Positions 1 to 64,000 are shown, counted from the first letter of the stretch. The stretch is 64,000 nt of DNA from Alphaproteobacteria bacterium (GCA_965205265.1 CBDBGH010000003.1:1-64000), one strand, 5' to 3'. Program-made: numbers and translations. Notes: generated by a model not told the origin, from the letters alone.

Positions 1-178
1 TCAACGCCCCCTCCGTCATACTCGGACTTGTTCCGGGTATCTCTCTCCACCGCTGCCGCCGGACGGCCGCATGGATACCCGGAACAAGTCCGGGTATGAC
101 GATATGGGGGCGGGTTGGACGCCGGAGAGAAGGTGCGAAGCCTCCCAAACCTGTTGTCAACCTATCCATATAAGCCCC
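1..178. mobile_element. MITE with IS1595-like ends, cut by the window edge; inverted copy of 42319-42496
   Basis: 1-178 reads as the reverse complement of 42319-42496. It ends in the terminal repeat GTCAACCTATCCATATAAGCCCC, after which the identity stops. Confidence 0.85.
15..100. repeat. REP-like palindrome doublet (family 1)
   Basis: GTCATACTCGGACTTGTTCCGGGTATC ... GATACCCGGAACAAGTCCGGGTATGAC form an inverted pair; the same unit occurs at 42397-42482, 51717-52119 and 51911-51996. Confidence 0.9.
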
Positions 179-232
179 AATCGAAGGTTGTCTCTGTCCG
201 ATCGGAAATATTTAAATAAATTCTCATTACTC

Positions 233-643
233 CTTGACATAAGGGAAAATATGCTACAATAGCAGCAGAGAGGCGGCTCCCGGGGCCGCCTTTCGCTTTT
301 CTGCGCAGGAAAGCGGCTGGGGGCCGAAAAAACCCCGGCGGGAGGCGATGGGAGAAGTGCGTCCGCCGTCTCGCGCGCGCAATCAGGCGCACGAACCGCG
401 CCGGCGCGAAACGCCCGCCCGGCCGCGCACGGGCGCGCAGGCGATACGCGCGGAAAAGGGTCCCGCCGCAGGCCCGCGGCGGGAGCGGAACCGGATCGAA
501 AGGAAGGACCTGTGCCGAAGACAGACAGGCGACGGGACAAGGCGGAATGCCCGGAGCTCCTGCCCGAAACGACAGCGTCATGCCGGAACGGGCATCCGAA
601 TATGCGCTGTATGCATGAGGAACATGACACAACATGACATCTC
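233..643 (+). repeat. Dispersed non-coding element copy A (promoter-like site, hairpin, GC-rich unit, CATGACA x2)
   Basis: TTGACA 234-239, TGcTACAAT 252-260, hairpin 271-291 with T-rich tail, AACATGACACAACATGACAT 621-640; homologous to 42300-43156 on the minus strand. Confidence 0.7.
271..300 (+). terminator. Intrinsic terminator-like hairpin within element copy A
   Basis: AGGCGGCTCCCGGGGCCGCCT followed by TTCGCTTTT; identical hairpin at 43094-43114 on the minus strand. Confidence 0.55.
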
Positions 644-810
644 GTAACTGCCCAGTGGAGCGGGCCCCTGGGGTCGGACAGTTGGGTTGAAAAGCATTGA
701 CAGGTGTGAGGGCACCGGAAGGATAGAGCTCATGAGGAAGCACCGTACGAACCGTACATGCAGCATCGCCTTCAAGCGCCAGGTTGCCGAGGAGTATCTC
801 GCCGGCGATA
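644..810 (+). mobile_element. IS3-family remnant (left end and first ~26 codons of orfA)
   Basis: GTAACTGCCC end-like sequence; ATG at 732 gives MRKHRTNRTCSIAFKRQVAEEYLAGD, resembling IS3 OrfA N-termini, then similarity stops. Confidence 0.6.
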
Positions 811-880
811 TCTCGTCCTTCTTCGCCGGCCTGCGCCAGAGCGCGGTCCGTTCGCCGGCGCGAAACAGGAGCGGAAACCG

Positions 881-1549
881 ATGACCTTCACCTGCATCGC
901 GCGCGATGCGGCCACGGGCGAGCTCGGCATCGCGACGGCGACGCGCTCGCTCGCCGTTGGCGTGCGCGTGCCGCACGTCTCGCGCCTCGGAGCGGTCGCC
1001 ATCATGGCGATTGCCGATTACCGCCTCGGCCGGCTGGCGCAGGACCTGCTGGCCAACGGGTGCCCCGCCCAGGCGGCGATCGACGCTCTCGTCGCGGCCG
1101 ATCCCTGGCCCGAATACCGGCAATTGGGGATTATCGATGCGGAAGGCCGGGTAGCGGCGCGCACCGGCAGGGAGAACCGGGACTTCGCCGGCCACCATAT
1201 GCGCGACGGGCTGGTCGCGCTCGGCAATGTGCTGACCGGCGAGCATGTGCTGGACGCCATAGAGGGAGGCTTTCAGGGCGGCTCGCTGGCGGAACGCCTG
1301 CTCGCCGCGCTGGAGGCGGGCCGCGACGCCGGCGGCCAGCATGGCGGGCAGAACTCCGCCGCCCTCGTCACCTGGGGCGGGCACGACTTCCCGCGCGTCG
1401 ATCTCAGGGTCGATATCCACGACGAGCCGGTGGGCGAGCTCAGGCGCGTGTTCGACGCCTGGACGCCCGCAGGCGACTACTACACGGAGCGGCAACTGGA
1501 CCCCCGCGTGCGCCCCCTGCACGAGACGCTGCCGGGCCGGGGTTACTGA
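881..1549 (+). CDS. DUF1028 family Ntn-hydrolase-like protein
   Basis: MTFTCIARDAATGELGIATATRSLAVG N-terminus, RQLGIID, SAAL and DLRVDIHDEPV motifs; AGGAG ribosome-binding site (RBS). Confidence 0.85.
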   Translation: MTFTCIARDAATGELGIATATRSLAVGVRVPHVSRLGAVAIMAIADYRLGRLAQDLLANGCPAQAAIDALVAADPWPEYRQLGIIDAEGRVAARTGRENRDFAGHHMRDGLVALGNVLTGEHVLDAIEGGFQGGSLAERLLAALEAGRDAGGQHGGQNSAALVTWGGHDFPRVDLRVDIHDEPVGELRRVFDAWTPAGDYYTERQLDPRVRPLHETLPGRGY

Positions 1550-3816
1550 CCCCGGTTGTTTCCTGCCGCGTGGGCGGCGAAAACGGCCATGTTGACGACC
1601 TCGGACACCTTGGCGCCCATCTGGACGATCTGGACCGGTTTGGAAAGCCCGAGCAGCACCGGGCCGATCACCGCCCCGCCGCCCAGCATCTGCAGCATCT
1701 TGGCCGAGATGTTGGCGGCGTGCAGGCTCGGCATGACGAGCACATTGGCGGGCCCGGAAAGACGCGCGAAGGGATAGAGCTGGCGCATCAGTTCCTCGTC
1801 GAGCGCGGCGTCCGCCGACATCTCGCCCTCATATTCGAAATCGACGCTGCGGGCGTCGAGCACGGATACCGCCTCGCGCACATGGGCGGCCTCGCCGAAG
1901 GGCGGGTTGCCGAAATTGGAGAAGGAGAGCAGGGCGACGCGCGGCTCCGCGCCCATATTGCGCGCCATGCCGGCCGCCGCCGTCGCGATGTCGGCAAGCT
2001 GCTCCGGCCCGGGCCGCTCGTTCACCGTGGTATCGGCCACGAAGACGGTCTGGTTGCGGCTCACATAGAGCGTCACGCCGCAGGGCGTCGAATCGGCAAC
2101 CGGCGGCAGCACGTGGCGCACATCCCCGAAACTCACCTGGAAGGACCGGGTGAGGCCCGTCACCATGGCGTCGGCGGCTCCCGCCGCCACCATGCAGGCG
2201 GCAAAGCAATTACGGTCCTGGTGCACCATGCGCTGTACGTCGCGCTGCAGGTAGCCCCTGCGCTGCAGCCGCTCGTAAAGCATGGCGATGTATTGCGCAT
2301 TGTCTTCCGAGAGGGCGGCGTTGTGGATTTCCAGCGGCTCGCCGGAGGCGATGCCGAGCCGCTCCATCTGGGCCTTGACGATTCTCTCCCGCCCGACCAG
2401 CACCGGCGTGCCGAAACCCTGCCCGCGGAAGGCGAGCGCGGCGCGGATGGCGCGCTCTTCCTCGCCCTCCGCGAACACCACGCGGCGCGGCGCGGCCTGC
2501 ACCTCGGCATAGATGCGCTGGAGGCTGCCCGAGGTGGAATCGAGGCGGGCGGCGAGCGCGGCCCGGTAGGCGGGCCAGTCCTCGATCGGCTTCTGCGCGA
2601 CGCCGGTGTCGATGGCGGCGCGCGCCACCGCCTCCGGCACATTGACGATCAGGCGCGGATCGAAGGGCACGGGAATGACGTAGTCGGGGCCGTATTGCAG
2701 CCGCTTGCCGGGATAGGCTGCCGCCGCTTCGTCGGGCACGTCCTCGCGTGCGAGCGCCGCCAGCGCATCGGCGGCGGCGAGCTTCATCGCGTCGTTGACG
2801 GTCGTGGCGCGCACGTCCAGCGCGCCCCGGAAGATGTAGGGGAAGCCCAGCACATTGTTGACCTGGTTCGGGTAGTCCGAGCGCCCGGTGCAGACGATGG
2901 CGTCGCCGCGGACCTCGCGCACTTCTTCCGGCGTGATTTCCGGGTCGGGATTGGCGAGTGCGAAGACGATGGGCTTCTCCGCCATCGACGCGATCATCTC
3001 GCGCGTGAAGGCGCCCTTGACCGAGAGGCCGAAGGCGATGTCGGCGCCCTTCATCGCTTCTTCGAGCGTGCGCATCGGCGTCTCGACCGCATGGGCGGAC
3101 TTCCACTGGTTCATGCCCTCGGCGCGGCCCCGGTAGATGACGCCGCGCGTGTCGCAGAGCACGACATTCTCCGCCGGCAGGCCGAGCGCCTTGAACAGGT
3201 CCACGCAGGCAATGCCGGAGGCGCCCGCGCCGTTCACCACCATACGGCAGTCCTGGATGCGCCGGCCGGTCAGGTGGAGCGCGTTGATGAGGCCGGCGGC
3301 GGAGATGATCGCCGTGCCGTGCTGGTCGTCGTGGAAGACCGGGATGTCGAGCAGTTCGCGCAGGCGCTCCTCGACGATGAAGCATTCCGGGGCCTTGATG
3401 TCTTCCAGGTTGATGCCGCCGAAGCTCTTGCCGAGATAGCGCACACATTCGATGAAGGCGTCCACGTCCTCCGTGTCCACCTCCAGGTCGATGCCGTCCA
3501 CATCGGCGAAGCGCTTGAAGAGGACCGCCTTTCCTTCCATGACCGGCTTGGAGGCGAGCGCGCCGATATTGCCGAGGCCGAGCACGGCGGTGCCGTTAGA
3601 GATCACGGCCACCATGTTGCCCTTGGCGGTGTAGTCGTAGGCGAGGCCCGGGTCCTTCTCGATCTCGAGGCAGGGCGCGGCCACGCCCGGCGAATAAGCG
3701 AGCGAGAGCTGGTACTGGGTGGTGAGCGGCTTGGTCGGCGTCACCTCAACCTTGCCGGGCCGCCCGGCGGCGTGCATCCGCAGCGCCTCGCGCCCGAGCG
3801 TGTCGTTGTCAACCAT
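1543..3816 (-). CDS. maeB: NADP-dependent malic enzyme with PTA-like C-terminal domain
   Basis: LSLAYSPGVA, SNGTAVLGLG, GGINLEDIK, FHDDQHGTA, GRSDYPNQVNN; C-terminal VVFAEGEE domain. Confidence 0.95.
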   Translation of the reverse strand: MVDNDTLGREALRMHAAGRPGKVEVTPTKPLTTQYQLSLAYSPGVAAPCLEIEKDPGLAYDYTAKGNMVAVISNGTAVLGLGNIGALASKPVMEGKAVLFKRFADVDGIDLEVDTEDVDAFIECVRYLGKSFGGINLEDIKAPECFIVEERLRELLDIPVFHDDQHGTAIISAAGLINALHLTGRRIQDCRMVVNGAGASGIACVDLFKALGLPAENVVLCDTRGVIYRGRAEGMNQWKSAHAVETPMRTLEEAMKGADIAFGLSVKGAFTREMIASMAEKPIVFALANPDPEITPEEVREVRGDAIVCTGRSDYPNQVNNVLGFPYIFRGALDVRATTVNDAMKLAAADALAALAREDVPDEAAAAYPGKRLQYGPDYVIPVPFDPRLIVNVPEAVARAAIDTGVAQKPIEDWPAYRAALAARLDSTSGSLQRIYAEVQAAPRRVVFAEGEEERAIRAALAFRGQGFGTPVLVGRERIVKAQMERLGIASGEPLEIHNAALSEDNAQYIAMLYERLQRRGYLQRDVQRMVHQDRNCFAACMVAAGAADAMVTGLTRSFQVSFGDVRHVLPPVADSTPCGVTLYVSRNQTVFVADTTVNERPGPEQLADIATAAAGMARNMGAEPRVALLSFSNFGNPPFGEAAHVREAVSVLDARSVDFEYEGEMSADAALDEELMRQLYPFARLSGPANVLVMPSLHAANISAKMLQMLGGGAVIGPVLLGLSKPVQIVQMGAKVSEVVNMAVFAAHAAGNNRGQ

Positions 3817-3924
3817 CGCGCTTGCCCCCGGCCTTCCGGCTCTTCGTCGCTCGGCGAATCCTAGTCCGGCAGCGGACCTCTTGCCAATGCCGCCCTGGCC
3901 CGGCCCAAGGACCGGGGGCGCCGC

Positions 3925-4719
3925 CTATTCGCTGACCCGGAAGACGGGGTCGCGGCCGAGGGGCGCGCCGCTGAGATAGCGGGTGAGGAACGCCGCGCAG
4001 AATTCGAGCTCCTCCGGCGGCACGGCGGGATGCAGGCCGGGATTGGCGTGGAGGCGCTTGTCGGCCGAACCGAGCGCGTCGAACAGGGCGAGGCACTGCT
4101 CGCGGGTGAAGAGCTCGTCCTCGAGCTGCCAGATGAACAGCACGGGGCAGGAGATGACCCGGGCCGCCGCCTCGATGACCGGCTTGTAGTGGGCCGGCTC
4201 GGAAACGAGGCCCATCAGCCCCAGCACCGCCACCGAGATGCGCGGCTCGGCCGCAACGAAGGGCGCGCCGTAGATCGTGCCCATCGACAGGCCCCAATAG
4301 CCGACGGGGCCTGCGCCGACCTCTTCCAGCCCGGAGACCGCCTCCAGCGCAAGCCGCCAGTCGCGCACCATGTCGCCGGCCGTGCCCTCGCGCTGCCATT
4401 CCGGCCAGAAGGAGGCGCGCCCGCCGGGTCCGGTCTGGCGGCGGCCGTGGACCGGCCCGTCGAGCGAGAGCCCGAAATAGCCTTGCTCGCGGCAGAGGCC
4501 GGCGGCGATGTCCGGGATCGGGCGCTGGTGCCGGTCGCCGGAGGCGCCGTGGCCGTAGCAGACGAGCGGCGCGCCGGGCTTCGAACCGTCGCCGGACCAG
4601 AGCACTCCCGTCACCGGGCGCGCGCTCGAATGGATAGTGAATTCGCGCGCCGAGGCGCCGTCATGCCGCTCCGTTTCGTGCCATTCGAGCCTGTTGCCGG
4701 TCGCAGTCATGGGGTGCAT
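3925..4719 (-). CDS. Alpha/beta hydrolase (dienelactone hydrolase-like)
   Basis: GHGAS, nucleophile elbow GYWGLSMG, Asp (EDEL) and His (NPGLH); start codon uncertain (4719 or 4710). Confidence 0.8.
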   Translation of the reverse strand: MHPMTATGNRLEWHETERHDGASAREFTIHSSARPVTGVLWSGDGSKPGAPLVCYGHGASGDRHQRPIPDIAAGLCREQGYFGLSLDGPVHGRRQTGPGGRASFWPEWQREGTAGDMVRDWRLALEAVSGLEEVGAGPVGYWGLSMGTIYGAPFVAAEPRISVAVLGLMGLVSEPAHYKPVIEAAARVISCPVLFIWQLEDELFTREQCLALFDALGSADKRLHANPGLHPAVPPEELEFCAAFLTRYLSGAPLGRDPVFRVSE

Positions 4720-4821
4720 CCTGAAGCCGTGGCGGGGGTTCGGCGGAGTGTTCGCCCGCCGGCCTTCCGGGTCAAGAAGGCCGCCTCGGGATTTTCACGG
4801 CGGCAGAGGGGGAGCATATCC

Positions 4822-5838
4822 GTGACACTGCAATTCGGCCTTCGCGTGCCCACGGTGGGCGCGCCCCGGGATACCGCCGCCTATGCCGCCCGTGTCGAGG
4901 CCGCCGGCTTCGACTTCATGTGGGTGCCGGACACGCCGCTGCTCGCCGGGCGCTGGCGGGATGTCTATATGCATCTGGGCGCGGCGGCCGGGAGTACGGA
5001 GCGCCTGCGGCTCGGCCCCGGCGTTACCAACCCGTTGACCCGCCATCCGCTGACCACGGCAAGCGCCATCGCGACCCTGGATGACGCCTCCGGCGGCCGG
5101 GCGGATCTGGTGGCGGGCACGGGCTACAGTTCCGCCTACATCATCGGGCGCAAGGCGGCGACCCTGGCCGATATGCGAGACGCGACGGCGCTCTGGCGCG
5201 GCCTGTTAAGCGGCCGGCCGACCGATCCGGGCGGCTCGGAGACCGTGCTCGACCCGGCCTACGGCCATGTGCCCATCCTGCTCGCCGCGACCGGCCCGCG
5301 CATGCTGGCGCTTGCGGGCGAAATCGCCGACGGCGTGCTCATCCATGTGGGCGCCGCGCCGGAGGCCGTCGCCTGGGCGCTGGAGCGGATCGACGCCGGC
5401 ATGGCGGCCGCGGGCCGGTCGAGAGAGGAGGTCCGGCGCATCGTCGTGGTCACGGCCTGCATCGACGACGACCGCGAGCGCGCCATCGACCGTATGCGCC
5501 CCTGTGCGGCGGGCCTCTGCCGGCATCGCCATGCGGGCGTCTTCTTCCCCGGCATCGGGATACCGGCCCGGCCGGCGGACTATGCGGAGCCCTATCCGGA
5601 CCTCGGCCATGCGGTGGACTGGGACGAGGCGAAGCGGGTGACGGCCTATGTGCCCGACGCCGCGGTGGAAGCCTGCGTCGCGCTCGGCTCCGCCGACGAG
5701 GTTGCCGAACGCGCGCGGGCGCTGGCGGCGCTCGACATAGACGCGATCTGGTGGCGCGACGAGGCGACCTGGACCCGGCCCGACCGGCTGATGGAGCGCC
5801 TCGCGGCCGAAGTGATGCCGCACTTCCGGGCGGGCTGA
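4822..5838 (+). CDS. LLM-class flavin/F420-dependent oxidoreductase (Mer-like)
   Basis: GFDFMWVPD, LGPGVTNPLTRHP, AATGPRMLALAGEIADG; GTG start after GGAG. Confidence 0.85.
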   Translation: MTLQFGLRVPTVGAPRDTAAYAARVEAAGFDFMWVPDTPLLAGRWRDVYMHLGAAAGSTERLRLGPGVTNPLTRHPLTTASAIATLDDASGGRADLVAGTGYSSAYIIGRKAATLADMRDATALWRGLLSGRPTDPGGSETVLDPAYGHVPILLAATGPRMLALAGEIADGVLIHVGAAPEAVAWALERIDAGMAAAGRSREEVRRIVVVTACIDDDRERAIDRMRPCAAGLCRHRHAGVFFPGIGIPARPADYAEPYPDLGHAVDWDEAKRVTAYVPDAAVEACVALGSADEVAERARALAALDIDAIWWRDEATWTRPDRLMERLAAEVMPHFRAG

Positions 5839-5921
5839 CGCGAAGCGCCCGCCTGGCTTGCCGCCCGCCCGCGCGCCGTCCAGACTGCCGGGGCGATGAA
5901 CGGCCGGAGAGGAGAGAGGGC

Positions 5922-6449
5922 ATGGCGGACGGCTTCACGATCACGAAATTCAGGGATGTCGCGGACGGGCTGCAGGCGGGCCAGTTCGCCGTGGGCGAGC
6001 GGCGCAAGGCAGGCAGCCTCGACGATCTCGACCCCGTCCACAGGGATCTGCTCGACCGGCCGATCACGGTCTCGCTCGGCGTGATGACGCCGGACGGGCG
6101 TATCGGGCTCACGCCGATGTGGTTCGACTACGAGGGCGACAAGATCCTGGTGAACACCGCGTCCCACCGCTCCAAATGCGGCTGGATACGCGCCAATCCC
6201 GAAATGACGGTGCTCATCGTCAACCCCGACAACCCCTATCACTGGGTGCAGATCCGCTGCACGGTGGAAGAGGAGCTGCGGGAATGGGAAGAGGGCGGCG
6301 AGCGCGTCACCCGGCAGCTCGACAAAATCTGGTCGAAATATACCGGCGCCGAGCCGCCCTACGGGCTGCGCGACCCCGAGATCGACGAGAAGCGGGTGCT
6401 GTTCGTCTGCCGGATCGACCGGATCGCCACCTTCGGCAGGCCCGCCTGA
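5922..6449 (+). CDS. Pyridoxamine 5'-phosphate oxidase-like (PPOX-class) protein
   Basis: PDGRIGLTPMWF, ILVNT...K..IRANP, NPYHWVQIR, KRVLF motifs. Confidence 0.8.
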   Translation: MADGFTITKFRDVADGLQAGQFAVGERRKAGSLDDLDPVHRDLLDRPITVSLGVMTPDGRIGLTPMWFDYEGDKILVNTASHRSKCGWIRANPEMTVLIVNPDNPYHWVQIRCTVEEELREWEEGGERVTRQLDKIWSKYTGAEPPYGLRDPEIDEKRVLFVCRIDRIATFGRPA

Positions 6450-6468
6450 CCGCGCTCGGGCAGTCGAA

Positions 6469-6942
6469 ATGACGAAACTGCGAGGCCCGGACCGTGTGAA
6501 AGCCGCCTTGGAGGCGCTTTCGCTCGATTGCGAGGTGCTGACCCTGCCCGACTCGACCCGGACGGCCGCAGAGGCGGCGGAGGCGGTCGGCTGCGCGGTG
6601 GGCGAGATTGCGAAGTCGCTGGTCTTCCGCGCCGGGGACCGCGCCGTGGTCGCTGTCGTCAGCGGCGGCGACCGGATCGACACGGCCAGGCTCGGGCAAG
6701 CCGTCGGCACGGAGGTCGGCCGGGCGGATGCCGGGTTCGTGCGCGCCGCGACCGGATTCTCGATCGGCGGCGTGCCTCCTCTCGGCCATGCGGGGCCCGT
6801 CGCCCTGTTCATGGACAGGGGCCTCTTCCGGTTCGCGCGGGTCTGGGCGGCGGCGGGCAGCCCGTTTTCGGTGTTCGCCATCGAGCCGGCGCGGTTGCGC
6901 GATGCCAGCGGCGCGACAGTCGCGGATATCAGGGTAGCGTGA
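6469..6942 (+). CDS. YbaK/EbsC family aminoacyl-tRNA deacylase
   Basis: TRTAAEAA, IAKSLVF, TGFSIGGVPPLGH, WAAAGS. Confidence 0.9.
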   Translation: MTKLRGPDRVKAALEALSLDCEVLTLPDSTRTAAEAAEAVGCAVGEIAKSLVFRAGDRAVVAVVSGGDRIDTARLGQAVGTEVGRADAGFVRAATGFSIGGVPPLGHAGPVALFMDRGLFRFARVWAAAGSPFSVFAIEPARLRDASGATVADIRVA

Positions 6943-6979
6943 GCCGCCGCGTTTCGGGCCGGGCGGGTCCGCAAGAGAT

Positions 6980-9900
6980 TCAGAACCGGAACTGCAAAGC
7001 GGCGGAGATGCGGCTTTCCGGGCCGCCGGTTCGCGGAGTGCGGCGCTCAGCGGCGAGTCTAAGCACGGGGCCCGCCAGCGGCCCCATGTCGAGCCCGAGC
7101 GTCAATTTGCGGTCGTTTGCGCCGGCGAGGCTGAGCGCCGCATACGGTTCGAACAGCGAACGGCGCAAGACGAAACGCCAGCCGGCCTTCAAGTCCAGGG
7201 CAGGCAGCGCCCTGCCGCCGCGTTTCGGGGCGTTGCGGGACCAAAGCCGTTCGGGTTTGCCGCTCCCGCCGGCCAGCGCCCCGTATGCCCCGGCCAGCGA
7301 CCATGACGGCCCGCCGCGGTCGGGGTCCGCCGGCTGCCGCACCGTGGCCGTCAGGCCGAATTCCCGATATTCGCGACCGGAATGCCAAACAAGGCCCCGT
7401 AACCGGATATCCGCGTGCCCGGACGAGGCCGGCAGCGGTGATCTGGCACCGCCCGACAGTTCGAGGCCGAGGCCCCGCACGCCGTCGCCGCCGCTGCGGC
7501 GCAGCGACAGTGACGTGTAGTAGGCGGCTTCTCCTTCCTCCAGCGCAGCCTTGACGCCGAGACTCTGGCGGTCTGTAGAGGCAGAGAGGGAGCCGATAGC
7601 CGTCCGCGCATCGCCCTTGGCTTCGAGTCGTGCAAATCCCGCGGCGCCGGCCGCTGATAGCTCCAGCCCACCGAATGCCGGCAGCGCGCTGCGGAAGCCG
7701 GCGGAGACGGTTGCCAGTTCGGCGTCTGCCGTCTCGACGCCCCGGCCGGCGGCCGCATTCCGGATGGTTCCCTGCCCGCCGCCGAGGGTTATCCAGACCG
7801 TTCTTCCATCCTCGAAATGCCATTGCAGATAGGGATGGACGCTGTCGAGGGCGGTCTCGACCGCGCCGGATGCAGCGCCGGTGCCGTATTCCAGGTCTCC
7901 CTCACTGCGGGCCAGCGCCGCTCCGAAAAGCCATCGCTTTCCCAGACGCATATCGAGCCCGAACCAGGTCGATGACAAACGGCCTCCGAAACGCGCCCCC
8001 GGCCCGGCCGAACCCTCGAACCGCCGCAACTCGCCGCGGTGCCAAAGCGACCATTGCGGAAGCCCGTCGTCCGCCGGGTCTGTGAGCGGAATCTGGAAGG
8101 CGCTTTTCCGGAGCGTCTCGCGAGCGTCCATGCCGACGGTTATCGCCTGCCGTCCAGCGGCTGCTGGCCTTTGCGCCGTTTCGTTGCGCGCAGGTGCGAA
8201 CAGCGGAATTTCATGCCCGGCCAGAACGACCTGCGCCGCCTCCGGATCGGCGGAGAACCGCTCGCCGACAACAATCTCCGCGCCCGCCGCCACATGGCCC
8301 GCAAGGCCCGCCATAAGGGCCTCGACCGTCGTCCGCTCCGCCTGTGTCGCCGCCGCCTTGGGCGTTGCGTAAGCGACATTCGATCCGTCGCTGCACTTGT
8401 CACCCGCAACCGTTCGAACTTGAAACGCGTGGGCAACTCCGTTGACAAGGCCCGGTACCGTGTGCCGGGTAGTCGCTGCGCTGCTGCCTGAAACGTCGAT
8501 CCAAGGCGGCCTGCGGCACGGATCCGATATGTTTTCCATCGGAGAATCGTCAATTCTGGGACTGCATATATCCTTGCCGTCGAGCCAACAGGCGTACTGC
8601 CAGCGGATGTTCGGATCGCGCGCGGCGTCCCATGTCAGCAGGACCTGCCCGTAACCGGGGATCGCCTTGAGGCCGGTCGGCTTTTTCGGCTTTGCGGGCT
8701 CGGGCGTCGCCATCGCCGTTTCCGAGGGCGGCCCGGGACCGTGCGTGTTCGTTGCGCGAACCTGAAAGAAATAGGTGACTCCGTTGGTCAGGCGGGTGAC
8801 GGTGTGGCCGGTAAATCCGTCGTCGCCGCCGGTTTGCGGCATATCGATCCAACCCCCGAACTCGCCGCCCTCGATCTTGTAGCGATGCTGCCAGCCGACA
8901 ATCGGGTTCTCCGGGCTTTGCCACCGCAACGCTACCTGTCCATCTCCGGCCGTAGCCGTAAAATTCGTCGGCTTTTCTGGTACTTCCTCCGGGCTGGCGA
9001 CCGCAACGGCCGACTCCTCGCTCACGCCGCTGGTATTGACGGCGCGCAGCTTGAAGGCATAGGAAACGCCGTTTTCCAAACCGCCGACGGGGTAGCGCAT
9101 TCTGCCGCTGCGGCTGACGGGCAGCGGTATGTGCGTCCAGTCTTCCTCGAAATCCCCGTCATCCTTCCTCCGGGTGTATTGGTAGCCGCTGATCGTATCG
9201 TCACCGGGGTCGTCCCATTCGAGTAGCACTTCCCCGTTTCCCGCCGTTGCCGTGAAGCCCGTTGGTTTGGCCGGAACGGCGAACGGGGTTGCCTCGGCCT
9301 CGTCCGACTCCAGGCCGGGTCCGCTGCTGTTGACCGCCCTGATGCGGAAGGTATGCGGCGCGCCGTTTTCGAGTCCGACGATCCCGTGGCTTGTCGTTGT
9401 CGCCCCGCTGCCGTCGATATCGGTCCAGTCTCCGTAGCCGCTCGTCGTTCTGTAACGGTACTGCCAACCGGCGACCGTGGCGTCGCCCAGGGCCGTCCAT
9501 TCCAGCAGGATCGTCCCGTCGCCCGCTGCCGCCGTGAGGCCTGCCGGCTTTACGGGAACCGGCGGCAGAGTTGCGGCAATCTCGTCCGACTCGGCCCCCG
9601 GCCCGCTGGCGTTGTCCGCGCGGAGCTTGAATCGGTAAGATGCGCCGGTTTCGAGACCGGTTACCGTATGGCGTACGGTCGTCGCGGTGCTGCCGAGGAT
9701 GGCTGTCCAGTCCGCCTCGTATTCCCCATTCTCGGGCCGCTGGTTGTATTGCCAGCCGGTAATTGTCGCATCCGCCGGGTCGTTCCATTCCAGCACGACC
9801 TCTCCGCTGCCGGGCGTCGCCGTGAGGCCCGCCGGCTTGGCCGGGACGGCAAGTGGTGTTGCGGCAGTCTCTCCGGACGGCGCGCCGGGGCCGCTGCCGT

Positions 9901-12900
9901 TGACGGCCCGGACCTCGAAGCGGTGGACGACGCCGTTGGCGAGTTCCGTCACCATATGGCTCGTCGTCTCCGCTCCGCTGCCGTCGATATCGGTCCAGGT
10001 CCCATAGCTGTCGGTCGTCCTGTAGCGGTATTGCCAGCCGGTAATCGTTGCGTCGCCAGGATCGCTCCATTGCAACGATATCCGCCCGTTGCCCGGCGTG
10101 GCAGCGAAGCCTGTCGGCTTTGCGGGCACGGCGACGGGAGTTACGGCGGCTTCATCAGACTCCGCCCCGCTGCCGCTTGCGTTCAGCGCGCGGAGCTTGA
10201 AGCGGTGGGCGGCGCCGTTGTCGAGGCCGGTGACGGTATGGGCGGTCGTGGTTGCGCCGCTATCCGGAATATCGATCCAGGAGCCGTAGTCGCCCGTAGT
10301 CTTGAGGGCGTATTGCCAGCCGGTAATCGTCACGTCGTCCGGGTCGTCCCAGGCGAGCGCGACCCGCCCGTCGCCCGGCGTGGCAGCGAAGCCCGTCGGC
10401 TTTGCGGGCACGGCGACGGGAGTTGCGGCGGCTTCATCGGACTCCGCCCCGCTGCCGCTGGCATTGACGGCGCGGAGCTTGAAGCGGTGGGCGGCGCCGT
10501 TGTCGAGGCCAGTGACGGTATGGGCGGTGGTGGTTGCGCCGCTGCCTGTAATGTCGGTCCAGCTTCCGTAGCCGCCCGTAGTCTTGAGGGCGTATTGCCA
10601 TCCGGTAATCGTCGCGTCGTCCGGATCGTCCCAGGAGAGCGCAACCCGCCCGTCGCCCGGCGTTGCGGCGAAGCCCGTCGGCTTTGCGGGCACGGCGACG
10701 GGAGTTGCGGCAGCTTCATCGGACTCCGCGCCGCCGCCATGTTCGTTCACGGCGCGGAGCTTGAAGACATGTTCGACGCCGTTCTCAAGCCCGGTTGCCT
10801 TATAGGCGGTCGTCGCCGCATCGCTGCCGGGAATATCGGTCCACTCGCCGAAAGCGCCCGTCGTCCTGACCGCGAATTGCCAGCCCGTGATCGCCGGATC
10901 GCCCGGGCTGTCCCATGCGAGCGTAATCTCGGCGTCGCCGGCCCGGGCGCTAAACCCTGCGGGCGCGGCCGGACGCGGCGACCGGGGCGCGGCGGACCGC
11001 TCCTCGGACTCGTAGCCGTTGGCGGCATTGAACGCACGAATCTTGAAGATGTATGTCGCGCCGTTTTCGAGGCCTGTAACGGTGTGCCGGACGGTCTTTG
11101 CGCCGCTTCCGGGGACATCGTTCCACTGCGCCTTGTATTCGCCGTCCGATTTCCGGCTCTTGAATTGCCAGCCCTGGATGCTGGCATCGCCCGGGTCGTC
11201 CCAGGTCAGCGACACCTCGCTGTCCCCGGACTCGGCCCGGAACCCTGCGGGCTTTGCAGGCACTGCCTCTCGCGGCGTCGCAGCAGCCTCGTCGGACTCC
11301 GCGCCGGTGCCGCTCCCGTTGACCGCGCGAAGCCTGAAAGTATAGGCCGTGTTGTTGGAAAGGCCGGTCACCGTATGGCGGACCGTCGAGGGGCCGCTGC
11401 CGGGCATGTCTTTCCACGCGCCGTAGGGTCCTGTTGTCCTGAAGCTGTATTGCCAGCCGGAGATGGTGCTGTCGCCCGGGTCGGTCCAGAGCAGCCTTGC
11501 CTGCGTATTGCCCGCCTCCGCCCGAAGCCCGGACGGCTTTTCAGGGACCGGCTGCGGCGTGGCGGAAACGGAATCGGACTCCTCGCCGCCGCCGCTGGCA
11601 TTGACCGCACGGATTTTGAAAGCGTGCTCCACGCCGTTGGCAAGGTCGGTAACGGAATGGCCGGTGGTAGCCCTGTGACTGCCCTCGATGTCTTTCCAGG
11701 CGCCGTAATTTCCCGAGGTCCTGAACGAATACTGCCAGCCGGTAATCGTGGAATTCAGCGGGTCGTTCCAGGCCAGGGCGACCAGCGCATCTCCCGCCTT
11801 TGCGGTGAATCCCGAAGGTTTGGCCGGACGGGACAGGGGCGTCGAAGAGGCTTCTTCGGATTCAGCGCCGGGGCCGACATCGTTTACGGCCCGGATCTTG
11901 AATGTATGTGCGGTCCCGTTCGCCAGTCCGGATACGACATGACGCGTTGTCGCGGCGCTGCTGCCCGAAATGTCGGTCCAGTTCCCGTAGCCGCCTGTCG
12001 TGCGGTAGGCGTATTGCCATTTCACGATCGAGGCATCCGATGGATCGGTCCACGAAAGCGCAACCTGCCGGTCGCCTGCAAGCGCGGTAAATCCGACCGG
12101 CTTCTCCGGCGCCCTCGCCATGGGCGTCGCCGAAACTTCGTCGGATTCGGCGCCCGCTCCGATGTCGTTCACGGCCCGGATTTTGAAAGTATGAGCCGTG
12201 TCGTTTGCGAGCATGGCAACGATGTGCCGCACGGTTGCCGCGCCGCTTCCTGCCATGTCGGTCCAATCGCCGTAGCCGCCGGTCGTCTTGTAAGCGAATT
12301 GCCATTTCGAGATCGTTTCGTTTTCCGGATCGGTCCAGGTCAATATTGCCTTTCGATTGCCGGACTCGACCGAGAAACCCGTCGGCTTTCCGGGCGCCGT
12401 CGGCATGGGCGTTGCGGACCTTTCGTCCGACCGCCGCCCGGTTCCGGCGCCGTTGAACGCCTGAATCTGAAACACATATCCGGTGCCGTTTTCGAGGCCG
12501 CGGACGGTATGGGTCGTCGTGTCGGCACCGGAACCGGGAACGGCCGTCCAGCTCCCGTAGCGCCCGCCCGCCTCCTTCCGGCGGAATTCCCAGCCCTGTA
12601 TGCTGATATCGTCCGCATGGTCCCACATGAGCACGACTTTCCGGTCTCCCGGAAGCGCCTGAAATCCGGCCGGTTTCGCCGGAAAGGCCGGGTAAGGCTC
12701 CCCGGTCGCCTCATCGGATTCGCGGCCGGGACCGGTATCGTTGACGGCCCTGATCTTGAACCTGTAGGTCCGGTTGTTCGCAAGACCGGTGACCGTGTAG
12801 CGCCTTGTAGCGGATTCGCTTCCCGGCATGTCCGCCCAATCGGAATAGGAACCGGCGCTCAGCTTCCAGGCATATTGCCAATGCGTAATCGTCGGGTCGC

Positions 12901-13117
12901 TCGGGCCCGACCACCGCAGGCGCACCTGGGTGTTGCCGTCTTCGGCTGTGAGCCCGGTGGGCTCTGCGGGTGTGGACTGTGCGCAGCAGCGGTCCGCCGA
13001 TACGGCCGCAGCGCCGACCAGCAGCACCGCGACGGACAGCCAGCGGCGACATCGCGGTATTGCAGGCCGTTGCGCCTCCGCAAGCGGAGCCGTCGCGCGG
13101 GCCGGCTTGGAAAGCAA
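6980..13117 (-). CDS. Large surface protein: signal peptide, 16 fibronectin type III repeats, autotransporter-like beta-barrel
   Basis: 16 units of PxKPxGfxAxxGxxxVxLxW...WQY...W...VTGLxNGxxYxFxIRAVN; C-terminal amphipathic strands ending LQFRF; start codon uncertain. Confidence 0.85.
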   Translation of the reverse strand: MLSKPARATAPLAEAQRPAIPRCRRWLSVAVLLVGAAAVSADRCCAQSTPAEPTGLTAEDGNTQVRLRWSGPSDPTITHWQYAWKLSAGSYSDWADMPGSESATRRYTVTGLANNRTYRFKIRAVNDTGPGRESDEATGEPYPAFPAKPAGFQALPGDRKVVLMWDHADDISIQGWEFRRKEAGGRYGSWTAVPGSGADTTTHTVRGLENGTGYVFQIQAFNGAGTGRRSDERSATPMPTAPGKPTGFSVESGNRKAILTWTDPENETISKWQFAYKTTGGYGDWTDMAGSGAATVRHIVAMLANDTAHTFKIRAVNDIGAGAESDEVSATPMARAPEKPVGFTALAGDRQVALSWTDPSDASIVKWQYAYRTTGGYGNWTDISGSSAATTRHVVSGLANGTAHTFKIRAVNDVGPGAESEEASSTPLSRPAKPSGFTAKAGDALVALAWNDPLNSTITGWQYSFRTSGNYGAWKDIEGSHRATTGHSVTDLANGVEHAFKIRAVNASGGGEESDSVSATPQPVPEKPSGLRAEAGNTQARLLWTDPGDSTISGWQYSFRTTGPYGAWKDMPGSGPSTVRHTVTGLSNNTAYTFRLRAVNGSGTGAESDEAAATPREAVPAKPAGFRAESGDSEVSLTWDDPGDASIQGWQFKSRKSDGEYKAQWNDVPGSGAKTVRHTVTGLENGATYIFKIRAFNAANGYESEERSAAPRSPRPAAPAGFSARAGDAEITLAWDSPGDPAITGWQFAVRTTGAFGEWTDIPGSDAATTAYKATGLENGVEHVFKLRAVNEHGGGAESDEAAATPVAVPAKPTGFAATPGDGRVALSWDDPDDATITGWQYALKTTGGYGSWTDITGSGATTTAHTVTGLDNGAAHRFKLRAVNASGSGAESDEAAATPVAVPAKPTGFAATPGDGRVALAWDDPDDVTITGWQYALKTTGDYGSWIDIPDSGATTTAHTVTGLDNGAAHRFKLRALNASGSGAESDEAAVTPVAVPAKPTGFAATPGNGRISLQWSDPGDATITGWQYRYRTTDSYGTWTDIDGSGAETTSHMVTELANGVVHRFEVRAVNGSGPGAPSGETAATPLAVPAKPAGLTATPGSGEVVLEWNDPADATITGWQYNQRPENGEYEADWTAILGSTATTVRHTVTGLETGASYRFKLRADNASGPGAESDEIAATLPPVPVKPAGLTAAAGDGTILLEWTALGDATVAGWQYRYRTTSGYGDWTDIDGSGATTTSHGIVGLENGAPHTFRIRAVNSSGPGLESDEAEATPFAVPAKPTGFTATAGNGEVLLEWDDPGDDTISGYQYTRRKDDGDFEEDWTHIPLPVSRSGRMRYPVGGLENGVSYAFKLRAVNTSGVSEESAVAVASPEEVPEKPTNFTATAGDGQVALRWQSPENPIVGWQHRYKIEGGEFGGWIDMPQTGGDDGFTGHTVTRLTNGVTYFFQVRATNTHGPGPPSETAMATPEPAKPKKPTGLKAIPGYGQVLLTWDAARDPNIRWQYACWLDGKDICSPRIDDSPMENISDPCRRPPWIDVSGSSAATTRHTVPGLVNGVAHAFQVRTVAGDKCSDGSNVAYATPKAAATQAERTTVEALMAGLAGHVAAGAEIVVGERFSADPEAAQVVLAGHEIPLFAPARNETAQRPAAAGRQAITVGMDARETLRKSAFQIPLTDPADDGLPQWSLWHRGELRRFEGSAGPGARFGGRLSSTWFGLDMRLGKRWLFGAALARSEGDLEYGTGAASGAVETALDSVHPYLQWHFEDGRTVWITLGGGQGTIRNAAAGRGVETADAELATVSAGFRSALPAFGGLELSAAGAAGFARLEAKGDARTAIGSLSASTDRQSLGVKAALEEGEAAYYTSLSLRRSGGDGVRGLGLELSGGARSPLPASSGHADIRLRGLVWHSGREYREFGLTATVRQPADPDRGGPSWSLAGAYGALAGGSGKPERLWSRNAPKRGGRALPALDLKAGWRFVLRRSLFEPYAALSLAGANDRKLTLGLDMGPLAGPVLRLAAERRTPRTGGPESRISAALQFRF

Positions 13118-13548
13118 GCGCAGGTCCCCCTTGCATGCTGAAGCATGGCGGCCTCGTCAGCGAGGTCGCTCCCCCGCAAGGGATTCCATCGTCGAGCAAA
13201 GATGATGTAAATAAACCGCTGTTTATATCCAAGGAACCAATATTGCATATCTAGGATTATTTTCAGAGAAAGCAATGGCGCCGGAAAATTCTCGAGATAC
13301 TGACGTTAAGGAAGGCGGCAGGCCGGGTATCCGGCACTGGCGGCGCTGTCTGTTTCATCGCGAAAGTACAGCAGGGCAGGAACGAAAGAACAGGCAAGGA
13401 AAATGACAAATAGCGCGATTTGACCGGGAGCGACCTCGAAGCCGCGCCTGCAGACGGAAGCATGGGACGGCGCGGCAGCACGCGCGGCATGTGCGGGATG
13501 GTGCCGGCGGAGCGAAATGCAACCCGCGCCGCCGACAGCAAATAGGGG

Positions 13549-14304
13549 TCAGCCGCCGCAGGCGGGGCAGCCGGCGCGTCGTTTGAAGCGGACCATGCGC
13601 GTCGAAGCAGTGAGTGCATCGTAGAGCAGCAGACGCCCGGAGAGGCCGTCGCCGATGCCGATCAGTTCCTTCAACGCCTCGACCGCCATGAGCGTGCCGA
13701 CGACGCCAGCGACCGCGCCGAGGATGCCGGCTTCCGAGCAGGCCGGCACCGCGCCCGGCGGCGGCGGCTCCGGGAACAGGCAGCGGTAGCAGGGATGCTC
13801 CGGCCCGGCATGGGGCTTGAAGGTGGAGACCTGGCCGTCGAAGCGCAGCACCGCGCCCGAGACGAGCGTCCGCCCGGCGGCTATGGCGGCGTCGTTGACG
13901 AGGTAGCGGGTGGCGAAGTTGTCGCTGCCGTCGAGGATGAGGTCGTAGTCGCGGAAGAACCGGGCGGCATTGGCCCCGGTCAGCCGCTCATTGTGGGTCT
14001 CGACGCCGATGGCGGGGTCGAGCGCCCGGATGGCGGCGGCGGCGCTCTCGGCCTTGGGCCGGCCGATGCGGTCCGTGCTGTGGACCACCTGGCGCTGAAG
14101 GTTGGATACATCGACATCGTCGTCGTCGATGATGCCGAGCGTGCCGACTCCGGCGGCGGCGAGATAGAGCAGGACCGGCGCGCCGAGGCCGCCTGCGCCA
14201 ACCGCCAGCACGCGCGAGGCCAGCAGCTTCTGCTGTCCCGCGCCGCCCACCTCCGGCAGGATCAGGTGGCGGGCATAACGGTCGAGCTGTGCGTCGGTCA
14301 GCAT
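13549..14304 (-). CDS. moeB: Molybdopterin-synthase adenylyltransferase MoeB/ThiF
   Basis: RYARHLIL, GAGGLG, SNLQRQ, DGSDNFATRY, PCYRCLFP, terminal CPAC. Confidence 0.9.
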   Translation of the reverse strand: MLTDAQLDRYARHLILPEVGGAGQQKLLASRVLAVGAGGLGAPVLLYLAAAGVGTLGIIDDDDVDVSNLQRQVVHSTDRIGRPKAESAAAAIRALDPAIGVETHNERLTGANAARFFRDYDLILDGSDNFATRYLVNDAAIAAGRTLVSGAVLRFDGQVSTFKPHAGPEHPCYRCLFPEPPPPGAVPACSEAGILGAVAGVVGTLMAVEALKELIGIGDGLSGRLLLYDALTASTRMVRFKRRAGCPACGG

Positions 14305-14315
14305 GGCGGCGCGCT

Positions 14316-15560
14316 CTAGAACCGCCCGATGCTGTAGGGAGCAAGGTCGATCGCGGGCGGGCGGCCGGCGGCCAGGTCGGCGATATACCGGCCGCTGATC
14401 GGCCCGGCCGTCAGCCCCAGATGGCCGTGGCCGAAGCCGTACCAGACGTTCCGGTGCAGCCGGGAGGCGCCGAGCACCGGCAGCGAGTCCGGCGTGGCGG
14501 GCCGGTTGCCCATCCAGGGCGAGCCATCCGAGGCGTCGATGTCCCGGAATGCCTTCTGCGCATGCGCCCGGAGCGGCTCGATGCGTTTCCACTCGGGCGG
14601 TGCGTCGAGGCCGGCGAATTCGGCCGTGCCGGCGAGCCGGAGGCCCATTTCCATCGGCGTCGCCATGAATTTCCGGTCGTAGAAGGAGATCGGGCGGCGC
14701 GTCTCGACGCCGGGGTCCGGCAGGGTCAGGTGGTAGCCGCGCTCGGATTCGAGCACCGCCTTTTCGCCCAGCATGTCGGCCAGGCCCGCCGACCAGGCCC
14801 CGGCCGCGACGACGAAACCGTCCGCCGCCACCGGGCCCTTGTCGGTGCGGGCTGCAATCAGCCGGTTGTCGTCGAAATCGAAGCCGGTGACGCGCGCCGC
14901 CAGCACTCGGCCGCCCCTGCGCGCGAAGGCTTCCGCCAGGCCGGCGGTGAGCGCGCCCGGATTGATCGTATGCGCGCCCTTCGGAAAGAAGGTTGCGTGC
15001 GGGAAGATCGGCGCCAGCCCCGGTTCGAGCTGGCGGAGTTCGTCGCCGGAGAGCTCCTCGACCTCGAAGCCGCGCTTCCGCTGGCCCTCCCGGTCGCCCA
15101 CAGCAGCCCTGAAGGACCGCTCGCTCTCATAGACGGTGAGCGTCCCGTTCTGGCGGATGAGGCCGGTCGTGCCCGCCTCGGCGGCAAGGTCCTTGTGCGC
15201 GTCGAGGGCCAGGCGGTGGAGCGCGGCCATGGCGTCCATCTGCCGGCGCATCGGCTCGGGCCGGCCGGCGCGCACGAAGCGGATGAGCCAGGGCAGGAAG
15301 TCCGGCAGGTGGCGCCAGCGGATGAAGAGCGGCCCCATCGGGTCCAGCAGCCAGCGCGGCGCCTTGAACATGAGGCCGGGGCCGGTCTGCGGCAGGCAGG
15401 AGTGGGAGCTTATCGCGCCGGCATTGCCGAAGGAGGTCATCGTGCCCGGCGGCTCCGGGTCGATCAATGTCACCTCATGCCCGTCGCGGCGCAGATAGCA
15501 GGCCGTCGCCGTGCCGACGATCCCGGCCCCGATCACTGCAATATGCCGCGCCCCGCTCAT
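14316..15560 (-). CDS. FAD-dependent D-amino acid dehydrogenase-like oxidoreductase
   Basis: IAVIGAGIVG, TSFGNAG, ERGYH, WMGNRPATPDSLPVLG, GHGHLGLT. Confidence 0.85.
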   Translation of the reverse strand: MSGARHIAVIGAGIVGTATACYLRRDGHEVTLIDPEPPGTMTSFGNAGAISSHSCLPQTGPGLMFKAPRWLLDPMGPLFIRWRHLPDFLPWLIRFVRAGRPEPMRRQMDAMAALHRLALDAHKDLAAEAGTTGLIRQNGTLTVYESERSFRAAVGDREGQRKRGFEVEELSGDELRQLEPGLAPIFPHATFFPKGAHTINPGALTAGLAEAFARRGGRVLAARVTGFDFDDNRLIAARTDKGPVAADGFVVAAGAWSAGLADMLGEKAVLESERGYHLTLPDPGVETRRPISFYDRKFMATPMEMGLRLAGTAEFAGLDAPPEWKRIEPLRAHAQKAFRDIDASDGSPWMGNRPATPDSLPVLGASRLHRNVWYGFGHGHLGLTAGPISGRYIADLAAGRPPAIDLAPYSIGRF

Positions 15561-15659
15561 GGCCCGGCATATAGCATGGACCCTGCCGGAGCGGCAGGCG
15601 GTTTGGTCCGGGGCGGAAACGCTCTAATGTCTGCGCCCAAGGCAAGGAGGCGGAGTGCC

Positions 15660-16847
15660 ATGAGCGGGCCGTTGTCGGGGTTTCGGGTGGTCGATCTCAC
15701 CAATGTGATTTCGGGGCCGATGGCGACGCAGATACTCGGCGACCAGGGCGCCGACATCGTCAAGGTCGAAGCGCGGGGCGGGGACCTGACGCGCGGCGGC
15801 GGCAACCGGCAGGGCGGGCTCTCGGCGGCGTTCCTGAACAACAACCGCAACAAGCGCTCCATCGTGCTGGATCTGAAACGGCCCGAGGGCGTGGCGCTGC
15901 TGAAGCGCCTCGCCGCGACGGCGGACGTGTTCATCCAGAACTTCCGCCCGGGCGTGGTGGAGCGGCTCGGCGTCGGCGAGGCGGATATCCGCGCCGTCAG
16001 GCCGGACATCGTCTATGTCTCGCTCAGCGGCTTCGGCGAAAAGGGGCCGTTCGCCTCCAAGCCCACCTACGACCCCATCGTGCAGGCGATCTCGGGACTC
16101 ACCACCGTGCAGGCGGGCTCCGACGAGGAGCGGCCGAGGCTGGTGCGCACCATCCTGCCGGACAAGGTGACGGCGCTCACCGCCGCCCAGGCGGTGACGG
16201 CCGCGCTGCTGCACCGCGCGGCGACCGGCGAAGGCCAGCATGTCCGCGTCTCGATGCTCGATTCTGTCGTCGCCTTCCTCTGGAACTCGGACATGGGCTC
16301 GCAGACCTTTGTGGACGCGCCAACCTCGATCCAGCGGGCGGCAAGCTTCATCGACCTCATCTACGAGACGGCCGACGGCTTTATGAGCGTCTCGCTGATG
16401 ACCGACCGGCAATGGCTGGGCTTCTGCGAGGTCTCCGGGCGCGAAGACCTGGCGAAGGACCCGCGCTTCGCCACCGGGGCGCTGCGCGACGAGAATATCG
16501 ACGCGCGCCTGGAGCAGGTGCAGGAGGAGTTGCGCAAGCGAACCACAGCGGAGTGGACCGCCGCTTTCGACGCCGCGCATGTGCCGTCCGCGCCGGTGTT
16601 GACCCGCAGCCAGATGGTCCGGCACCCGCAGGTCGCCGCCAACGGCACGCTTACGGAATACGACCATCCGCTCGCCGGGCGTCTCCGGCAGGCGAGGCCC
16701 GCCATCCGCTTCGAGGGTTCGCCCTCGAGCATCAGACGCGGCGGTTCCGAACTCGGCGCCGACACCCGCGAGGTGCTGGCCGAAGCCGGCATTGCCGAGG
16801 ACGAGATCGACGCAGCCATCGCCAGCGGCGCGGCGGGCGTATCGTGA
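15660..16847 (+). CDS. CaiB/BaiF family III CoA-transferase
   Basis: GPLSGFRVVDLT, LGDQGADIVKVE, NRNKRSIVLDLK, NFRPGV, SGFG..GP, YD. Confidence 0.9.
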   Translation: MSGPLSGFRVVDLTNVISGPMATQILGDQGADIVKVEARGGDLTRGGGNRQGGLSAAFLNNNRNKRSIVLDLKRPEGVALLKRLAATADVFIQNFRPGVVERLGVGEADIRAVRPDIVYVSLSGFGEKGPFASKPTYDPIVQAISGLTTVQAGSDEERPRLVRTILPDKVTALTAAQAVTAALLHRAATGEGQHVRVSMLDSVVAFLWNSDMGSQTFVDAPTSIQRAASFIDLIYETADGFMSVSLMTDRQWLGFCEVSGREDLAKDPRFATGALRDENIDARLEQVQEELRKRTTAEWTAAFDAAHVPSAPVLTRSQMVRHPQVAANGTLTEYDHPLAGRLRQARPAIRFEGSPSSIRRGGSELGADTREVLAEAGIAEDEIDAAIASGAAGVS

Positions 16848-16868
16848 TGCGGTGAGGGCAGAGCGTCG

Positions 16869-17849
16869 ATGTCGATTCCGGTTATCGATATCGCTCCCTT
16901 TCTTCGGGGCGGGGCCGGGGACAAACGGTGGGTCGCCCGCGACATCGCGGCGGCATGCAAGGACTCCGGTTTCTTCTGCATCACCGGCCACGGCGTGCCC
17001 GAGGACCTTGTCGTCCGCACGCGGCAGGCCGCGGTCGATTTCTTCGCGCGGCCGCTCGACGAAAAGCGCCTGATCCTGCGGCCGGAGAGCCGGGTCGGGC
17101 GCGGATATTACCCGTTCGCCGACCGCTCGCTCGCCTACACGCTGGGCGAGGAGACGCCGCCCGACCTCCAGGAAGCCTTCGCGATGGGGCCTCCCGATGT
17201 GCCGGATGACGACTACTACCGGGGCGAAATCGCAGAGTATTTCTTCGCGGAAAACCGCTATCCCGCTCGGCCCGAGGGCTTCCGGGAGACGGTGGACGAC
17301 TATTTCCGCGCGCTGCTGGCGCTTTGCGACCGGCTCATGGGGGCCATGGCGCTGGCGCTCGGGCTTGAGGAGGACTTTTTCGCCGCCAGGATCGACCGGC
17401 CTGCCTGCGGCCTCAGGCTCATCCGCTATCCGGCGCAGGCCGCCGCTCCCGAGAGGCGGCAGCTCCGCGCCGGCGCGCACACCGATTACGGCACGCTGAC
17501 GGTCCTGCGCGGCGACGACGTGCCGGGAACGCTGCAGGTGAAGCTGCCGCGCGGCGGCTGGACAGACCTGCGCCCGCCGGCTGACGCCTTCGTGTGCAAT
17601 CTGGGCGACGCGATGGCGCGCTGGACCGGCGGGCGCTGGGCCTCGACCCTGCACCGGGTGGCGAACCCGCCCGCTGGAGTTCCGCAACGCGACCGCATCT
17701 CGCTGGTCTTCTTCCACCAGCCCAACTACGACGCGCTGCTCAACGGCATCTTCGAGGACGCCGCAGACGCGGTGACGCTCGCCGAGCACTTCATCGAGAA
17801 GATACATCTTGCCGCCGGTGCCGGTCGGCTGCAGACGCCGGGCGAATAG
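16869..17849 (+). CDS. 2OG-Fe(II) oxygenase, isopenicillin N synthase family
   Basis: IPVIDI, GFFCITGHGV, HTDYG, NLGD...WT...STLHRV, RISLVFF. Confidence 0.9.
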   Translation: MSIPVIDIAPFLRGGAGDKRWVARDIAAACKDSGFFCITGHGVPEDLVVRTRQAAVDFFARPLDEKRLILRPESRVGRGYYPFADRSLAYTLGEETPPDLQEAFAMGPPDVPDDDYYRGEIAEYFFAENRYPARPEGFRETVDDYFRALLALCDRLMGAMALALGLEEDFFAARIDRPACGLRLIRYPAQAAAPERRQLRAGAHTDYGTLTVLRGDDVPGTLQVKLPRGGWTDLRPPADAFVCNLGDAMARWTGGRWASTLHRVANPPAGVPQRDRISLVFFHQPNYDALLNGIFEDAADAVTLAEHFIEKIHLAAGAGRLQTPGE

Positions 17850-17886
17850 CGCCGAACGGCCCCGCCGGTGCGGCCTGCGCTCCGGC

Positions 17887-18516
17887 TCACTTGTTGCCGT
17901 AGAGCCTGTCGCCGGCGTCTCCGAGGCCCGGCACGATATAGCCGTGGTCGTCGAGCCGCTCATCGATCGCGGCGGTGAAAACCGCCACTTCGGGGTGGGC
18001 GGCGTGGAACGCCTCGATGCCCTCCGGGGCCGCCAGCAGGCACAACATCTTGATGTCGCGCGCCTTCGCTTCCTTGAGCCTGGAGACGGCCGCCGCCGCC
18101 GAGTTCCCCGTCGCCAGCATGGGGTCGAGAACGATCACGGGGCGGTCGCCCAGGTCCTCCGGCACCTTGAAGTAGTATTCCACGGCCACCAGCGTTTCCG
18201 GGTCCCGGTAGAGCCCCACATGCCCGACGCGCGCCGACGGGATGAGGTCGAGCAGCCCTTCCAGCAGCCCGTTTCCGGCTCTCAGTATGGAGATAAGGAC
18301 GAGCTTCTTGCCGGTCAGGAACGGCGCGCCTGTCTCCGCGAGCGGCGTCCGGATGCTGCGCGTCTCGGTTGCGAGGTCGCGGGTGACCTCATAGCCGAGC
18401 AGCAGCGAGATCTCGCGCAGCAAAACCCGGAACTTGGCGGTGTCGGTGTCCTTCCGCCGCATGAGGGACAGCTTGTGCTGCACCAGCGGATGATCGACGA
18501 CCGTGACATTGTCCAT
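17887..18516 (-). CDS. upp: Uracil phosphoribosyltransferase
   Basis: [35 protein letters not shown]. Confidence 0.95.
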
Positions 18517-18609
18517 TCGGTGAAATCCTCTCGCGAATCCGAAGTCGGAAGACCGTGCTGTCCGGCGGCCCGACAAGGCTCTATCAAGCCCGGCTTCGTG
18601 ACAAGACGC

Positions 18610-20115
18610 CTAGCGGGGGAGGGGAGTGGAATCGGCCTGCCACGGGCGGGCCGGGCCGGGCGGAATGCGTGCCCGGGCGGCCTGCTCGAACGCATGGGCG
18701 TAGCCGATGAGCGGGCCGTCCCGCCACGCGCCGCCGATGAAGGAAAGGCCGACCGGCAGGCCGGCGACATAGCCGGCGGGCACGGTGACGCTCGGATAGC
18801 CGGACACGGCCGCGAGACCGGAACTGCCGCCGAGGCGGTTGTCGCCGTTCACGAGGTCTATGGCCCAGGGCACAGGCGAAGTCGGCGCGACCAGGGCGTC
18901 GAGCCGGAATTCGCCGATGGTCCGGTCGATGCCGTTCTCCCGCGTGAGGCGGCGGCATGCGGCGAGCGCCTTCCGATAGGCCGGGTCATCCGTCCCGCCT
19001 GTCTCCTCGGCGGCGATCAGCTGTTCCTGCCCGAACCAGGGCATGACCCGGTCGGCATTGTCGAGATTGAACCGGATCAGGTCGGCGAGGGAATGGACCG
19101 GGCATTCGGGCCCGAGCGTCGAGAGCCAGGCGTTCAGCCCGACCTTGAATTCGGTCCGCATCACCAGGATTTCATGGGGCCGGATGGCCTCGCGCGAGGG
19201 CATGGCCACCTCATCGACGATGACGGCGCCGGCATCCGCCAGCGCTTCGAGCGCACCTTCGAACACCCGGTCCACCGCTTCGTGGAAGCCGCAATAATTG
19301 CGGACGGCGCCGATCCTCGCCCCCTGCAGCGCGCCGGTGTCGAGGAAGCGGGTGAAGTCCTCCTCCGGTAGCGGCCGGGTAGCCGGGTCGTCCGGGTCGG
19401 GGCCGGCCAGCGCGCCGAGCAGGACCGCAGCGTCGGCGACCGTGCGCGCCATCGGGCCCGCCGTGTCCTGGCTCGCGGCTATGGGAATGATCCCGATACG
19501 GGAGACCAGGCCGAGGGTCGGCTTGATTCCGACGATGGAATTCATCGCGGAAGGCCCGACGACGGACCCGTCGGTCTCCGTGCCGACAGCGGCCGGCGCA
19601 AAGTCGCGCGCGACCGCCACGCCCGAGCCCGAGCTTGAGCCGCCGGGCGTGCGGTCGGTCGCATAGGCGTTGCGGACCTGGCCGCCGCGGCTCGACCAGC
19701 CGCTCGACGAGCGCGTGGAGCGGAAGTTGGCCCATTCGCTGAGATTGGTCTTGCCGAGCACCACGGCGCCGGACTCGCGCAGGCGCCGGGCGACATGGCT
19801 GTCCGCCTCCGCCCTCACACCGTCGAGCGCGAGCGATCCGGCCGTGGTCATCATCGCGTCGCCGGTCGCGATATTGTCCTTCAGCAGCACCGGCACGCCG
19901 TGCATGGGGCCGCGCACATGGCCGGCGGCGCGCTCGCGATCGCGCGCCTCAGCGATTTCGGGCGCGTCGGGATTGAGGAAGGCGATCGACCGGAAGGCGC
20001 CGTCCTCCGCTTCGACCCGCTCGCTGAAGGTCTCGACGAGATCGGCGGAGCCCAGCACGCCCTCGGCCATCAGGCGGGCGAGTTCGGCGATGGAAGCTTC
20101 TTTCGGGAGGGTCAT
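18610..20115 (-). CDS. Amidase (amidase signature family)
   Basis: GVPVLLKDNI, GKTNLSEWA, GGSSSGS, GTETDGS. Confidence 0.9.
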   Translation of the reverse strand: MTLPKEASIAELARLMAEGVLGSADLVETFSERVEAEDGAFRSIAFLNPDAPEIAEARDRERAAGHVRGPMHGVPVLLKDNIATGDAMMTTAGSLALDGVRAEADSHVARRLRESGAVVLGKTNLSEWANFRSTRSSSGWSSRGGQVRNAYATDRTPGGSSSGSGVAVARDFAPAAVGTETDGSVVGPSAMNSIVGIKPTLGLVSRIGIIPIAASQDTAGPMARTVADAAVLLGALAGPDPDDPATRPLPEEDFTRFLDTGALQGARIGAVRNYCGFHEAVDRVFEGALEALADAGAVIVDEVAMPSREAIRPHEILVMRTEFKVGLNAWLSTLGPECPVHSLADLIRFNLDNADRVMPWFGQEQLIAAEETGGTDDPAYRKALAACRRLTRENGIDRTIGEFRLDALVAPTSPVPWAIDLVNGDNRLGGSSGLAAVSGYPSVTVPAGYVAGLPVGLSFIGGAWRDGPLIGYAHAFEQAARARIPPGPARPWQADSTPLPR

Positions 20116-20210
20116 AAGAAACTCGCTCGTCCTTGATCCGGTCAGGCGGGAAACTATCGGGCGCTTGTCGTCTCAGCACAAACTGCTAAGGGGTGGCAAC
20201 GGAGGCCGGA

Positions 20211-21799
20211 ATGGACTTGAGATCGCATATCCGGGCGCTGCCCAAGGCCGAGCTTCACCTGCATCTGGAGGGGACGCTCGAGCCGGAACTGATGATGCGG
20301 ATGGCCGCCCGCAACAAGGTGGAGATCCCGTTCCGCTCGGTCGAGGAGATAAGGGCCGCCTACCGCTTCACCCGGTTGCAGGACTTCCTCGACATCTACT
20401 ACCGGGGCATGGACGTGCTGCGTGCCGAGGAGGACTTCTACGAGCTCACCGCAGCCTATCTGGAGCGGGTAGCCGCCGATGGGGCGGTGCATGTCGAGGT
20501 GTTCTTCGATCCCCAGGGTCACACCGCGCGCGGCATTCCCTTCGCGGTCGCGGCGGACAGCATACTGGCCGCGCTTGCTGATGGGCGCGAGCGGCTCGGC
20601 ATCACCTCGCTGCTCATCATGTGCGTCCTCAGGCATCTCGACGAGGAGGACGGGTTCGCCGCCTTTCGCGACGCCGAGCCCTATGTCGCCGACGGGCGGA
20701 TCGCCGGCCTCGGCCTCGACTCGACCGAGAGGGACAATCCGCCCGCGAAGTTCGAACGCCTCTTCGCCGCGGCGCGGAAAGCGGGCCTCAGGCTCGTCGC
20801 CCATGCCGGCGAGGAAGGGCCGGCGTCCTATGTCGCCGAGACGGTTGACCGGCTGGGGGTGGACCGGATCGACCACGGCAACCGCGCGATGGACGACCCG
20901 GCCCTGGTCCGCCGCCTCGCCGGGCTGGGCATGCCGCTCACCGTGTGCCCGCTCTCCAACCTCAGGCTCGGCGGGGTGGCCGATCTCAGGCAACACCCGC
21001 TGAAGCGCATGCTCGAGGCGGGCCTCAAGGCTACGGTCAACTCGGACGACCCGGCCTATTTCGGCGGCTATCTGGCGGACAATTTCGTTGCGGTCGCCGA
21101 AGCGCTCGGTCTGGGGCCGGCGGACCGGACAGCATACTGGCCGCGCTTGCTGATGGGCGCGAGCGGCTCGGCATCACCTCGCTGCTCATCATGTGCGTCC
21201 TCAGGCATCTCGACGAGGAGGACGGGTTCGCCGCCTTTCGCGACGCCGAGCCCTATGTCGCCGACGGGCGGATCGCCGGCCTCGGCCTCGACTCGACCGA
21301 GAGGGACAATCCGCCCGCGAAGTTCGAACGCCTCTTCGCCGCGGCGCGGAAAGCGGGCCTCAGGCTCGTCGCCCATGCCGGCGAGGAAGGGCCGGCGTCC
21401 TATGTCGCCGAGACGGTTGACCGGCTGGGGGTGGACCGGATCGACCACGGCAACCGCGCGATGGACGACCCGGCCCTGGTCCGCCGCCTCGCCGGGCTGG
21501 GCATGCCGCTCACCGTGTGCCCGCTCTCCAACCTCAGGCTCGGCGGGGTGGCCGATCTCAGGCAACACCCGCTGAAGCGCATGCTCGAGGCGGGCCTCAA
21601 GGCTACGGTCAACTCGGACGACCCGGCCTATTTCGGCGGCTATCTGGCGGACAATTTCGTTGCGGTCGCCGAAGCGCTCGGTCTGGGGCCGGCGGACCTG
21701 ACGACGCTCGCCCGGAATTCGATCGAAGCCTCATTCCTCGACGAGGCGGCCAAGCAGGCGCATCTCGCTCGGATCGAACGGGTCGCGGCGGAGGGATGA
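20211..21799 (+). pseudogene. add: Adenosine/adenine deaminase disrupted by a 572-bp tandem duplication
   Basis: LPKAELHLHLEG, AHAGE, RIDHG, CPLSN, NSDDP. Segment 20554-21125 is repeated at 21126-21697; removing one copy restores a 338-aa ORF. Confidence 0.85.
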
Positions 21800-22512
21800 A
21801 CGGCAAGTTGCACGACCCGCGCGCGTTCCGGATTCGCTTCGAATGGGGACCGCAGGGAATCGCCTATCTCGCTCCCGGAAGCGACGCCGTCGTGATCGTG
21901 GATGTGCTTTCCTTTTCAACCGCGGTCGTTGTGGCGGCGGCAAGAGGCGCAACGGTATTCCCCTACCGATGGGCCGACGACACTGCCGCCGACTATGCCA
22001 GATCTCTGGACGCCCTGCTTGCGGGCCCGCGGCGCGAGGCCGGTTACTCGCTCTCGCCCGGATCGTTGACGGGCCTGCCGGAGGGCAGCCGCATCGTGCT
22101 GCCGTCTCCGAACGGCGCGACCCTTTCGCTCGCCACCGGCGGGACGCCCACCTTCGCCGGATGCCTTCGCAACGCATCTGCAGTGGCGCGGGCGGCGCAG
22201 TCCTGTGGCCCTTGTGTCACGGTAATTGCATGCGGGGAGCGCTGGCCGGACGGCGCCCTGCGCCCGTCCCTGGAAGACCATATCGGCGCCGGGGCCATTC
22301 TGGCCCATCTCGACGGCGTGAGGTCGCCCGAGGCGGCTGCCGCAGTCAGCGTCTTTGAGAGCGCGAGGGCGCATCTTCCCGAAACGCTCCGGAACAGCGT
22401 ATCGGGCAAGGAGTTGGCCGGCAGGGGCTTCGAGGACGACGTTACGGTTGCCTCGGAACTGGACAGCGACGATGTGGCGCCGAGACTCCGCGACCTTGCC
22501 TATGCGGCGTAA
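21796..22512 (+). CDS. 2-phosphosulfolactate phosphatase (ComB)-like protein
   Basis: VIVDVLSFST, SLSP, LPSPNG, GCLRNA, LRPSLED..GAG; ATGA overlap with the add stop. Confidence 0.8.
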   Translation: MNGKLHDPRAFRIRFEWGPQGIAYLAPGSDAVVIVDVLSFSTAVVVAAARGATVFPYRWADDTAADYARSLDALLAGPRREAGYSLSPGSLTGLPEGSRIVLPSPNGATLSLATGGTPTFAGCLRNASAVARAAQSCGPCVTVIACGERWPDGALRPSLEDHIGAGAILAHLDGVRSPEAAAAVSVFESARAHLPETLRNSVSGKELAGRGFEDDVTVASELDSDDVAPRLRDLAYAA

Positions 22513-22523
22513 GGCAGTCCCGG

Positions 22524-23288
22524 TCAGCTGTTCCACCAGGGCATGTCGTTGAAGGAGCGCAGGTCGATTTCATTCGACCAGGTGGAACGGTGCTGGTGTG
22601 CGAGGTGGACATAGGTGTCGGCGATCTTCTCCGGCAGCATGAGGCCGTCATGCTCCATGCCGCGGCTCTCGCGCAGCGCCCGGTATTTTTCCGGCCCCAG
22701 CATCTTGCCGAGCGTGTCCGGGGTATCGACCGCGCCGTCGATCAGGATATGGACGATGTGGACGCCCTGGGGCCCGAACTCGGCGTTCAGCGTCTGGCAC
22801 AGCATGCGCCGCCCCGCCATGGAAGCCGCGTGCGAGTGCTGGCCCCTGTTGCCGCGCACCGCTGCCGTCGATGAGGTGACCAGGATGGCGCCGCCGCCGC
22901 GCTCGACCATGCGGGGGCAGACGGCCGAGGCCGTGCGGAACAGCCCGAAGGTCGCCATGCGCCAGCCCAGTTCGAAGACCTTGCAGCTGGTCGCCTCCAG
23001 GCTCCGGTCGCCCACCTGCGAGCCGAGGTTGTAGAGGACCACCCGTATCGGCCCGATATCCGCCTCGACGGCGGCGATCCGGTCCTCGATGCTGTCCGGC
23101 TGGACGGCGTTGAGCAGATAGCCCGTGGCGTCGCCGCCCTCGCTCCTGATGCCTTCCACCAGCCGGTTCAGGCCGTCCTCGTCGCTGCGGCGGCAAAGGA
23201 CGGCGTGGTAGCCCTCGCGCGCGAAGCGGCTTCCGACGGTTCCGCCGATTCCGGCGCCGGCGCCGATGACGAGGCAAACGGGTTTCAT
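22524..23288 (-). CDS. Short-chain dehydrogenase/reductase
   Basis: VIGAGAGIG Rossmann motif, EFGPQGVHIVHILIDG. Confidence 0.85.
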   Translation of the reverse strand: MKPVCLVIGAGAGIGGTVGSRFAREGYHAVLCRRSDEDGLNRLVEGIRSEGGDATGYLLNAVQPDSIEDRIAAVEADIGPIRVVLYNLGSQVGDRSLEATSCKVFELGWRMATFGLFRTASAVCPRMVERGGGAILVTSSTAAVRGNRGQHSHAASMAGRRMLCQTLNAEFGPQGVHIVHILIDGAVDTPDTLGKMLGPEKYRALRESRGMEHDGLMLPEKIADTYVHLAHQHRSTWSNEIDLRSFNDMPWWNS

Positions 23289-23698
23289 GCAAGGTCGCTC
23301 CGCAACGCCGTGTAAATTGTGCCTGGCGCGCCCAGTTTCTTCAGGCGCGCGGCGGGCAGGCGCTTCAACGTTCCGTTGCGCGGGTCGATGTCGATGCCGA
23401 CGGATTCCAGCGCCGTCACGCCGAGGATCGGCTCGGTCCCCCTGTCGCCGAAGATGATCGTGCCGCCCACAATCTCTCCCATGAACTCCAGCCGTCCGAC
23501 CGCGATATCCATGGCAACCGTGTTGCCGTCGGCGAGTTCGTAAAGGCGGCGCGCCTCGGGCTCCAGCCCGATGGCCTCCAGGCGGTCTCTGGGCACCAGC
23601 GAATCGGTCGCGCCGGTATCGACCAGGAACAATCCGTCCCACGCCCGCTCACGGTCCGCGGGATTGCTGACGGTAACCGTCACATGGATGGCGCCCAA
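23285..23698 (-). CDS. Clan AA (retroviral-like) aspartic protease
   Basis: FLVDTGATDS catalytic motif, YELADG, PILGVTALES; TTG start after GGAGG. Confidence 0.85.
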   Translation of the reverse strand: MGAIHVTVTVSNPADRERAWDGLFLVDTGATDSLVPRDRLEAIGLEPEARRLYELADGNTVAMDIAVGRLEFMGEIVGGTIIFGDRGTEPILGVTALESVGIDIDPRNGTLKRLPAARLKKLGAPGTIYTALRSDLA

Positions 23699-23981
23699 GA
23701 CTGTCCTCCATCGCTTGCCGCACCCGGCCCGTGGTGCCCCCGGGGAGCCGCGTCCCCTCCGGTAAGCAGTTGTTATAAAAGGCAATTTCGTGTCTGCTTG
23801 CTTCAAGCCTACCCTTCAAACCACCTTTCCACCCGTGTTTGCATGTGACTGTATGTCACGGGAAGGGAAAGAGAAAGGCCAACGGACGAATCCGTTGGCC
23901 TTGGGGGGACAAGCTCGCTGAGCAGTGTGGGGTGCATGGTGTTCAGGCCATCAACAAGACAACAGCAGACCACGGAGGAGC

Positions 23982-24119
23982 ATGACCCGGCTTGAGGGAA
24001 TCCCTCTACCGACTCATCACCTTCGGCACACAAGGTGCCATGCTGCAACGAAACTGAGCCTCCCTTGTTGCCAGTATGCCACAGTGCAATTGCAAAAAGC
24101 AAGCAAGGCTTCCTCGTGA
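23982..24119 (+). CDS. Hypothetical 45-aa Cys/His-rich peptide
   Basis: GGAGGAGC-ATG RBS; preceded by the same 15-bp repeat as the next ORF; no recognisable family. Confidence 0.3.
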   Translation: MTRLEGIPLPTHHLRHTRCHAATKLSLPCCQYATVQLQKASKASS

Positions 24120-24208
24120 ATTGGAATCGGGTCGGTGTGACGGTAAGATTGTCAATGTTCAGGCCATCAATCTGAACACGACATAATCGCAGGATATGGA
24201 GGACAGTA

Positions 24209-24520
24209 ATGTTCCGGTTAGCCCACGTATGCCCTGCGTGCAACACCATCAATGTCTGGTGGTACGGCGCGAAGCTCGGCGATACTATCAAGTGTCGGGG
24301 GTCGACTTGTCGCAAAATCCTTCGCCTGGTCCGGGAAGGTGGCATTCGGGCGCAAAAGCTCCCCATGCCGGCAGATAATCATCAGGTTGACGAGACCTCG
24401 AAGGGTTGCATTGCTGTTACCCTGAGGATTGCCTGGCGCGGCACAGGGCTGATCACCGGAACAATCGGACGGCTGTTCCGGATTGCCATCGTCACCTTGG
24501 CATTCATGCTCAAGGTTTGA
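24209..24520 (+). CDS. Hypothetical small protein with zinc-ribbon-like cysteines and hydrophobic C-terminus
   Basis: GGAGG RBS; CPAC...CRGSTC. Confidence 0.5.
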   Translation: MFRLAHVCPACNTINVWWYGAKLGDTIKCRGSTCRKILRLVREGGIRAQKLPMPADNHQVDETSKGCIAVTLRIAWRGTGLITGTIGRLFRIAIVTLAFMLKV

Positions 24521-24721
24521 ACCACACCATCAGCACTGCCGTCTTGATTGCGCCTCGGGACGGTAGTGCCTCCCTTGAAACTCCATGCGCCACCTTCTAA
24601 TCCACCCTTTTGGGTGGTGTCGGCATGAATTAGTATGGTTCTCTTTAGACGAATATACATAGAAAGATAACGCTTTTTCAAGTGGTTAGGATGATATATG
24701 GTCCGACATGCTCCGCCGAAG

Positions 24722-24809
24722 TGGTGCCCAGGAGAAGACTCGAACTTCCACGGCCTTGCGGCCACAGGTACCTGAAACCTGCGCGTCTACCAAATTCCGC
24801 CACCTGGGC
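24722..24809 (-). tRNA. tRNA-Leu(CAG)
   Basis: GCCCAGG/CCTGGGC acceptor stem, anticodon loop TTCAGGT, long variable arm, GTTCGA, CCA. Confidence 0.95.
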
Positions 24810-24882
24810 ATGGGGCCGGCGGGAGACGGCGTGATAAGAGGAAGGCGCACATCTGTCAACGACCGGACAGGACAGCTATCCC

Positions 24883-26367
24883 GTGACCGATCGATCCCTC
24901 CGCGACTTTATCGCCCGACTGGAAGGGGCAGGCCGGCTCAGACGGATATCCGCGCCCGTGTCGCCCGAGCTGGAGGTGACCGAGATCCACCGCCGCGTGC
25001 TGCAGGCGGGCGGGCCGGCGCTCCTGTTCGAAAACCTGCGCCGTGCGGACGGCAGCCCCTGGAGCATGCCCGCGCTCGCCAACCTGTTCGGCACCGTGGA
25101 GCGCGTCGCCTGGGGCATGGGGCGCGAGCCGGAGGGGCTGCGCGAAGTCGGCGAAACGCTGGCCTTTCTCCGCCAGCCGGAGCCGCCGGGCGGCTGGCGC
25201 GAAGCGGTGGGCATGCTGCCGCTGCTCAGGACCATGCTCTCCATGGCGCCGCGCACCGTCCGGCGCGGGGCCGTGCAGGAGGTCGTGCTGGAGGGAGACG
25301 ACATCGACCTCGGGCGCTTCCCGGTCCAGACCTGCTGGCCGGACGAGCCTGCCCCGCTCATCACATGGCCGCTGGTGGTGACGCGGGGGCCGGGGCGGAC
25401 GGCCGAGGACGACTTCAACCTCGGTATTTACAGGATGCAGGTCACCGGGCGGAACACGACCCTGATGCGCTGGCTGAAGCATCGCGGCGGCGCCGGCCAT
25501 CATGCGCGCTGGGCGGCGGAGAAGCGCGAACCGCTGCCCGCTGCCGCCGTGATCGGCGCGGACCCGGCAACCATCCTTGCCGCCGTCACGCCGCTGCCCG
25601 AGACGCTGTCGGAATACCGCTTTTCCGGCCTCCTGGCGAGCCGGTGCCTCGACCTCGTCGATTGCCGCACCGTGCCGCTCAAGGTGCCGGCCGAGGCCGA
25701 GATCGTGCTGGAGGGCCATGTCTCGCTGGACGATTACGGCGAGGAAGGCCCCTATGGCGACCATACCGGCTATTACAACGCGGTCGAGCGCTTCCCCGTG
25801 TTCACGGTCTCGGCGATCACCATGCGCCGCGAGCCGATCTACCTCACCACCTATACCGGCCGCCCGCCCGACGAGCCGTCCGTGCTGGGCGAGGCGCTGA
25901 ACGAGGTCTTCATCCCGCTGCTGCAGGCGCAGTTCCCGGAAATCCGCGATTTCTGGCTGCCGCCGGAGGGCTGCTCCTACCGCATTGCCGTGGTCTCGAT
26001 CCGCAAGGCCTATCCGGGCCACGCCAAGCGCGTCATGTTCGGCGTCTGGTCCTATCTGCGCCAGTTCATGTACACCAAGTGGGTGATCGTCGTGGACGAC
26101 GACATCGACGCGCGCGACTGGAAGGATGTCATGTGGGCCATTTCCACCCGCATGGACCCCGCCCGCGACATCACGCTCGTCGAGAACACGCCCATCGACT
26201 ATCTCGACTTCGCCAGCCCCGAGAGCGGCCTCGGCTCCAAGATCGGCCTCGACGCCACCGACAAGTGGCCGCCCGAGACCCGGCGCGAATGGGGCCGGAA
26301 GCTTGACATGAGCGAGGAGGTCCGGGCGCGGATCGCCGCGAGGTGGGAGGAGTTCGGGCTGGATTGA
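24883..26367 (+). CDS. ubiD: UbiD family decarboxylase (3-polyprenyl-4-hydroxybenzoate decarboxylase)
   Basis: [51 protein letters not shown]. Confidence 0.92.
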
Positions 26368-26412
26368 GCGGCCCGGCGGCGCTAAATAGCCGTCACCGGG
26401 CCCAAGCCCTGT

Positions 26413-26499
26413 GCCTCTGTGGCGGAATCGGTAGACGCGGCAGACTCAAAATCTGTTGCCCGCAAGGGCGTGGGAGTTCGAGTCTCCCCGGGGGCACCA
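26413..26499 (+). tRNA. tRNA-Leu(CAA)
   Basis: GGCGGAATCGGTAGACGC D-arm, anticodon loop CTCAAAA, variable arm, GTTCGA, CCA; acceptor stem has two G-U pairs. Confidence 0.95.
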
Positions 26500-26638
26500 C
26501 CTACTCACCACATAGCGACACATACCGGCACATATATCGTTGATTTTACAAAGAAATACCGCAGAGCACCTTGCCATCGCTCACCACTGATATATACCCG
26601 TATCCACCTATCAGGGTAGATAGAAAGGTGGATAGCAT

Positions 26639-27097
26639 ATGACCAAAAGTAACGTCCTCACACACCTCAAGGCCCAGAACCTCGGCGAGGGGAAATACGC
26701 GGACGGTCAGGGACTGTGGTTGGTAAAGACCAAGAAGGAAGCCGGCAGGTGGGTGCTTCGTCTGGTGGTCAACGGTAGACGGCGGGAAATGGGGCTGGGG
26801 CGATTTCCGGACGTTTCCATCGCCGAAGCTCGGGAGACCGCCGCCGAGGCACGACGCACCCTGCGACACGGGCTTGATCCGGTCGCGGAGCGCCAGAAGT
26901 GCCGGCAGCGTGACGAACGCCGGCTGACGGTCGCGGACGCCGTGGAGGGCTGTTTCCGTGCACGGCAAGCCGAGCTCAAGGGAGACGGGAAAGCCGGTCG
27001 CTGGCTCTCCCCGCTCACGACCCATGTGTTGCCGATGATCGGCACTGAACCCATAGAATCCGTAGACCAGCATGTCCTGAAACGCATTCTCGCCCCG
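26639..27097 (+). pseudogene. P4-type tyrosine integrase, N-terminal part only
   Basis: GKYADGQGLWL...GRRREMGLGRFPDVSIAEARE arm-binding domain; similarity ends at KRILAP where istA sequence begins; no catalytic domain. Confidence 0.9.
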
Positions 27098-27128
27098 CAA
27101 CCGGGGCAGCCAGAGCCACTTCCGGCGC

Positions 27129-28343
27129 ATGATCGCGCCGGAGCGCCCGCGGCCTGTGGCCGAGGCCTATCTGCGCCTCAAGACCCTGCCCGGCGAGCTG
27201 GCCCAGGTGGACTGGGCCCACTTCGGCAAGGTGAGGATCGGGCGCGCGGAGCGCCCGCTGATGGGCTTCGTGATGGTGCTGAGCTACTCGCGCCGCATCT
27301 TCCTGCACTTCTACCTCAATGCCGCGATGGACAACTTCCTGCGCGGCCATGTCGAGGCCTTCGAGGCCTGGCAGGGCGTGCCCCGCGAGCTATGGTACGA
27401 CAACCTGAAGAGCGTCGTGCTGGAGCGCCAGGGCGACGCCATCCGGTTCAACCCCCGGCTCCTCGACTTCGCCGCCCGCTACCGCTTCCTGCCCAAGCCG
27501 GTCGCGGTCGCGCGCGGCAACGAGAAGGGGCGCGTGGAGCGCGCCATACGCTATGTGCGCGACAACTTCTTCGCCGCCCGCGCCTGGCGCGACCTCGACG
27601 ACCTGAACGCCCGGGCCCGCGCCTGGTGCGACGGCGTCGCCGCCGACCGTCGCTGGCCGGACGACCGCTCCCTCACCGTGCGCGAGGCCTTCGAGCGCGA
27701 GCGCGGCTCCCTGATGGCGCTGCCCGACGACCGGCCCCCCGTCGACGAGAGGGTCGAGGTCAGGATCGGCAAGACCCCCTACGCCAGGTTCGACCTCAAT
27801 GACTATAGCGTCCCGCATACCCATACGCGGCGCACCCTCACCGTGGTCGCGACACTGGAGGAGGTACGCATCCTCGACGGCGCCGACACCGTCGCCCGTC
27901 ATCCGCGCAGCTTCGACAAGGCGGCCCGCATCGAGACCCCCGAGCACATCGAGGAGCTGGTCAGGCTCAAACGTCACGCCCACCGCCTGCGCGGGCAGAG
28001 CCGCCTTCTCCAGGCCGCCCCCGACAGCGAGCGCCTGCTTGCCGAGACCGCCAGGCGCGGCGGCAATATCGGCACAACCGTCGCCTCCCTGCTGCGCCTG
28101 CTCGACGACTACGGAGCCGTCGAACTCGAAGCCGCCATCGATGAAGCCCTTGAGCGCGGCGTCCCCCATCCCAATGCGGTGCGCTTCAGCCTGAACCGGC
28201 GGCGCGAACAGCGCAACGAGCCACCACCCATCCCCATCGACCTGCCCGGCGATCCAAGACTGCGCGATATCGCGGTCCGCGATCACGACCTCGGCGGATA
28301 CGACGGGCTCGCAAGCCACCACGAGGAGGACAGCGAAGAATGA
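27129..28343 (+). CDS. istA: IS21 transposase IstA, 5'-truncated (N-terminal HTH missing)
   Basis: PGELAQVDW, LSYSR, YDNLKS, NEKGRVER, FDLNDYSVP. Confidence 0.85.
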   Translation: MIAPERPRPVAEAYLRLKTLPGELAQVDWAHFGKVRIGRAERPLMGFVMVLSYSRRIFLHFYLNAAMDNFLRGHVEAFEAWQGVPRELWYDNLKSVVLERQGDAIRFNPRLLDFAARYRFLPKPVAVARGNEKGRVERAIRYVRDNFFAARAWRDLDDLNARARAWCDGVAADRRWPDDRSLTVREAFERERGSLMALPDDRPPVDERVEVRIGKTPYARFDLNDYSVPHTHTRRTLTVVATLEEVRILDGADTVARHPRSFDKAARIETPEHIEELVRLKRHAHRLRGQSRLLQAAPDSERLLAETARRGGNIGTTVASLLRLLDDYGAVELEAAIDEALERGVPHPNAVRFSLNRRREQRNEPPPIPIDLPGDPRLRDIAVRDHDLGGYDGLASHHEEDSEE

Positions 28344-29125
28344 CCCTCAAGGACCGCGCCACGGCGCTCGGACTGCACGGCCTCCTCGCCCACTGGAGCG
28401 AGGTTGCGGAGCGCGACTGGCTCCCGCCCCTGATCGCATGGGAAGAGGAAGAGAGGCGAAGCCGAAGCCTCAGGCGACGCCTCACCGCCGCCCGCCTCGG
28501 ACAGTTCAAGCCGCTCGCCGACTTCGACTGGGACTGGCCAAGGCGATGCGACCGCATGGCCGTCGAGGACCTCATGACCCTCAACTTCCTCCGCGAGGGC
28601 GCCAATGTCGTCCTCATCGGCCCCAACGGCGTCGGCAAGTCCACAATCGCCGCCAATATCGCACACCGCGCCGTCCTCGAAGGCCACACCGTGCGCTTCG
28701 CAACCGCCGCCAGCCTGCTCGGCGAGCTCGCCGCCATCGACTCCGACACAATGCTCCAGCGCAGGCTGCGCTTCTACGCCCGCCAGCACCTCCTGGTCAT
28801 CGACGAAGTCGGATATCTCTCCTACTCCAACCGTCATGCCGACCTGCTGTTCAATATCGTCTCAAGCCGCAGCCAGCAGCGCTCCACCATCATCACCACA
28901 AACCGCCCCTTCGCCGAGTGGAGCGAGGCCTTCCCCAACGCCGCCTGCCTCGTGGCCCTTGTCGACCGGCTCGTCCACAATGCCGAGATCCTCGCCATCG
29001 ACGGCGACTCATACCGCCGCAAGGAGGCCGAGGAACGCCAGAAGCAGCGCAGCGCCGATCGCCGCCGGCGGCGATCGGCAAAAGGAGCGGGCAAGAGCAC
29101 GGCGCAAGACACGGGGGATGCCTGA
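28340..29125 (+). CDS. istB: IS21 helper ATPase IstB
   Basis: Walker A GPNGVGKS, Walker [25 protein letters not shown]. Confidence 0.93.
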
Positions 29126-30011
29126 GCCAGCCGTGCAGCATCTGCATCCATGGGATCGCCGCCTGCGGGCCGAGGGGCTGCGAAGCTGCCCCCTCGAAGA
29201 CGTGGTCCACGCCCTCGGCTATCGCCGCGATCCCGCCGATGCCGCGCGCTGGAGACGAGCCGGTTCGGTCCTCTCCATCAACCGCTTCATGTTCTACGAC
29301 CATCTGCGCGGAGAGGGAGGCGCCGGGGCCATCCAGCTGGCGGTTCATGCGCTCGGATGCCCAACGACCGAAGCCCTCGACTTCCTCGCCCAACTGCCGC
29401 GCCACTCACGGCTCCCGAACAGTCGCTGTGAGGCGGAGCCCTCGTGCCAGGACCCTCGCTGGCCGGCGCTGCGGCAATACCTCATCGAGCAGCGCGGCCT
29501 CGCCGACGCGCTCGTCGAGCTATGCCGAGGCCTCGGCCTGATCCGTGCCGACCGGCGCGGCAATCCCGTGTTCCTCCGCCGAAACGCCGCCAGCAAGGTG
29601 GTCGGCATAGAGACCCTCCCCGCAGCGCAGGAGCCGGCCGCAGACGGCGGCTTCTGGATGTCATGGGAGCCCGACTGGCCCGGCACCGTCATCCTCACCG
29701 GCAGCGCCCTCGACGCCCTGTCGATCCTCTCCCTCCACCTCGTCCCGGAAAAACGCAGCAAATGCGCCGTCGTCTCCACCGGCGCCATCACGGCCAGAAT
29801 CCCCAAATGGGTCGAGGCCTGGAACCCGCGCCGTATCTTCTGTGCCTGGGACGCTACACGATACGGCGATCACGCCGCCCGCCGCATGCAAGACAACGAC
29901 ACAAGAATCGTCCGAATGCGACCGGCCCTCGAAAACCAGGACTGGAACGACATGCTCATCCGTGACCGCGACGGCGAGCCGCTCGAAACCGATGACCGCC
30001 CAATCAGATGA
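29118..30011 (+). CDS. DUF3991/Toprim primase-like protein with degenerate acidic motifs
   Basis: [50 protein letters not shown]; start overlaps the istB stop. Confidence 0.7.
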
Positions 30012-30105
30012 ACGCAACACCTAACCCATGCGACGCTGCTCGCAAGCCGCACAAACCGGCCGTTCCGCGCCAGCAAATAAACGCCCTTCCTAACCGTCGC
30101 TAACA

Positions 30106-30335
30106 TCCGACTCTGGAGCAAGATTGAGCTGACCGAAGAGGAGACGGAGCTTGCGGACCGCTACCGATTCCATGACGCGATCCTCATTGTCACCGAGCAG
30201 GAACAGCTGTTGCGGCAGACGGTGAACGTCGGGATAACAGCGGGGTTAGTCGTCGGCGTCCTCTTCTACCTCTGGCTCGGCCTTCTCGCTGCCGGTGTCA
30301 TGGCGCTCTTCGCCGGCGCGGGAACGGGCTACCTG
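30106..30335 (+). pseudogene. Internal fragment of a two-TM membrane protein
   Basis: Open frame RLWSKIELTEEETELADRYRFHDAILIV...GLVVGVLFYLWLGLLAAGVMALF, cut by IS21 on the left and IS3 on the right. Confidence 0.55.
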
Positions 30336-31598
30336 TGACCTGCCCCCATGGAATTGGTCCACCCCGAGGTTATGGAATGAGGAGGACCGCTCATGGCAAG
30401 GAAGCGTTACAAGCCTGAGGAGATTGTGAGCCTGCTGCGGCAGGCGGAGGTTCTGCACGGCCAGGGCCTGTCGATGGCGGACGCGATCCGTCAGCTCGGG
30501 ATCAGCGAGGTTACGTTCTATCGATGGCGCAAGGAGTATGCCGGGATGAGCGGCGATCAACTCCGCCGTTTGAAGGAGCTTGAGAAGGAGAACGAGCGGC
30601 TGCGCCGTGCGGTCTCCGATCTGGCGCTGGACAAGCAGATTCTCAAGGAAGCCGCGGGGGGAAACTTCTAAGCCCCTCGCGCCGGCGCCAGTGCATCGAT
30701 CATGTCTGCGACCGGCTCGGGGTCTCGGAACGCCGCGCTTGCCGGGTGCTGGGGCAGCATCGCTCGACCCAGCGCCGCATCCCGCGCGGCCACGACGACG
30801 AGGACCGCCTGGTCGCGGCCATGATCGCGCTGGCTCGCCAGTATGGCCGTTACGGCTACCGGCGGATAGCCGCCCTGCTGCGCGCCGCCGGCTGGCAGGT
30901 CAACGACAAGCGGGTCGAGCGCCTGTGGCGGCGCGAGGGGCTGAAGGTGCCCGCCAAACAACCGAAGCGGGGCCGTCTGTGGCTGAACGACGGCTCCTGC
31001 ATCCGGCTGCGCGCCGATCGGGCGGACCATGTCTGGTCCTACGACTTCGTGCATCACCGGACGTATGACGGCAGGGCCTTCCGCATGCTCAATGTCCTGG
31101 ACGAGTTCACCCGCGAGAGCCTGGCCATCCGTGTCCGGCGCAAGCTCTCCTCGATCGACGTCATCGACGTGCTGACCGACCTGTTCATCCTGCGCGGCAT
31201 CCCGACCTGGATACGCTCCGACAACGGCCCGGAGTTTGTCGCCGAGGCCGTGCGCCGGTGGATTGCTGCGGTCGGGGCCCGCACGGCCTTCATCGAGCCG
31301 GGATCGCCCTGGGAGAACGGCTACATCGAGAGCTTCAACGCCAGGCTCCGCGACGAGATCCTGAACGGAGAGGTCTTCTACACCCTGAAGGAAGCCCAGG
31401 TTCTCATCGAATCCTGGCGGTGCCATTACAACGTGATCCGCCCACATGGCAGTCTGGGATACCGGCCGCCGGCTCCAGAGACGATCATCATGTCAAGCTG
31501 GCCGCCCGGCTCCGCTACGCTCCGCCGGGCGGCCAGCTTGACAGCGAAATCAGCAACGCACTAACGTCGAAACTGGACCAGTCGATGGGGGCAGGTCA
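30336..31598 (+). mobile_element. IS3-family element (IS407-like), copy 1, 1263 bp
   Basis: TGACCTGCCCCCAT terminal IRs; orfA 30393-30671, GGGGGGAAAC slippery site 30656-30665, DDE orfB to 31564; no target-site duplication (TSD). Confidence 0.95.
30393..31564 (+). CDS. IS3 transposase OrfA/OrfAB (programmed -1 frameshift)
   Basis: HTH orfA; orfB with YGYRR, WSYDF, SDNGPEF, PWENGYIESFN. Confidence 0.9.
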
Positions 31599-33431
31599 GC
31601 ATCACCGCCTCGGTTGCCCTTGCGGTCGCGGAGAGACCCGACCTCTCGTTCCTGAACCAGTCAAGATTGCTTGCGCGATCCGGCGCCGAACTCCGGTATC
31701 CGGTGCGGATCGCTGATCCAGCAGGAGGTGAGAGCAAACGGAAGGACCTCATCCCGGATGCCCTGTTCGGTCTTGCCTACCGGAGCGAAGAGGGTACCCG
31801 GTACCGCTGCTTTCTGGTGGAGGCAGACCGGTCAACCGAACCGGCAGTCTCCGGGAACTTCAACCGGAAGTCCTGGGAGCGCAGCTTCCGGCAGTACGAG
31901 GCGTACATCGGCAGCGGCCTCTACCGCGAGCACCTTGCCCTGAGGGCCCCGCTGCTTCTGCTTACCGTCGTCACCGACACCCGGCGGCTGATGCAGCTGC
32001 TGCACCTTGTCGAAGACCTTGACCTCTCCATTCGACCGCAAGTGCTCCTGCAGCCCTGGGGGGCGTTCAGCACCCCTGACCTGCCCCCATCGACTGGTCC
32101 AGTTTCGACGTTAGTGCGTTGCTGATTTCGCTGTCAAGCTGGCCGCCCGGCGGAGCGTAGCGGAGCCGGGCGGCCAGCTTGACATGATGATCGTCTCTGG
32201 AGCCGGCGGCCGGTATCCCAGACTGCCATGTGGGCGGATCACGTTGTAATGGCACCGCCAGGATTCGATGAGAACCTGGGCTTCCTTCAGGGTGTAGAAG
32301 ACCTCTCCGTTCAGGATCTCGTCGCGGAGCCTGGCGTTGAAGCTCTCGATGTAGCCGTTCTCCCAGGGCGATCCCGGCTCGATGAAGGCCGTGCGGGCCC
32401 CGACCGCAGCAATCCACCGGCGCACGGCCTCGGCGACAAACTCCGGGCCGTTGTCGGAGCGTATCCAGGTCGGGATGCCGCGCAGGATGAACAGGTCGGT
32501 CAGCACGTCGATGACGTCGATCGAGGAGAGCTTGCGCCGGACACGGATGGCCAGGCTCTCGCGGGTGAACTCGTCCAGGACATTGAGCATGCGGAAGGCC
32601 CTGCCGTCATACGTCCGGTGATGCACGAAGTCGTAGGACCAGACATGGTCCGCCCGATCGGCGCGCAGCCGGATGCAGGAGCCGTCGTTCAGCCACAGAC
32701 GGCCCCGCTTCGGTTGTTTGGCGGGCACCTTCAGCCCCTCGCGCCGCCACAGGCGCTCGACCCGCTTGTCGTTGACCTGCCAGCCGGCGGCGCGCAGCAG
32801 GGCGGCTATCCGCCGGTAGCCGTAACGGCCATACTGGCGAGCCAGCGCGATCATGGCCGCGACCAGACGGTCCTCGTCGTCGTGGCCGCGCGGGATGCGG
32901 CGCTGGGTCGAGCGATGCTGCCCCAGCACCCGGCAAGCGCGGCGTTCCGAGACCCCGAGCCGGTCGCAGACATGATCGATGCACTGGCGCCGGCGCGAGG
33001 GGCTTAGAAGTTTCCCCCCGCGGCTTCCTTGAGAATCTGCTTGTCCAGCGCCAGATCGGAGACCGCACGGCGCAGCCGCTCGTTCTCCTTCTCAAGCTCC
33101 TTCAAACGGCGGAGTTGATCGCCGCTCATCCCGGCATACTCCTTGCGCCATCGATAGAACGTAACCTCGCTGATCCCGAGCTGACGGATCGCGTCCGCCA
33201 TCGACAGGCCCTGGCCGTGCAGAACCTCCGCCTGCCGCAGCAGGCTCACAATCTCCTCAGGCTTGTAACGCTTCCTTGCCATGAGCGGTCCTCCTCATTC
33301 CATAACCTCGGGGTGGACCAATTCCATGGGGGCAGGTCACCCCCTTCTCTCCGCCCACGCCGAACCCTGCGCTGCTTGGCGCTCCCTGGCTGCGTGCCGG
33401 GTTGCCCGCGTTCAGGATTGATGGGGTGTAG
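31599..33431 (+). pseudogene. Replication-relaxation (Replic_Relax) family gene, 5'-deleted and interrupted by IS3 copy 2
   Basis: LIPDALFGL.Y...FLVEADRSTEP motif; the frame resumes after the IS (PFSPPTPNPALLGAPWLRAG...*) if a 4-bp CCCC duplication is removed. Confidence 0.75.
32077..33339 (-). mobile_element. IS3-family element copy 2, 1263 bp, inverted
   Basis: Same IRs and ORFs (33004-33282, 32111-32929); CCCC TSD; at least one SNP versus copies 1 and 3. Confidence 0.95.
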
Positions 33432-33614
33432 CAGCGGGGTTGCCGGCGTGCGCTGGCGCATGCAGTCTGTACGCGCGGCGGTTCCGTGTATCTGGATAGG
33501 TAAGATGGGTCGCTCCCTGCACTGTAGAGCCGGGTCGCACCCGGTCGGCCAATGAGCGGGGCCGTCGCACGTGTTCGGGAGATACTGGTATTCTCTGATT
33601 TCAGGAACATACCC

Positions 33615-34117
33615 ATGGAAGCAATTGTTCAGCACTCAGTAGATCGTGCCACTGACGAAGCCATACGGCTCTGGTCGATGGCCAATGCTCAGTATCCCTC
33701 CACATGGGAGCCGGATATTCGTGTCCGGCTTGCACATATGATTATTGAGCGTGCGAGCATATTCGCGCTCAACGCCCGCCGTGCCATGGAGGGTTTATCT
33801 GACAAACGGCAATTCAAACTCAATCAATCGTGGTACGACTGGAAGCCGATAGCCAAGGGCGATATTGTGGAGGATTTTGTTGAGGCTTTGAATCGTATAA
33901 TCCACGCGAGGGTGTTGAAGGTTGGTTATGAGAATGTTAGGGCAACAGCACCATCTTGGGCGGTGCGTTAGTAATCCCCTGCCTGCAAGCCGAGACTGAC
34001 AGACAAACAGTGGCGTTCATTGACATATTCTCACTTGCTCATTGTTTTCTGTACCACGTGCTCCCGAAACTGTTTTCTCCACAGGCACACGCGCTCACGA
34101 TTCTGCCTGTTCGATAA
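33615..34117 (+). pseudogene. Low-GC hypothetical gene, probably frameshifted near 33940-33960
   Basis: ORF stops at 33971, but another frame continues with protein-like sequence (GGALVIPCLQAETDRQTVAFIDIFSLAHCFL) to TAA at 34117. Confidence 0.5.
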
Positions 34118-34141
34118 TTCAACATATATCTGGAACTGTAC

Positions 34142-34729
34142 TCACGAACCGGCGTCCACCCACAAATCCCCGAGACTGAACGCTACGGCATCAAACGGCG
34201 GAAGCGACACGGACGCGTTGCCGGTCAGGGTTTCAAGCAGCACCCAGCGGTCATCGCTCAGCTGGAAGACTTCAAGCGTCCGGGCATCGGGATCAACGAA
34301 CCAGAGGTGGCCGACGCCTTCTCTGGCATAGATGGTCCGTTTCTGCCCCTGGTCGAGCGCCCGAGTTGACGGGGAGAGCACCTCGCAGACCCAATCGGGT
34401 GCCAGGGAGAAGTAAGCGGTTCCCGGGAATACCGGCATCCGTTCCCTGCGCCAGCCGGCAAGATCGGGAACGACAATGTCGTCGCCAAGGTGCAGCTCGG
34501 GTTCATCGATGATCCACCAGCCGCCCGGTCCTCCCCGGCCGTAATCGAAGGGCGGCGCGATGCTTGCCCCGAGTCCGGAGCTCGCCCGCGCATGCCTCGG
34601 TGCCGGTCTGGGGCTCGTATGCAGGATGCCTTCAACGACCTCGGCGACCTTGTGCCGTGGCGCCCGGAGCACGTCCTCGTACGTTGCCCGTCTCGGTCGT
34701 GCTTTTGTCTGTACGCGCAGTGCTGTCAC
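34142..34729 (-). CDS. Uma2 family PD-(D/E)xK endonuclease
   Basis: ATYEDVL, EPELHL, VPDLAGWR, APDWVCEVLSPST, YAREGV.HLW.VDP; GTG start. Confidence 0.9.
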   Translation of the reverse strand: MTALRVQTKARPRRATYEDVLRAPRHKVAEVVEGILHTSPRPAPRHARASSGLGASIAPPFDYGRGGPGGWWIIDEPELHLGDDIVVPDLAGWRRERMPVFPGTAYFSLAPDWVCEVLSPSTRALDQGQKRTIYAREGVGHLWFVDPDARTLEVFQLSDDRWVLLETLTGNASVSLPPFDAVAFSLGDLWVDAGS

Positions 34730-34946
34730 TCCCTTGTCTCTCACGGTTAGGTATGCCAGCCTTATCGTGCAGTCAATCGCAGGTCTCCCGCTCTGTCGGG
34801 TCGCCTGCCGAATACAAGAGCCATGACCTGACAGCGGGGTCGCTCCCCGTTGTGCGGCGAATAGGTGGGGCATCTACGTACCTGTGGATTGACTGCAACG
34901 ACCCGGCACCAGCCGGCGTGTGTCCGTTGCCTATGGAGCAGATCGC

Positions 34947-36548
34947 ATGCAGTCGATCAAAACGACCCTTCCTCTCTTCCTTGTCCTGTCCCTTGCCGCC
35001 TGCGGTGGTGGGGGAGGCGGTCCGAAGGCCGCCAATGATATGCCGGACATGCCCGGTGACCTGCCCCCATGGAATTGGTCCACCCCGAGGTTATGGAATG
35101 AGGAGGACCGCTCATGGCAAGGAAGCGTTACAAGCCTGAGGAGATTGTGAGCCTGCTGCGGCAGGCGGAGGTTCTGCACGGCCAGGGCCTGTCGATGGCG
35201 GACGCGATCCGTCAGCTCGGGATCAGCGAGGTTACGTTCTATCGATGGCGCAAGGAGTATGCCGGGATGAGCGGCGATCAACTCCGCCGTTTGAAGGAGC
35301 TTGAGAAGGAGAACGAGCGGCTGCGCCGTGCGGTCTCCGATCTGGCGCTGGACAAGCAGATTCTCAAGGAAGCCGCGGGGGGAAACTTCTAAGCCCCTCG
35401 CGCCGGCGCCAGTGCATCGATCATGTCTGCGACCGGCTCGGGGTCTCGGAACGCCGCGCTTGCCGGGTGCTGGGGCAGCATCGCTCGACCCAGCGCCGCA
35501 TCCCGCGCGGCCACGACGACGAGGACCGCCTGGTCGCGGCCATGATCGCGCTGGCTCGCCAGTATGGCCGTTACGGCTACCGGCGGATAGCCGCCCTGCT
35601 GCGCGCCGCCGGCTGGCAGGTCAACGACAAGCGGGTCGAGCGCCTGTGGCGGCGCGAGGGGCTGAAGGTGCCCGCCAAACAACCGAAGCGGGGCCGTCTG
35701 TGGCTGAACGACGGCTCCTGCATCCGGCTGCGCGCCGATCGGGCGGACCATGTCTGGTCCTACGACTTCGTGCATCACCGGACGTATGACGGCAGGGCCT
35801 TCCGCATGCTCAATGTCCTGGACGAGTTCACCCGCGAGAGCCTGGCCATCCGTGTCCGGCGCAAGCTCTCCTCGATCGACGTCATCGACGTGCTGACCGA
35901 CCTGTTCATCCTGCGCGGCATCCCGACCTGGATACGCTCCGACAACGGCCCGGAGTTTGTCGCCGAGGCCGTGCGCCGGTGGATTGCTGCGGTCGGGGCC
36001 CGCACGGCCTTCATCGAGCCGGGATCGCCCTGGGAGAACGGCTACATCGAGAGCTTCAACGCCAGGCTCCGCGACGAGATCCTGAACGGAGAGGTCTTCT
36101 ACACCCTGAAGGAAGCCCAGGTTCTCATCGAATCCTGGCGGTGCCATTACAACGTGATCCGCCCACATGGCAGTCTGGGATACCGGCCGCCGGCTCCAGA
36201 GACGATCATCATGTCAAGCTGGCCGCCCGGCTCCGCTACGCTCCGCCGGGCGGCCAGCTTGACAGCGAAATCAGCAACGCACTAACGTCGAAACTGGACC
36301 AGTCGATGGGGGCAGGTCACGACTTCTCCTCGGGCGCGGATGTCGTGACCGCCACGTTCGTACCCGGTGCTGATCCGCCGTACGGCTTTACCCCGAATCT
36401 CGTCACCACCGCCACCGGCTCCTGGCAGGGCTCGTTCCGGGGAACGGAAACTGACGGATCACCGTCCGGTGTCACCGGCACGTTCAGTGCGGACGCCGGA
36501 TCAGCGGGTGTTGCCATTGCCGGCTCCTTCGGGGCGAGTAAGCGCTAA
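34947..36548 (+). pseudogene. Surface lipoprotein (TbpB-like C-terminal barrel), middle replaced by IS3 copy 3
   Basis: Lipobox LAACGGGGGG left of the IS; GSWQGSF...GVTGTFSA...IAGSFGASKR* right of the IS; flanks do not match. Confidence 0.65.
35057..36319 (+). mobile_element. IS3-family element copy 3, 1263 bp
   Basis: Same IRs and ORFs (35114-35392, 35467-36285); no TSD (CCGG / CGAC). Confidence 0.95.
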
Positions 36549-36594
36549 TGGGTACCGAAGCGAGGAGAACTCTCACCATGACCCGGTCAGTGGC

Positions 36595-37338
36595 ATGTTC
36601 ATACTCATCATACTCGCCGCCTGGCGCACCGGGAGCCTGAGCCGAGGCCACTTCGCTTGGGGCCCGTTGGGGCGGGCGACCGTAGGGGCGCTGCCCGGCC
36701 TCGCCATGCCGGTGCTGGTGCTGGGCGGCCTCTATGGCGGGCTGTTCACGCCGACCGAAGCGGCCGCGGCCGCTTGCGGCTACGCCCTGCTCTACGGCCT
36801 TGTCACGGGCCGCGGCGAGTTCCTGCGGAACCTGCTGCCGACGGCGGCGCGGGCCATGAACCTGAGCGCCGTGGTGTTCTTCCTGGTCGGGAGCGTCGGC
36901 ATCTTCCAGTTCGTCGCCGCCAACCAGGCATGGCCGCAGCAGCTCGCGCAATTGGTCATCGAGATGCAGCTGGAGCCGCTCCCGTTCCTGTTCGGCTACA
37001 TGGCGCTGTTGCTGATGCTCGGCACCTTCCTCGACGGCATCGCCATGATCCTGCTGACGGTGCCTGTCGTCTTTCCCGTGGCCACGGCGCTCGGCATCGA
37101 CCCGATCCATCTGGGCATCGTGGTCACCATGGGCGTGGAGCTGAGCGTCATCACGCCGCCGGTGGGTTTCAATCTCTACGCGGTCAGCGGCATCGCCCAG
37201 ATTCCCATCCAGACCGTGCTGCGCGGCGCGATGATCTTCTTCGTGTCCGATTTCATCGTGACGCTCATCATCATCCTGGTGCCGGAGCTCTCCACCTGGC
37301 TGCCCAGGGTGCTTGGCGGCGCCTCGCCGTTCGGGTAG
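36595..37338 (+). pseudogene. dctM: TRAP transporter large permease DctM, C-terminal half only
   Basis: GGLYGGLFTPTEAAA, GIDPIHLG, ITPPVGFNL; about 247 aa, with no N-terminal half and no dctP/dctQ nearby. Confidence 0.8.
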
Positions 37339-37356
37339 GGGCGCGCCCCGCGCCCG

Positions 37357-38181
37357 TCACGCGCGGTCGAAAGAGACGGTCTCGATTTCCTTCGTGTCGA
37401 TGCGCGCGATGGTCAGGCGTCCGGGTTCGGGGCGGTCGTAGTGGATGCCGGTGTCGATCCCGAGCACGTTTCCGCGCCAGAGGGGCGCATGGAGCGAGGT
37501 GTGGCCGGTGAGCACGGCGCGAACGCCTTCCACGGCGCCCTGCCATTCATCGCCGCTCTCGCCGATATAGGGGTCCGTGCGGCCGTAATAGATACGGCTC
37601 CAGAGCGCCCGCGCACGGGCGGTGTGGCCGGCCGGCCCCGCGTCTTCGAGCCCGTCCTCCAACTCCCGCCAGGACCGGAATACGGGGCAGGCGTGGACGA
37701 GGCCGACCGGGCCGAACGGGGTCTCGACCCGCGCGGAGAAGGGCAGGGCCTTCAGCAGGTCCATCCAGGCGCGCGCGCTGTCCTCCGGGCCTCGCTCATG
37801 CCACCAGCCGCCGCCGTTCATCCGCCAGAGGCCCCAGGCGCCGCCCGCCCGCCGCAGCCCGCCGAGCGGCGGCAGGGGCGAGGAGGCGAGCGCCTCCAGC
37901 ATCATCTGCTCGTGGTTCCCGCGGAGCACGAGGTCGAAGCGGGCGGACGGGTCCCGGCCGGCGATCCATGTCCGGGCCTCGAAGGAGTCCGGTCCGCGGT
38001 CGATCAGGTCGCCGAGCGAAAACAGCCGGTCGCCCTCGCCGAATTGCAGTTCGGCCAGCGCCCGGCGCAGGGTGGCGAAATGGCCGTGGACATCGCCGAC
38101 GACAAGATCGCGGCCGTTGCGGTTCGGCCCGAGGCTCACGCTGAGCGCCAGGCCGGGCGGAGAGAAGCTGTCGAGTCTCAC
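37357..38181 (-). CDS. Calcineurin-like metallophosphoesterase (PphA/PphB-like Ser/Thr phosphatase)
   Basis: GDVHG, GDLIDRGPDS, RGNHE, GHT, IDTG. Confidence 0.9.
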   Translation of the reverse strand: MRLDSFSPPGLALSVSLGPNRNGRDLVVGDVHGHFATLRRALAELQFGEGDRLFSLGDLIDRGPDSFEARTWIAGRDPSARFDLVLRGNHEQMMLEALASSPLPPLGGLRRAGGAWGLWRMNGGGWWHERGPEDSARAWMDLLKALPFSARVETPFGPVGLVHACPVFRSWRELEDGLEDAGPAGHTARARALWSRIYYGRTDPYIGESGDEWQGAVEGVRAVLTGHTSLHAPLWRGNVLGIDTGIHYDRPEPGRLTIARIDTKEIETVSFDRA

Positions 38182-38295
38182 GGGCCGCCGCCTTTCCTGC
38201 TGTCGGGAAAGCGGAACATAGGGCAGGTGGAGGCGCAGATTGAAGCACGCGGCGGGCGGGCGCTATGCTGGCCGGGCGCACGATGCCCGGAGACG

Positions 38296-39267
38296 ATGCC
38301 CGTGAGACCCTATTCCGCCGCCGCCGGATGGCGCGAGGAGCCGCGCTATCCCGACCCGTCGATCGAAATCCTGGACCCGCGCTTCGAGCGCTACCGCATC
38401 TTCAGCGCGGCCGTGGAGCGGCTCTGGACGGGATGCCGCTGGGCCGAGGGGCCGGTCTGGTTCGGCGACGGGCGCTGCCTGCTCTGGTCCGACATCCCGA
38501 ACAACCGCATCCTCAAATGGGAGGAGGAAACCGGGCGGGTCTCGCTCTGGCGCCGGCCGACAGACTTCGCCAACGGCCACACCCGCGACCTGCAGGGCCG
38601 GCTGGTGACCTGCGAGCATGGCGGGCGGCGCGTCACGCGCACCGAATACGACGGCAGCGTCACCGTGCTGGCCGACAACTGGCAGGGGAAGCGGCTGAAC
38701 TCGCCCAACGATGTCGTCGTCAAATCGGACGGCTCCATCTGGTTCACCGACCCGCTGTTCGGAATCCTCGGCGACTATGAGGGCCACAAGGCCGAGAGCG
38801 AGACGCCGATGGCCGTCTATCGCCTCGACGGCGCAACCGGGGAGATGCGCCTCGTCGCCGACGACATCGCCGGGCCGAACGGGCTCTGCTTCTCGCCGGA
38901 CGAGCGCCTCCTCTACATCGTCGAATCGCGGGGCGAGCCGACGCGCAAGATCCTCGCCTACGATGTCGGCGGGGACGGCGCGCTCTCCGGCCGGCGGGTG
39001 GCGATCGACGCCGGCCCCGGCGGCACGCCCGACGGCATGCGCGTCGATGTGGACGGCAATCTCTGGTGCGGCTGGGGCATGGGATCTCCGGAACTCGACG
39101 GCGTGATGGTGTTCGCCCCGGACGGCGAGCCCATCGGCCGCATCGCCCTGCCGGAGCGCTGCGCGAATGTCTGCTTCGGCGGCCGCAAGCGCAACCGGCT
39201 GTTCATGGCGGCCAGCCGGTCGCTCTACGCGCTCTACGTCAACACGCAGGGCGCGCACCACGTCTAA
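38296..39267 (+). CDS. SMP-30/gluconolactonase family protein
   Basis: WAEGPVW, WSDIPN, LNSPNDV, PNGLCFSPDE, PDGMRVD. Confidence 0.9.
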   Translation: MPVRPYSAAAGWREEPRYPDPSIEILDPRFERYRIFSAAVERLWTGCRWAEGPVWFGDGRCLLWSDIPNNRILKWEEETGRVSLWRRPTDFANGHTRDLQGRLVTCEHGGRRVTRTEYDGSVTVLADNWQGKRLNSPNDVVVKSDGSIWFTDPLFGILGDYEGHKAESETPMAVYRLDGATGEMRLVADDIAGPNGLCFSPDERLLYIVESRGEPTRKILAYDVGGDGALSGRRVAIDAGPGGTPDGMRVDVDGNLWCGWGMGSPELDGVMVFAPDGEPIGRIALPERCANVCFGGRKRNRLFMAASRSLYALYVNTQGAHHV

Positions 39268-39278
39268 CCGGCACGGCC

Positions 39279-40052
39279 ATGCTTGAGGCGCTGGACGGCG
39301 TCTCGGCGGCCGGGCTGGCGGTGGCCGGGGCGGCGGCGGTCGCAGGCGGCCTGGTCCGGGGCTTCACCGGCTTCGGCGGGGCGCTGGTGATGGTGCCCGT
39401 GCTGAGCCTGGTTCTGGGCCCGGGTGCGGCGCTGGCGGCGGTCTGCGCATCGGGCGTGCCCGTCATCCTGCAATTGCTGCCGGCGGCGATCCGCCACGGC
39501 GAGCGCGCCTTCGTGCTGCCCTTCGCCGCTGCCGCCTTTGCGGCCGCGCCGGCGGGAAGCTGGGTGCTGGTCGCGGTCCCGCCCGCCGCCATGAAGATCG
39601 CCATATCGCTCGCCGTGCTGGCGATGACGGCGATGATGGCCTGGGGCTGGCGCTTCCCCGCCCGCGCCGGCGCCGGCGTCATGGCCGCGCTCGGCGCGGC
39701 GGCCGGTCTGGTGCAGGGTGCCACGGGCGTCGGCGGGCCGCCGGCCGTCGCCGCCGCGCTCGCCCGGCACGGCCAGCCGGAAACGCAGCGCGGCAATGTC
39801 ATCGGCGCGGTCTCCGCGCTCGGCCTCTGCGCGGCGGTTCCCTACTGGTTCCACGGCCTGTTCACGCTCGAAGCGCTGGCCGTCGCCGCCGTAATCCTGC
39901 CGGCCTATATCGGCTCGACTTGGGCCGGCATCCGCCTCTTCGCCGGGCGCGGCAAGGCTTGGTACCGGCGCGCGGCGCTCGCCGTGCTGGCCGCCGTCGG
40001 CCTTGCCACGCTCGCTTTCGCACTGCATGACTACGCCTCGCCACCGAGGTAG
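39279..40052 (+). CDS. Sulfite exporter TauE/SafE family membrane protein
   Basis: GLVRGFTGFGGALV and GATGVGGPP repeats; multiple TM segments. Confidence 0.85.
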   Translation: MLEALDGVSAAGLAVAGAAAVAGGLVRGFTGFGGALVMVPVLSLVLGPGAALAAVCASGVPVILQLLPAAIRHGERAFVLPFAAAAFAAAPAGSWVLVAVPPAAMKIAISLAVLAMTAMMAWGWRFPARAGAGVMAALGAAAGLVQGATGVGGPPAVAAALARHGQPETQRGNVIGAVSALGLCAAVPYWFHGLFTLEALAVAAVILPAYIGSTWAGIRLFAGRGKAWYRRAALAVLAAVGLATLAFALHDYASPPR

Positions 40053-40065
40053 GGAGGGTTCCGCC

Positions 40066-40413
40066 TTGACCGTCACGATCTGGCACAATCCGCGCTGCAG
40101 CAAGTCGCGGCAGACATTGACCCTGTTGCGCGAGCACGGCGTCGAACCGGAGATCGTCGAATATCTCAAGACGCCGCCGGCCGCCGGCGAACTCGAAGCG
40201 GTGCTGGACAAGCTCGGCATGGAGCCGCGCGACCTCATGCGCCGCAAGGAGGCCGCATACCGGGAAGCCGGCCTCGACGATCCGGCGCTCGGGCGCCGCG
40301 CGCTCGTGGAGGCGATGAGCGCGCATCCGGTGCTGATCGAACGCCCGGTGGTGCTGGCCAAGGGGAAAGCCGCGCTCGGCCGCCCGCCGGAGAACGTGCT
40401 GGCGATCCTGTAG
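40066..40413 (+). CDS. arsC: Arsenate reductase (glutaredoxin-dependent) family
   Basis: HNPRCSKSR, LIERP, GRPPE; TTG start after GGGAGGG. Confidence 0.88.
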   Translation: MTVTIWHNPRCSKSRQTLTLLREHGVEPEIVEYLKTPPAAGELEAVLDKLGMEPRDLMRRKEAAYREAGLDDPALGRRALVEAMSAHPVLIERPVVLAKGKAALGRPPENVLAIL

Positions 40414-40416
40414 CGC

Positions 40417-42219
40417 TCAGGTCTCGTTCATCCGGAGCGCGGCGATGAAGGCGCTTTGCGGGATGTCCACCTTGCCGAAGGTGCGCATCCGCTTCTTGCC
40501 CTCCTTCTGGCGGTCCAGCAGCTTGCGCTTGCGCGTCACGTCGCCGCCATAGCATTTGGCGGTCACGTCCTTGCGCATGGCCGAGATGGTCTCGCGCGCG
40601 ACGATCCGGCCCCCGACTGCAGCCTGGATCGGGATCTTGAAAAGCTGGCGCGGGATCAGCTCCTTCAGCCGTTCGCAAAGCTGGCGGCCCCGGCCTTCCG
40701 CGCGCATCCGGTGGGTGATGCAGGCCAGCGCATCGACCGGCTCGTGGTTCACCAGCAGCGAGAGCTTCACCAGGTCGCCCTCGCGGTAGTCCTCGATCCG
40801 GTAGTCGAAACTCGCATAGCCGCGGCTCAGCGACTTCAGCCGGTCGTAGAAGTCGAACACCACCTCGTTCAGCGGCAGCTCATAGACGACCATGGCGCGG
40901 TTGCCGACATAGGTGAGCTCGCGCTGGATGCCGCGCCGCTCCTCGCAGAGCTTGAGGATGCCGCCCAGATACTCGTCCGGCGTGAAGATCGTCGCGGCGA
41001 TCCAGGGCTCCTCGATATGCGAAATCTGCGCCGGGTCCGGCATGTCGGCCGGGTTGTGCAGCAGGTCCGTGCCGCCGTCCGTGCGGTGGACCCGATAGAC
41101 GACGCTCGGCGCGGTCGCGATCAGGTCGAGGCCGAATTCGCGGTCGAGCCGCTCCTGCACGATCTCCAGATGCAGCAGGCCGAGAAAGCTGCAGCGGAAG
41201 CCGAAGCCGAGCGCCGGCGAGTTCTCCGGCTCGTATTCGAAGCCGGCGTCGTTCAGGCGCAGCTTGGCGAGGCTCTCCCGCAGGAATTCGAAGTCCGCCG
41301 AATCGGTCGGGAAGAGCCCGCAGAACACCACCGGCAGGCTCGGCTGGAAGCCCGGCAGCGGCTCGGGCGCGGGCCTGCGGTCGTCGGTGACCGTGTCGCC
41401 CACCTGGCAGTCCGCCACCGTCTTGATCGCCGCGCTCACATAGCCGATCTCGCCGGGCCCCAGCCGGTCCGCCTTTTGCCGCTTCGGCGTGAAGACGCCC
41501 ACCTCGTCGATATCGTAGGCCGCGCCGGTCGCCATCAGCCGCATCTTCACGCCGCGCCTGAGTTCGCCCTCGCGGACGCGGACCAGCGCGATCACGCCGA
41601 GATAGCGGTCGTACCAACTGTCCACCACCATGGCGCGCAGATGCCCGTCGCCGGCGACCTCTGCGGCCGGCGGCGGCAGGCGGCCCGCGAGCGCCTCCAG
41701 CAGATCGGGAATGCCCTCGCCCGTCTTGGCCGAGCACAGCACGGCGTCGCTCGCGTCGATGCCGACCACGTCCTCGATCTGGCTGCGGACGCGCTCCGGG
41801 TCGGCAGCCGGCAGATCGACCTTGTTGAGCGCGACGACGATCTCATGGTCGTTGTCCACCGCCTGATAGACATTGGCGAGCGTCTGCGCCTCGACCCCCT
41901 GGGTCGCGTCCACCACCAGCAGCGAGCCCTCGCAGGCGGCGAGCGAGCGGTTCACCTCATAGGCGAAATCGACATGGCCCGGCGTGTCGATCAGGTTGAG
42001 CGAGAAGGCCCGGCCGTCCGCCGCCTCGTAGTCGAGGCGCACGGTCTGCGCCTTGATCGTGATGCCGCGCTCGCGCTCCAGGTCCATATTGTCGAGCACC
42101 TGGTCGCGCATCTCGCGCTCGGTCAGCCCGCCGCAAATCTGGATCAGCCGGTCCGCCAGGGTCGATTTGCCGTGGTCGATATGGGCGATGATGGCGAAAT
42201 TGCGGATGTGCTCGGTCAT
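40417..42219 (-). CDS. lepA: Elongation factor 4
   Basis: [46 protein letters not shown]. Confidence 0.97.
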
Positions 42220-42299
42220 GGCGGCGCGGTATAGCAACGGTCTCCGCAGGCAACAAGCAGCCGGCCCGGGCGAACGGCAGCGGGGAGACTGCCCGGCGC

Positions 42300-43156
42300 G
42301 TCATGATGTGTCATGTTTGGGGCTTATATGGATAGGTTGACAACAGGTTTGGGAGGCTTCGCACCTTCTCTCCGGCGTCCAACCCGCCCCCATATCGTCA
42401 TACCCGGACTTGTTCCGGGTATCCATGCGGCCGTCCGGCGGCAGCGGTGGAGAGAGATACCCGGAACAAGTCCGAGTATGACGGAGGGGGCGTTGAGGTA
42501 TGACGGAAGAAATGTCGTCGGTCTCCCCCGTCAACCTATCTTTGTAATCTCCTCATGTTTTGTATGCGCAAGACGCATAAGTAGCTGCCCGTTTGGGCAT
42601 GAAGGCCGTCCTTCCACGAATTCCGCCTCCTTCGCCTGGCTCAGGGCGGGCCTGTCCCGGACCGCGATCCGGGGGCCGGGGCGGGTCGTCTCTCGACCCG
42701 CCGCCGGCTCCTTCGCGCCGTGGGACCCTGCTTCGCGCATAATGCGCGCGCGCCCGCCCGCGCGCGTTTCGCGGCGGCGCGCGCGAGGCGCAGGGTGCGT
42801 TGCTCCCGGCCGCTTCCTGCGGATATGTCATGAAATGTCATGTTCCCCATGTCTTCCGTGAATCCCTGCCGTTCCGTTCCTGCATATCGGTCCTCCGTCG
42901 GTTTCGTTCCCGTCCCTTTGCCACCGCCGTTTTACCCGGCGACCCCGGGGCGGCGGGGGCCTGTTTTGCGCGCGCGCCCGCCTGCGCATGTTTCGCGGCG
43001 GCGCGCCCGCGCGCGCGAGGCGGAAGGTGCACGTCTTCCATGCGTTCCCGCCGGGGTTCCCGGCCCCGGCCGCTCTCCTGCGCAGAAAGCGAAAGGCGGC
43101 CCCGGGAGCCGCCTTCTCTCTACCGCCACCCTACCACACCTTTTTCCGATGTCAAG
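42300..43156 (-). repeat. Dispersed non-coding element copy B (two GC-rich units, each ending in CATGAC x2)
   Basis: TTGACA 43155-43150, hairpin 43094-43114 identical to 271-291, motifs at 42825-42844 and 42300-42318; interrupted by a MITE. Confidence 0.7.
42319..42552. mobile_element. 234-bp MITE with IS1595-like ends and 8-bp TSD, containing a REP doublet (42397-42482)
   Basis: TIRs GGGGCTTATATGGATAGGTTGAC / GGAGATTACAAAGATAGGTTGAC; TCATGTTT at 42311-42318 and 42553-42560. Confidence 0.88.
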
Positions 43157-43223
43157 CCCCGGGGTGGGTAGAATATGAAATTGTTCCGATATTTCTCTGG
43201 GAACCGCGCCGGAAAACCGGGGT

Positions 43224-43718
43224 TCAGGCGTCCGCGTCGTTGTCCCGCAAGGCGACGAAGACCAGGACCAGGAAGGTCAGCAGCGCGAGGTTGAAGGCGG
43301 TGGGCTTGGCGTTCCACTCGGAGGACTGCCACATCAGGAACCACTCGTTCGCGACCACGAGGAAGAGGCCGAACCAGATGAAGGCCCCGAGGCCGAGCCC
43401 CGCCAGCGCCGGGGCCTTGGCGGCGTGGAACAGGTGCGGCTCCCGCAGCCGCGACAGCAGGCGCACGCCGCCGATCCAGCAGAGCAGCGCGGCCGCCGCC
43501 TGCAACGCGATGATCGCCACATAGGCGGCGTGATGGAGCGCCGGCGCGTGGACCGCCCGCCACATCGACGCCTCGCTGCGGAAGGTGGTGTCCATCGTCA
43601 TCACATGGGTGACGAAGCCCAGATTCGCGCCGTAGTCCGTCACATTGCCGAAGGCGACGAGCGAGAGATAGGCGGCCATGAGCAGCACAGCCCCGGCCTT
43701 GGCGGCTCTGGTGAACAT
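43224..43718 (-). CDS. DUF2165 family small integral membrane protein
   Basis: FGNVTDYGAN..FV.HV.TMDTTF, EWFLMWQS..WN. Confidence 0.85.
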   Translation of the reverse strand: MFTRAAKAGAVLLMAAYLSLVAFGNVTDYGANLGFVTHVMTMDTTFRSEASMWRAVHAPALHHAAYVAIIALQAAAALLCWIGGVRLLSRLREPHLFHAAKAPALAGLGLGAFIWFGLFLVVANEWFLMWQSSEWNAKPTAFNLALLTFLVLVFVALRDNDADA

Positions 43719-43793
43719 TATGCTTTCACCCTTCTCTCCCGGAGGGAAGCGCTCCGCCGCCCCGGGCGTAACCGGCAGGCAGCGGTGCTGCGG

Positions 43794-44129
43794 TCAGGCG
43801 GCCGGGCGCCGGCCGGCGATCGCCTCGCGCAGGCCGTCGAGAAGCCCCTCCAGCCTCGCCTGCCCGTGTTCGACCGCCCGCAGCCTCTGGTCGAGCCCGT
43901 CGATGCGCGCGCCGAGGCTCCTGTCCAGGTCGTCGATGCGCCTGTTGATCTCGTCGATGCGCGCGCCGAGGCTCTTGTTGGTCTCGTCGATGCGTGCGTT
44001 GAGGGATTTGTCGAGCCCGTCGATGCGCGCGCCGAGGCGGTCCTCGAGCCGGGACATGGCGCGCAGCAGCAGAGCCGTCACGGCGATGAGGATGGCGGGC
44101 GTGATCCACACGGCGAACTCTGTCGGCAT
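43794..44129 (-). CDS. Small membrane-anchored coiled-coil protein with ~11-aa LxARID repeats
   Basis: N-terminal hydrophobic stretch, then LGARIDGLDKS / LNARIDETNKS / LGARIDEINRR repeats; matching 33-bp DNA repeats. Confidence 0.7.
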   Translation of the reverse strand: MPTEFAVWITPAILIAVTALLLRAMSRLEDRLGARIDGLDKSLNARIDETNKSLGARIDEINRRIDDLDRSLGARIDGLDQRLRAVEHGQARLEGLLDGLREAIAGRRPAA

Positions 44130-44194
44130 CGGCGATTCCCTTCCGGGCCAGTATGCGCCGGCAAGGTCCCGCCCGGCAAGCGGGCGCGGGGCGG

Positions 44195-45667
44195 CTATCC
44201 GTCTCCACCGCCATCCGGCGCTGCGAGCAGGCGGCGGAGGATCTTGCCGACGGGCGATTTCGGGATTTCGTCGATGAACAGATAGCGGCGCGGGCGCTTG
44301 AAGTCTGCGAGCGCGCTGGCGCGGCAGTGCGCGTCGAGCGCCTCGGCCGTCGCCTCGCCGGAGGCCACGACGAAGGCGGCGACGACTTGGCCCCAGCGCT
44401 CGTCCGGAAGGCCGACGACGGCGACTTCCGCCACGGCCGGGTGCAGGGAGAGCACGCTTTCGATCTCCACCGGCGAGACATTCTCGCCGCCGGTGACGAT
44501 CATGTCGTCCACGCGGCCGGTGACGAACAGGTCGCCGTCCTCGTCCAGCCAGCCGGTGTCGCCTGTGTAGTACCAGCCGTCCCGCAGCGCGCGGGCGTCG
44601 GCGTCCGGGCGGCGCCAGTAGCCTTCGAAGGCCTCGTCGCTGGCGAGCGTTGCGGCGATCTCCCCCTCCTCTCCCGGCACGGCATCGCGCGTCCCGTCGA
44701 GGCTCAGCACGCGGATGCGCTGGTTGAGGCCCGCTTTGCCGGCGGAGCCCGGCTTGGCCGGCGCGTCCGGGCAGACGGTGAAGGTGTAGATCTCCGAGGA
44801 GCCGTAATGGTTGACGAACAGCTCCGGCCGGAAGGCGGCGTTCAGCCGTTGCAGGAGGCCGTCGGTCATCGACGCGCCGGCAAAGCCGAGCTTGCGGACC
44901 GAGCGCACCCGCCCGCGCGAGAAAGCCGGATGCGCCAGAAGGTCGTGATAAAGCGTCGGCGCGAGGTAGAGCGCGGTCACGCCCTCGGCCTCGATCAGGT
45001 CGAGCGCGATGCCGGGATCGAAGCGCGGCTGGCAGACGAACACGCCGTCCACCAGCGCTGACGCCAGCAGCGAGCGCACGCCCATGGTGTGGTAGAGCGG
45101 CATGACGCCGAGCGCGACCTCGCCCGGCGCATAGCGGTTCTGCGCGATATGGGCGATGGCGGCGGCCCGCTCCGCGCGGTGGCGGCGCGGCACGCCCTTC
45201 GGCCGGCCGGTCGTGCCGGAGGTGTAGAGCATGACCGACCAGTCCTCCGCCGAGGCGGCCGGGACGGCAGGCGGGCCCTGTAGCAGGGCCTCCAGCGCCG
45301 GGCCCGCCCCGATGCGGCGGATGGCCTGCGCGCGGGGCGAGGCGGCGACGGCCGCGGCGGCTTCCGGGCCGAAGACCACCGTGTCGGCCTCGGCGTCGGC
45401 GAGGCAGTAGTCGATCTCCCCGGCCTTGAGCCGCCAGTTGAGCGGCACGATGAGCTTGCCCGAAAGCTGGCAGGCCCAGTGGAGGGTCGCCGCGTCGAGC
45501 GTGTTCCGGAGCACGGTCGCGATCCGCTCGCCTTCCAGCCCGCCCGCGAGCCGGAGCGCCCGGTCGAGCCACGCGGCATAGGTCAGGCGCTCCTCGCCCG
45601 CCACGACGGCGAGCCGGTCCGGGGCGCGTTCGGCGGCTTGCAGGAGGGCCGTGCCGACATCAAGCAT
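44195..45667 (-). CDS. hmfD: Acyl-CoA synthetase, 2-furoate--CoA ligase-like
   Basis: YTSGTTGRPKG, NHYGSSE, TGD, GRVDD; ATLHWACQ..G..VPLNWR recalled as HmfD-like; directly follows hmfABC-like genes. Confidence 0.7.
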   Translation of the reverse strand: MLDVGTALLQAAERAPDRLAVVAGEERLTYAAWLDRALRLAGGLEGERIATVLRNTLDAATLHWACQLSGKLIVPLNWRLKAGEIDYCLADAEADTVVFGPEAAAAVAASPRAQAIRRIGAGPALEALLQGPPAVPAASAEDWSVMLYTSGTTGRPKGVPRRHRAERAAAIAHIAQNRYAPGEVALGVMPLYHTMGVRSLLASALVDGVFVCQPRFDPGIALDLIEAEGVTALYLAPTLYHDLLAHPAFSRGRVRSVRKLGFAGASMTDGLLQRLNAAFRPELFVNHYGSSEIYTFTVCPDAPAKPGSAGKAGLNQRIRVLSLDGTRDAVPGEEGEIAATLASDEAFEGYWRRPDADARALRDGWYYTGDTGWLDEDGDLFVTGRVDDMIVTGGENVSPVEIESVLSLHPAVAEVAVVGLPDERWGQVVAAFVVASGEATAEALDAHCRASALADFKRPRRYLFIDEIPKSPVGKILRRLLAAPDGGGDG

Positions 45668-46100
45668 CGGCGGCGTCCAGTGCGGCGGCGACGATGGGGG
45701 TGTAGCCGGTGCAGCGGCACAAATGGCCGCTCAGCACTTCCCGCACCTCGCGCTCCGTCGGATTGGGCCTCTCGCGGAGGAAGGCGCTCAGGCTCATCAG
45801 GATACCGGCCGTGCAGAAGCCGCATTGCAGGGCGAAATGGCGGCGGAAGGCGGCGTGCAGCACCCCTTCCTCCAGCCCCTCCACGGTCACGACCTCCGCG
45901 CCCTCGCACTGGACGGCGAACGCGAGGCAGGAGCGCGCCGGCCGGCCGTCGATCAGCACGGTGCAGGCCCCGCAGACGCCGTGCTCGCAGCCGACATGCG
46001 TGCCCGTCAGACCGAGCGTGTGGCGCAGGAAGTCGGAGAGCAGCAGGCGCGGCTCCGCCGCCGCCTCCACCGCCTCGCCGTTCACGGTCATGCGCGGCAT
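45660..46100 (-). CDS. hmfC: Molybdenum hydroxylase 2Fe-2S subunit
   Basis: GCEHGVCGACT, QCGFC, LCRCTGY. Confidence 0.7.
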   Translation of the reverse strand: MPRMTVNGEAVEAAAEPRLLLSDFLRHTLGLTGTHVGCEHGVCGACTVLIDGRPARSCLAFAVQCEGAEVVTVEGLEEGVLHAAFRRHFALQCGFCTAGILMSLSAFLRERPNPTEREVREVLSGHLCRCTGYTPIVAAALDAADA

Positions 46101-46843
46101 GCGAGCGCCTCCTCCGCCGTCGCCCGGCCGACGCGGGCCACCAGCCGGCGGCGGTAGGCGGCATTGGCGTGGAAGTCGTCGCGGGCGTCGATCATGTCCG
46201 CGTCGATGGCGAGGCCGTCCAGCACGACCGGCGTGTCCGCGACGCCGCCGACCGCGAGCCGGACGCCGTCGCTGTCGGCCACGGCTGCGAAGGCCGCAAG
46301 CGCGAAATCGCCGTGCCGGAGCGCCACCTCGCGGAAGGCGTAGCCGGCGCGCGGGTCGGGCGGAGGCACCTCCACCGCCACGATCAGTTCGTCCTCCTCG
46401 CGCGCGGTCATCAGCGGCCCCTCGAAGAAAGCCGCCGCCTCGACCGTGCGCTCGCCGCCCGCCGAGGCGAGATGAACCCGCCCGCCGAGCGCCACCAGGC
46501 AGAGCGGCAGTTCCGCCGCCGGGTCGGCGTGCGCGACCGAGCCGCAGAAAGTGCCGCGCGAGCGCGTCTGGTAGTGGCCGACATGCGGCAGGGCGCGGTC
46601 GATCAGCGGGTGCAGGCCGGCGAGCTCCGCCTGGCGGACGGCCGCGCCCACCCGGAGCCCGCGCCCGCGAAGCTCGGGAAGGTGCGCGATGTCCACCAGC
46701 AGGTCCGGCCGCGCGAGGCGCATGTTCAGCATGGCGACCAGCGACTGGCCGCCTGCAAGCGCCATCGCGCCGTCCGAGGCCAGCGCCTCCAGCGCCTCGC
46801 CGAGGCTTGCGGGGCGCAGATAGTCGAAGGGCGCGGGCTTCAC
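46088..46843 (-). CDS. hmfB: Molybdenum hydroxylase FAD subunit
   Basis: KPAPFDY, AGGQSL, RGTFCGSVAHADP, RHGDFA. Confidence 0.7.
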   Translation of the reverse strand: MKPAPFDYLRPASLGEALEALASDGAMALAGGQSLVAMLNMRLARPDLLVDIAHLPELRGRGLRVGAAVRQAELAGLHPLIDRALPHVGHYQTRSRGTFCGSVAHADPAAELPLCLVALGGRVHLASAGGERTVEAAAFFEGPLMTAREEDELIVAVEVPPPDPRAGYAFREVALRHGDFALAAFAAVADSDGVRLAVGGVADTPVVLDGLAIDADMIDARDDFHANAAYRRRLVARVGRATAEEALACRA

Positions 46844-49173
46844 GGGATGAGCGCCGCGACCCGCGCCGGCGTCAGCGGCAGTTCCAGGTCTTCGACGCCA
46901 AGCGCGTCCGCCACCGCATTGGCGATGCAGGCCGGCGCGCTCATGGTGTTGCCTTCGCCGATGCCCTTGGCGCCGAGGGGGGTGAAGGGCGAGGGGCTTT
47001 CGAGATGCAGGATCTCCGGGTCCGGCATTTCGCAGGCGGTCGGCGGCGGGTAGTCGGCGAAGGTGCCGGCGAGCGGCTGGCCCGCCTCGTCATAGACGAA
47101 GGCTTCGAAGAGCGCCGCGCCGACGGCATTGGAGAGGCTGCCGCGCACCTGCCCGTCCGCCATCGGGCGGTGGAGCAGGCGCCCGGCATCGTGCGCGGTC
47201 ACGTAGCGGTCTATGCGGACCCGCCCGGTATCGCGGTCCACCTCCACGCCGCAGGCGTCGAAGATGAAGCCGTAGGCGGCGGAGCCGTTGATGCGGTCCT
47301 CCGCGTCGGGCGGCCCCAGCTCCGGCGGGGTCCAGAACTCGGTTGCCCTGAGCGCCGGCTCCACCCCCTGCGGCAGGGTGCCGGGCGACCAGTGGGCGAG
47401 GCCGGCAAGGCGCGCGAACGGCACCTCCCTGCCGGGTCCGGCCCCGACCGTGCCGCCCTCGAAGCGGATGTCCTCCGGCGGCAGGTCGAGCCTGGCGGCG
47501 GCGAGCCGGGCGAGCCGCTGGCGCAGGGTCGAGGCCGCCCGCCACGCCGTGCCGGCGACGGCGGGCGCGAAACGGCAGGAATAGTTGCCGGCGGCGATCG
47601 ACCAGGCGTCCCGGGCGCTGTCGAACTCCGCCACGACCCGGATGTCGGCGGGCGCAAGGCCGAACGCGCCGGCCACAACCTCCGCCAGCACGGTACGGTG
47701 GCCCTGGCCCTGGGGGATGGAATCGGCGGTGACGGTGACGCCGCCATGCGGATCGATGGCGACGGTGGCGGCGGCGAGCGCGCCGTTCTTGAGCCCGCCT
47801 GCGAGGCGGTCGTCATGCTCCAGCACCGTGGTGATGTAGCCCATATTGGAGACGGTCGGCTCCACCGCGGCCGCCAGCCCGACGCCGTATAGCCGCCCCT
47901 CGGCGCGGGCCGCTCTGCGCCGCGCCCGGAGTTCGTCGATGGCCGGGCGGGCGAGGTCCACGACCGCGTCGAAATCGCCGGAATCGTAGAGCGCGCCCGA
48001 AGCCGTGCGGTGGGGCGTCTCGCGCACGAGGTTGCGTTGCAGCACCTCCAGCCGGTCGAGGCCGAGGCGGTCCGCGATGCGGTGCATCAGCCGCTCCAGC
48101 GCGAAATAGACCTGCGGGCCGCCGAAGCCGCGATTGAGGCCGCTCGGCGTCTTGTTGGTGACGGCGATGCTGTTCTCGACTTCGAGGTTGGGGATGTCGT
48201 AGGCCCCGGTCATCGCGCCGTGCATCCGGTAGAGCGTCGCCGGCTCGGGCGCCTTGATATAGGCCCCGCAGTCCTCCAGCTGCGTGTAGCGGAGCGCCGT
48301 CACCCGGCCGTCGGCCATGACGGCGGCCTCCAGGCGCGTTTCGCGGTTGGTGGCGGAGCCGGCGGCGGTCAGGTGCTCCAGCCGGTCCTCGATCCATTTC
48401 ACCGGCCGGCCGGCAAGCCGGGCGACGGCCGCCATCAGCACGATATAGGGTGCGAGGCCCTGCTTGATGCCGAAGCTGCCGCCGGAATCGGGCGGGGTGC
48501 GCAGGCGCAGCCGGTTGGCCGGCACGCCGAGCGCCGCCGCCATCACCGGATGCAGCGCGAACGGCCCCTGGAAGGGCGCCGTCACCTCGAAGGCGCCGGC
48601 GTCGGGGTCCCAGGTGGCGATCAGGCCGAAACACTCGATGGGCGTCACCGCGCTGCGCGGATAGCTGACCTCGATGGCGAAGCGGCGGTCGGCGGCGGCG
48701 AAGGCGCCTTCCGGGTCGCCGTAGGAAAACCGCCGCCGGTTCGCGAGATTGGTGCCGGCGGCCTCGTGCAGCAGCGGCGCGCCTTCCGCAATGGCCGCCC
48801 AGGGCGAGACAACGGCCGGCAGGGGTTCGTATTCGACCTCCACCAGCTCCAGCGCGTCTTCGGCCCGGTAGCGATCCTCCGCCAGCACGACTGCGACCGG
48901 CTCGCCGACATAGCGCACCTTCCCGGTCGCGACCGGGAAGTGGCGCATGGGCGTGCGAAGCGCTGCGATGAAGGGCCTGAGGCCGGCGGCGATGTCCGGT
49001 CCCGTGAACAGGCGCACGCCCTCCGGCGCGGTTATGGGGCCCAAGCGGGCATGGGCGTGGGGCGAGCGCAGGATCGCGGCATGGAGCGTGCGCGGCGGCT
49101 GGGGCAGGTCGTCGATAAACCGCCCCCTGCCGCTGAGCAGCGCCCGATCCTCCACCCGTTCGCCGCCCGTCAC
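46840..49173 (-). CDS. hmfA: Xanthine dehydrogenase family molybdopterin subunit, 2-furoyl-CoA dehydrogenase-like
   Basis: RSPHAHA, DSGGSFGIK, NRGFGGPQ, QGQGH, GAKGIGE; gene order large, FAD, FeS, CoA ligase. Confidence 0.7.
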   Translation of the reverse strand: MTGGERVEDRALLSGRGRFIDDLPQPPRTLHAAILRSPHAHARLGPITAPEGVRLFTGPDIAAGLRPFIAALRTPMRHFPVATGKVRYVGEPVAVVLAEDRYRAEDALELVEVEYEPLPAVVSPWAAIAEGAPLLHEAAGTNLANRRRFSYGDPEGAFAAADRRFAIEVSYPRSAVTPIECFGLIATWDPDAGAFEVTAPFQGPFALHPVMAAALGVPANRLRLRTPPDSGGSFGIKQGLAPYIVLMAAVARLAGRPVKWIEDRLEHLTAAGSATNRETRLEAAVMADGRVTALRYTQLEDCGAYIKAPEPATLYRMHGAMTGAYDIPNLEVENSIAVTNKTPSGLNRGFGGPQVYFALERLMHRIADRLGLDRLEVLQRNLVRETPHRTASGALYDSGDFDAVVDLARPAIDELRARRRAARAEGRLYGVGLAAAVEPTVSNMGYITTVLEHDDRLAGGLKNGALAAATVAIDPHGGVTVTADSIPQGQGHRTVLAEVVAGAFGLAPADIRVVAEFDSARDAWSIAAGNYSCRFAPAVAGTAWRAASTLRQRLARLAAARLDLPPEDIRFEGGTVGAGPGREVPFARLAGLAHWSPGTLPQGVEPALRATEFWTPPELGPPDAEDRINGSAAYGFIFDACGVEVDRDTGRVRIDRYVTAHDAGRLLHRPMADGQVRGSLSNAVGAALFEAFVYDEAGQPLAGTFADYPPPTACEMPDPEILHLESPSPFTPLGAKGIGEGNTMSAPACIANAVADALGVEDLELPLTPARVAALIP

Positions 49174-49264
49174 CCTGCGTTCCGTCCCGTCATCGCCGTT
49201 CCTACTTAGCCCGGATTTCCCGGCGCTGTCATGGTCTGCGCACCGCCATCCGCTCGTCTGGATA

Positions 49265-49553
49265 GGCTACGGCTTCACACATCTGCGTCCGATAGCATTG
49301 CGTTGCATGAGCCTCCTCCGTCACCCCGGCCCCCGAGCCGGGGTCCAGCCTCGCTTCTCGCGGCGGCCTCGGCGGCTTGTCCTGCTCTCCACCGGCTGCG
49401 GCGGCATCGAGAGCCATGGGTGGACCCCGGCTCGGGGGCCGGGGTGACGAAAGGGGGGCCGGGGGGCGACCCCCGCCTTTGCGGAGGCACTCGCAACAAG
49501 GCTGGCAGGCGCACCGGATACAAGACGGCAAGAGATGTGTGCATGCGGTAGCC
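49265..49553. mobile_element. Putative degenerate MITE enclosing a REP doublet
   Basis: Imperfect IRs GGCTACGGCTTCACACATCT (49265-49284) and the reverse complement of AGATGTGTGCATGCGGTAGCC (49533-49553); no TSD seen. Confidence 0.5.
49320..49448. repeat. REP-like palindrome doublet (family 2)
   Basis: GTCACCCCGGCCCCCGAGCCGGGGTCCA ... TGGACCCCGGCTCGGGGGCCGGGGTGAC; partial copies at about 52137-52208 and 61136-61154. Confidence 0.85.
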
Positions 49554-49556
49554 CGC

Positions 49557-51188
49557 CTATGCGGCGCCTCCGTCCTTCTCCCGGAGCATGCGCTCGGCGA
49601 GGCGGCGGGCGTCTTCGCGGGTCTCGACGATGCGGTGTTCGGGCACGCTGTGCAGGCAGTGGAGCGAGTTCAGGGTCCGCGCGGCGGCGCCGTGGAGGCC
49701 TGCCACGATGCAGGAGGTTCCCGCCGCTTCGGCGAGGTCCACCAGCTGTTCGATGACCATGGCGGCGCTGTCGTCGATATAGGCGGCGCCGGAGAAATCG
49801 AAGATGACGATCTCATGGTCGCGGATTTCCGGCCCGATGGCGTCGGCAAGCTTGTGGGACGAGGCGACGGTGAGGCTGCCCCGGAGCGCCACCAGGCCTG
49901 CCCGGGCGGTAAAGGCGCTCTCCTCTTCCTCTCCATGCGGGCCGAGAAGCGTCCGGTCGAGCAGCGGCGTTGAGATCACGCTGTCGAGTTCGAGGCGCTC
50001 CAATTGCCGCGCATGGACCATGCCGCCTGCGATGAGTCCGATGGCCACCGCCGTGATGAGATCGACGAAGACCGTGAGCGCCAGCACCGACAGCATGACG
50101 ATCAGGTGCTCGCGCCTGAGCGCGTGTATGCGGGCGAGGAGGCGCCAGTCCACAATGTCCCAGCCGACCTTCATCAGCACGCCGGCAAGGGCGGCCAGCG
50201 GAATCGGCTCGGCGAACCGGCCGAGGCCGAGCAGCAGCGCCAGCAGGAAAACCGCGCGCAATGCGCCGGATACCGGCGTCGAGCCGCCGGAGCGGATATT
50301 GGTCACCGTCCCCATTGTGGCCCCGGCGCCGGGGAGCGCCCCGAAGAGCCCGGCCACGGCATTGCCGATGCCCTGGCCGATCAGTTCCCGGTCCGGGTTG
50401 TGGCGCGAGCCGGTCATCGAGTCGGCGATGATGGAGGTGAGCAGGCTGTCCACGGAGCCGAGCAGGGCAAGAATCAGCGCCGGCTCCACCGCGCCGAGCA
50501 GGAAGTCCGCGGACATAAGCGGCAATTGCAGCTCCGGCAGGCCGGTCGGAATCGGGCCGATGACAGGTGTGCCGTCCAGCCAGAGCAAGCCCAGCAGCGT
50601 GCCCGCGACCATCGCCGCGAGGAGCCCGGGCAGGAAGCGCGCCAGCCGGCGCGGCCAGAGGAAGGCGACCGCCAGCGTGACGGCGGCGATGGCGAAGGCG
50701 CCCGCATCGATATTGCGGACCGCGTCCGGGAGCGCCGAGACCGCGCCCATCGGGCCGCCCGGGGCGATAGGCGCGCCTAGCGCCGGCAGCAGTTGGATCA
50801 GCACGATGATGATGCCGATGCCCGACATGAAGCCCGATACCACCACATAGGGCGTGTAGGCGACGAAACGGCCGATCCGCGAGAGCCCGAGCAGGATCTG
50901 CAGCAGGCCCGCCATGACGACGACGGTGAGCGCCTCGGCAAGGCTGGTCGTGTGGCTGGTGATGACGACCGCCATGACGACCGTCATCGGCGCGGTGGGC
51001 CCGGATATCTGGGACCGGGTGCCGCCGAACACGGAGGCGAAGAAGCCGACGGCGATGGCCCCGTGCAGGCCGGCGGCGGCGCCCATGCCGGACGCGATGC
51101 CGAAGCCGAGCGCCACGGGCAGCGCCACCACGGTCGAGGTGATGCCGCCGAACAGGTCCCCCCGGAACGTATCGAGGCCGTATTTCAC
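49557..51188 (-). CDS. SulP family anion transporter with STAS domain
   Basis: GDLFGG, GGTRSQISGPT, ELIGQG.GN, STAS motif IFDFSGAAYIDDSA. Confidence 0.92.
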   Translation of the reverse strand: MKYGLDTFRGDLFGGITSTVVALPVALGFGIASGMGAAAGLHGAIAVGFFASVFGGTRSQISGPTAPMTVVMAVVITSHTTSLAEALTVVVMAGLLQILLGLSRIGRFVAYTPYVVVSGFMSGIGIIIVLIQLLPALGAPIAPGGPMGAVSALPDAVRNIDAGAFAIAAVTLAVAFLWPRRLARFLPGLLAAMVAGTLLGLLWLDGTPVIGPIPTGLPELQLPLMSADFLLGAVEPALILALLGSVDSLLTSIIADSMTGSRHNPDRELIGQGIGNAVAGLFGALPGAGATMGTVTNIRSGGSTPVSGALRAVFLLALLLGLGRFAEPIPLAALAGVLMKVGWDIVDWRLLARIHALRREHLIVMLSVLALTVFVDLITAVAIGLIAGGMVHARQLERLELDSVISTPLLDRTLLGPHGEEEESAFTARAGLVALRGSLTVASSHKLADAIGPEIRDHEIVIFDFSGAAYIDDSAAMVIEQLVDLAEAAGTSCIVAGLHGAAARTLNSLHCLHSVPEHRIVETREDARRLAERMLREKDGGAA

Positions 51189-51266
51189 GGGGGAAGGTTA
51201 CCTGCTGCCGCGCCGCCTGCAATCCGCTAATGTCTCTGGCGAAACCCAATGGAGGAGACCGATCCG

Positions 51267-51668
51267 ATGCCGGATACTACTGTTCAGGTCCGCAAGCTGG
51301 CCCACGCCACCGCCGAGTCGGCGCCGCTGGTTCCCGGGCGGCGGGACTTCTTCAAATACCGCGACCTCGGCGTCACCGAGGCGAGCCTCGGCAGCATGCG
51401 CGCCCAGACCATGACCGCGGTCCGCGGCATGACCGAGCCGACCGGCTGGCACTACCATGAGTGCGAGGGCCAGTTCGTCTATGCGCTCAAGGGCTGGGTG
51501 GACCTCGAATTCGAAACCGGCGAGACGCTGCGCATCCAGGCCGGCGAATCGCTCTTCATCCCGGGCGGGCTGAAGCACAACGAGACGGCGACCTCGGACG
51601 ACCTCGAAATCCTGGAGCTGTCCATTCCGGCGGAGATGGGCACCGTCTCCTGCGACCCGCCCGCCTGA
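51267..51668 (+). CDS. Cupin domain protein
   Basis: YRDLGV, TGWHYH, FVYALKGW, IPGGLKHNE; GGAGG RBS. Confidence 0.85.
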   Translation: MPDTTVQVRKLAHATAESAPLVPGRRDFFKYRDLGVTEASLGSMRAQTMTAVRGMTEPTGWHYHECEGQFVYALKGWVDLEFETGETLRIQAGESLFIPGGLKHNETATSDDLEILELSIPAEMGTVSCDPPA

Positions 51669-51716
51669 CGCGGCGGGCGGCGCCGGCCCGGCGTCCGGCA
51701 GCCCGGTCCCCAAGTC

Positions 51717-52119
51717 GTCATGCCCGGACTTGTTCCGGGCATCTCCCTCCACCGCTTCTCCCGGAGCGGCCGCATGGATGCCCGGATCAAGTCCATTGCT
51801 GTCCGGTTTAGATTTTGTGGACAGGGCGCATGGTTTGGATTCGACCGGGTTTCGAGGGGTTCGGCGGGATCGGGACTCGGATCGACGCCCGGCGGCCTAG
51901 CCCTGTTCTCGTCATGCCCGGACTTGTTCCGGGTATCCATACGGCCGCCCGGCGGAGCCGCTTGAGAGAGATACCCGGAACAAGTCCGGGTATGACGAAA
52001 GGGGGGGCGTTCGGGCATGACGGACAGGAGGCCGACCGGGGACGCCGCCGCCTCCGAACCCCTGCTCGGCTTCGCTCAATGGCTGAACCGGACAGCCGTG
52101 GAACAAGTCCGGGCATGAC
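51717..52119. repeat. REP family 1 doublet with its right arm split by a MITE; second doublet nested at 51911-51996
   Basis: GTCATGCCCGGACTTGTTCCGGGCATC at 51717; right arm GATGCCCG-GATCAAGTC | insert | GAACAAGTC-CGGGCATGAC. Confidence 0.85.
51794..52100. mobile_element. 307-bp MITE with IS4-like ends inserted in a REP hairpin
   Basis: TIRs CATTGCTGTCCGGTT / CACGGCTGTCCGGTT; 9-bp TSD GATCAAGTC / GAACAAGTC (8 of 9 match). Confidence 0.75.
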
Positions 52120-52249
52120 GGGAAGAGGGTGCGTTTTCTCTCCACCGGCTGCGGCGGCGTTGTGAGTCATGGATGGACCCCGGCTTCCCTGCTCGGGGTC
52201 GGGGTGACGATTTCGGGCTCGGGCCGAAATACGGTTCTTTCACAACGGC

Positions 52250-53353
52250 TCAGGCGCGCAGGCGGGCGATCCGGTCTTCCGGCATCCGGCCCCTGTTCTT
52301 CTCTGCGAGGAGGGGCCGGACCAGTTCCGCAAAGCCGGTCGCGGCGGCGGCGTGCGGAAAGCCGGACAGGCAGAAGGAATGGCACCCCGCGTCGATGAAG
52401 GCCTGGAGCTGGTCGGCGCACTGTCGGGGATTGCCGACGACGGCGATGCCGGCCCCGGCCCGGACCCTGGTGATGCCGGTCCAGAGGTTCGGCCCGATCA
52501 TTTCGCCATGTTCGCGCGCCAGTTCCTGCACGCGCCGGTTCGCCGCCGAGTTGAACGTGTTGTCGATGATTTCCCGGCGGTTGGCGTCGGTGCCGTGCGA
52601 GACCAGCCTGCGGGCCGCTGCCCAGGCCTCGTCTTCCGATTCGCGGCACATGATCTGCAGGCGCATGCCGAAGCCGATCTCGTCCCCGCGCCCGAATTGC
52701 GCGGCGCGCCGGCGGATATCGACGATGTTTTCGGCGATCCGCTCCGGCGTGTCGCCCCAGAACAGGTGAACGTCCGAGTGCCGGGCGGACATATCGGCGG
52801 CCTCGGGCGACCCGCCGCCGAGATAGAAGGGGGGATGGGGTTTCTGGTAAATCTCCGGAACGATCGAGCATTTCTTCAGGGTGTGGAAGCGGCCATCGAA
52901 GTCGATGGGCCCCGCCGCCGCCCAGAGCCGCTTCATGATGGCGACTTCTTCGCCCATCAGGGCGTAGCGTTCTTCCTTGCTGTAGCGGATGCCGTCGGCC
53001 TCGAAGTCCGCTTCCGCCTGCCCCGCTATCAGGTTTATCGCGAGGCGCCCGCCGGTCATCCGGTCGAAGGTCGCCAGCATCTTGGCCTGGAGAACCGGAT
53101 TGACATAGCCGGGCTTGGCCGCGATCAGCGGTTTGATCGTCTTCGTCTTGCCGGCGAGGAAGGCGGCGATGACATAGGCTTCCCAGCAGATGTTGACGAC
53201 CGGGATCAGGATGTATTCGAACCCCGCGTCCTCCGCGGCCAGAACGATCCGCTCCATCATTTCCGGCGACGGCGCGATCTCGGACTCCGGGTCGTGGAAG
53301 GCTGTCGTGTCGCCGTTCGTCGGCAGATACCAGCCGAATTCAAGCTGCCGCAT
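52250..53353 (-). CDS. LLM-class FMNH2-dependent monooxygenase (SsuD-like)
   Basis: FGWYLPTNGD, GGRLAINL, YLGGGS, LFWG, NLWTG, FCLSGFPH. Confidence 0.85.
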   Translation of the reverse strand: MRQLEFGWYLPTNGDTTAFHDPESEIAPSPEMMERIVLAAEDAGFEYILIPVVNICWEAYVIAAFLAGKTKTIKPLIAAKPGYVNPVLQAKMLATFDRMTGGRLAINLIAGQAEADFEADGIRYSKEERYALMGEEVAIMKRLWAAAGPIDFDGRFHTLKKCSIVPEIYQKPHPPFYLGGGSPEAADMSARHSDVHLFWGDTPERIAENIVDIRRRAAQFGRGDEIGFGMRLQIMCRESEDEAWAAARRLVSHGTDANRREIIDNTFNSAANRRVQELAREHGEMIGPNLWTGITRVRAGAGIAVVGNPRQCADQLQAFIDAGCHSFCLSGFPHAAAATGFAELVRPLLAEKNRGRMPEDRIARLRA

Positions 53354-53402
53354 AAGCCTGCCTCCTCTTCTCCGGCGCCGCGCCCCAGCGGGAGTTCCCG
53401 GC

Positions 53403-54850
53403 CTAGCGCGCGGCGATCGGGCGCTCGCGGCGGAGCGCCCTGCCCGGACGGGCGCCGGTGGGACCACCGTCCGCCCAGACCGCTTCTCCGGCTACCAATA
53501 CCATGCGGATACCGTCCGCCGGAGTCATCGGGTTCTCGAAGGTCGCCCGGTCGATCACGGTCTCGGGGTCGAACAGGCAGAGGTCCGCCACCGCGCCCGG
53601 CTCCACGACGCCGCGCCCGTCAAGCCCGAACCGGTCCGCCGGCAGGCCCGTCATGCGGCGCACGGCCTCTTCCAGCGGCATCAGGCCGAGCTCGCGGCTG
53701 TAGTGGCCCAGCACGCGCGGGAAGGTGCCCCAAAGGCGGGGATGCGGGCGCGGGTCGTGGGGAATGCCGTCCGAGCCGATCATGGCGCGCGGGAAGCGAA
53801 GCACGCGCTGCACATCGTCCTCCGACATGGCGAAATAGATCGCCCCGGCCGGCAACAGCCGGAGCGCCATCTCCTCGTCCGTGACGCCGTGCTCGGCGGC
53901 GATGTCGGAGAGGTCGCGGCCCGCCGCCTCGGGGTAGGGCTCCGACCAGGTAATCAGCACGCGGCTGGAATCCGCCAGGCGGTCGGGCAGCAGCACGGTC
54001 GAGCTCATGGCGTAGGGATAGACGTCGAGCGACACCTGCTGCGCCGCCGCGGCGGCCTCGACCATCGGCAGGAGCGGGCGGTCTTGCCGTGATGGGCGGC
54101 GCCGGACGCCTTGTGGTGCGAGAGCACGACGGCGACGCCCGCGCGCCGGCCGATCTCCAGCGATTCCTCGACCGACTCTTCTAGGAAGGCGCCTTCGTCG
54201 CGCATGTGGGTAGCGTAGAGGCCGCCATAGGGCGCCGCCGCCTCGGTCAGCGCCACCACCTCGTCGGTCGGCGCGGCTCTCGAAGGCGGGTAGAAGAGCC
54301 CCGTGGAGAACCCGACGGCGCCCGCCTGCATGGCCTGCTCGACGCCGGCGCGCATGGCCGCGGTCTCGGCGTCGTTCGCGGGCCGGCCGAGGTCCTCCAC
54401 ATGCTGGACGCGCAGGGTCTGGTGGCCGACCAGGAAGAGCCCGTTGACCACCGGCGGCCGGGCGTCCAGCGCCTCCAGATAGGAGGAGAATGTGGGGAAG
54501 CGGTAGTCGCTCTCGCCGCCCAGCAGGTCCATCGGCGGCGGCGGGCGGCCGTCCGGCCTGAAGGGGGCCAGCGAAATGCCGCAATTGCCGGCGACCACGG
54601 TGGTCACGCCCTGGCTCGCCTTGGCGGCCATGTCGCCGTCGAGGAGCGCGCGGTCGTCATGCGTGTGCACGTCGATGAAGCCCGGCGCGACGACGAGGCC
54701 GCGCGCGTCGATCTCCCGTTCGCCGGTTGCGTCGCCGAGCGCGCCGACCTCCGTTATGCGTCCGCTGTCCACGGCGACATCGGCCCTGCAGCCCGGCGAA
54801 CCCGTGCCGTCCATGACGGTTCCGCCCCGGATTACCAGATCGTGGCGCAT
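53403..54850 (-). pseudogene. N-acyl-D-amino acid deacylase (D-aminoacylase), 1-bp frameshift near 54071
   Basis: PGFIDVHTH, GNCG, THMRDE, SHHK in one frame; DVYPY, IGSDG, HPRLWGTFPR in another; adding one C at TCC(C)TG joins them. Confidence 0.85.
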
Positions 54851-54927
54851 GTCCGTTCCTCCTCCCGCCCGTCGCTGGCGCCCTCTCTACCATGCGCGTA
54901 AGGTCGCCGGAAAATCTGGGGGCGTTC

Positions 54928-55806
54928 ATGGGCACACGCGCGATCGGCGAGGTCGCCATTCACCGGGTCGAGGAAAACGCGGGTCCTTCCTTCCTGCCGG
55001 GCCAGCTCTATCCGGACTGGACGCCGGACCATCTGGAGAAGCACCGGGACTGGATGGTGCCGCGCGCCTTCCATGAGCGCAGCGGCAGGCTGATGATGAG
55101 CCTGCACAGCTGGCTCCTGCGCACGCCGCGCCACACGATCCTGGTCGATACATGCGTCGGCAACCGCAAGACCCGCTCGCGCAAGATGTGGGACAATCTC
55201 GACACGCCCTGGCTCGACCGGCTGAAGGCGGCCGGCGTGGCCCCGGAGGAGGTGGATTTCGTCCTCTGCACCCATCTGCACACCGACCATGTGGGCTGGA
55301 ACACCAGGCTGGAGGACGGGCGCTGGGTGCCGACCTTCCCGAATGCGAAATACCTGATCGGCAAGATCGACTACCAGTACCGCACGCAGCGGCTGGAGCT
55401 CTATCCGGACGAGGAGCCGATGGACGGCGCGTTTGCCGACAGCGTGCTGCCCGTGGTGGAGGCGGGGCAGGCGGTCATGGTCGAGGACGGCTACCGGATC
55501 GACGAGGCGATGACGGTCGAGGCCGCGCCCGGCCACACGCCCGGCCACGTCACCATGGCGCTCGAGTCCGGCGGCGAGGAGGCGCTGTTCGTCGGCGACA
55601 TCATGCACCACCCGATCCAGGTGTACGAGCCGCACTGGAACTCGTCCTTCTGCGAGTGGCCGGAGCATGCGGCGGTCACGCGAAGGCGGGTGCTGGAGCG
55701 GGTCGCGGATACGCCGGCGCTGCTGATGCCGGCGCATTTCCCGGACCCGTCCTGCGGCCATGTGCTGAGCGCGGGCGACAGCTTCCGGTTCCGCTTCGCC
55801 GACTGA
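54928..55806 (+). CDS. MBL-fold metallo-hydrolase
   Basis: THLHTDHVGWN, PGHTPGH, GDIMH, AHF. Confidence 0.9.
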   Translation: MGTRAIGEVAIHRVEENAGPSFLPGQLYPDWTPDHLEKHRDWMVPRAFHERSGRLMMSLHSWLLRTPRHTILVDTCVGNRKTRSRKMWDNLDTPWLDRLKAAGVAPEEVDFVLCTHLHTDHVGWNTRLEDGRWVPTFPNAKYLIGKIDYQYRTQRLELYPDEEPMDGAFADSVLPVVEAGQAVMVEDGYRIDEAMTVEAAPGHTPGHVTMALESGGEEALFVGDIMHHPIQVYEPHWNSSFCEWPEHAAVTRRRVLERVADTPALLMPAHFPDPSCGHVLSAGDSFRFRFAD

Positions 55807-55828
55807 GCCCCGGCCGGCCCTTCCCGCG

Positions 55829-57046
55829 ATGCCCGCCCCGCCGAACGCCGGCCGTTATCCCTGGGTCGTCTGCTTCACGTCGCTGCTGCTGGTCTTCTTC
55901 GGCCAGGGCGCGATGTTCGTGCTGAATGTGGAGCTGAAGCCCATTGCCGAGGACATGGGCTGGCCGCGCGAACTGCCCTCGCTCGGCTATACCGCGGCCT
56001 TCTTCGGCGCCGGCGTGGGCGCGCTCTATTTCGGTCCGCTCTCGGAACGCCTCGGCATGGGCAATGTCGCGCTGATCGGCGCGCTTTCGATAGGGTCCGG
56101 CACCTTCCTCGCCGGCTATGTCGAGACGCCGGGCCAGTTGCTGTTGATCTTCGGCGTGCTGATCGGCCTGCTCGGCAATGCCTGCATGTTCGCGCCGCTG
56201 ATGGCCCATGTGATGCGCTGGTTCGACCGCAACCGGGGCCTCGCGCTCGGCATCGCCACCGCCGGGCAGAGCGTCGGCGGCGCCATCTGGCCCTCGATCA
56301 TCACCTGGCTCGACGGGACGGTCGGCTGGCGCGACACCTTCCACATATACGGTCTCCTCTGCTTCGGAATCATGGTGCCGTTGACGATGGTCCTGCGCCG
56401 CCCGGCGCCGCCGGTGACAACGGCGGGGGCCCGGGAGGCGGGGCCGGACGGGCGCGCCTTCGGCCTGCCGGGCGGGGTCGCGACGGCGGTGCTGTGCGCC
56501 GCGATCGTCGGCTGCTGCATACCGATGTCGGTTCCGCTGGTGCATCTCAAGGCCTACGGCACGGACCTCGGCCTCGCGCCGCAGGCGGCCGCGGCAGCGC
56601 TCTCGATGGCGCTCTTCGCCAGCCTTTTCTCGCGCATTCTCGGCGGCGCGCTGGCGGACCGCATCGGCGGGCTGAAGACGCTGCTGATCGGCTCGGCCAT
56701 CCAGTGCGCGATGCTGGCCGTCATCTCGCAGGCGCGCGAAATGTGGTCGCTCTACGCCGCCTGCATCGCCTTCGGCCTCGGCTATGGCGGCATCATCGGC
56801 ATGTACGCCTATATCGTGCGCGAGTATTTTCCCCCGGCCGGCGCGACCCGGCGCATCGCCTGGATCTTCCTGTTCGGCACCATCGGCATGGCGGCCGGCG
56901 GCTGGTTCGGCGGCCGCCTGTTCGACGCCACGGGCAGCTACGAGGCCGCCTTCCTGCTGGCCGCGGCGGTGAACGCGGTGCAGCTCGTCATCGTCGCGGC
57001 CCTCCTCATCCGCGCCCGCCCCGCCGCAAGGCTGGCGGCAGCCTAA
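55829..57046 (+). CDS. MFS transporter
   Basis: About 12 TM segments, WFDRNRGLALG, GALADRIG. Confidence 0.9.
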   Translation: MPAPPNAGRYPWVVCFTSLLLVFFGQGAMFVLNVELKPIAEDMGWPRELPSLGYTAAFFGAGVGALYFGPLSERLGMGNVALIGALSIGSGTFLAGYVETPGQLLLIFGVLIGLLGNACMFAPLMAHVMRWFDRNRGLALGIATAGQSVGGAIWPSIITWLDGTVGWRDTFHIYGLLCFGIMVPLTMVLRRPAPPVTTAGAREAGPDGRAFGLPGGVATAVLCAAIVGCCIPMSVPLVHLKAYGTDLGLAPQAAAAALSMALFASLFSRILGGALADRIGGLKTLLIGSAIQCAMLAVISQAREMWSLYAACIAFGLGYGGIIGMYAYIVREYFPPAGATRRIAWIFLFGTIGMAAGGWFGGRLFDATGSYEAAFLLAAAVNAVQLVIVAALLIRARPAARLAAA

Positions 57047-57163
57047 AGGTGCTTCTGAGGGCTGGCCCTCGAAGTGAAATGGGGACTACCATGGCTCCGC
57101 CCGGTCCGGGCCGTCTTCGAGGCGCCGGCCCGGATGCGCGGTTGCTGAAGAGGAGGAAACGGA

Positions 57164-57583
57164 ATGGCGAGCGTCACCATCAACGGTGAAGCCCGGACCC
57201 TGGACGGACCGGACGACACCGTCCTGTTGTGGGCCCTGCGCGACATGGCGGGCCTCTGCGGCGCCTGCACGGTGCATGTCGACGGCAAGGCCGAGAAGTC
57301 CTGTATGGTGACCGTGGGCGACGTGGCCGGCAAGTCGGTCACCACCATCGAGGGCCTCTCCGCCGACGGCAGCCATCCGGTCCAGGTCGCATGGCGCGAG
57401 CTGCATGTGCCGCAATGCGGCTTCTGCCAGACCGGGCAGATCATGCAGGCCGCGAGCCTGCTGGCCGAGAACCCGAAGCCGACCGACCGGGAAATCCTCG
57501 ACGGCATGGCCGACAATATCTGCCGCTGCGGCTGCTATGAGCGCATCGTCTCCGCGGTGCGGCTCGCATCCACGGGAGTCTAG
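57164..57583 (+). CDS. IorA-like 2Fe-2S subunit with an in-frame deletion of the first Cys loop
   Basis: LLWALRD directly followed by MAGLCGACT (TGTKxGCG absent); QCGFCQ and CRC intact. Confidence 0.8.
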   Translation: MASVTINGEARTLDGPDDTVLLWALRDMAGLCGACTVHVDGKAEKSCMVTVGDVAGKSVTTIEGLSADGSHPVQVAWRELHVPQCGFCQTGQIMQAASLLAENPKPTDREILDGMADNICRCGCYERIVSAVRLASTGV

Positions 57584-57586
57584 GCC

Positions 57587-59902
57587 ATGCTGCACATGAT
57601 GGAACAAGCGATCCTGGGCGCGCCCGTCCGCGACGCGGCGAAGCTCGCCTTCGCCAATGTCTCCCGCCGGCGCTTCCTGCAGGGCTCGGCGGCCGGTTTC
57701 GCCGTCGCCGCCTTCGCCAGCACCGCCGAGGGCTTCGCGCGCTACAAGACCGGCGGCGACTTCATGCCGAACGGCTTGCGCTACGACCCGCACATCTTCG
57801 TCTCCATCGACCCCGACGGCACGGTGACCATCGTCGCCCACCGCTCGGAGATGGGCACCGGCTCGCGCACCTCGCTGCCGATGGTGCTCGCCGACGAGAT
57901 GGGCGCCGACTGGGGGATGGTGAAGATCGTCCAGGCGGAAGGCGACGAGGAGAAATACGGCAACCAGGACACGGACGGGTCGCGCTCCATGCGCCACCAC
58001 ATCCAGTCCATGCGCCAGATGGGCGCCTCCGTCCGCCATATGCTCGCCAATGCCGCAGCCGAGAAATGGGGCGTGGACGCCGCTTCGGTGAAGGTCGGCG
58101 TGCATGAGGTCGCGGGCGGCGGCAACAGGGCCGGCTTCGGCGAGCTCGCCGAGGCGGCGATGAAGCAGCCCGTGCCGGAGTTCGAGGCGCTCTCCTTCAG
58201 GGACGAGTCCGAGTTCCGCTATATCGGCAAGGGCAGGATCGGCATCTACGACCTGCACGACATCACCACCGGCAAGGCCGTTTACGGCGCCGACGTGATG
58301 CTGCCGGGCATGAAGGTGGCGGCCGTCGCCCGCCCGCCCGTGGTCGGCGCCGAGGCGAAGAGCTATGACGCAAGCGCGGCCATGGCCGTGCCGGGCGTCG
58401 AGCATGTGGTGCCGCTGCCGGCCTCGATCATGCCGGCGAAGTTCGCTCCGCTCGGCGGCGTCGCCGTCGTGGCCTCCAACACCGATGCGGCGATCAAGGG
58501 CCGCGATGCGCTGGAGATCCAGTGGGGCGACAGCCCGCATGGCGGCTACACCTCCGAATCCTACCTGGAGGAGATGCGGGCGACGGCGAAGCAGCCGGGC
58601 AAGGTGCTCCGCGCGGAGGGCGATGCGGCGGCGGCCTTTGCGGGCGCGGCGAAGACCTTCGGGCAGGAATACAGCCAGGCGCATATGGCGCATGCGATGA
58701 TGGAGCCGCCGACGGCGGTCGCCAGCGTTGCGGACGGCAAGTGCGAGGTCTGGGCGCCGGTGCAGTCCCCCTTCGGCGCGCGCGGCGATGTCGCGGCGGC
58801 GCTGGAGATGGATGTCGCCGACGTGCGCGTGAACGTCACCCTGCTCGGCGGCGGGTTCGGGCGGAAGTCCAAATGCGACTTCGTGATCGAGGCCGCGCTG
58901 CTCAGCAAGAAGCTGGGCATGCCGGTCAAGGTGCAGTGGACGCGCGAGGACGATATCCGGCACAGCTTCTACCACACCGCCTCGGTGGAGCGGATCGAGG
59001 TTGCGCTGGACGCCGCGGGCAAGGTGACGGGCTGGCGCCACAACTCGGTGGCGCCGTCGATCCTGTCCACCTTCGCGCCGGACAGCGGGCACCAGTTCTT
59101 CATCGAGAGCGGGATGGGGCATGTCGATATCCCCTTCGAGATCCCGAACCTCTCGGTCGAGAACGGCCCGGCGATGGCGCACACCCGCATCGGCTGGTTC
59201 CGTTCGGTCTCGAACATCCCGCGCGCCTGGGCGGTGCAGTCCTTCGCCTCCGAGCTCGCGGCCGAACTCGGCCGGGACGACCTCGAGGTGATGCTGGAGC
59301 TGATCGGTTCCGACCGGAAGCTCGACCCGCCGAAACAGGGCTTCCCGGAGGACTTCTGGGACTATGGCGAGGTGTATGACGAGTATCCGATCGACACCAT
59401 GCGCCTGAAGAACGTCCTCAGGCTGGCCGCCGAGAAGGGCGGCTGGGGCCGGGAGATGCCGGCGGGCGAGGGCCTCGGCCTTGCGGTGCACCGGTCCTTC
59501 GTCACCTATGTGGCGGCCTGCGCCCGTGTGAAGATCGTGGACGGCAGGATCACCGTTCCGGAGATCCACATGGCGCTGGACTGCGGCTTCGCGGCCAATC
59601 CGGAGCGTATCCGGAGCCAGATGGAAGGCTCGGCCGTGCAGGGCATGACCATCGCCCTCTACAGCGGCGTCACCTTCGAGAACGGCGCGGCCGTGCAGTC
59701 GAACTACCACGACTACCGGATGGTGCGTTCGGACAACTTCCCGGAGAAGGTGCACACCCACATCGTGCCGCATCCCTTCTCGGTCCATGCCTCGGGCGTG
59801 GGCGAGCCGGGCGTGCCGCCGGTGGCGCCGGCGATCGGCAATGCCCTCTTCCATGCGACAGGCAAGCGCATGCGCGACCTGCCCATGGGCGACACCGTCT
59901 GA
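57587..59902 (+). CDS. Isoquinoline 1-oxidoreductase beta (IorB)-like molybdopterin subunit, Tat-exported
   Basis: SRRRFLQ Tat motif, RSEMGTG, GGGFGRK, WTREDD, WFRSV, GVGEPG. Confidence 0.88.
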   Translation: MLHMMEQAILGAPVRDAAKLAFANVSRRRFLQGSAAGFAVAAFASTAEGFARYKTGGDFMPNGLRYDPHIFVSIDPDGTVTIVAHRSEMGTGSRTSLPMVLADEMGADWGMVKIVQAEGDEEKYGNQDTDGSRSMRHHIQSMRQMGASVRHMLANAAAEKWGVDAASVKVGVHEVAGGGNRAGFGELAEAAMKQPVPEFEALSFRDESEFRYIGKGRIGIYDLHDITTGKAVYGADVMLPGMKVAAVARPPVVGAEAKSYDASAAMAVPGVEHVVPLPASIMPAKFAPLGGVAVVASNTDAAIKGRDALEIQWGDSPHGGYTSESYLEEMRATAKQPGKVLRAEGDAAAAFAGAAKTFGQEYSQAHMAHAMMEPPTAVASVADGKCEVWAPVQSPFGARGDVAAALEMDVADVRVNVTLLGGGFGRKSKCDFVIEAALLSKKLGMPVKVQWTREDDIRHSFYHTASVERIEVALDAAGKVTGWRHNSVAPSILSTFAPDSGHQFFIESGMGHVDIPFEIPNLSVENGPAMAHTRIGWFRSVSNIPRAWAVQSFASELAAELGRDDLEVMLELIGSDRKLDPPKQGFPEDFWDYGEVYDEYPIDTMRLKNVLRLAAEKGGWGREMPAGEGLGLAVHRSFVTYVAACARVKIVDGRITVPEIHMALDCGFAANPERIRSQMEGSAVQGMTIALYSGVTFENGAAVQSNYHDYRMVRSDNFPEKVHTHIVPHPFSVHASGVGEPGVPPVAPAIGNALFHATGKRMRDLPMGDTV

Positions 59903-59928
59903 TCCGCCTCCGGGCAGGCAGGCAAGGG

Positions 59929-59962
59929 AAAGGGCCGGCCGCCGCGCCGGCCCTTTTTCTTT
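59929..59962 (+). terminator. Rho-independent terminator
   Basis: AAAGGGCCGGC-cgccgc-GCCGGCCCTTTTT after the iorB-like stop. Confidence 0.8.
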
Positions 59963-60045
59963 GGCGGGCACGGTCGGGCCTGTGACGGATCGGCCGTCTG
60001 GCATAGACTGCCCAGGCGGCGCATCCGGGAAAGGAGCCTCCGAGC

Positions 60046-61035
60046 ATGGCCATCGACGCGATTCCGGCAATCGACCTCGGGCCCTGGTGGTCCGGCGGCG
60101 CGGCCGGCCGGCGGGAGGTGGCCGGGCAGGTCGCCCGGGCCTGCGAGACCGTCGGCTTCCTGATCGTCACCGGCCACGGCATTCCCCAGCAGGTGATCGA
60201 CCGCGCCTTTTCGGTCTCGCGGGCGTTCTTCGACCTGCCCGCGGAGGAAAAGGCCAGGTTCATGCCGGAAGACGGGGTGGCGCCGCGCGGCTACCACGCC
60301 GTCGCGACGCGGAACCTCGCGCGCACCTATGGGCAGGAGACGCCGCCCGACCTGAGGGAGCAGTTCTTCATCGGCCCCCTCGCCCCGCGCGCCGAGCGGT
60401 TCGCCCATATTCCGGAGGCCGCGCTTTACTATTCGGAGAATATCTGGCCGGCCCGTCCCGCCGCCTACCGGGAGGTCTTCACCGAGTTCTACGGCGCGTT
60501 CGAAGGCCTCGCGGCGCGCCTGATGGGGATTTTCGCCGTGGCGCTCGGCCTGCCGGAGTCGTTCTTCGACGACAAGATCGACGGGCATTTCAGCACCTGT
60601 CCGTCGAACCACTATCCCGTCATCCAGGACGACCCGCAGCCGGGCCAGCTCCGCTGCGGCGCGCACACCGATTTCGGCAGCCTGACGATCCTCGCCTTCA
60701 ACGATGCGCCGGGCGGCCTGCAGGCGCTGATGCCGGACGGCTCCTGGCTGGATGTCCGGCCGGGGCCGGGGCAGCTGGTCGTCAATCTGGGTGACATGAT
60801 GGCGCGCTGGACCAACGACCGCTGGAAGTCCACCGTCCACCGCGTCGTCAATCCGCCGGCGGAACGGCGCGGGGAAAGCCGGCGCCAGACCATCGGCTAT
60901 TTCCTGCACCCGAACTACGACGCCGAGATCGACTGCCTGGAAGGCTGCTGGGGCCCCGGCAACCCGCCGAAATACCCCCGGATCAGGGCCGGCGACCACA
61001 TGCGCGAGAAGCTGGAAGCCCGGATCGACGGGTAG
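60046..61035 (+). CDS. 2OG-Fe(II) oxygenase, isopenicillin N synthase family
   Basis: IPAIDL, HTDFG, NLGD..ARWTND.WKST.HRV, R.TIGYF. Confidence 0.9.
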   Translation: MAIDAIPAIDLGPWWSGGAAGRREVAGQVARACETVGFLIVTGHGIPQQVIDRAFSVSRAFFDLPAEEKARFMPEDGVAPRGYHAVATRNLARTYGQETPPDLREQFFIGPLAPRAERFAHIPEAALYYSENIWPARPAAYREVFTEFYGAFEGLAARLMGIFAVALGLPESFFDDKIDGHFSTCPSNHYPVIQDDPQPGQLRCGAHTDFGSLTILAFNDAPGGLQALMPDGSWLDVRPGPGQLVVNLGDMMARWTNDRWKSTVHRVVNPPAERRGESRRQTIGYFLHPNYDAEIDCLEGCWGPGNPPKYPRIRAGDHMREKLEARIDG

Positions 61036-61120
61036 GAGGCACGCGAAGAAGTCGAAATGCGCATCTTTCCTGTTCGATACGCCTCCCTCCGGTCGGCTAC
61101 TCAGGATGAGGGAAAAGCTG

Positions 61121-61154
61121 AACCGGACAGCAATGGCTTGGGGGCCGGGGTGAC
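61121..61154. mobile_element. Orphan IS4-like terminal repeat joined to half a family 2 REP
   Basis: AACCGGACAGCAATG (reverse complement of the 51794 TIR) followed by GCTTGGGGGCCGGGGTGAC. Confidence 0.6.
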
Positions 61155-61217
61155 GGGTGAGGCTCTGCGGACGAGTCTGTTCGAACGGCTCGGCGGGCAG
61201 GCGCGGGTGCGGTCGGG

Positions 61218-62102
61218 TTGACGACCCTCGGATTCATCGGGCTCGGCGCCATGGGCGGGCCGATGTGCCGGAACCTTGCCGGGCGCGCCGGCCTGCCCGT
61301 TATCGCCCACGATATCGACCCGCAGGCCCGCGCCCGGTGCGCCGGGCGGGCGTGCGTCGCGACGGCAGACCCCGCGCGGGTGGCGCGCGATTGCGCCGTC
61401 GCCTTCCTTTCGCTGCCGGGGGCGGCGGAGGTTCGCCGCGCCTGCCTGGGCGATGACGGGCTGCTGGCCCATGCGCGCGCCGGCAATGTCGTCGTCGATT
61501 GCAGCACGGTGCCGCTGGCGCTGACGCGCGAGCTTGCCGCCGCCTTTGCCGAAAAGCGCGCGCGCTATGTCGATGCCCCGGTAGCCGGGACCGTCCGGTC
61601 GGTCGCGGACCGGGAAATCAGCGTCATGGTCGGGGCGGACAAGGAGACATTCGCCCGCCTGGCGCCGCTACTGGATTGCATGGCGGAGACGGTGCTGCAT
61701 TGCGGCGAGAGCGGGAGCGGCGCGGTGACGAAGCTGCTGCTGAACATGGTGCTCGCCCAGTCCGTCGCCGCGCTTGCCGAGGCCCTGCTGCTCGGCCGCC
61801 GGGCGGGCGTGGACGGAGAGCGCCTGTTTGAGGCCTTCCGGAACGGGTGCGACAGCTTCGCGCTTCGCCAGCACGGCATGACGGCGCTGCTGCCCGGCAG
61901 CTTTCCCGAAGGCAGGTTCCCGGCGCGCTACATGCTGAAAGACCTCGACTATGTCATGGAGCTGAAAGAGTCGCTGGGGATGACGCTCGGGGGCATGGAG
62001 CTTACCCACGGCCTGCTGGAGCGCACCGTCGCCGCGGGCCTCGGCGATGCCTACTGGCCTGCGCTGATCCATGCGGTCGAGGAGGGCGGAGAGCAGCCAT
62101 GA
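61218..62102 (+). CDS. NAD(P)-dependent beta-hydroxyacid dehydrogenase (3-hydroxyisobutyrate dehydrogenase family)
   Basis: GFIGLGAMG, VDCST, DAPVAG, KLLLN, KDL. Confidence 0.88.
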   Translation: MTTLGFIGLGAMGGPMCRNLAGRAGLPVIAHDIDPQARARCAGRACVATADPARVARDCAVAFLSLPGAAEVRRACLGDDGLLAHARAGNVVVDCSTVPLALTRELAAAFAEKRARYVDAPVAGTVRSVADREISVMVGADKETFARLAPLLDCMAETVLHCGESGSGAVTKLLLNMVLAQSVAALAEALLLGRRAGVDGERLFEAFRNGCDSFALRQHGMTALLPGSFPEGRFPARYMLKDLDYVMELKESLGMTLGGMELTHGLLERTVAAGLGDAYWPALIHAVEEGGEQP

Positions 62103-63238
62103 CGGATACCGTGTCGGTGAACGGCCGTTGCGACCGGCGCTTCGCCGCGCTCGCCGATGCGTTCGCGGAGAATTTCGCGACCCGCGGCGAGGCCGGCGCC
62201 GCCGTCGCCGTCACCCTGAACGGCGAGCCGGTCGTCGATCTCCGGGGCGGCTTCGCCGACAGCGCCCGCACGCGCCCCTGGGCGGAGGACACGCTGGTCT
62301 GCATGATGTCGGTCGCCAAGGCGGCGACGGCGCTCTGCGCCGCGATGGCCGTGGACCGGGGCCTGATTGGCTGGGACGAGCCGGTGGCGCGCTACTGGCC
62401 GGAATTCGCGGCCGCCGGCAAGGGCGAAATCCCGGTCCGGTGGGTCCTCGACCACCGTGCCGGCATGGCGGCAATTGCGCAGGCCATGCCCGACGGTGCG
62501 GCCTACGACTGGGATTCGATGACCGGGGCGCTGGCCGCGCAAGCGCCCTTGTCGCCGCCGGGCAAGGCGCGCGCCTACCATTCCGTGACCCTGGGTTACC
62601 TGGTCGGCGAACTGATACGGCGCACGGACGGGCGGAGCCTCGGGCGCTTCCTCGCCGAGGAGGTCTGCGGTCCGCACGGCATCGAATACTGGATCGGCCT
62701 GCCGCCGGAACTGCACGGGCGGTGCGCGGAATTCTTCGGCGAGACCGAGGGCACGCTGTTCGACCGCTCGGAGCCGGACTCCCTGAAGTGCCGGGCGATG
62801 GCGCAGGTGCCGGCGGAGGATTTCAACACCGAGCGGTTCCGCGCGGCGGAAATCCCCTCGATCAACGGCATCGGCACGGCGCGCGGCGTCGCCCGGCTGT
62901 TCGACGGCCTCGCCGCCGGCGGCGTGCTGGACGGCAGGCGCCTGTTGAGCGCCGGAGTGCTGGCGGAGGCCACGACAGAGCAATGGCACGGCAGGGAGGA
63001 TCTGCTGGGGCACACGCGGCGCATGGCTCTCGGCTTCGCGCTCGGCCTGCCGGGGCACTTGGCGATGGGGCCGAGCCCGCGCGCCTTCGGGCACACCGGC
63101 GCGGGCGGCGCCATCGGCTTCGCCGACCCGGACGCCGGCCTCGGCTTCGCCTACGCGCCCAACTGCATGTATTCCGGCCCGGGCATCAGCCCGCGCCTGA
63201 GCGCCCTGGTGGACGCCTTGTACGAAGCGCTTGCGTGA
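62099..63238 (+). CDS. Serine hydrolase, beta-lactamase class C / EstB-like esterase
   Basis: SVAK (SxxK), LDHRAG, YH, FGHTGAGG. Confidence 0.88.
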   Translation: MTDTVSVNGRCDRRFAALADAFAENFATRGEAGAAVAVTLNGEPVVDLRGGFADSARTRPWAEDTLVCMMSVAKAATALCAAMAVDRGLIGWDEPVARYWPEFAAAGKGEIPVRWVLDHRAGMAAIAQAMPDGAAYDWDSMTGALAAQAPLSPPGKARAYHSVTLGYLVGELIRRTDGRSLGRFLAEEVCGPHGIEYWIGLPPELHGRCAEFFGETEGTLFDRSEPDSLKCRAMAQVPAEDFNTERFRAAEIPSINGIGTARGVARLFDGLAAGGVLDGRRLLSAGVLAEATTEQWHGREDLLGHTRRMALGFALGLPGHLAMGPSPRAFGHTGAGGAIGFADPDAGLGFAYAPNCMYSGPGISPRLSALVDALYEALA

Positions 63239-63401
63239 ATCGTCGGATAAAGGGTGGCTTTGCGGGCAGGGTCGCTACCGGGGCTGTGGTTTCATATGCC
63301 GCTCGATACTCGCCATTCGCTCATCGACGATATCGGCCCCGAAGCTGTTGCCTCCCGTATATTTCCGAATCTCAGCCTCGGCCGTTCTCCGCTTGCACCG
63401 G

Positions 63402-63605
63402 CTACGGGACCAGCTTCAGCAGGGCGACTGCGACACCCACGATGGCGAAGACGGCGCCCACCATGCGCCAGTCGCGATTGTTGATCTCGCGGACCAGCCG
63501 CGTTTCAAGCTCTGCCAGACCGGCCGTCAAATCGGCCTTCGTTGCGAACTGCTCGCTGTCTTGCGCCACGACGGTCAGCCCTCCTTCGGCAAAGCCCTTT
63601 TCCAT
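63402..63605 (-). CDS. Small DUF1640/CCDC90-like coiled-coil protein with C-terminal TM
   Basis: ATKADL motif, LETRL coil, hydrophobic tail MVGAVFAIVGVAVALLKL. Confidence 0.6.
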   Translation of the reverse strand: MEKGFAEGGLTVVAQDSEQFATKADLTAGLAELETRLVREINNRDWRMVGAVFAIVGVAVALLKLVP

Positions 63606-63701
63606 GCGGCCCTTCAGCCGCTCTTCTACCGGAACCGGCTTCTGAATATGCGCGCTCGCGGCCGGTGTTGCAATGGACGGCGCATGATTCGAAAGGCGGG
63701 A

Positions 63702-63776
63702 TGGCTCCGCGGGTAGGATTCGAACCTACGACCAATCGGTTAACAGCCGACCGCTCTACCACTGAGCTACCGCGGA
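63702..63776 (-). tRNA. tRNA-Asn(GTT)
   Basis: TCCGCGG acceptor stem, anticodon loop CTGTTAA, GGTTCGAATCC, CCA. Confidence 0.95.
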
Positions 63777-63829
63777 ACAGACCCGAATGCGCGCCCTTAT
63801 AGCGGCGTCGGGACCGCTTGGCGAGGGGC

Positions 63830-63903
63830 TGGAGGCGCGGACCGGATTCGAACCGGTGTAAGCGGATTTGCAGTCCGATGGATAGCCACTCTCCCACCGC
63901 GCC
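63830..63903 (-). tRNA. tRNA-Cys(GCA)
   Basis: 74 nt, anticodon loop CTGCAAA, U discriminator, CCA. Confidence 0.95.
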
Positions 63904-64000
63904 GCCGGGGCCTCCACATAGGCCGGCAGCCGGGTGCGGTCAATGCGCGGCGGGCGGCCGCTGCCCGGGTCGGAGGAGGGGCCGCCGCCGCGCTGCTACC

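Follow-up and report, generated by a model that had tools for sequence, protein, structure and literature searches.

A four-gene IS21-family element with a captured, retained and predicted non-catalytic DnaG-type pseudo-primase in an alphaproteobacterial genome

Insertion sequences of the IS21 family are known for two genes, istA and istB, and a locus in which a third, primase-like gene follows them raises the questions of whether that gene belongs to the element, where it came from, and why it is kept when its active site appears degenerate. The window analysed is a stretch of 64,000 nucleotides from an alphaproteobacterium; a sequence-only reading of positions 27,098 to 30,105 had described an IS21 element with a third, translationally coupled gene (orf3) inside its terminal repeat. 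Searches of the literature, as distinct from the ISfinder and TnCentral databases, turned up no account of IS21 elements, or of insertion sequences of another kind, that carry a primase-like gene.

The genome contained 16 near-identical copies of the element. Eleven of these measured 4,086 bp (for example, L002:421-4506), 10 being identical and one carrying a single SNP. The window copy (27100-30105, plus strand) corresponded to element positions 1081-4086 and was truncated at the 5' end; it has lost 1,080 bp, comprising the left inverted repeat (IRL), orf0 and 262 nt from the start of istA. Position 27098/27100, which had been taken as the left end, is instead the truncation point, and the ATG at 27129 proved to be an internal methionine codon of IstA, the full-length gene being known from intact copies (L002:1239-2744). 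The left flank departed from that of all other copies at 27099/27100, where a tyrosine integrase fragment is cut and the truncated element begins. As to context, the nearby tRNA-Leu(CAA) is probably the attachment site of a genomic island containing the truncated element. The ORF at the right end had been described as cut, correctly, for the genome also contains an intact paralogue of it with approximately 18 extra codons upstream of the junction. The element is an IS21-family insertion sequence that was recently active in this genome, while the window copy is a dead end. Features are listed in Table 1.

Table 1. Positions of the truncated element, its genes and the regions of Orf3, and adjoining features, in window coordinates
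Feature	Position	Strand	Basis
tRNA-Leu(CAA)	26413..26499	+	ARAGORN
Tyrosine integrase, N-terminal fragment (Arm-DNA-bind_3, Phage_int_M)	26639..27099	+	Pfam
Truncated IS21-family element	27100..30105	+	Near-identical to 15 other copies in the genome
istA' (DDE transposase, minus first 262 nt = 87 codons)	27100..28343	+	NCBIfam, Pfam
istB (AAA+ helper ATPase)	28340..29125	+	Pfam, NCBIfam; ATG overlaps istA stop
orf3 (297-aa DnaG-like pseudo-primase, predicted)	29118..30011	+	DUF3991, AF2 fold, alignments
Orf3 residues 11-91, N-terminal alpha/beta region, primase zinc-binding-domain-like	29148..29390	+	AF2 secondary structure, Foldseek, alignment
Orf3 residues 115-182, DUF3991 region, N-terminal subdomain of primase core	29460..29663	+	Pfam, alignment
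Orf3 residues 190-284, degenerate Toprim	29685..29969	+	Weak Toprim hits, alignments, Foldseek
Orf3 C-terminal tail, R[DE]RxGEP..DDR	29970..30008	+	Motif comparison; dN/dS 0.23 over 12 codons
IRR (right inverted repeat)	30068..30105	+	Terminates ...CGCTAACA-3'; 27/38 positions match IRL of full copies
Host or island ORF, 5'-cut, adjoining right end of element	30106..30338	+	Comparison with intact paralogue in same genome

The right end (...CGTCGCTAACA) was common to all 16 copies, whose sequences match up to 30105 exactly and then diverge, an agreement far beyond chance. The orf3 stop codon at 30011 lies 94 bp before this end and the IRR follows orf3 in the copies, so orf3 is inside the element, as first proposed, and there is no right repeat between istB and orf3. 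The inverted repeats are 38 bp long and imperfect, with 27 of 38 positions matching; they have TGT...ACA termini, the IRL beginning TGTCGG... and the IRR ending ...CTAACA. Of the 14 copies that retain their left end, 11 carried target duplications, as direct repeats of 5-7 bp. Two of the remaining three copies appear to have exchanged flanks with each other. The duplications were GC-rich, like the genome, and no obvious target motif was seen among the 11 sites. In the IS21 family, target duplications usually range from 4 to 8 bp, and several subterminal repeats of the inverted-repeat core (L1-L3, R1-R2) serve as IstA binding sites. PMC11208146 mentions R1/R2, and gives 5-bp duplications for many family members. 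Here, a scan with a 21-nt core (at least 15 of 21 matches) returned only the terminal copy at each end, weaker repeats falling outside this threshold. The GC skew reached its minimum near 4.34 Mb (the cumulative skew was lowest at about 4.3-4.5 Mb) and turned near 1.5 Mb; insertions showed no orientation bias relative to replication, with 7 copies co-directional and 9 head-on. A full copy had no match in Rfam and a promoter scan of the element found none.

Four conserved ORFs were found inside the inverted repeats of the intact element, in the order IRL, orf0, istA, istB, orf3, IRR. The element therefore departs from the two-gene (istA, istB) definition of IS21, and the three-gene subtype previously proposed has to be enlarged by the Cys-rich orf0 that precedes istA. 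This is a small putative zinc-finger gene, encoding a basic protein of 144 aa with eight invariant cysteines; it had no match in Pfam or NCBIfam, and no significant similarity by BLASTP to the Cys-rich ORFs of IS481-like elements. IstA scored 182.5 bits against NCBIfam transpos_IS21 (cut-off 160), even on the truncated protein, and matched Pfam rve and Mu-transpos_C_2; IstB matched Pfam IstB_IS21 (E 6.5e-57) and NCBIfam IS21_help_AAA (212 bits, cut-off 200). Both reported gene overlaps were present: istA and istB share ATGA at 28340-28343, while orf3 begins with an ATG at 29118, ahead of the istB stop (TGA, 29123-29125), the two genes overlapping within ATGCCTGA. An alternative orf3 start, GTG at 29133, corresponds to the one used by relatives. 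The order orf0-istA-istB-orf3 was intact in 13 representative lineages, in every one of which orf3 started between -8 and +12 nt from the istB stop.

When compared with IS21/IS5376 (PMC11208146), the element resembled these in having IstA and IstB above the NCBIfam cut-offs, the ATGA overlap, TGT...ACA termini, imperfect inverted repeats and 5-7-bp target duplications. It differed in its two extra conserved genes, orf0 before istA and the pseudo-primase after istB, in its length of 4.1 kb, and in showing one core repeat per end at the scan threshold, rather than several subterminal repeats. Another counterpart was a three-gene subgroup (orf0-istA-istB) that occurs in many Proteobacteria and in other phyla, for example on Burkholderia thailandensis plasmid NZ_CP013412, a public record in which istA and istB are annotated and orf0 is not. 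These elements share the gene order and the orf0 family, with its invariant Cys pattern and basic helix, and their IstA and IstB are 52-65% and 52-69% identical to those described here; unlike the present element, they had no primase-like gene in any suitable locus (0 of 80 and 0 of 11).

Orf3 is a miniature DnaG-type pseudo-primase, in which a ZBD-like domain is followed by DUF3991, Toprim and a short conserved tail, and is predicted from the structural model and alignments to be non-catalytic. The AF2 model (pLDDT 83.5, pTM 0.81) had as its top Foldseek matches the ZBD+RPD of Aquifex DnaG (2au3, E 4e-7), the core of E. coli DnaG, T7 gp4 primase and Twinkle; matches to 2au3, 1eqn, 1dd9, 3b39, 5w33 and 1nui had E from 4e-7 to 2e-3. 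This fold agreed with the derivation from a primase suggested earlier. The N-terminal domain matched the ZBD structure 1d0q weakly (E 0.05), and no conserved Cys4 or CHC2 zinc-ligand set was seen in either of two alignments. The primase-like N-terminus, DUF3991 and Toprim regions named in the sequence-only reading were all recovered. Pfam DUF3991 matched residues 120-165 at 27.9 bits (cut-off 24.5), and all 24 family members had a match to it. The Toprim_3 score of the window protein was 13.8 bits, below the gathering threshold of 27.2, and weak matches to Toprim_3 and Toprim_2 occurred in 22 and 19 of the 24 members (best E 6e-6 and 4e-6). A profile of the family had no match among PDB sequences at E <= 1. 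Orf3 shares its fold and domain order (ZBD-like, RNA-polymerase N-subdomain, Toprim) with DnaG (Aquifex aeolicus 2au3; E. coli 1dd9/1eqn) and T7 gp4, at a Foldseek probability of 1.00 and E from 4e-7 to 1e-3, yet is 10-16% identical to them and lacks their zinc ligand set, Toprim Glu, DxD and C-terminal helicase-binding domain. The whole 280-residue module also aligned with MobV relaxases and plasmid proteins described as 'DUF3991 and TOPRIM domain-containing', over roughly residues 230-650, towards the C-terminus of fusion proteins of about 600 aa; identity was only 24-29% among the 25 matches listed. Such modules occur on plasmids, in many cases joined to a relaxase, and have no linkage to IS21.

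The Toprim Glu and the DxD motif are needed for catalysis in the Toprim family. In the window protein, Gly195 occupies the Glu position and D245-A-T247 the DxD, as first observed, and this loss was conserved across the IS21-linked clade while being absent from its relatives. The Glu was missing from 12 of 12 pattern-matched sequences (of 13), its position being filled by G, K, N, D or A; DxD had become D[AT]T in 12 of 13; and the GSRK-type motif (RGMAPGSRK-type in relatives) occurred in none of the 13. Among other transposon-borne or unplaced relatives, Glu was present in 32/32, DxD in 30/32 matched and GSRK in 26/32. The losses of the Glu, of the DxD motif's second Asp and of the GSRK-type motif fall on the stem of the IS21 clade. 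Conversely, D199, D245 and D275-W-N277 of the Toprim region were kept; E165, D199, D245 and D275 are invariant or nearly so within the clade, and there are 33 invariant columns in the protein alignment. The tail R[DE]RxGEP..DDR is a conserved feature of the IS21-linked clades that the IS481-like elements' primases lack. The element's own genome contained no homologue with intact catalytic motifs by which the function might be supplied in trans.

That orf3 homologues follow istB was confirmed: istB was directly upstream in 63 of 72 related loci, and the same held for every one of the 58 full-length close homologues whose flank reached 900 nt. The contrary possibility, that most homologues would belong to MobV or plasmid genes and lack a link to IS21, did not apply to this element; the MobV-relaxase fusions are very distant relatives. 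The next relatives (35-45% identity, catalytic motifs intact) were cargo of other transposons with a DDE transposase and an AAA+ ATPase, bona fide elements with inverted repeats and target duplications, some of which add a helicase-like gene (RepA-like; AAA_25). In these other transposon types, the primase-like gene directly followed the AAA+ ATPase gene or the helicase-like gene. The IS481-like transposons, seen in MAGs (e.g., L110, L096) and for which no published description was found, consist of a Cys-rich ORF, an rve transposase, an ExeA-like AAA_22 ATPase, in some cases an AAA_25 helicase-like gene, and a DUF3991-Toprim gene. Like the present element, they are multicopy and have inverted repeats, a small Cys-rich gene, a DDE transposase, an AAA+ ATPase and a primase-like gene at the 3' end, whose protein is 35-45% identical to Orf3; their target duplications are mostly 4-6 bp. 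They differ in their ATPase family and in their transposase family (best NCBIfam match IS481, below cut-off), and their primase keeps Glu, DxD and GSRK and lacks the R[DE]RxGEP tail. Relatives of the element were abundant in MAGs, where the taxon labels of short contigs with multicopy insertion sequences are unreliable, and related sequence was seen in read sets labelled as sponge and coral-reef metagenomes. A contig from an RNA library, belonging to a relative about 91% identical, ran from the 3' end of istB across the whole of orf3; it may be contaminating DNA and gives a weak hint of transcription. Run X24 (contigs; RNA by guess) yielded only a 33-nt P-loop match.

In the primase tree, the IS21 clade was recovered as a single group, with a support of 100 and a stem of length 0.72, nested among transposon-borne primases whose catalytic motifs are intact. 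The trees (for which the AU tests used a quick tree and no mixture model) indicate that orf3 was captured once by the IS21 lineage from primases of other DDE/AAA+ transposons, and that it was lost twice after capture. The losses, at least two, were clean deletions that left orf0-istA-istB-IRR intact; therefore, orf3 is not indispensable for the persistence of the element. Elements that had lost orf3 were single-copy in their genomes, whereas those retaining it had 16 copies here and many in several other assemblies, a contrast for which there are three genomes on the orf3-less side and in which host lineage and assembly type are confounding factors.

Several explanations can be offered for the presence of such a gene. 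The sequence-only reading had allowed for a decaying passenger, i.e., a primase gene from another transposon that has lost its function and hitch-hikes neutrally between istB and the IRR. This would fit the loss of catalytic motifs, the two independent clean losses, the frameshift found in one of the 16 local copies (orf3 being intact in the other 15) and the dN/dS of orf3, which is the highest of the four genes (0.53 against 0.26-0.37). Nevertheless, that value, pooled over six independent pairs, had a CI of 0.44-0.62, and all 78 pairwise values were below 1; only the disordered linker appeared neutral (1.28), the folded domains giving 0.47-0.53 and the C-terminal tail 0.23. Across 13 lineages, separated by a median dN of 0.27, the ORF was intact, the tail and the coupled start were conserved, and 46 of 49 close IstA relatives with enough flank had kept the gene. 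Because of this dN/dS and the start locked near the istB stop across 13 lineages, orf3 is better regarded as a retained pseudo-primase, and decay as improbable. Retention might also mean that Orf3 is still an enzyme, performing divergent Toprim chemistry (non-canonical priming or nicking) on a transposition intermediate through E165, D199, D245 and D275. The near-invariance of these four residues and an Asp at the former Glu position in two lineages are consistent with this, but the position otherwise varies freely, unlike a catalytic residue, the clade as a whole has lost both the GSRK-type motif and DxD's second Asp, and the long stem fits a changed constraint; surviving catalysis seems quite improbable.

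If the protein is retained without catalysis, it might, having kept a fold that recognises DNA structures and being made with IstB, select targets for IstB, as the sequence-only reading had suggested, or regulate it, by steering it to forks, gaps or ssDNA/dsDNA junctions or by tuning its ATPase; TnsE and TniQ of Tn7-like elements would be analogues. Such a role would suit the start-stop coupling with istB in all 13 lineages, the position of the primase-like gene after an AAA+ ATPase or helicase-like gene in other transposon types, the tail specific to IS21-linked forms, and the long branch (0.35) on which the IstA and IstB of the orf3-carrying clade lie, which is compatible with co-adaptation. 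It is nonetheless an unlikely explanation, given the lack of orientation bias and the ordinary GC-rich duplications without an obvious motif at 11 sites; moreover, the catalytically intact relatives suggest that the ancestral role was enzymatic rather than targeting. A function outside transposition, such as establishment after conjugative transfer, a part played by primases of plasmids, or disruption of replication in the host or in phages, would benefit element or host indirectly. The very distant homologues among MobV relaxase C-terminal domains and stand-alone plasmid proteins point in this direction. Against this, the close and intermediate relatives found were all transposon cargo beside a DDE transposase and an AAA+ ATPase, on at least three unrelated backbones, which argues for a role tied to that machinery, and the element has no oriT or relaxase. 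This last explanation is very improbable.

The best explanation overall, with about an even chance of being right, is a four-gene IS21 element with a captured and retained pseudo-primase acting as an adaptor; the likeliest role for Orf3 would be a non-catalytic one in a replication-dependent step of transposition. In PMC11208146, copy-out/paste-in is put forward as a proposal for how IS21 moves. Such a pathway requires the transposition intermediate to undergo a round of DNA synthesis. Relatives with catalytic residues, some with a RepA-like helicase gene besides, would enable the transposon to supply its own priming. The Orf3 of the IS21 clade would no longer prime, and might serve as a structural adaptor made together with IstB; through its retained fold and conserved acidic tail it could bind the branched or single-stranded intermediate, or IstB or IstA, and pass the intermediate to the host replication machinery, leading to a higher yield of new copies. 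This specific mechanism is tentative and less likely than not. Similarly speculative is a broader reading, in which bacterial DDE/AAA+ transposons on three or more unrelated backbones (two lineages of IS21, plus IS481-like elements whose ATPase is ExeA-like) bring along a DnaG-like primase, and some a RepA-like helicase, as a mini-primosome that would replicate the copy-out intermediate with no need of restart factors from the host; in four-gene IS21, the pseudo-enzyme co-made with the DnaC-like IstB would couple the IstB-marked intermediate to the host replisome. Several observations weigh against the adaptor role: orf3 is the fastest-evolving gene of the four, it has been deleted cleanly at least twice, insertions show no bias relative to replication, and the contrast in copy number, which covers three orf3-less genomes, is confounded. 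The conservation of E165, D199, D245 and D275 also counts against a wholly non-catalytic adaptor, and makes residual chemistry possible.

With respect to the family, istA plus istB does not fully describe IS21. A conserved putative zinc-finger gene, missed by public annotation in the one record checked, is present in a widespread subgroup, and a single lineage carries a fourth gene besides. The element also illustrates the retention of a pseudo-enzyme by a selfish element. How copy-out/paste-in insertion sequences recruit DNA synthesis is poorly understood, and for IS21 the pathway itself is only 'proposed' in PMC11208146. The elements compared here form a natural series, from intact primase, through primase plus helicase-like gene and a conserved, apparently dead primase, to clean natural deletions, all on two-component transposase/AAA+ machines, and this lets the part played by replication factors in transposition be tested. 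A conserved primase-like gene in IS21 that lacks its catalytic residues points to an unexplored link between transposition and DNA replication.

The window copy of the insertion sequence (IS) contained three co-oriented, tightly packed ORFs, seen in both the ORF list and the raw sequence, which bore out the overlaps between istA, istB and orf3 claimed by the sequence-only reading. IstA scored 182.5 bits against a curated NCBIfam IS21 cut-off of 160 and matched Pfam rve/Mu-transpos_C_2, while IstB scored 212 bits against a cut-off of 200 and matched IstB_IS21. Orf3 matched DUF3991 only in Pfam (27.9 bits, cut-off 24.5) and nothing in NCBIfam.

Features of the window, of the full element copy (L002) and of the Orf3 protein
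Feature	Position	Details
tRNA-Leu	26413-26499	5' of the IS in the window
IstA-type transposase gene	end 28343	same strand as istB and orf3; ORF list and raw sequence
istB	28340-29125	ATG shared with istA stop as ATGA
orf3	29118-30011	ATG overlaps istB stop within ATGCCTGA
orf0	L002:803-1237	144 codons; stop one base before istA ATG (L002:1239)
Orf3 N-terminal alpha/beta domain	residues 11-91	AlphaFold2 model
Orf3 disordered linker	residues about 96-114	AlphaFold2 model
Orf3 second domain	residues 115-182	AlphaFold2 model
Orf3 Rossmann-like domain	residues 190-284	AlphaFold2 model

A DNA search, with which exact-probe searches agreed, identified 16 copies of the element in its own genome at about 100% identity. 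All 16 were identical as far as window position 30105 (...CGTCGCTAACA) and unrelated beyond it; this common right end lies past orf3, which is therefore inside the mobile unit, as had been proposed. Fourteen copies extended 1,080 bp further left to a common end, TGTCGGTGATTATC..., while the window copy began at element position 1081 and one further copy was also left-truncated. The intact element was 4,086 bp long (L002:421-4506), its termini forming a 38-bp imperfect inverted repeat (27/38 positions matching, TGT...ACA). The full-length copies with target duplications that the sequence-only reading had suggested seeking were present, since 11 of the 14 left-intact copies were flanked by perfect 5-7-bp direct repeats. 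Of the other three, two had apparently swapped flanks (TCGGT / CCGGG pairings) and the third had its right flank in common with a left-truncated copy, which suggests recombination between element copies. Among 11 standard-length copies, 10 were identical and one carried a single SNP. Copies at about 4998807-5002866 and 3728819-3732878 of the own-genome contig (G000:C3) carried the same 1,054-bp nested insertion, apparently a small IS at CTA, between orf3 and the right inverted repeat (IRR), 12 bp past the orf3 stop (after element position 4004); given their different target duplications, the composite itself transposed after the insertion. Orientation relative to replication direction, judged by GC skew, was unbiased (7 against 9), and nine of the 16 copies lay within G000:C3 4.67-5.35 Mb, about 12% of the chromosome. 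Between the left inverted repeat and orf0, in a gap absent from the window copy (L002:517-573), two perfectly matching 16-bp arms in inverted orientation were separated by 25 nt and followed by a T-rich stretch; this structure could act as a block to read-through transcription from outside the element.

Upstream of the window IS, Pfam identified a tyrosine integrase of which some 150 N-terminal residues are left, cut at the IS start. To the right, a 5'-cut ORF starting at 30106 had an uninterrupted paralogue at G000:C3 about 5393300-5393900, where it was preceded by a gene for an AlpA-like small regulator. This intact segment indicates that the window island lost the stretch between the integrase N-terminus and the cut ORF by IS-associated deletion. 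Two near-identical IS3-family elements (HTH_Tnp_1 ORF plus rve/rve_3 ORF) lay in inverted orientation at 30393-33095, with a Replic_Relax-type gene fragment (31667-32125) between them; insertion sequences have extensively reshuffled the island here.

The search for close Orf3 homologues yielded 72 loci from some two dozen assemblies, with 55-74% identity to the window protein. Their taxon labels, which are unreliable on short MAG contigs, were mostly Alphaproteobacteria, but also Defluviicoccus, Dehalococcoidia/Chloroflexota, Gemmatimonadota and Pseudomonadales. The linkage to istB that was to be checked proved strong: istB adjoined upstream in 63/72 loci, and lay directly 5' in all 58 full-length orf3 loci with at least 900 nt upstream, the other loci being truncated copies or contig ends (L074 was inspected individually). 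A link to MobV relaxases and plasmids, which would have detached orf3 from IS21, was confined to distant relatives; most matches in a plasmid collection were MobV relaxases or 'DUF3991 and TOPRIM' proteins, at 24-29% identity among the 25 listed. Identity to the window proteins was 80-92% for IstB (full-length matches), 74-90% for IstA and 57-86% for Orf0. Conversely, a search from IstA (at least 70% identity, at least 1,800 nt downstream) returned 49 loci, 46 of which had orf3. The three exceptions were orf0-istA-istB elements, each single-copy in its own genome. Two of these had the same IRR about 65 nt past istB; an IRR-like match was not detected in the third. In the IstA+IstB tree, elements with and without orf3 fell into a single clade (support 100, stem 0.35), separate from the three-gene subgroup, and the orf3-less elements were nested at two places. 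AU tests, run on a quick tree with groups named after the tree was seen, rejected the grouping of orf3-bearing (p about 1e-50) or of orf3-less elements (p about 1e-106). One gain and two losses would be the simplest history of orf3. IstB was extremely conserved within the orf3-bearing clade (83-90% identity to the window IstB, mean column identity 88%); together with the long stem, this would be compatible with IstA/IstB having co-adapted to a new partner.

The proposal of a three-gene IS21 subtype held for the extra gene within the ends, but the full copy has four genes, orf0 being the addition. Orf0 matched nothing in Pfam or NCBIfam. Its family (56 clusters) had invariant Cys at positions 10, 13, 20, 23, 30, 34, 123 and 126 and a basic helix (AGQRYQ..GRH.HAERQRRYR), a pattern suggestive of a small protein that would bind zinc and probably nucleic acid. 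The family marks a wide IS21 subgroup: istA was next in 75 of 80 loci with distant orf0 homologues, the remaining five being contig ends or uninspected, and a primase-like gene was found in none of the 80. In a three-gene relative on the Burkholderia thailandensis plasmid NZ_CP013412, the record annotates istA and istB only, and the orf0 homologue upstream of istA is missing from its table. A 71-codon annotated hypothetical ORF on this plasmid (L239:4757-4972) overlaps the istB stop, at the place that orf3 takes in the four-gene element.

The AlphaFold2 model of Orf3 (24 homologues as input; pLDDT 83.5, pTM 0.81) matched DnaG structures in Foldseek, consistent with the primase-like character first read from the sequence. 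The top match was an Aquifex DnaG fragment (zinc-binding and RNA-polymerase domains, E 4e-7), followed by the DnaG cores of E. coli, M. tuberculosis and S. aureus, then T7 gp4 primase and Twinkle; the isolated Bacillus ZBD matched weakly (E 0.05). The family sequence profile had no match in the PDB, and Pfam found DUF3991 in all 24 family members examined, with weak Toprim_3 in 22 and weak Toprim_2 in 19. In Toprim enzymes a Glu and a DxD motif are catalytic. Alignments and a motif table showed G, K, N, D or A at the Glu position in the IS21-linked clade, where by this evidence the position is unconstrained; D[AT]T replaced DxD in 12/13 sequences and an RGMAPGSRK-type motif occurred in 0/13. 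The loss seen in the window protein was thus conserved across the clade, whereas 32 other relatives kept the motifs (Glu 32/32; DxD 30/32, two being missed by the pattern used; GSRK-type 26/32). Residues D199, D245, D275-W-N277 and E165 were retained in the IS21-linked clade, and the alignments contained no conserved zinc-ligand set in either group.

Searching 1.8 billion representatives with a profile identified 2,799 relatives of the Orf3 module, which was also C-terminal in proteins of roughly 600 aa and in much larger ones. The nearest relatives outside the IS21 clade were 35-45% identical, catalytically intact in their motifs, and multicopy too. Among 76 loci retrieved with these relatives, 12 were four-gene IS21 elements; nine belonged to a distant IS21 lineage with a primase-like gene beyond istB and convergent to it, in a block that TTGACCCAC-type repeats enclose; 38 combined a Cys-rich ORF, an IS481-like rve transposase, an ExeA-like AAA_22 ATPase and a primase-like gene; 15 were of this IS481-like type with an AAA_25 gene, resembling a RepA-like helicase, before the primase-like gene; and two were short contigs that were not classifiable. 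IstA and IstB of the distant lineage were about 30-35% identical to those of the window, and in one example (MAG locus L084:4881-8323) the primase-like gene was catalytically intact, on the opposite strand to istB, and between TTGACCCAC-type terminal repeats. The IS481-like elements (e.g., the MAG loci L096:769-5943 and L110:1882-6097) were multicopy, 4.2-5.2 kb long and carried a catalytically intact DUF3991-Toprim primase; they ended in inverted repeats, TGTTG...CAACA or TGAGCGCACAC, most copies had 4-6-bp target duplications, and they are bona fide transposons. The four-gene IS21 clade carried a C-terminal tail, R[DE]RxGEP..., of which one of the two convergent-IS21 groups had a shorter form and the primases of IS481-like elements had none. 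In the primase tree the transposon-borne proteins grouped together (support 92), and the four-gene IS21 clade was monophyletic (100, stem 0.72) and nested among catalytically intact forms. In the literature searched, no relevant report was found of IS21 with DUF3991, of transposon-encoded primases, of IS481/ExeA/Toprim combinations or of IS21 passenger genes, and a named IS of this type may exist in ISfinder or TnCentral; no description in print was found of the IS481-like primase-carrying transposons. One account of the Paracoccus mobilome speaks of 'additional ORFs' in generic terms only, for IS21 and IS66 elements (PMC3281130).

All four genes were intact in 13 representative lineages. In every one of these an orf3 start codon, ATG or GTG, occurred at a distance of -8 to +12 nt, counted from where the istB stop codon ends. 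Median NG86 dN/dS over 78 pairs was 0.43 for orf0, 0.34 for istA, 0.26 for istB and 0.58 for orf3, the last being below 1 in every pair; pooled over six phylogenetically independent pairs, the values were 0.37, 0.32, 0.26 and 0.53 (bootstrap 95% CI for orf3 0.44-0.62). Within orf3, dN/dS was 0.47-0.53 for the three folded parts, 1.28 for the linker and 0.23 for the 12-residue tail. In its own genome orf3 was intact in 15/16 copies, a 1-bp deletion splitting the other, and a catalytically intact Orf3 homologue was absent. These selection data speak against orf3 being a neutral, decaying passenger, as the sequence-only reading had allowed, and this explanation is disfavoured as improbable; the gene is nonetheless the fastest-evolving of the four and was lost twice. 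Relatives were present in runs labelled sponge and coral-reef metagenomes. One sponge metatranscriptome library contained a 1,103-nt contig of a roughly 91%-identical relative, covering the whole of orf3 and the 3' end of istB, for which DNA carry-over is possible; such contigs carry neither strand nor level.

Beyond the anatomy and history of the element, which the data show, the role of Orf3 can be inferred from what it lost and kept. In four-gene IS21 elements its catalytic motifs are gone, while its fold, specific tail and coupling to istB have been kept under selection, and this combination fits a non-catalytic adaptor. Orf3 would couple the transposition intermediate to the host replisome, a preferred reading that is held tentatively, as one possibility. 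Alternatively, Orf3 may steer or regulate IstB, a DnaC-like AAA+ protein whose decamers, in one account of IS21, bend target DNA and recruit an IstA tetramer (PMC11208146); the coupling to istB and the conserved tail bear on this role also, which is considered rather unlikely. Coupling to the replisome concerns the DNA synthesis on the transposition intermediate that the copy-out/paste-in pathway proposed for IS21 requires. In each of three transposase/ATPase backbones that are unrelated to one another, primase genes, at times with a helicase-like gene, adjoin the AAA+ gene, and this recurrence argues that priming is useful to DDE/AAA+ transposons as a class.
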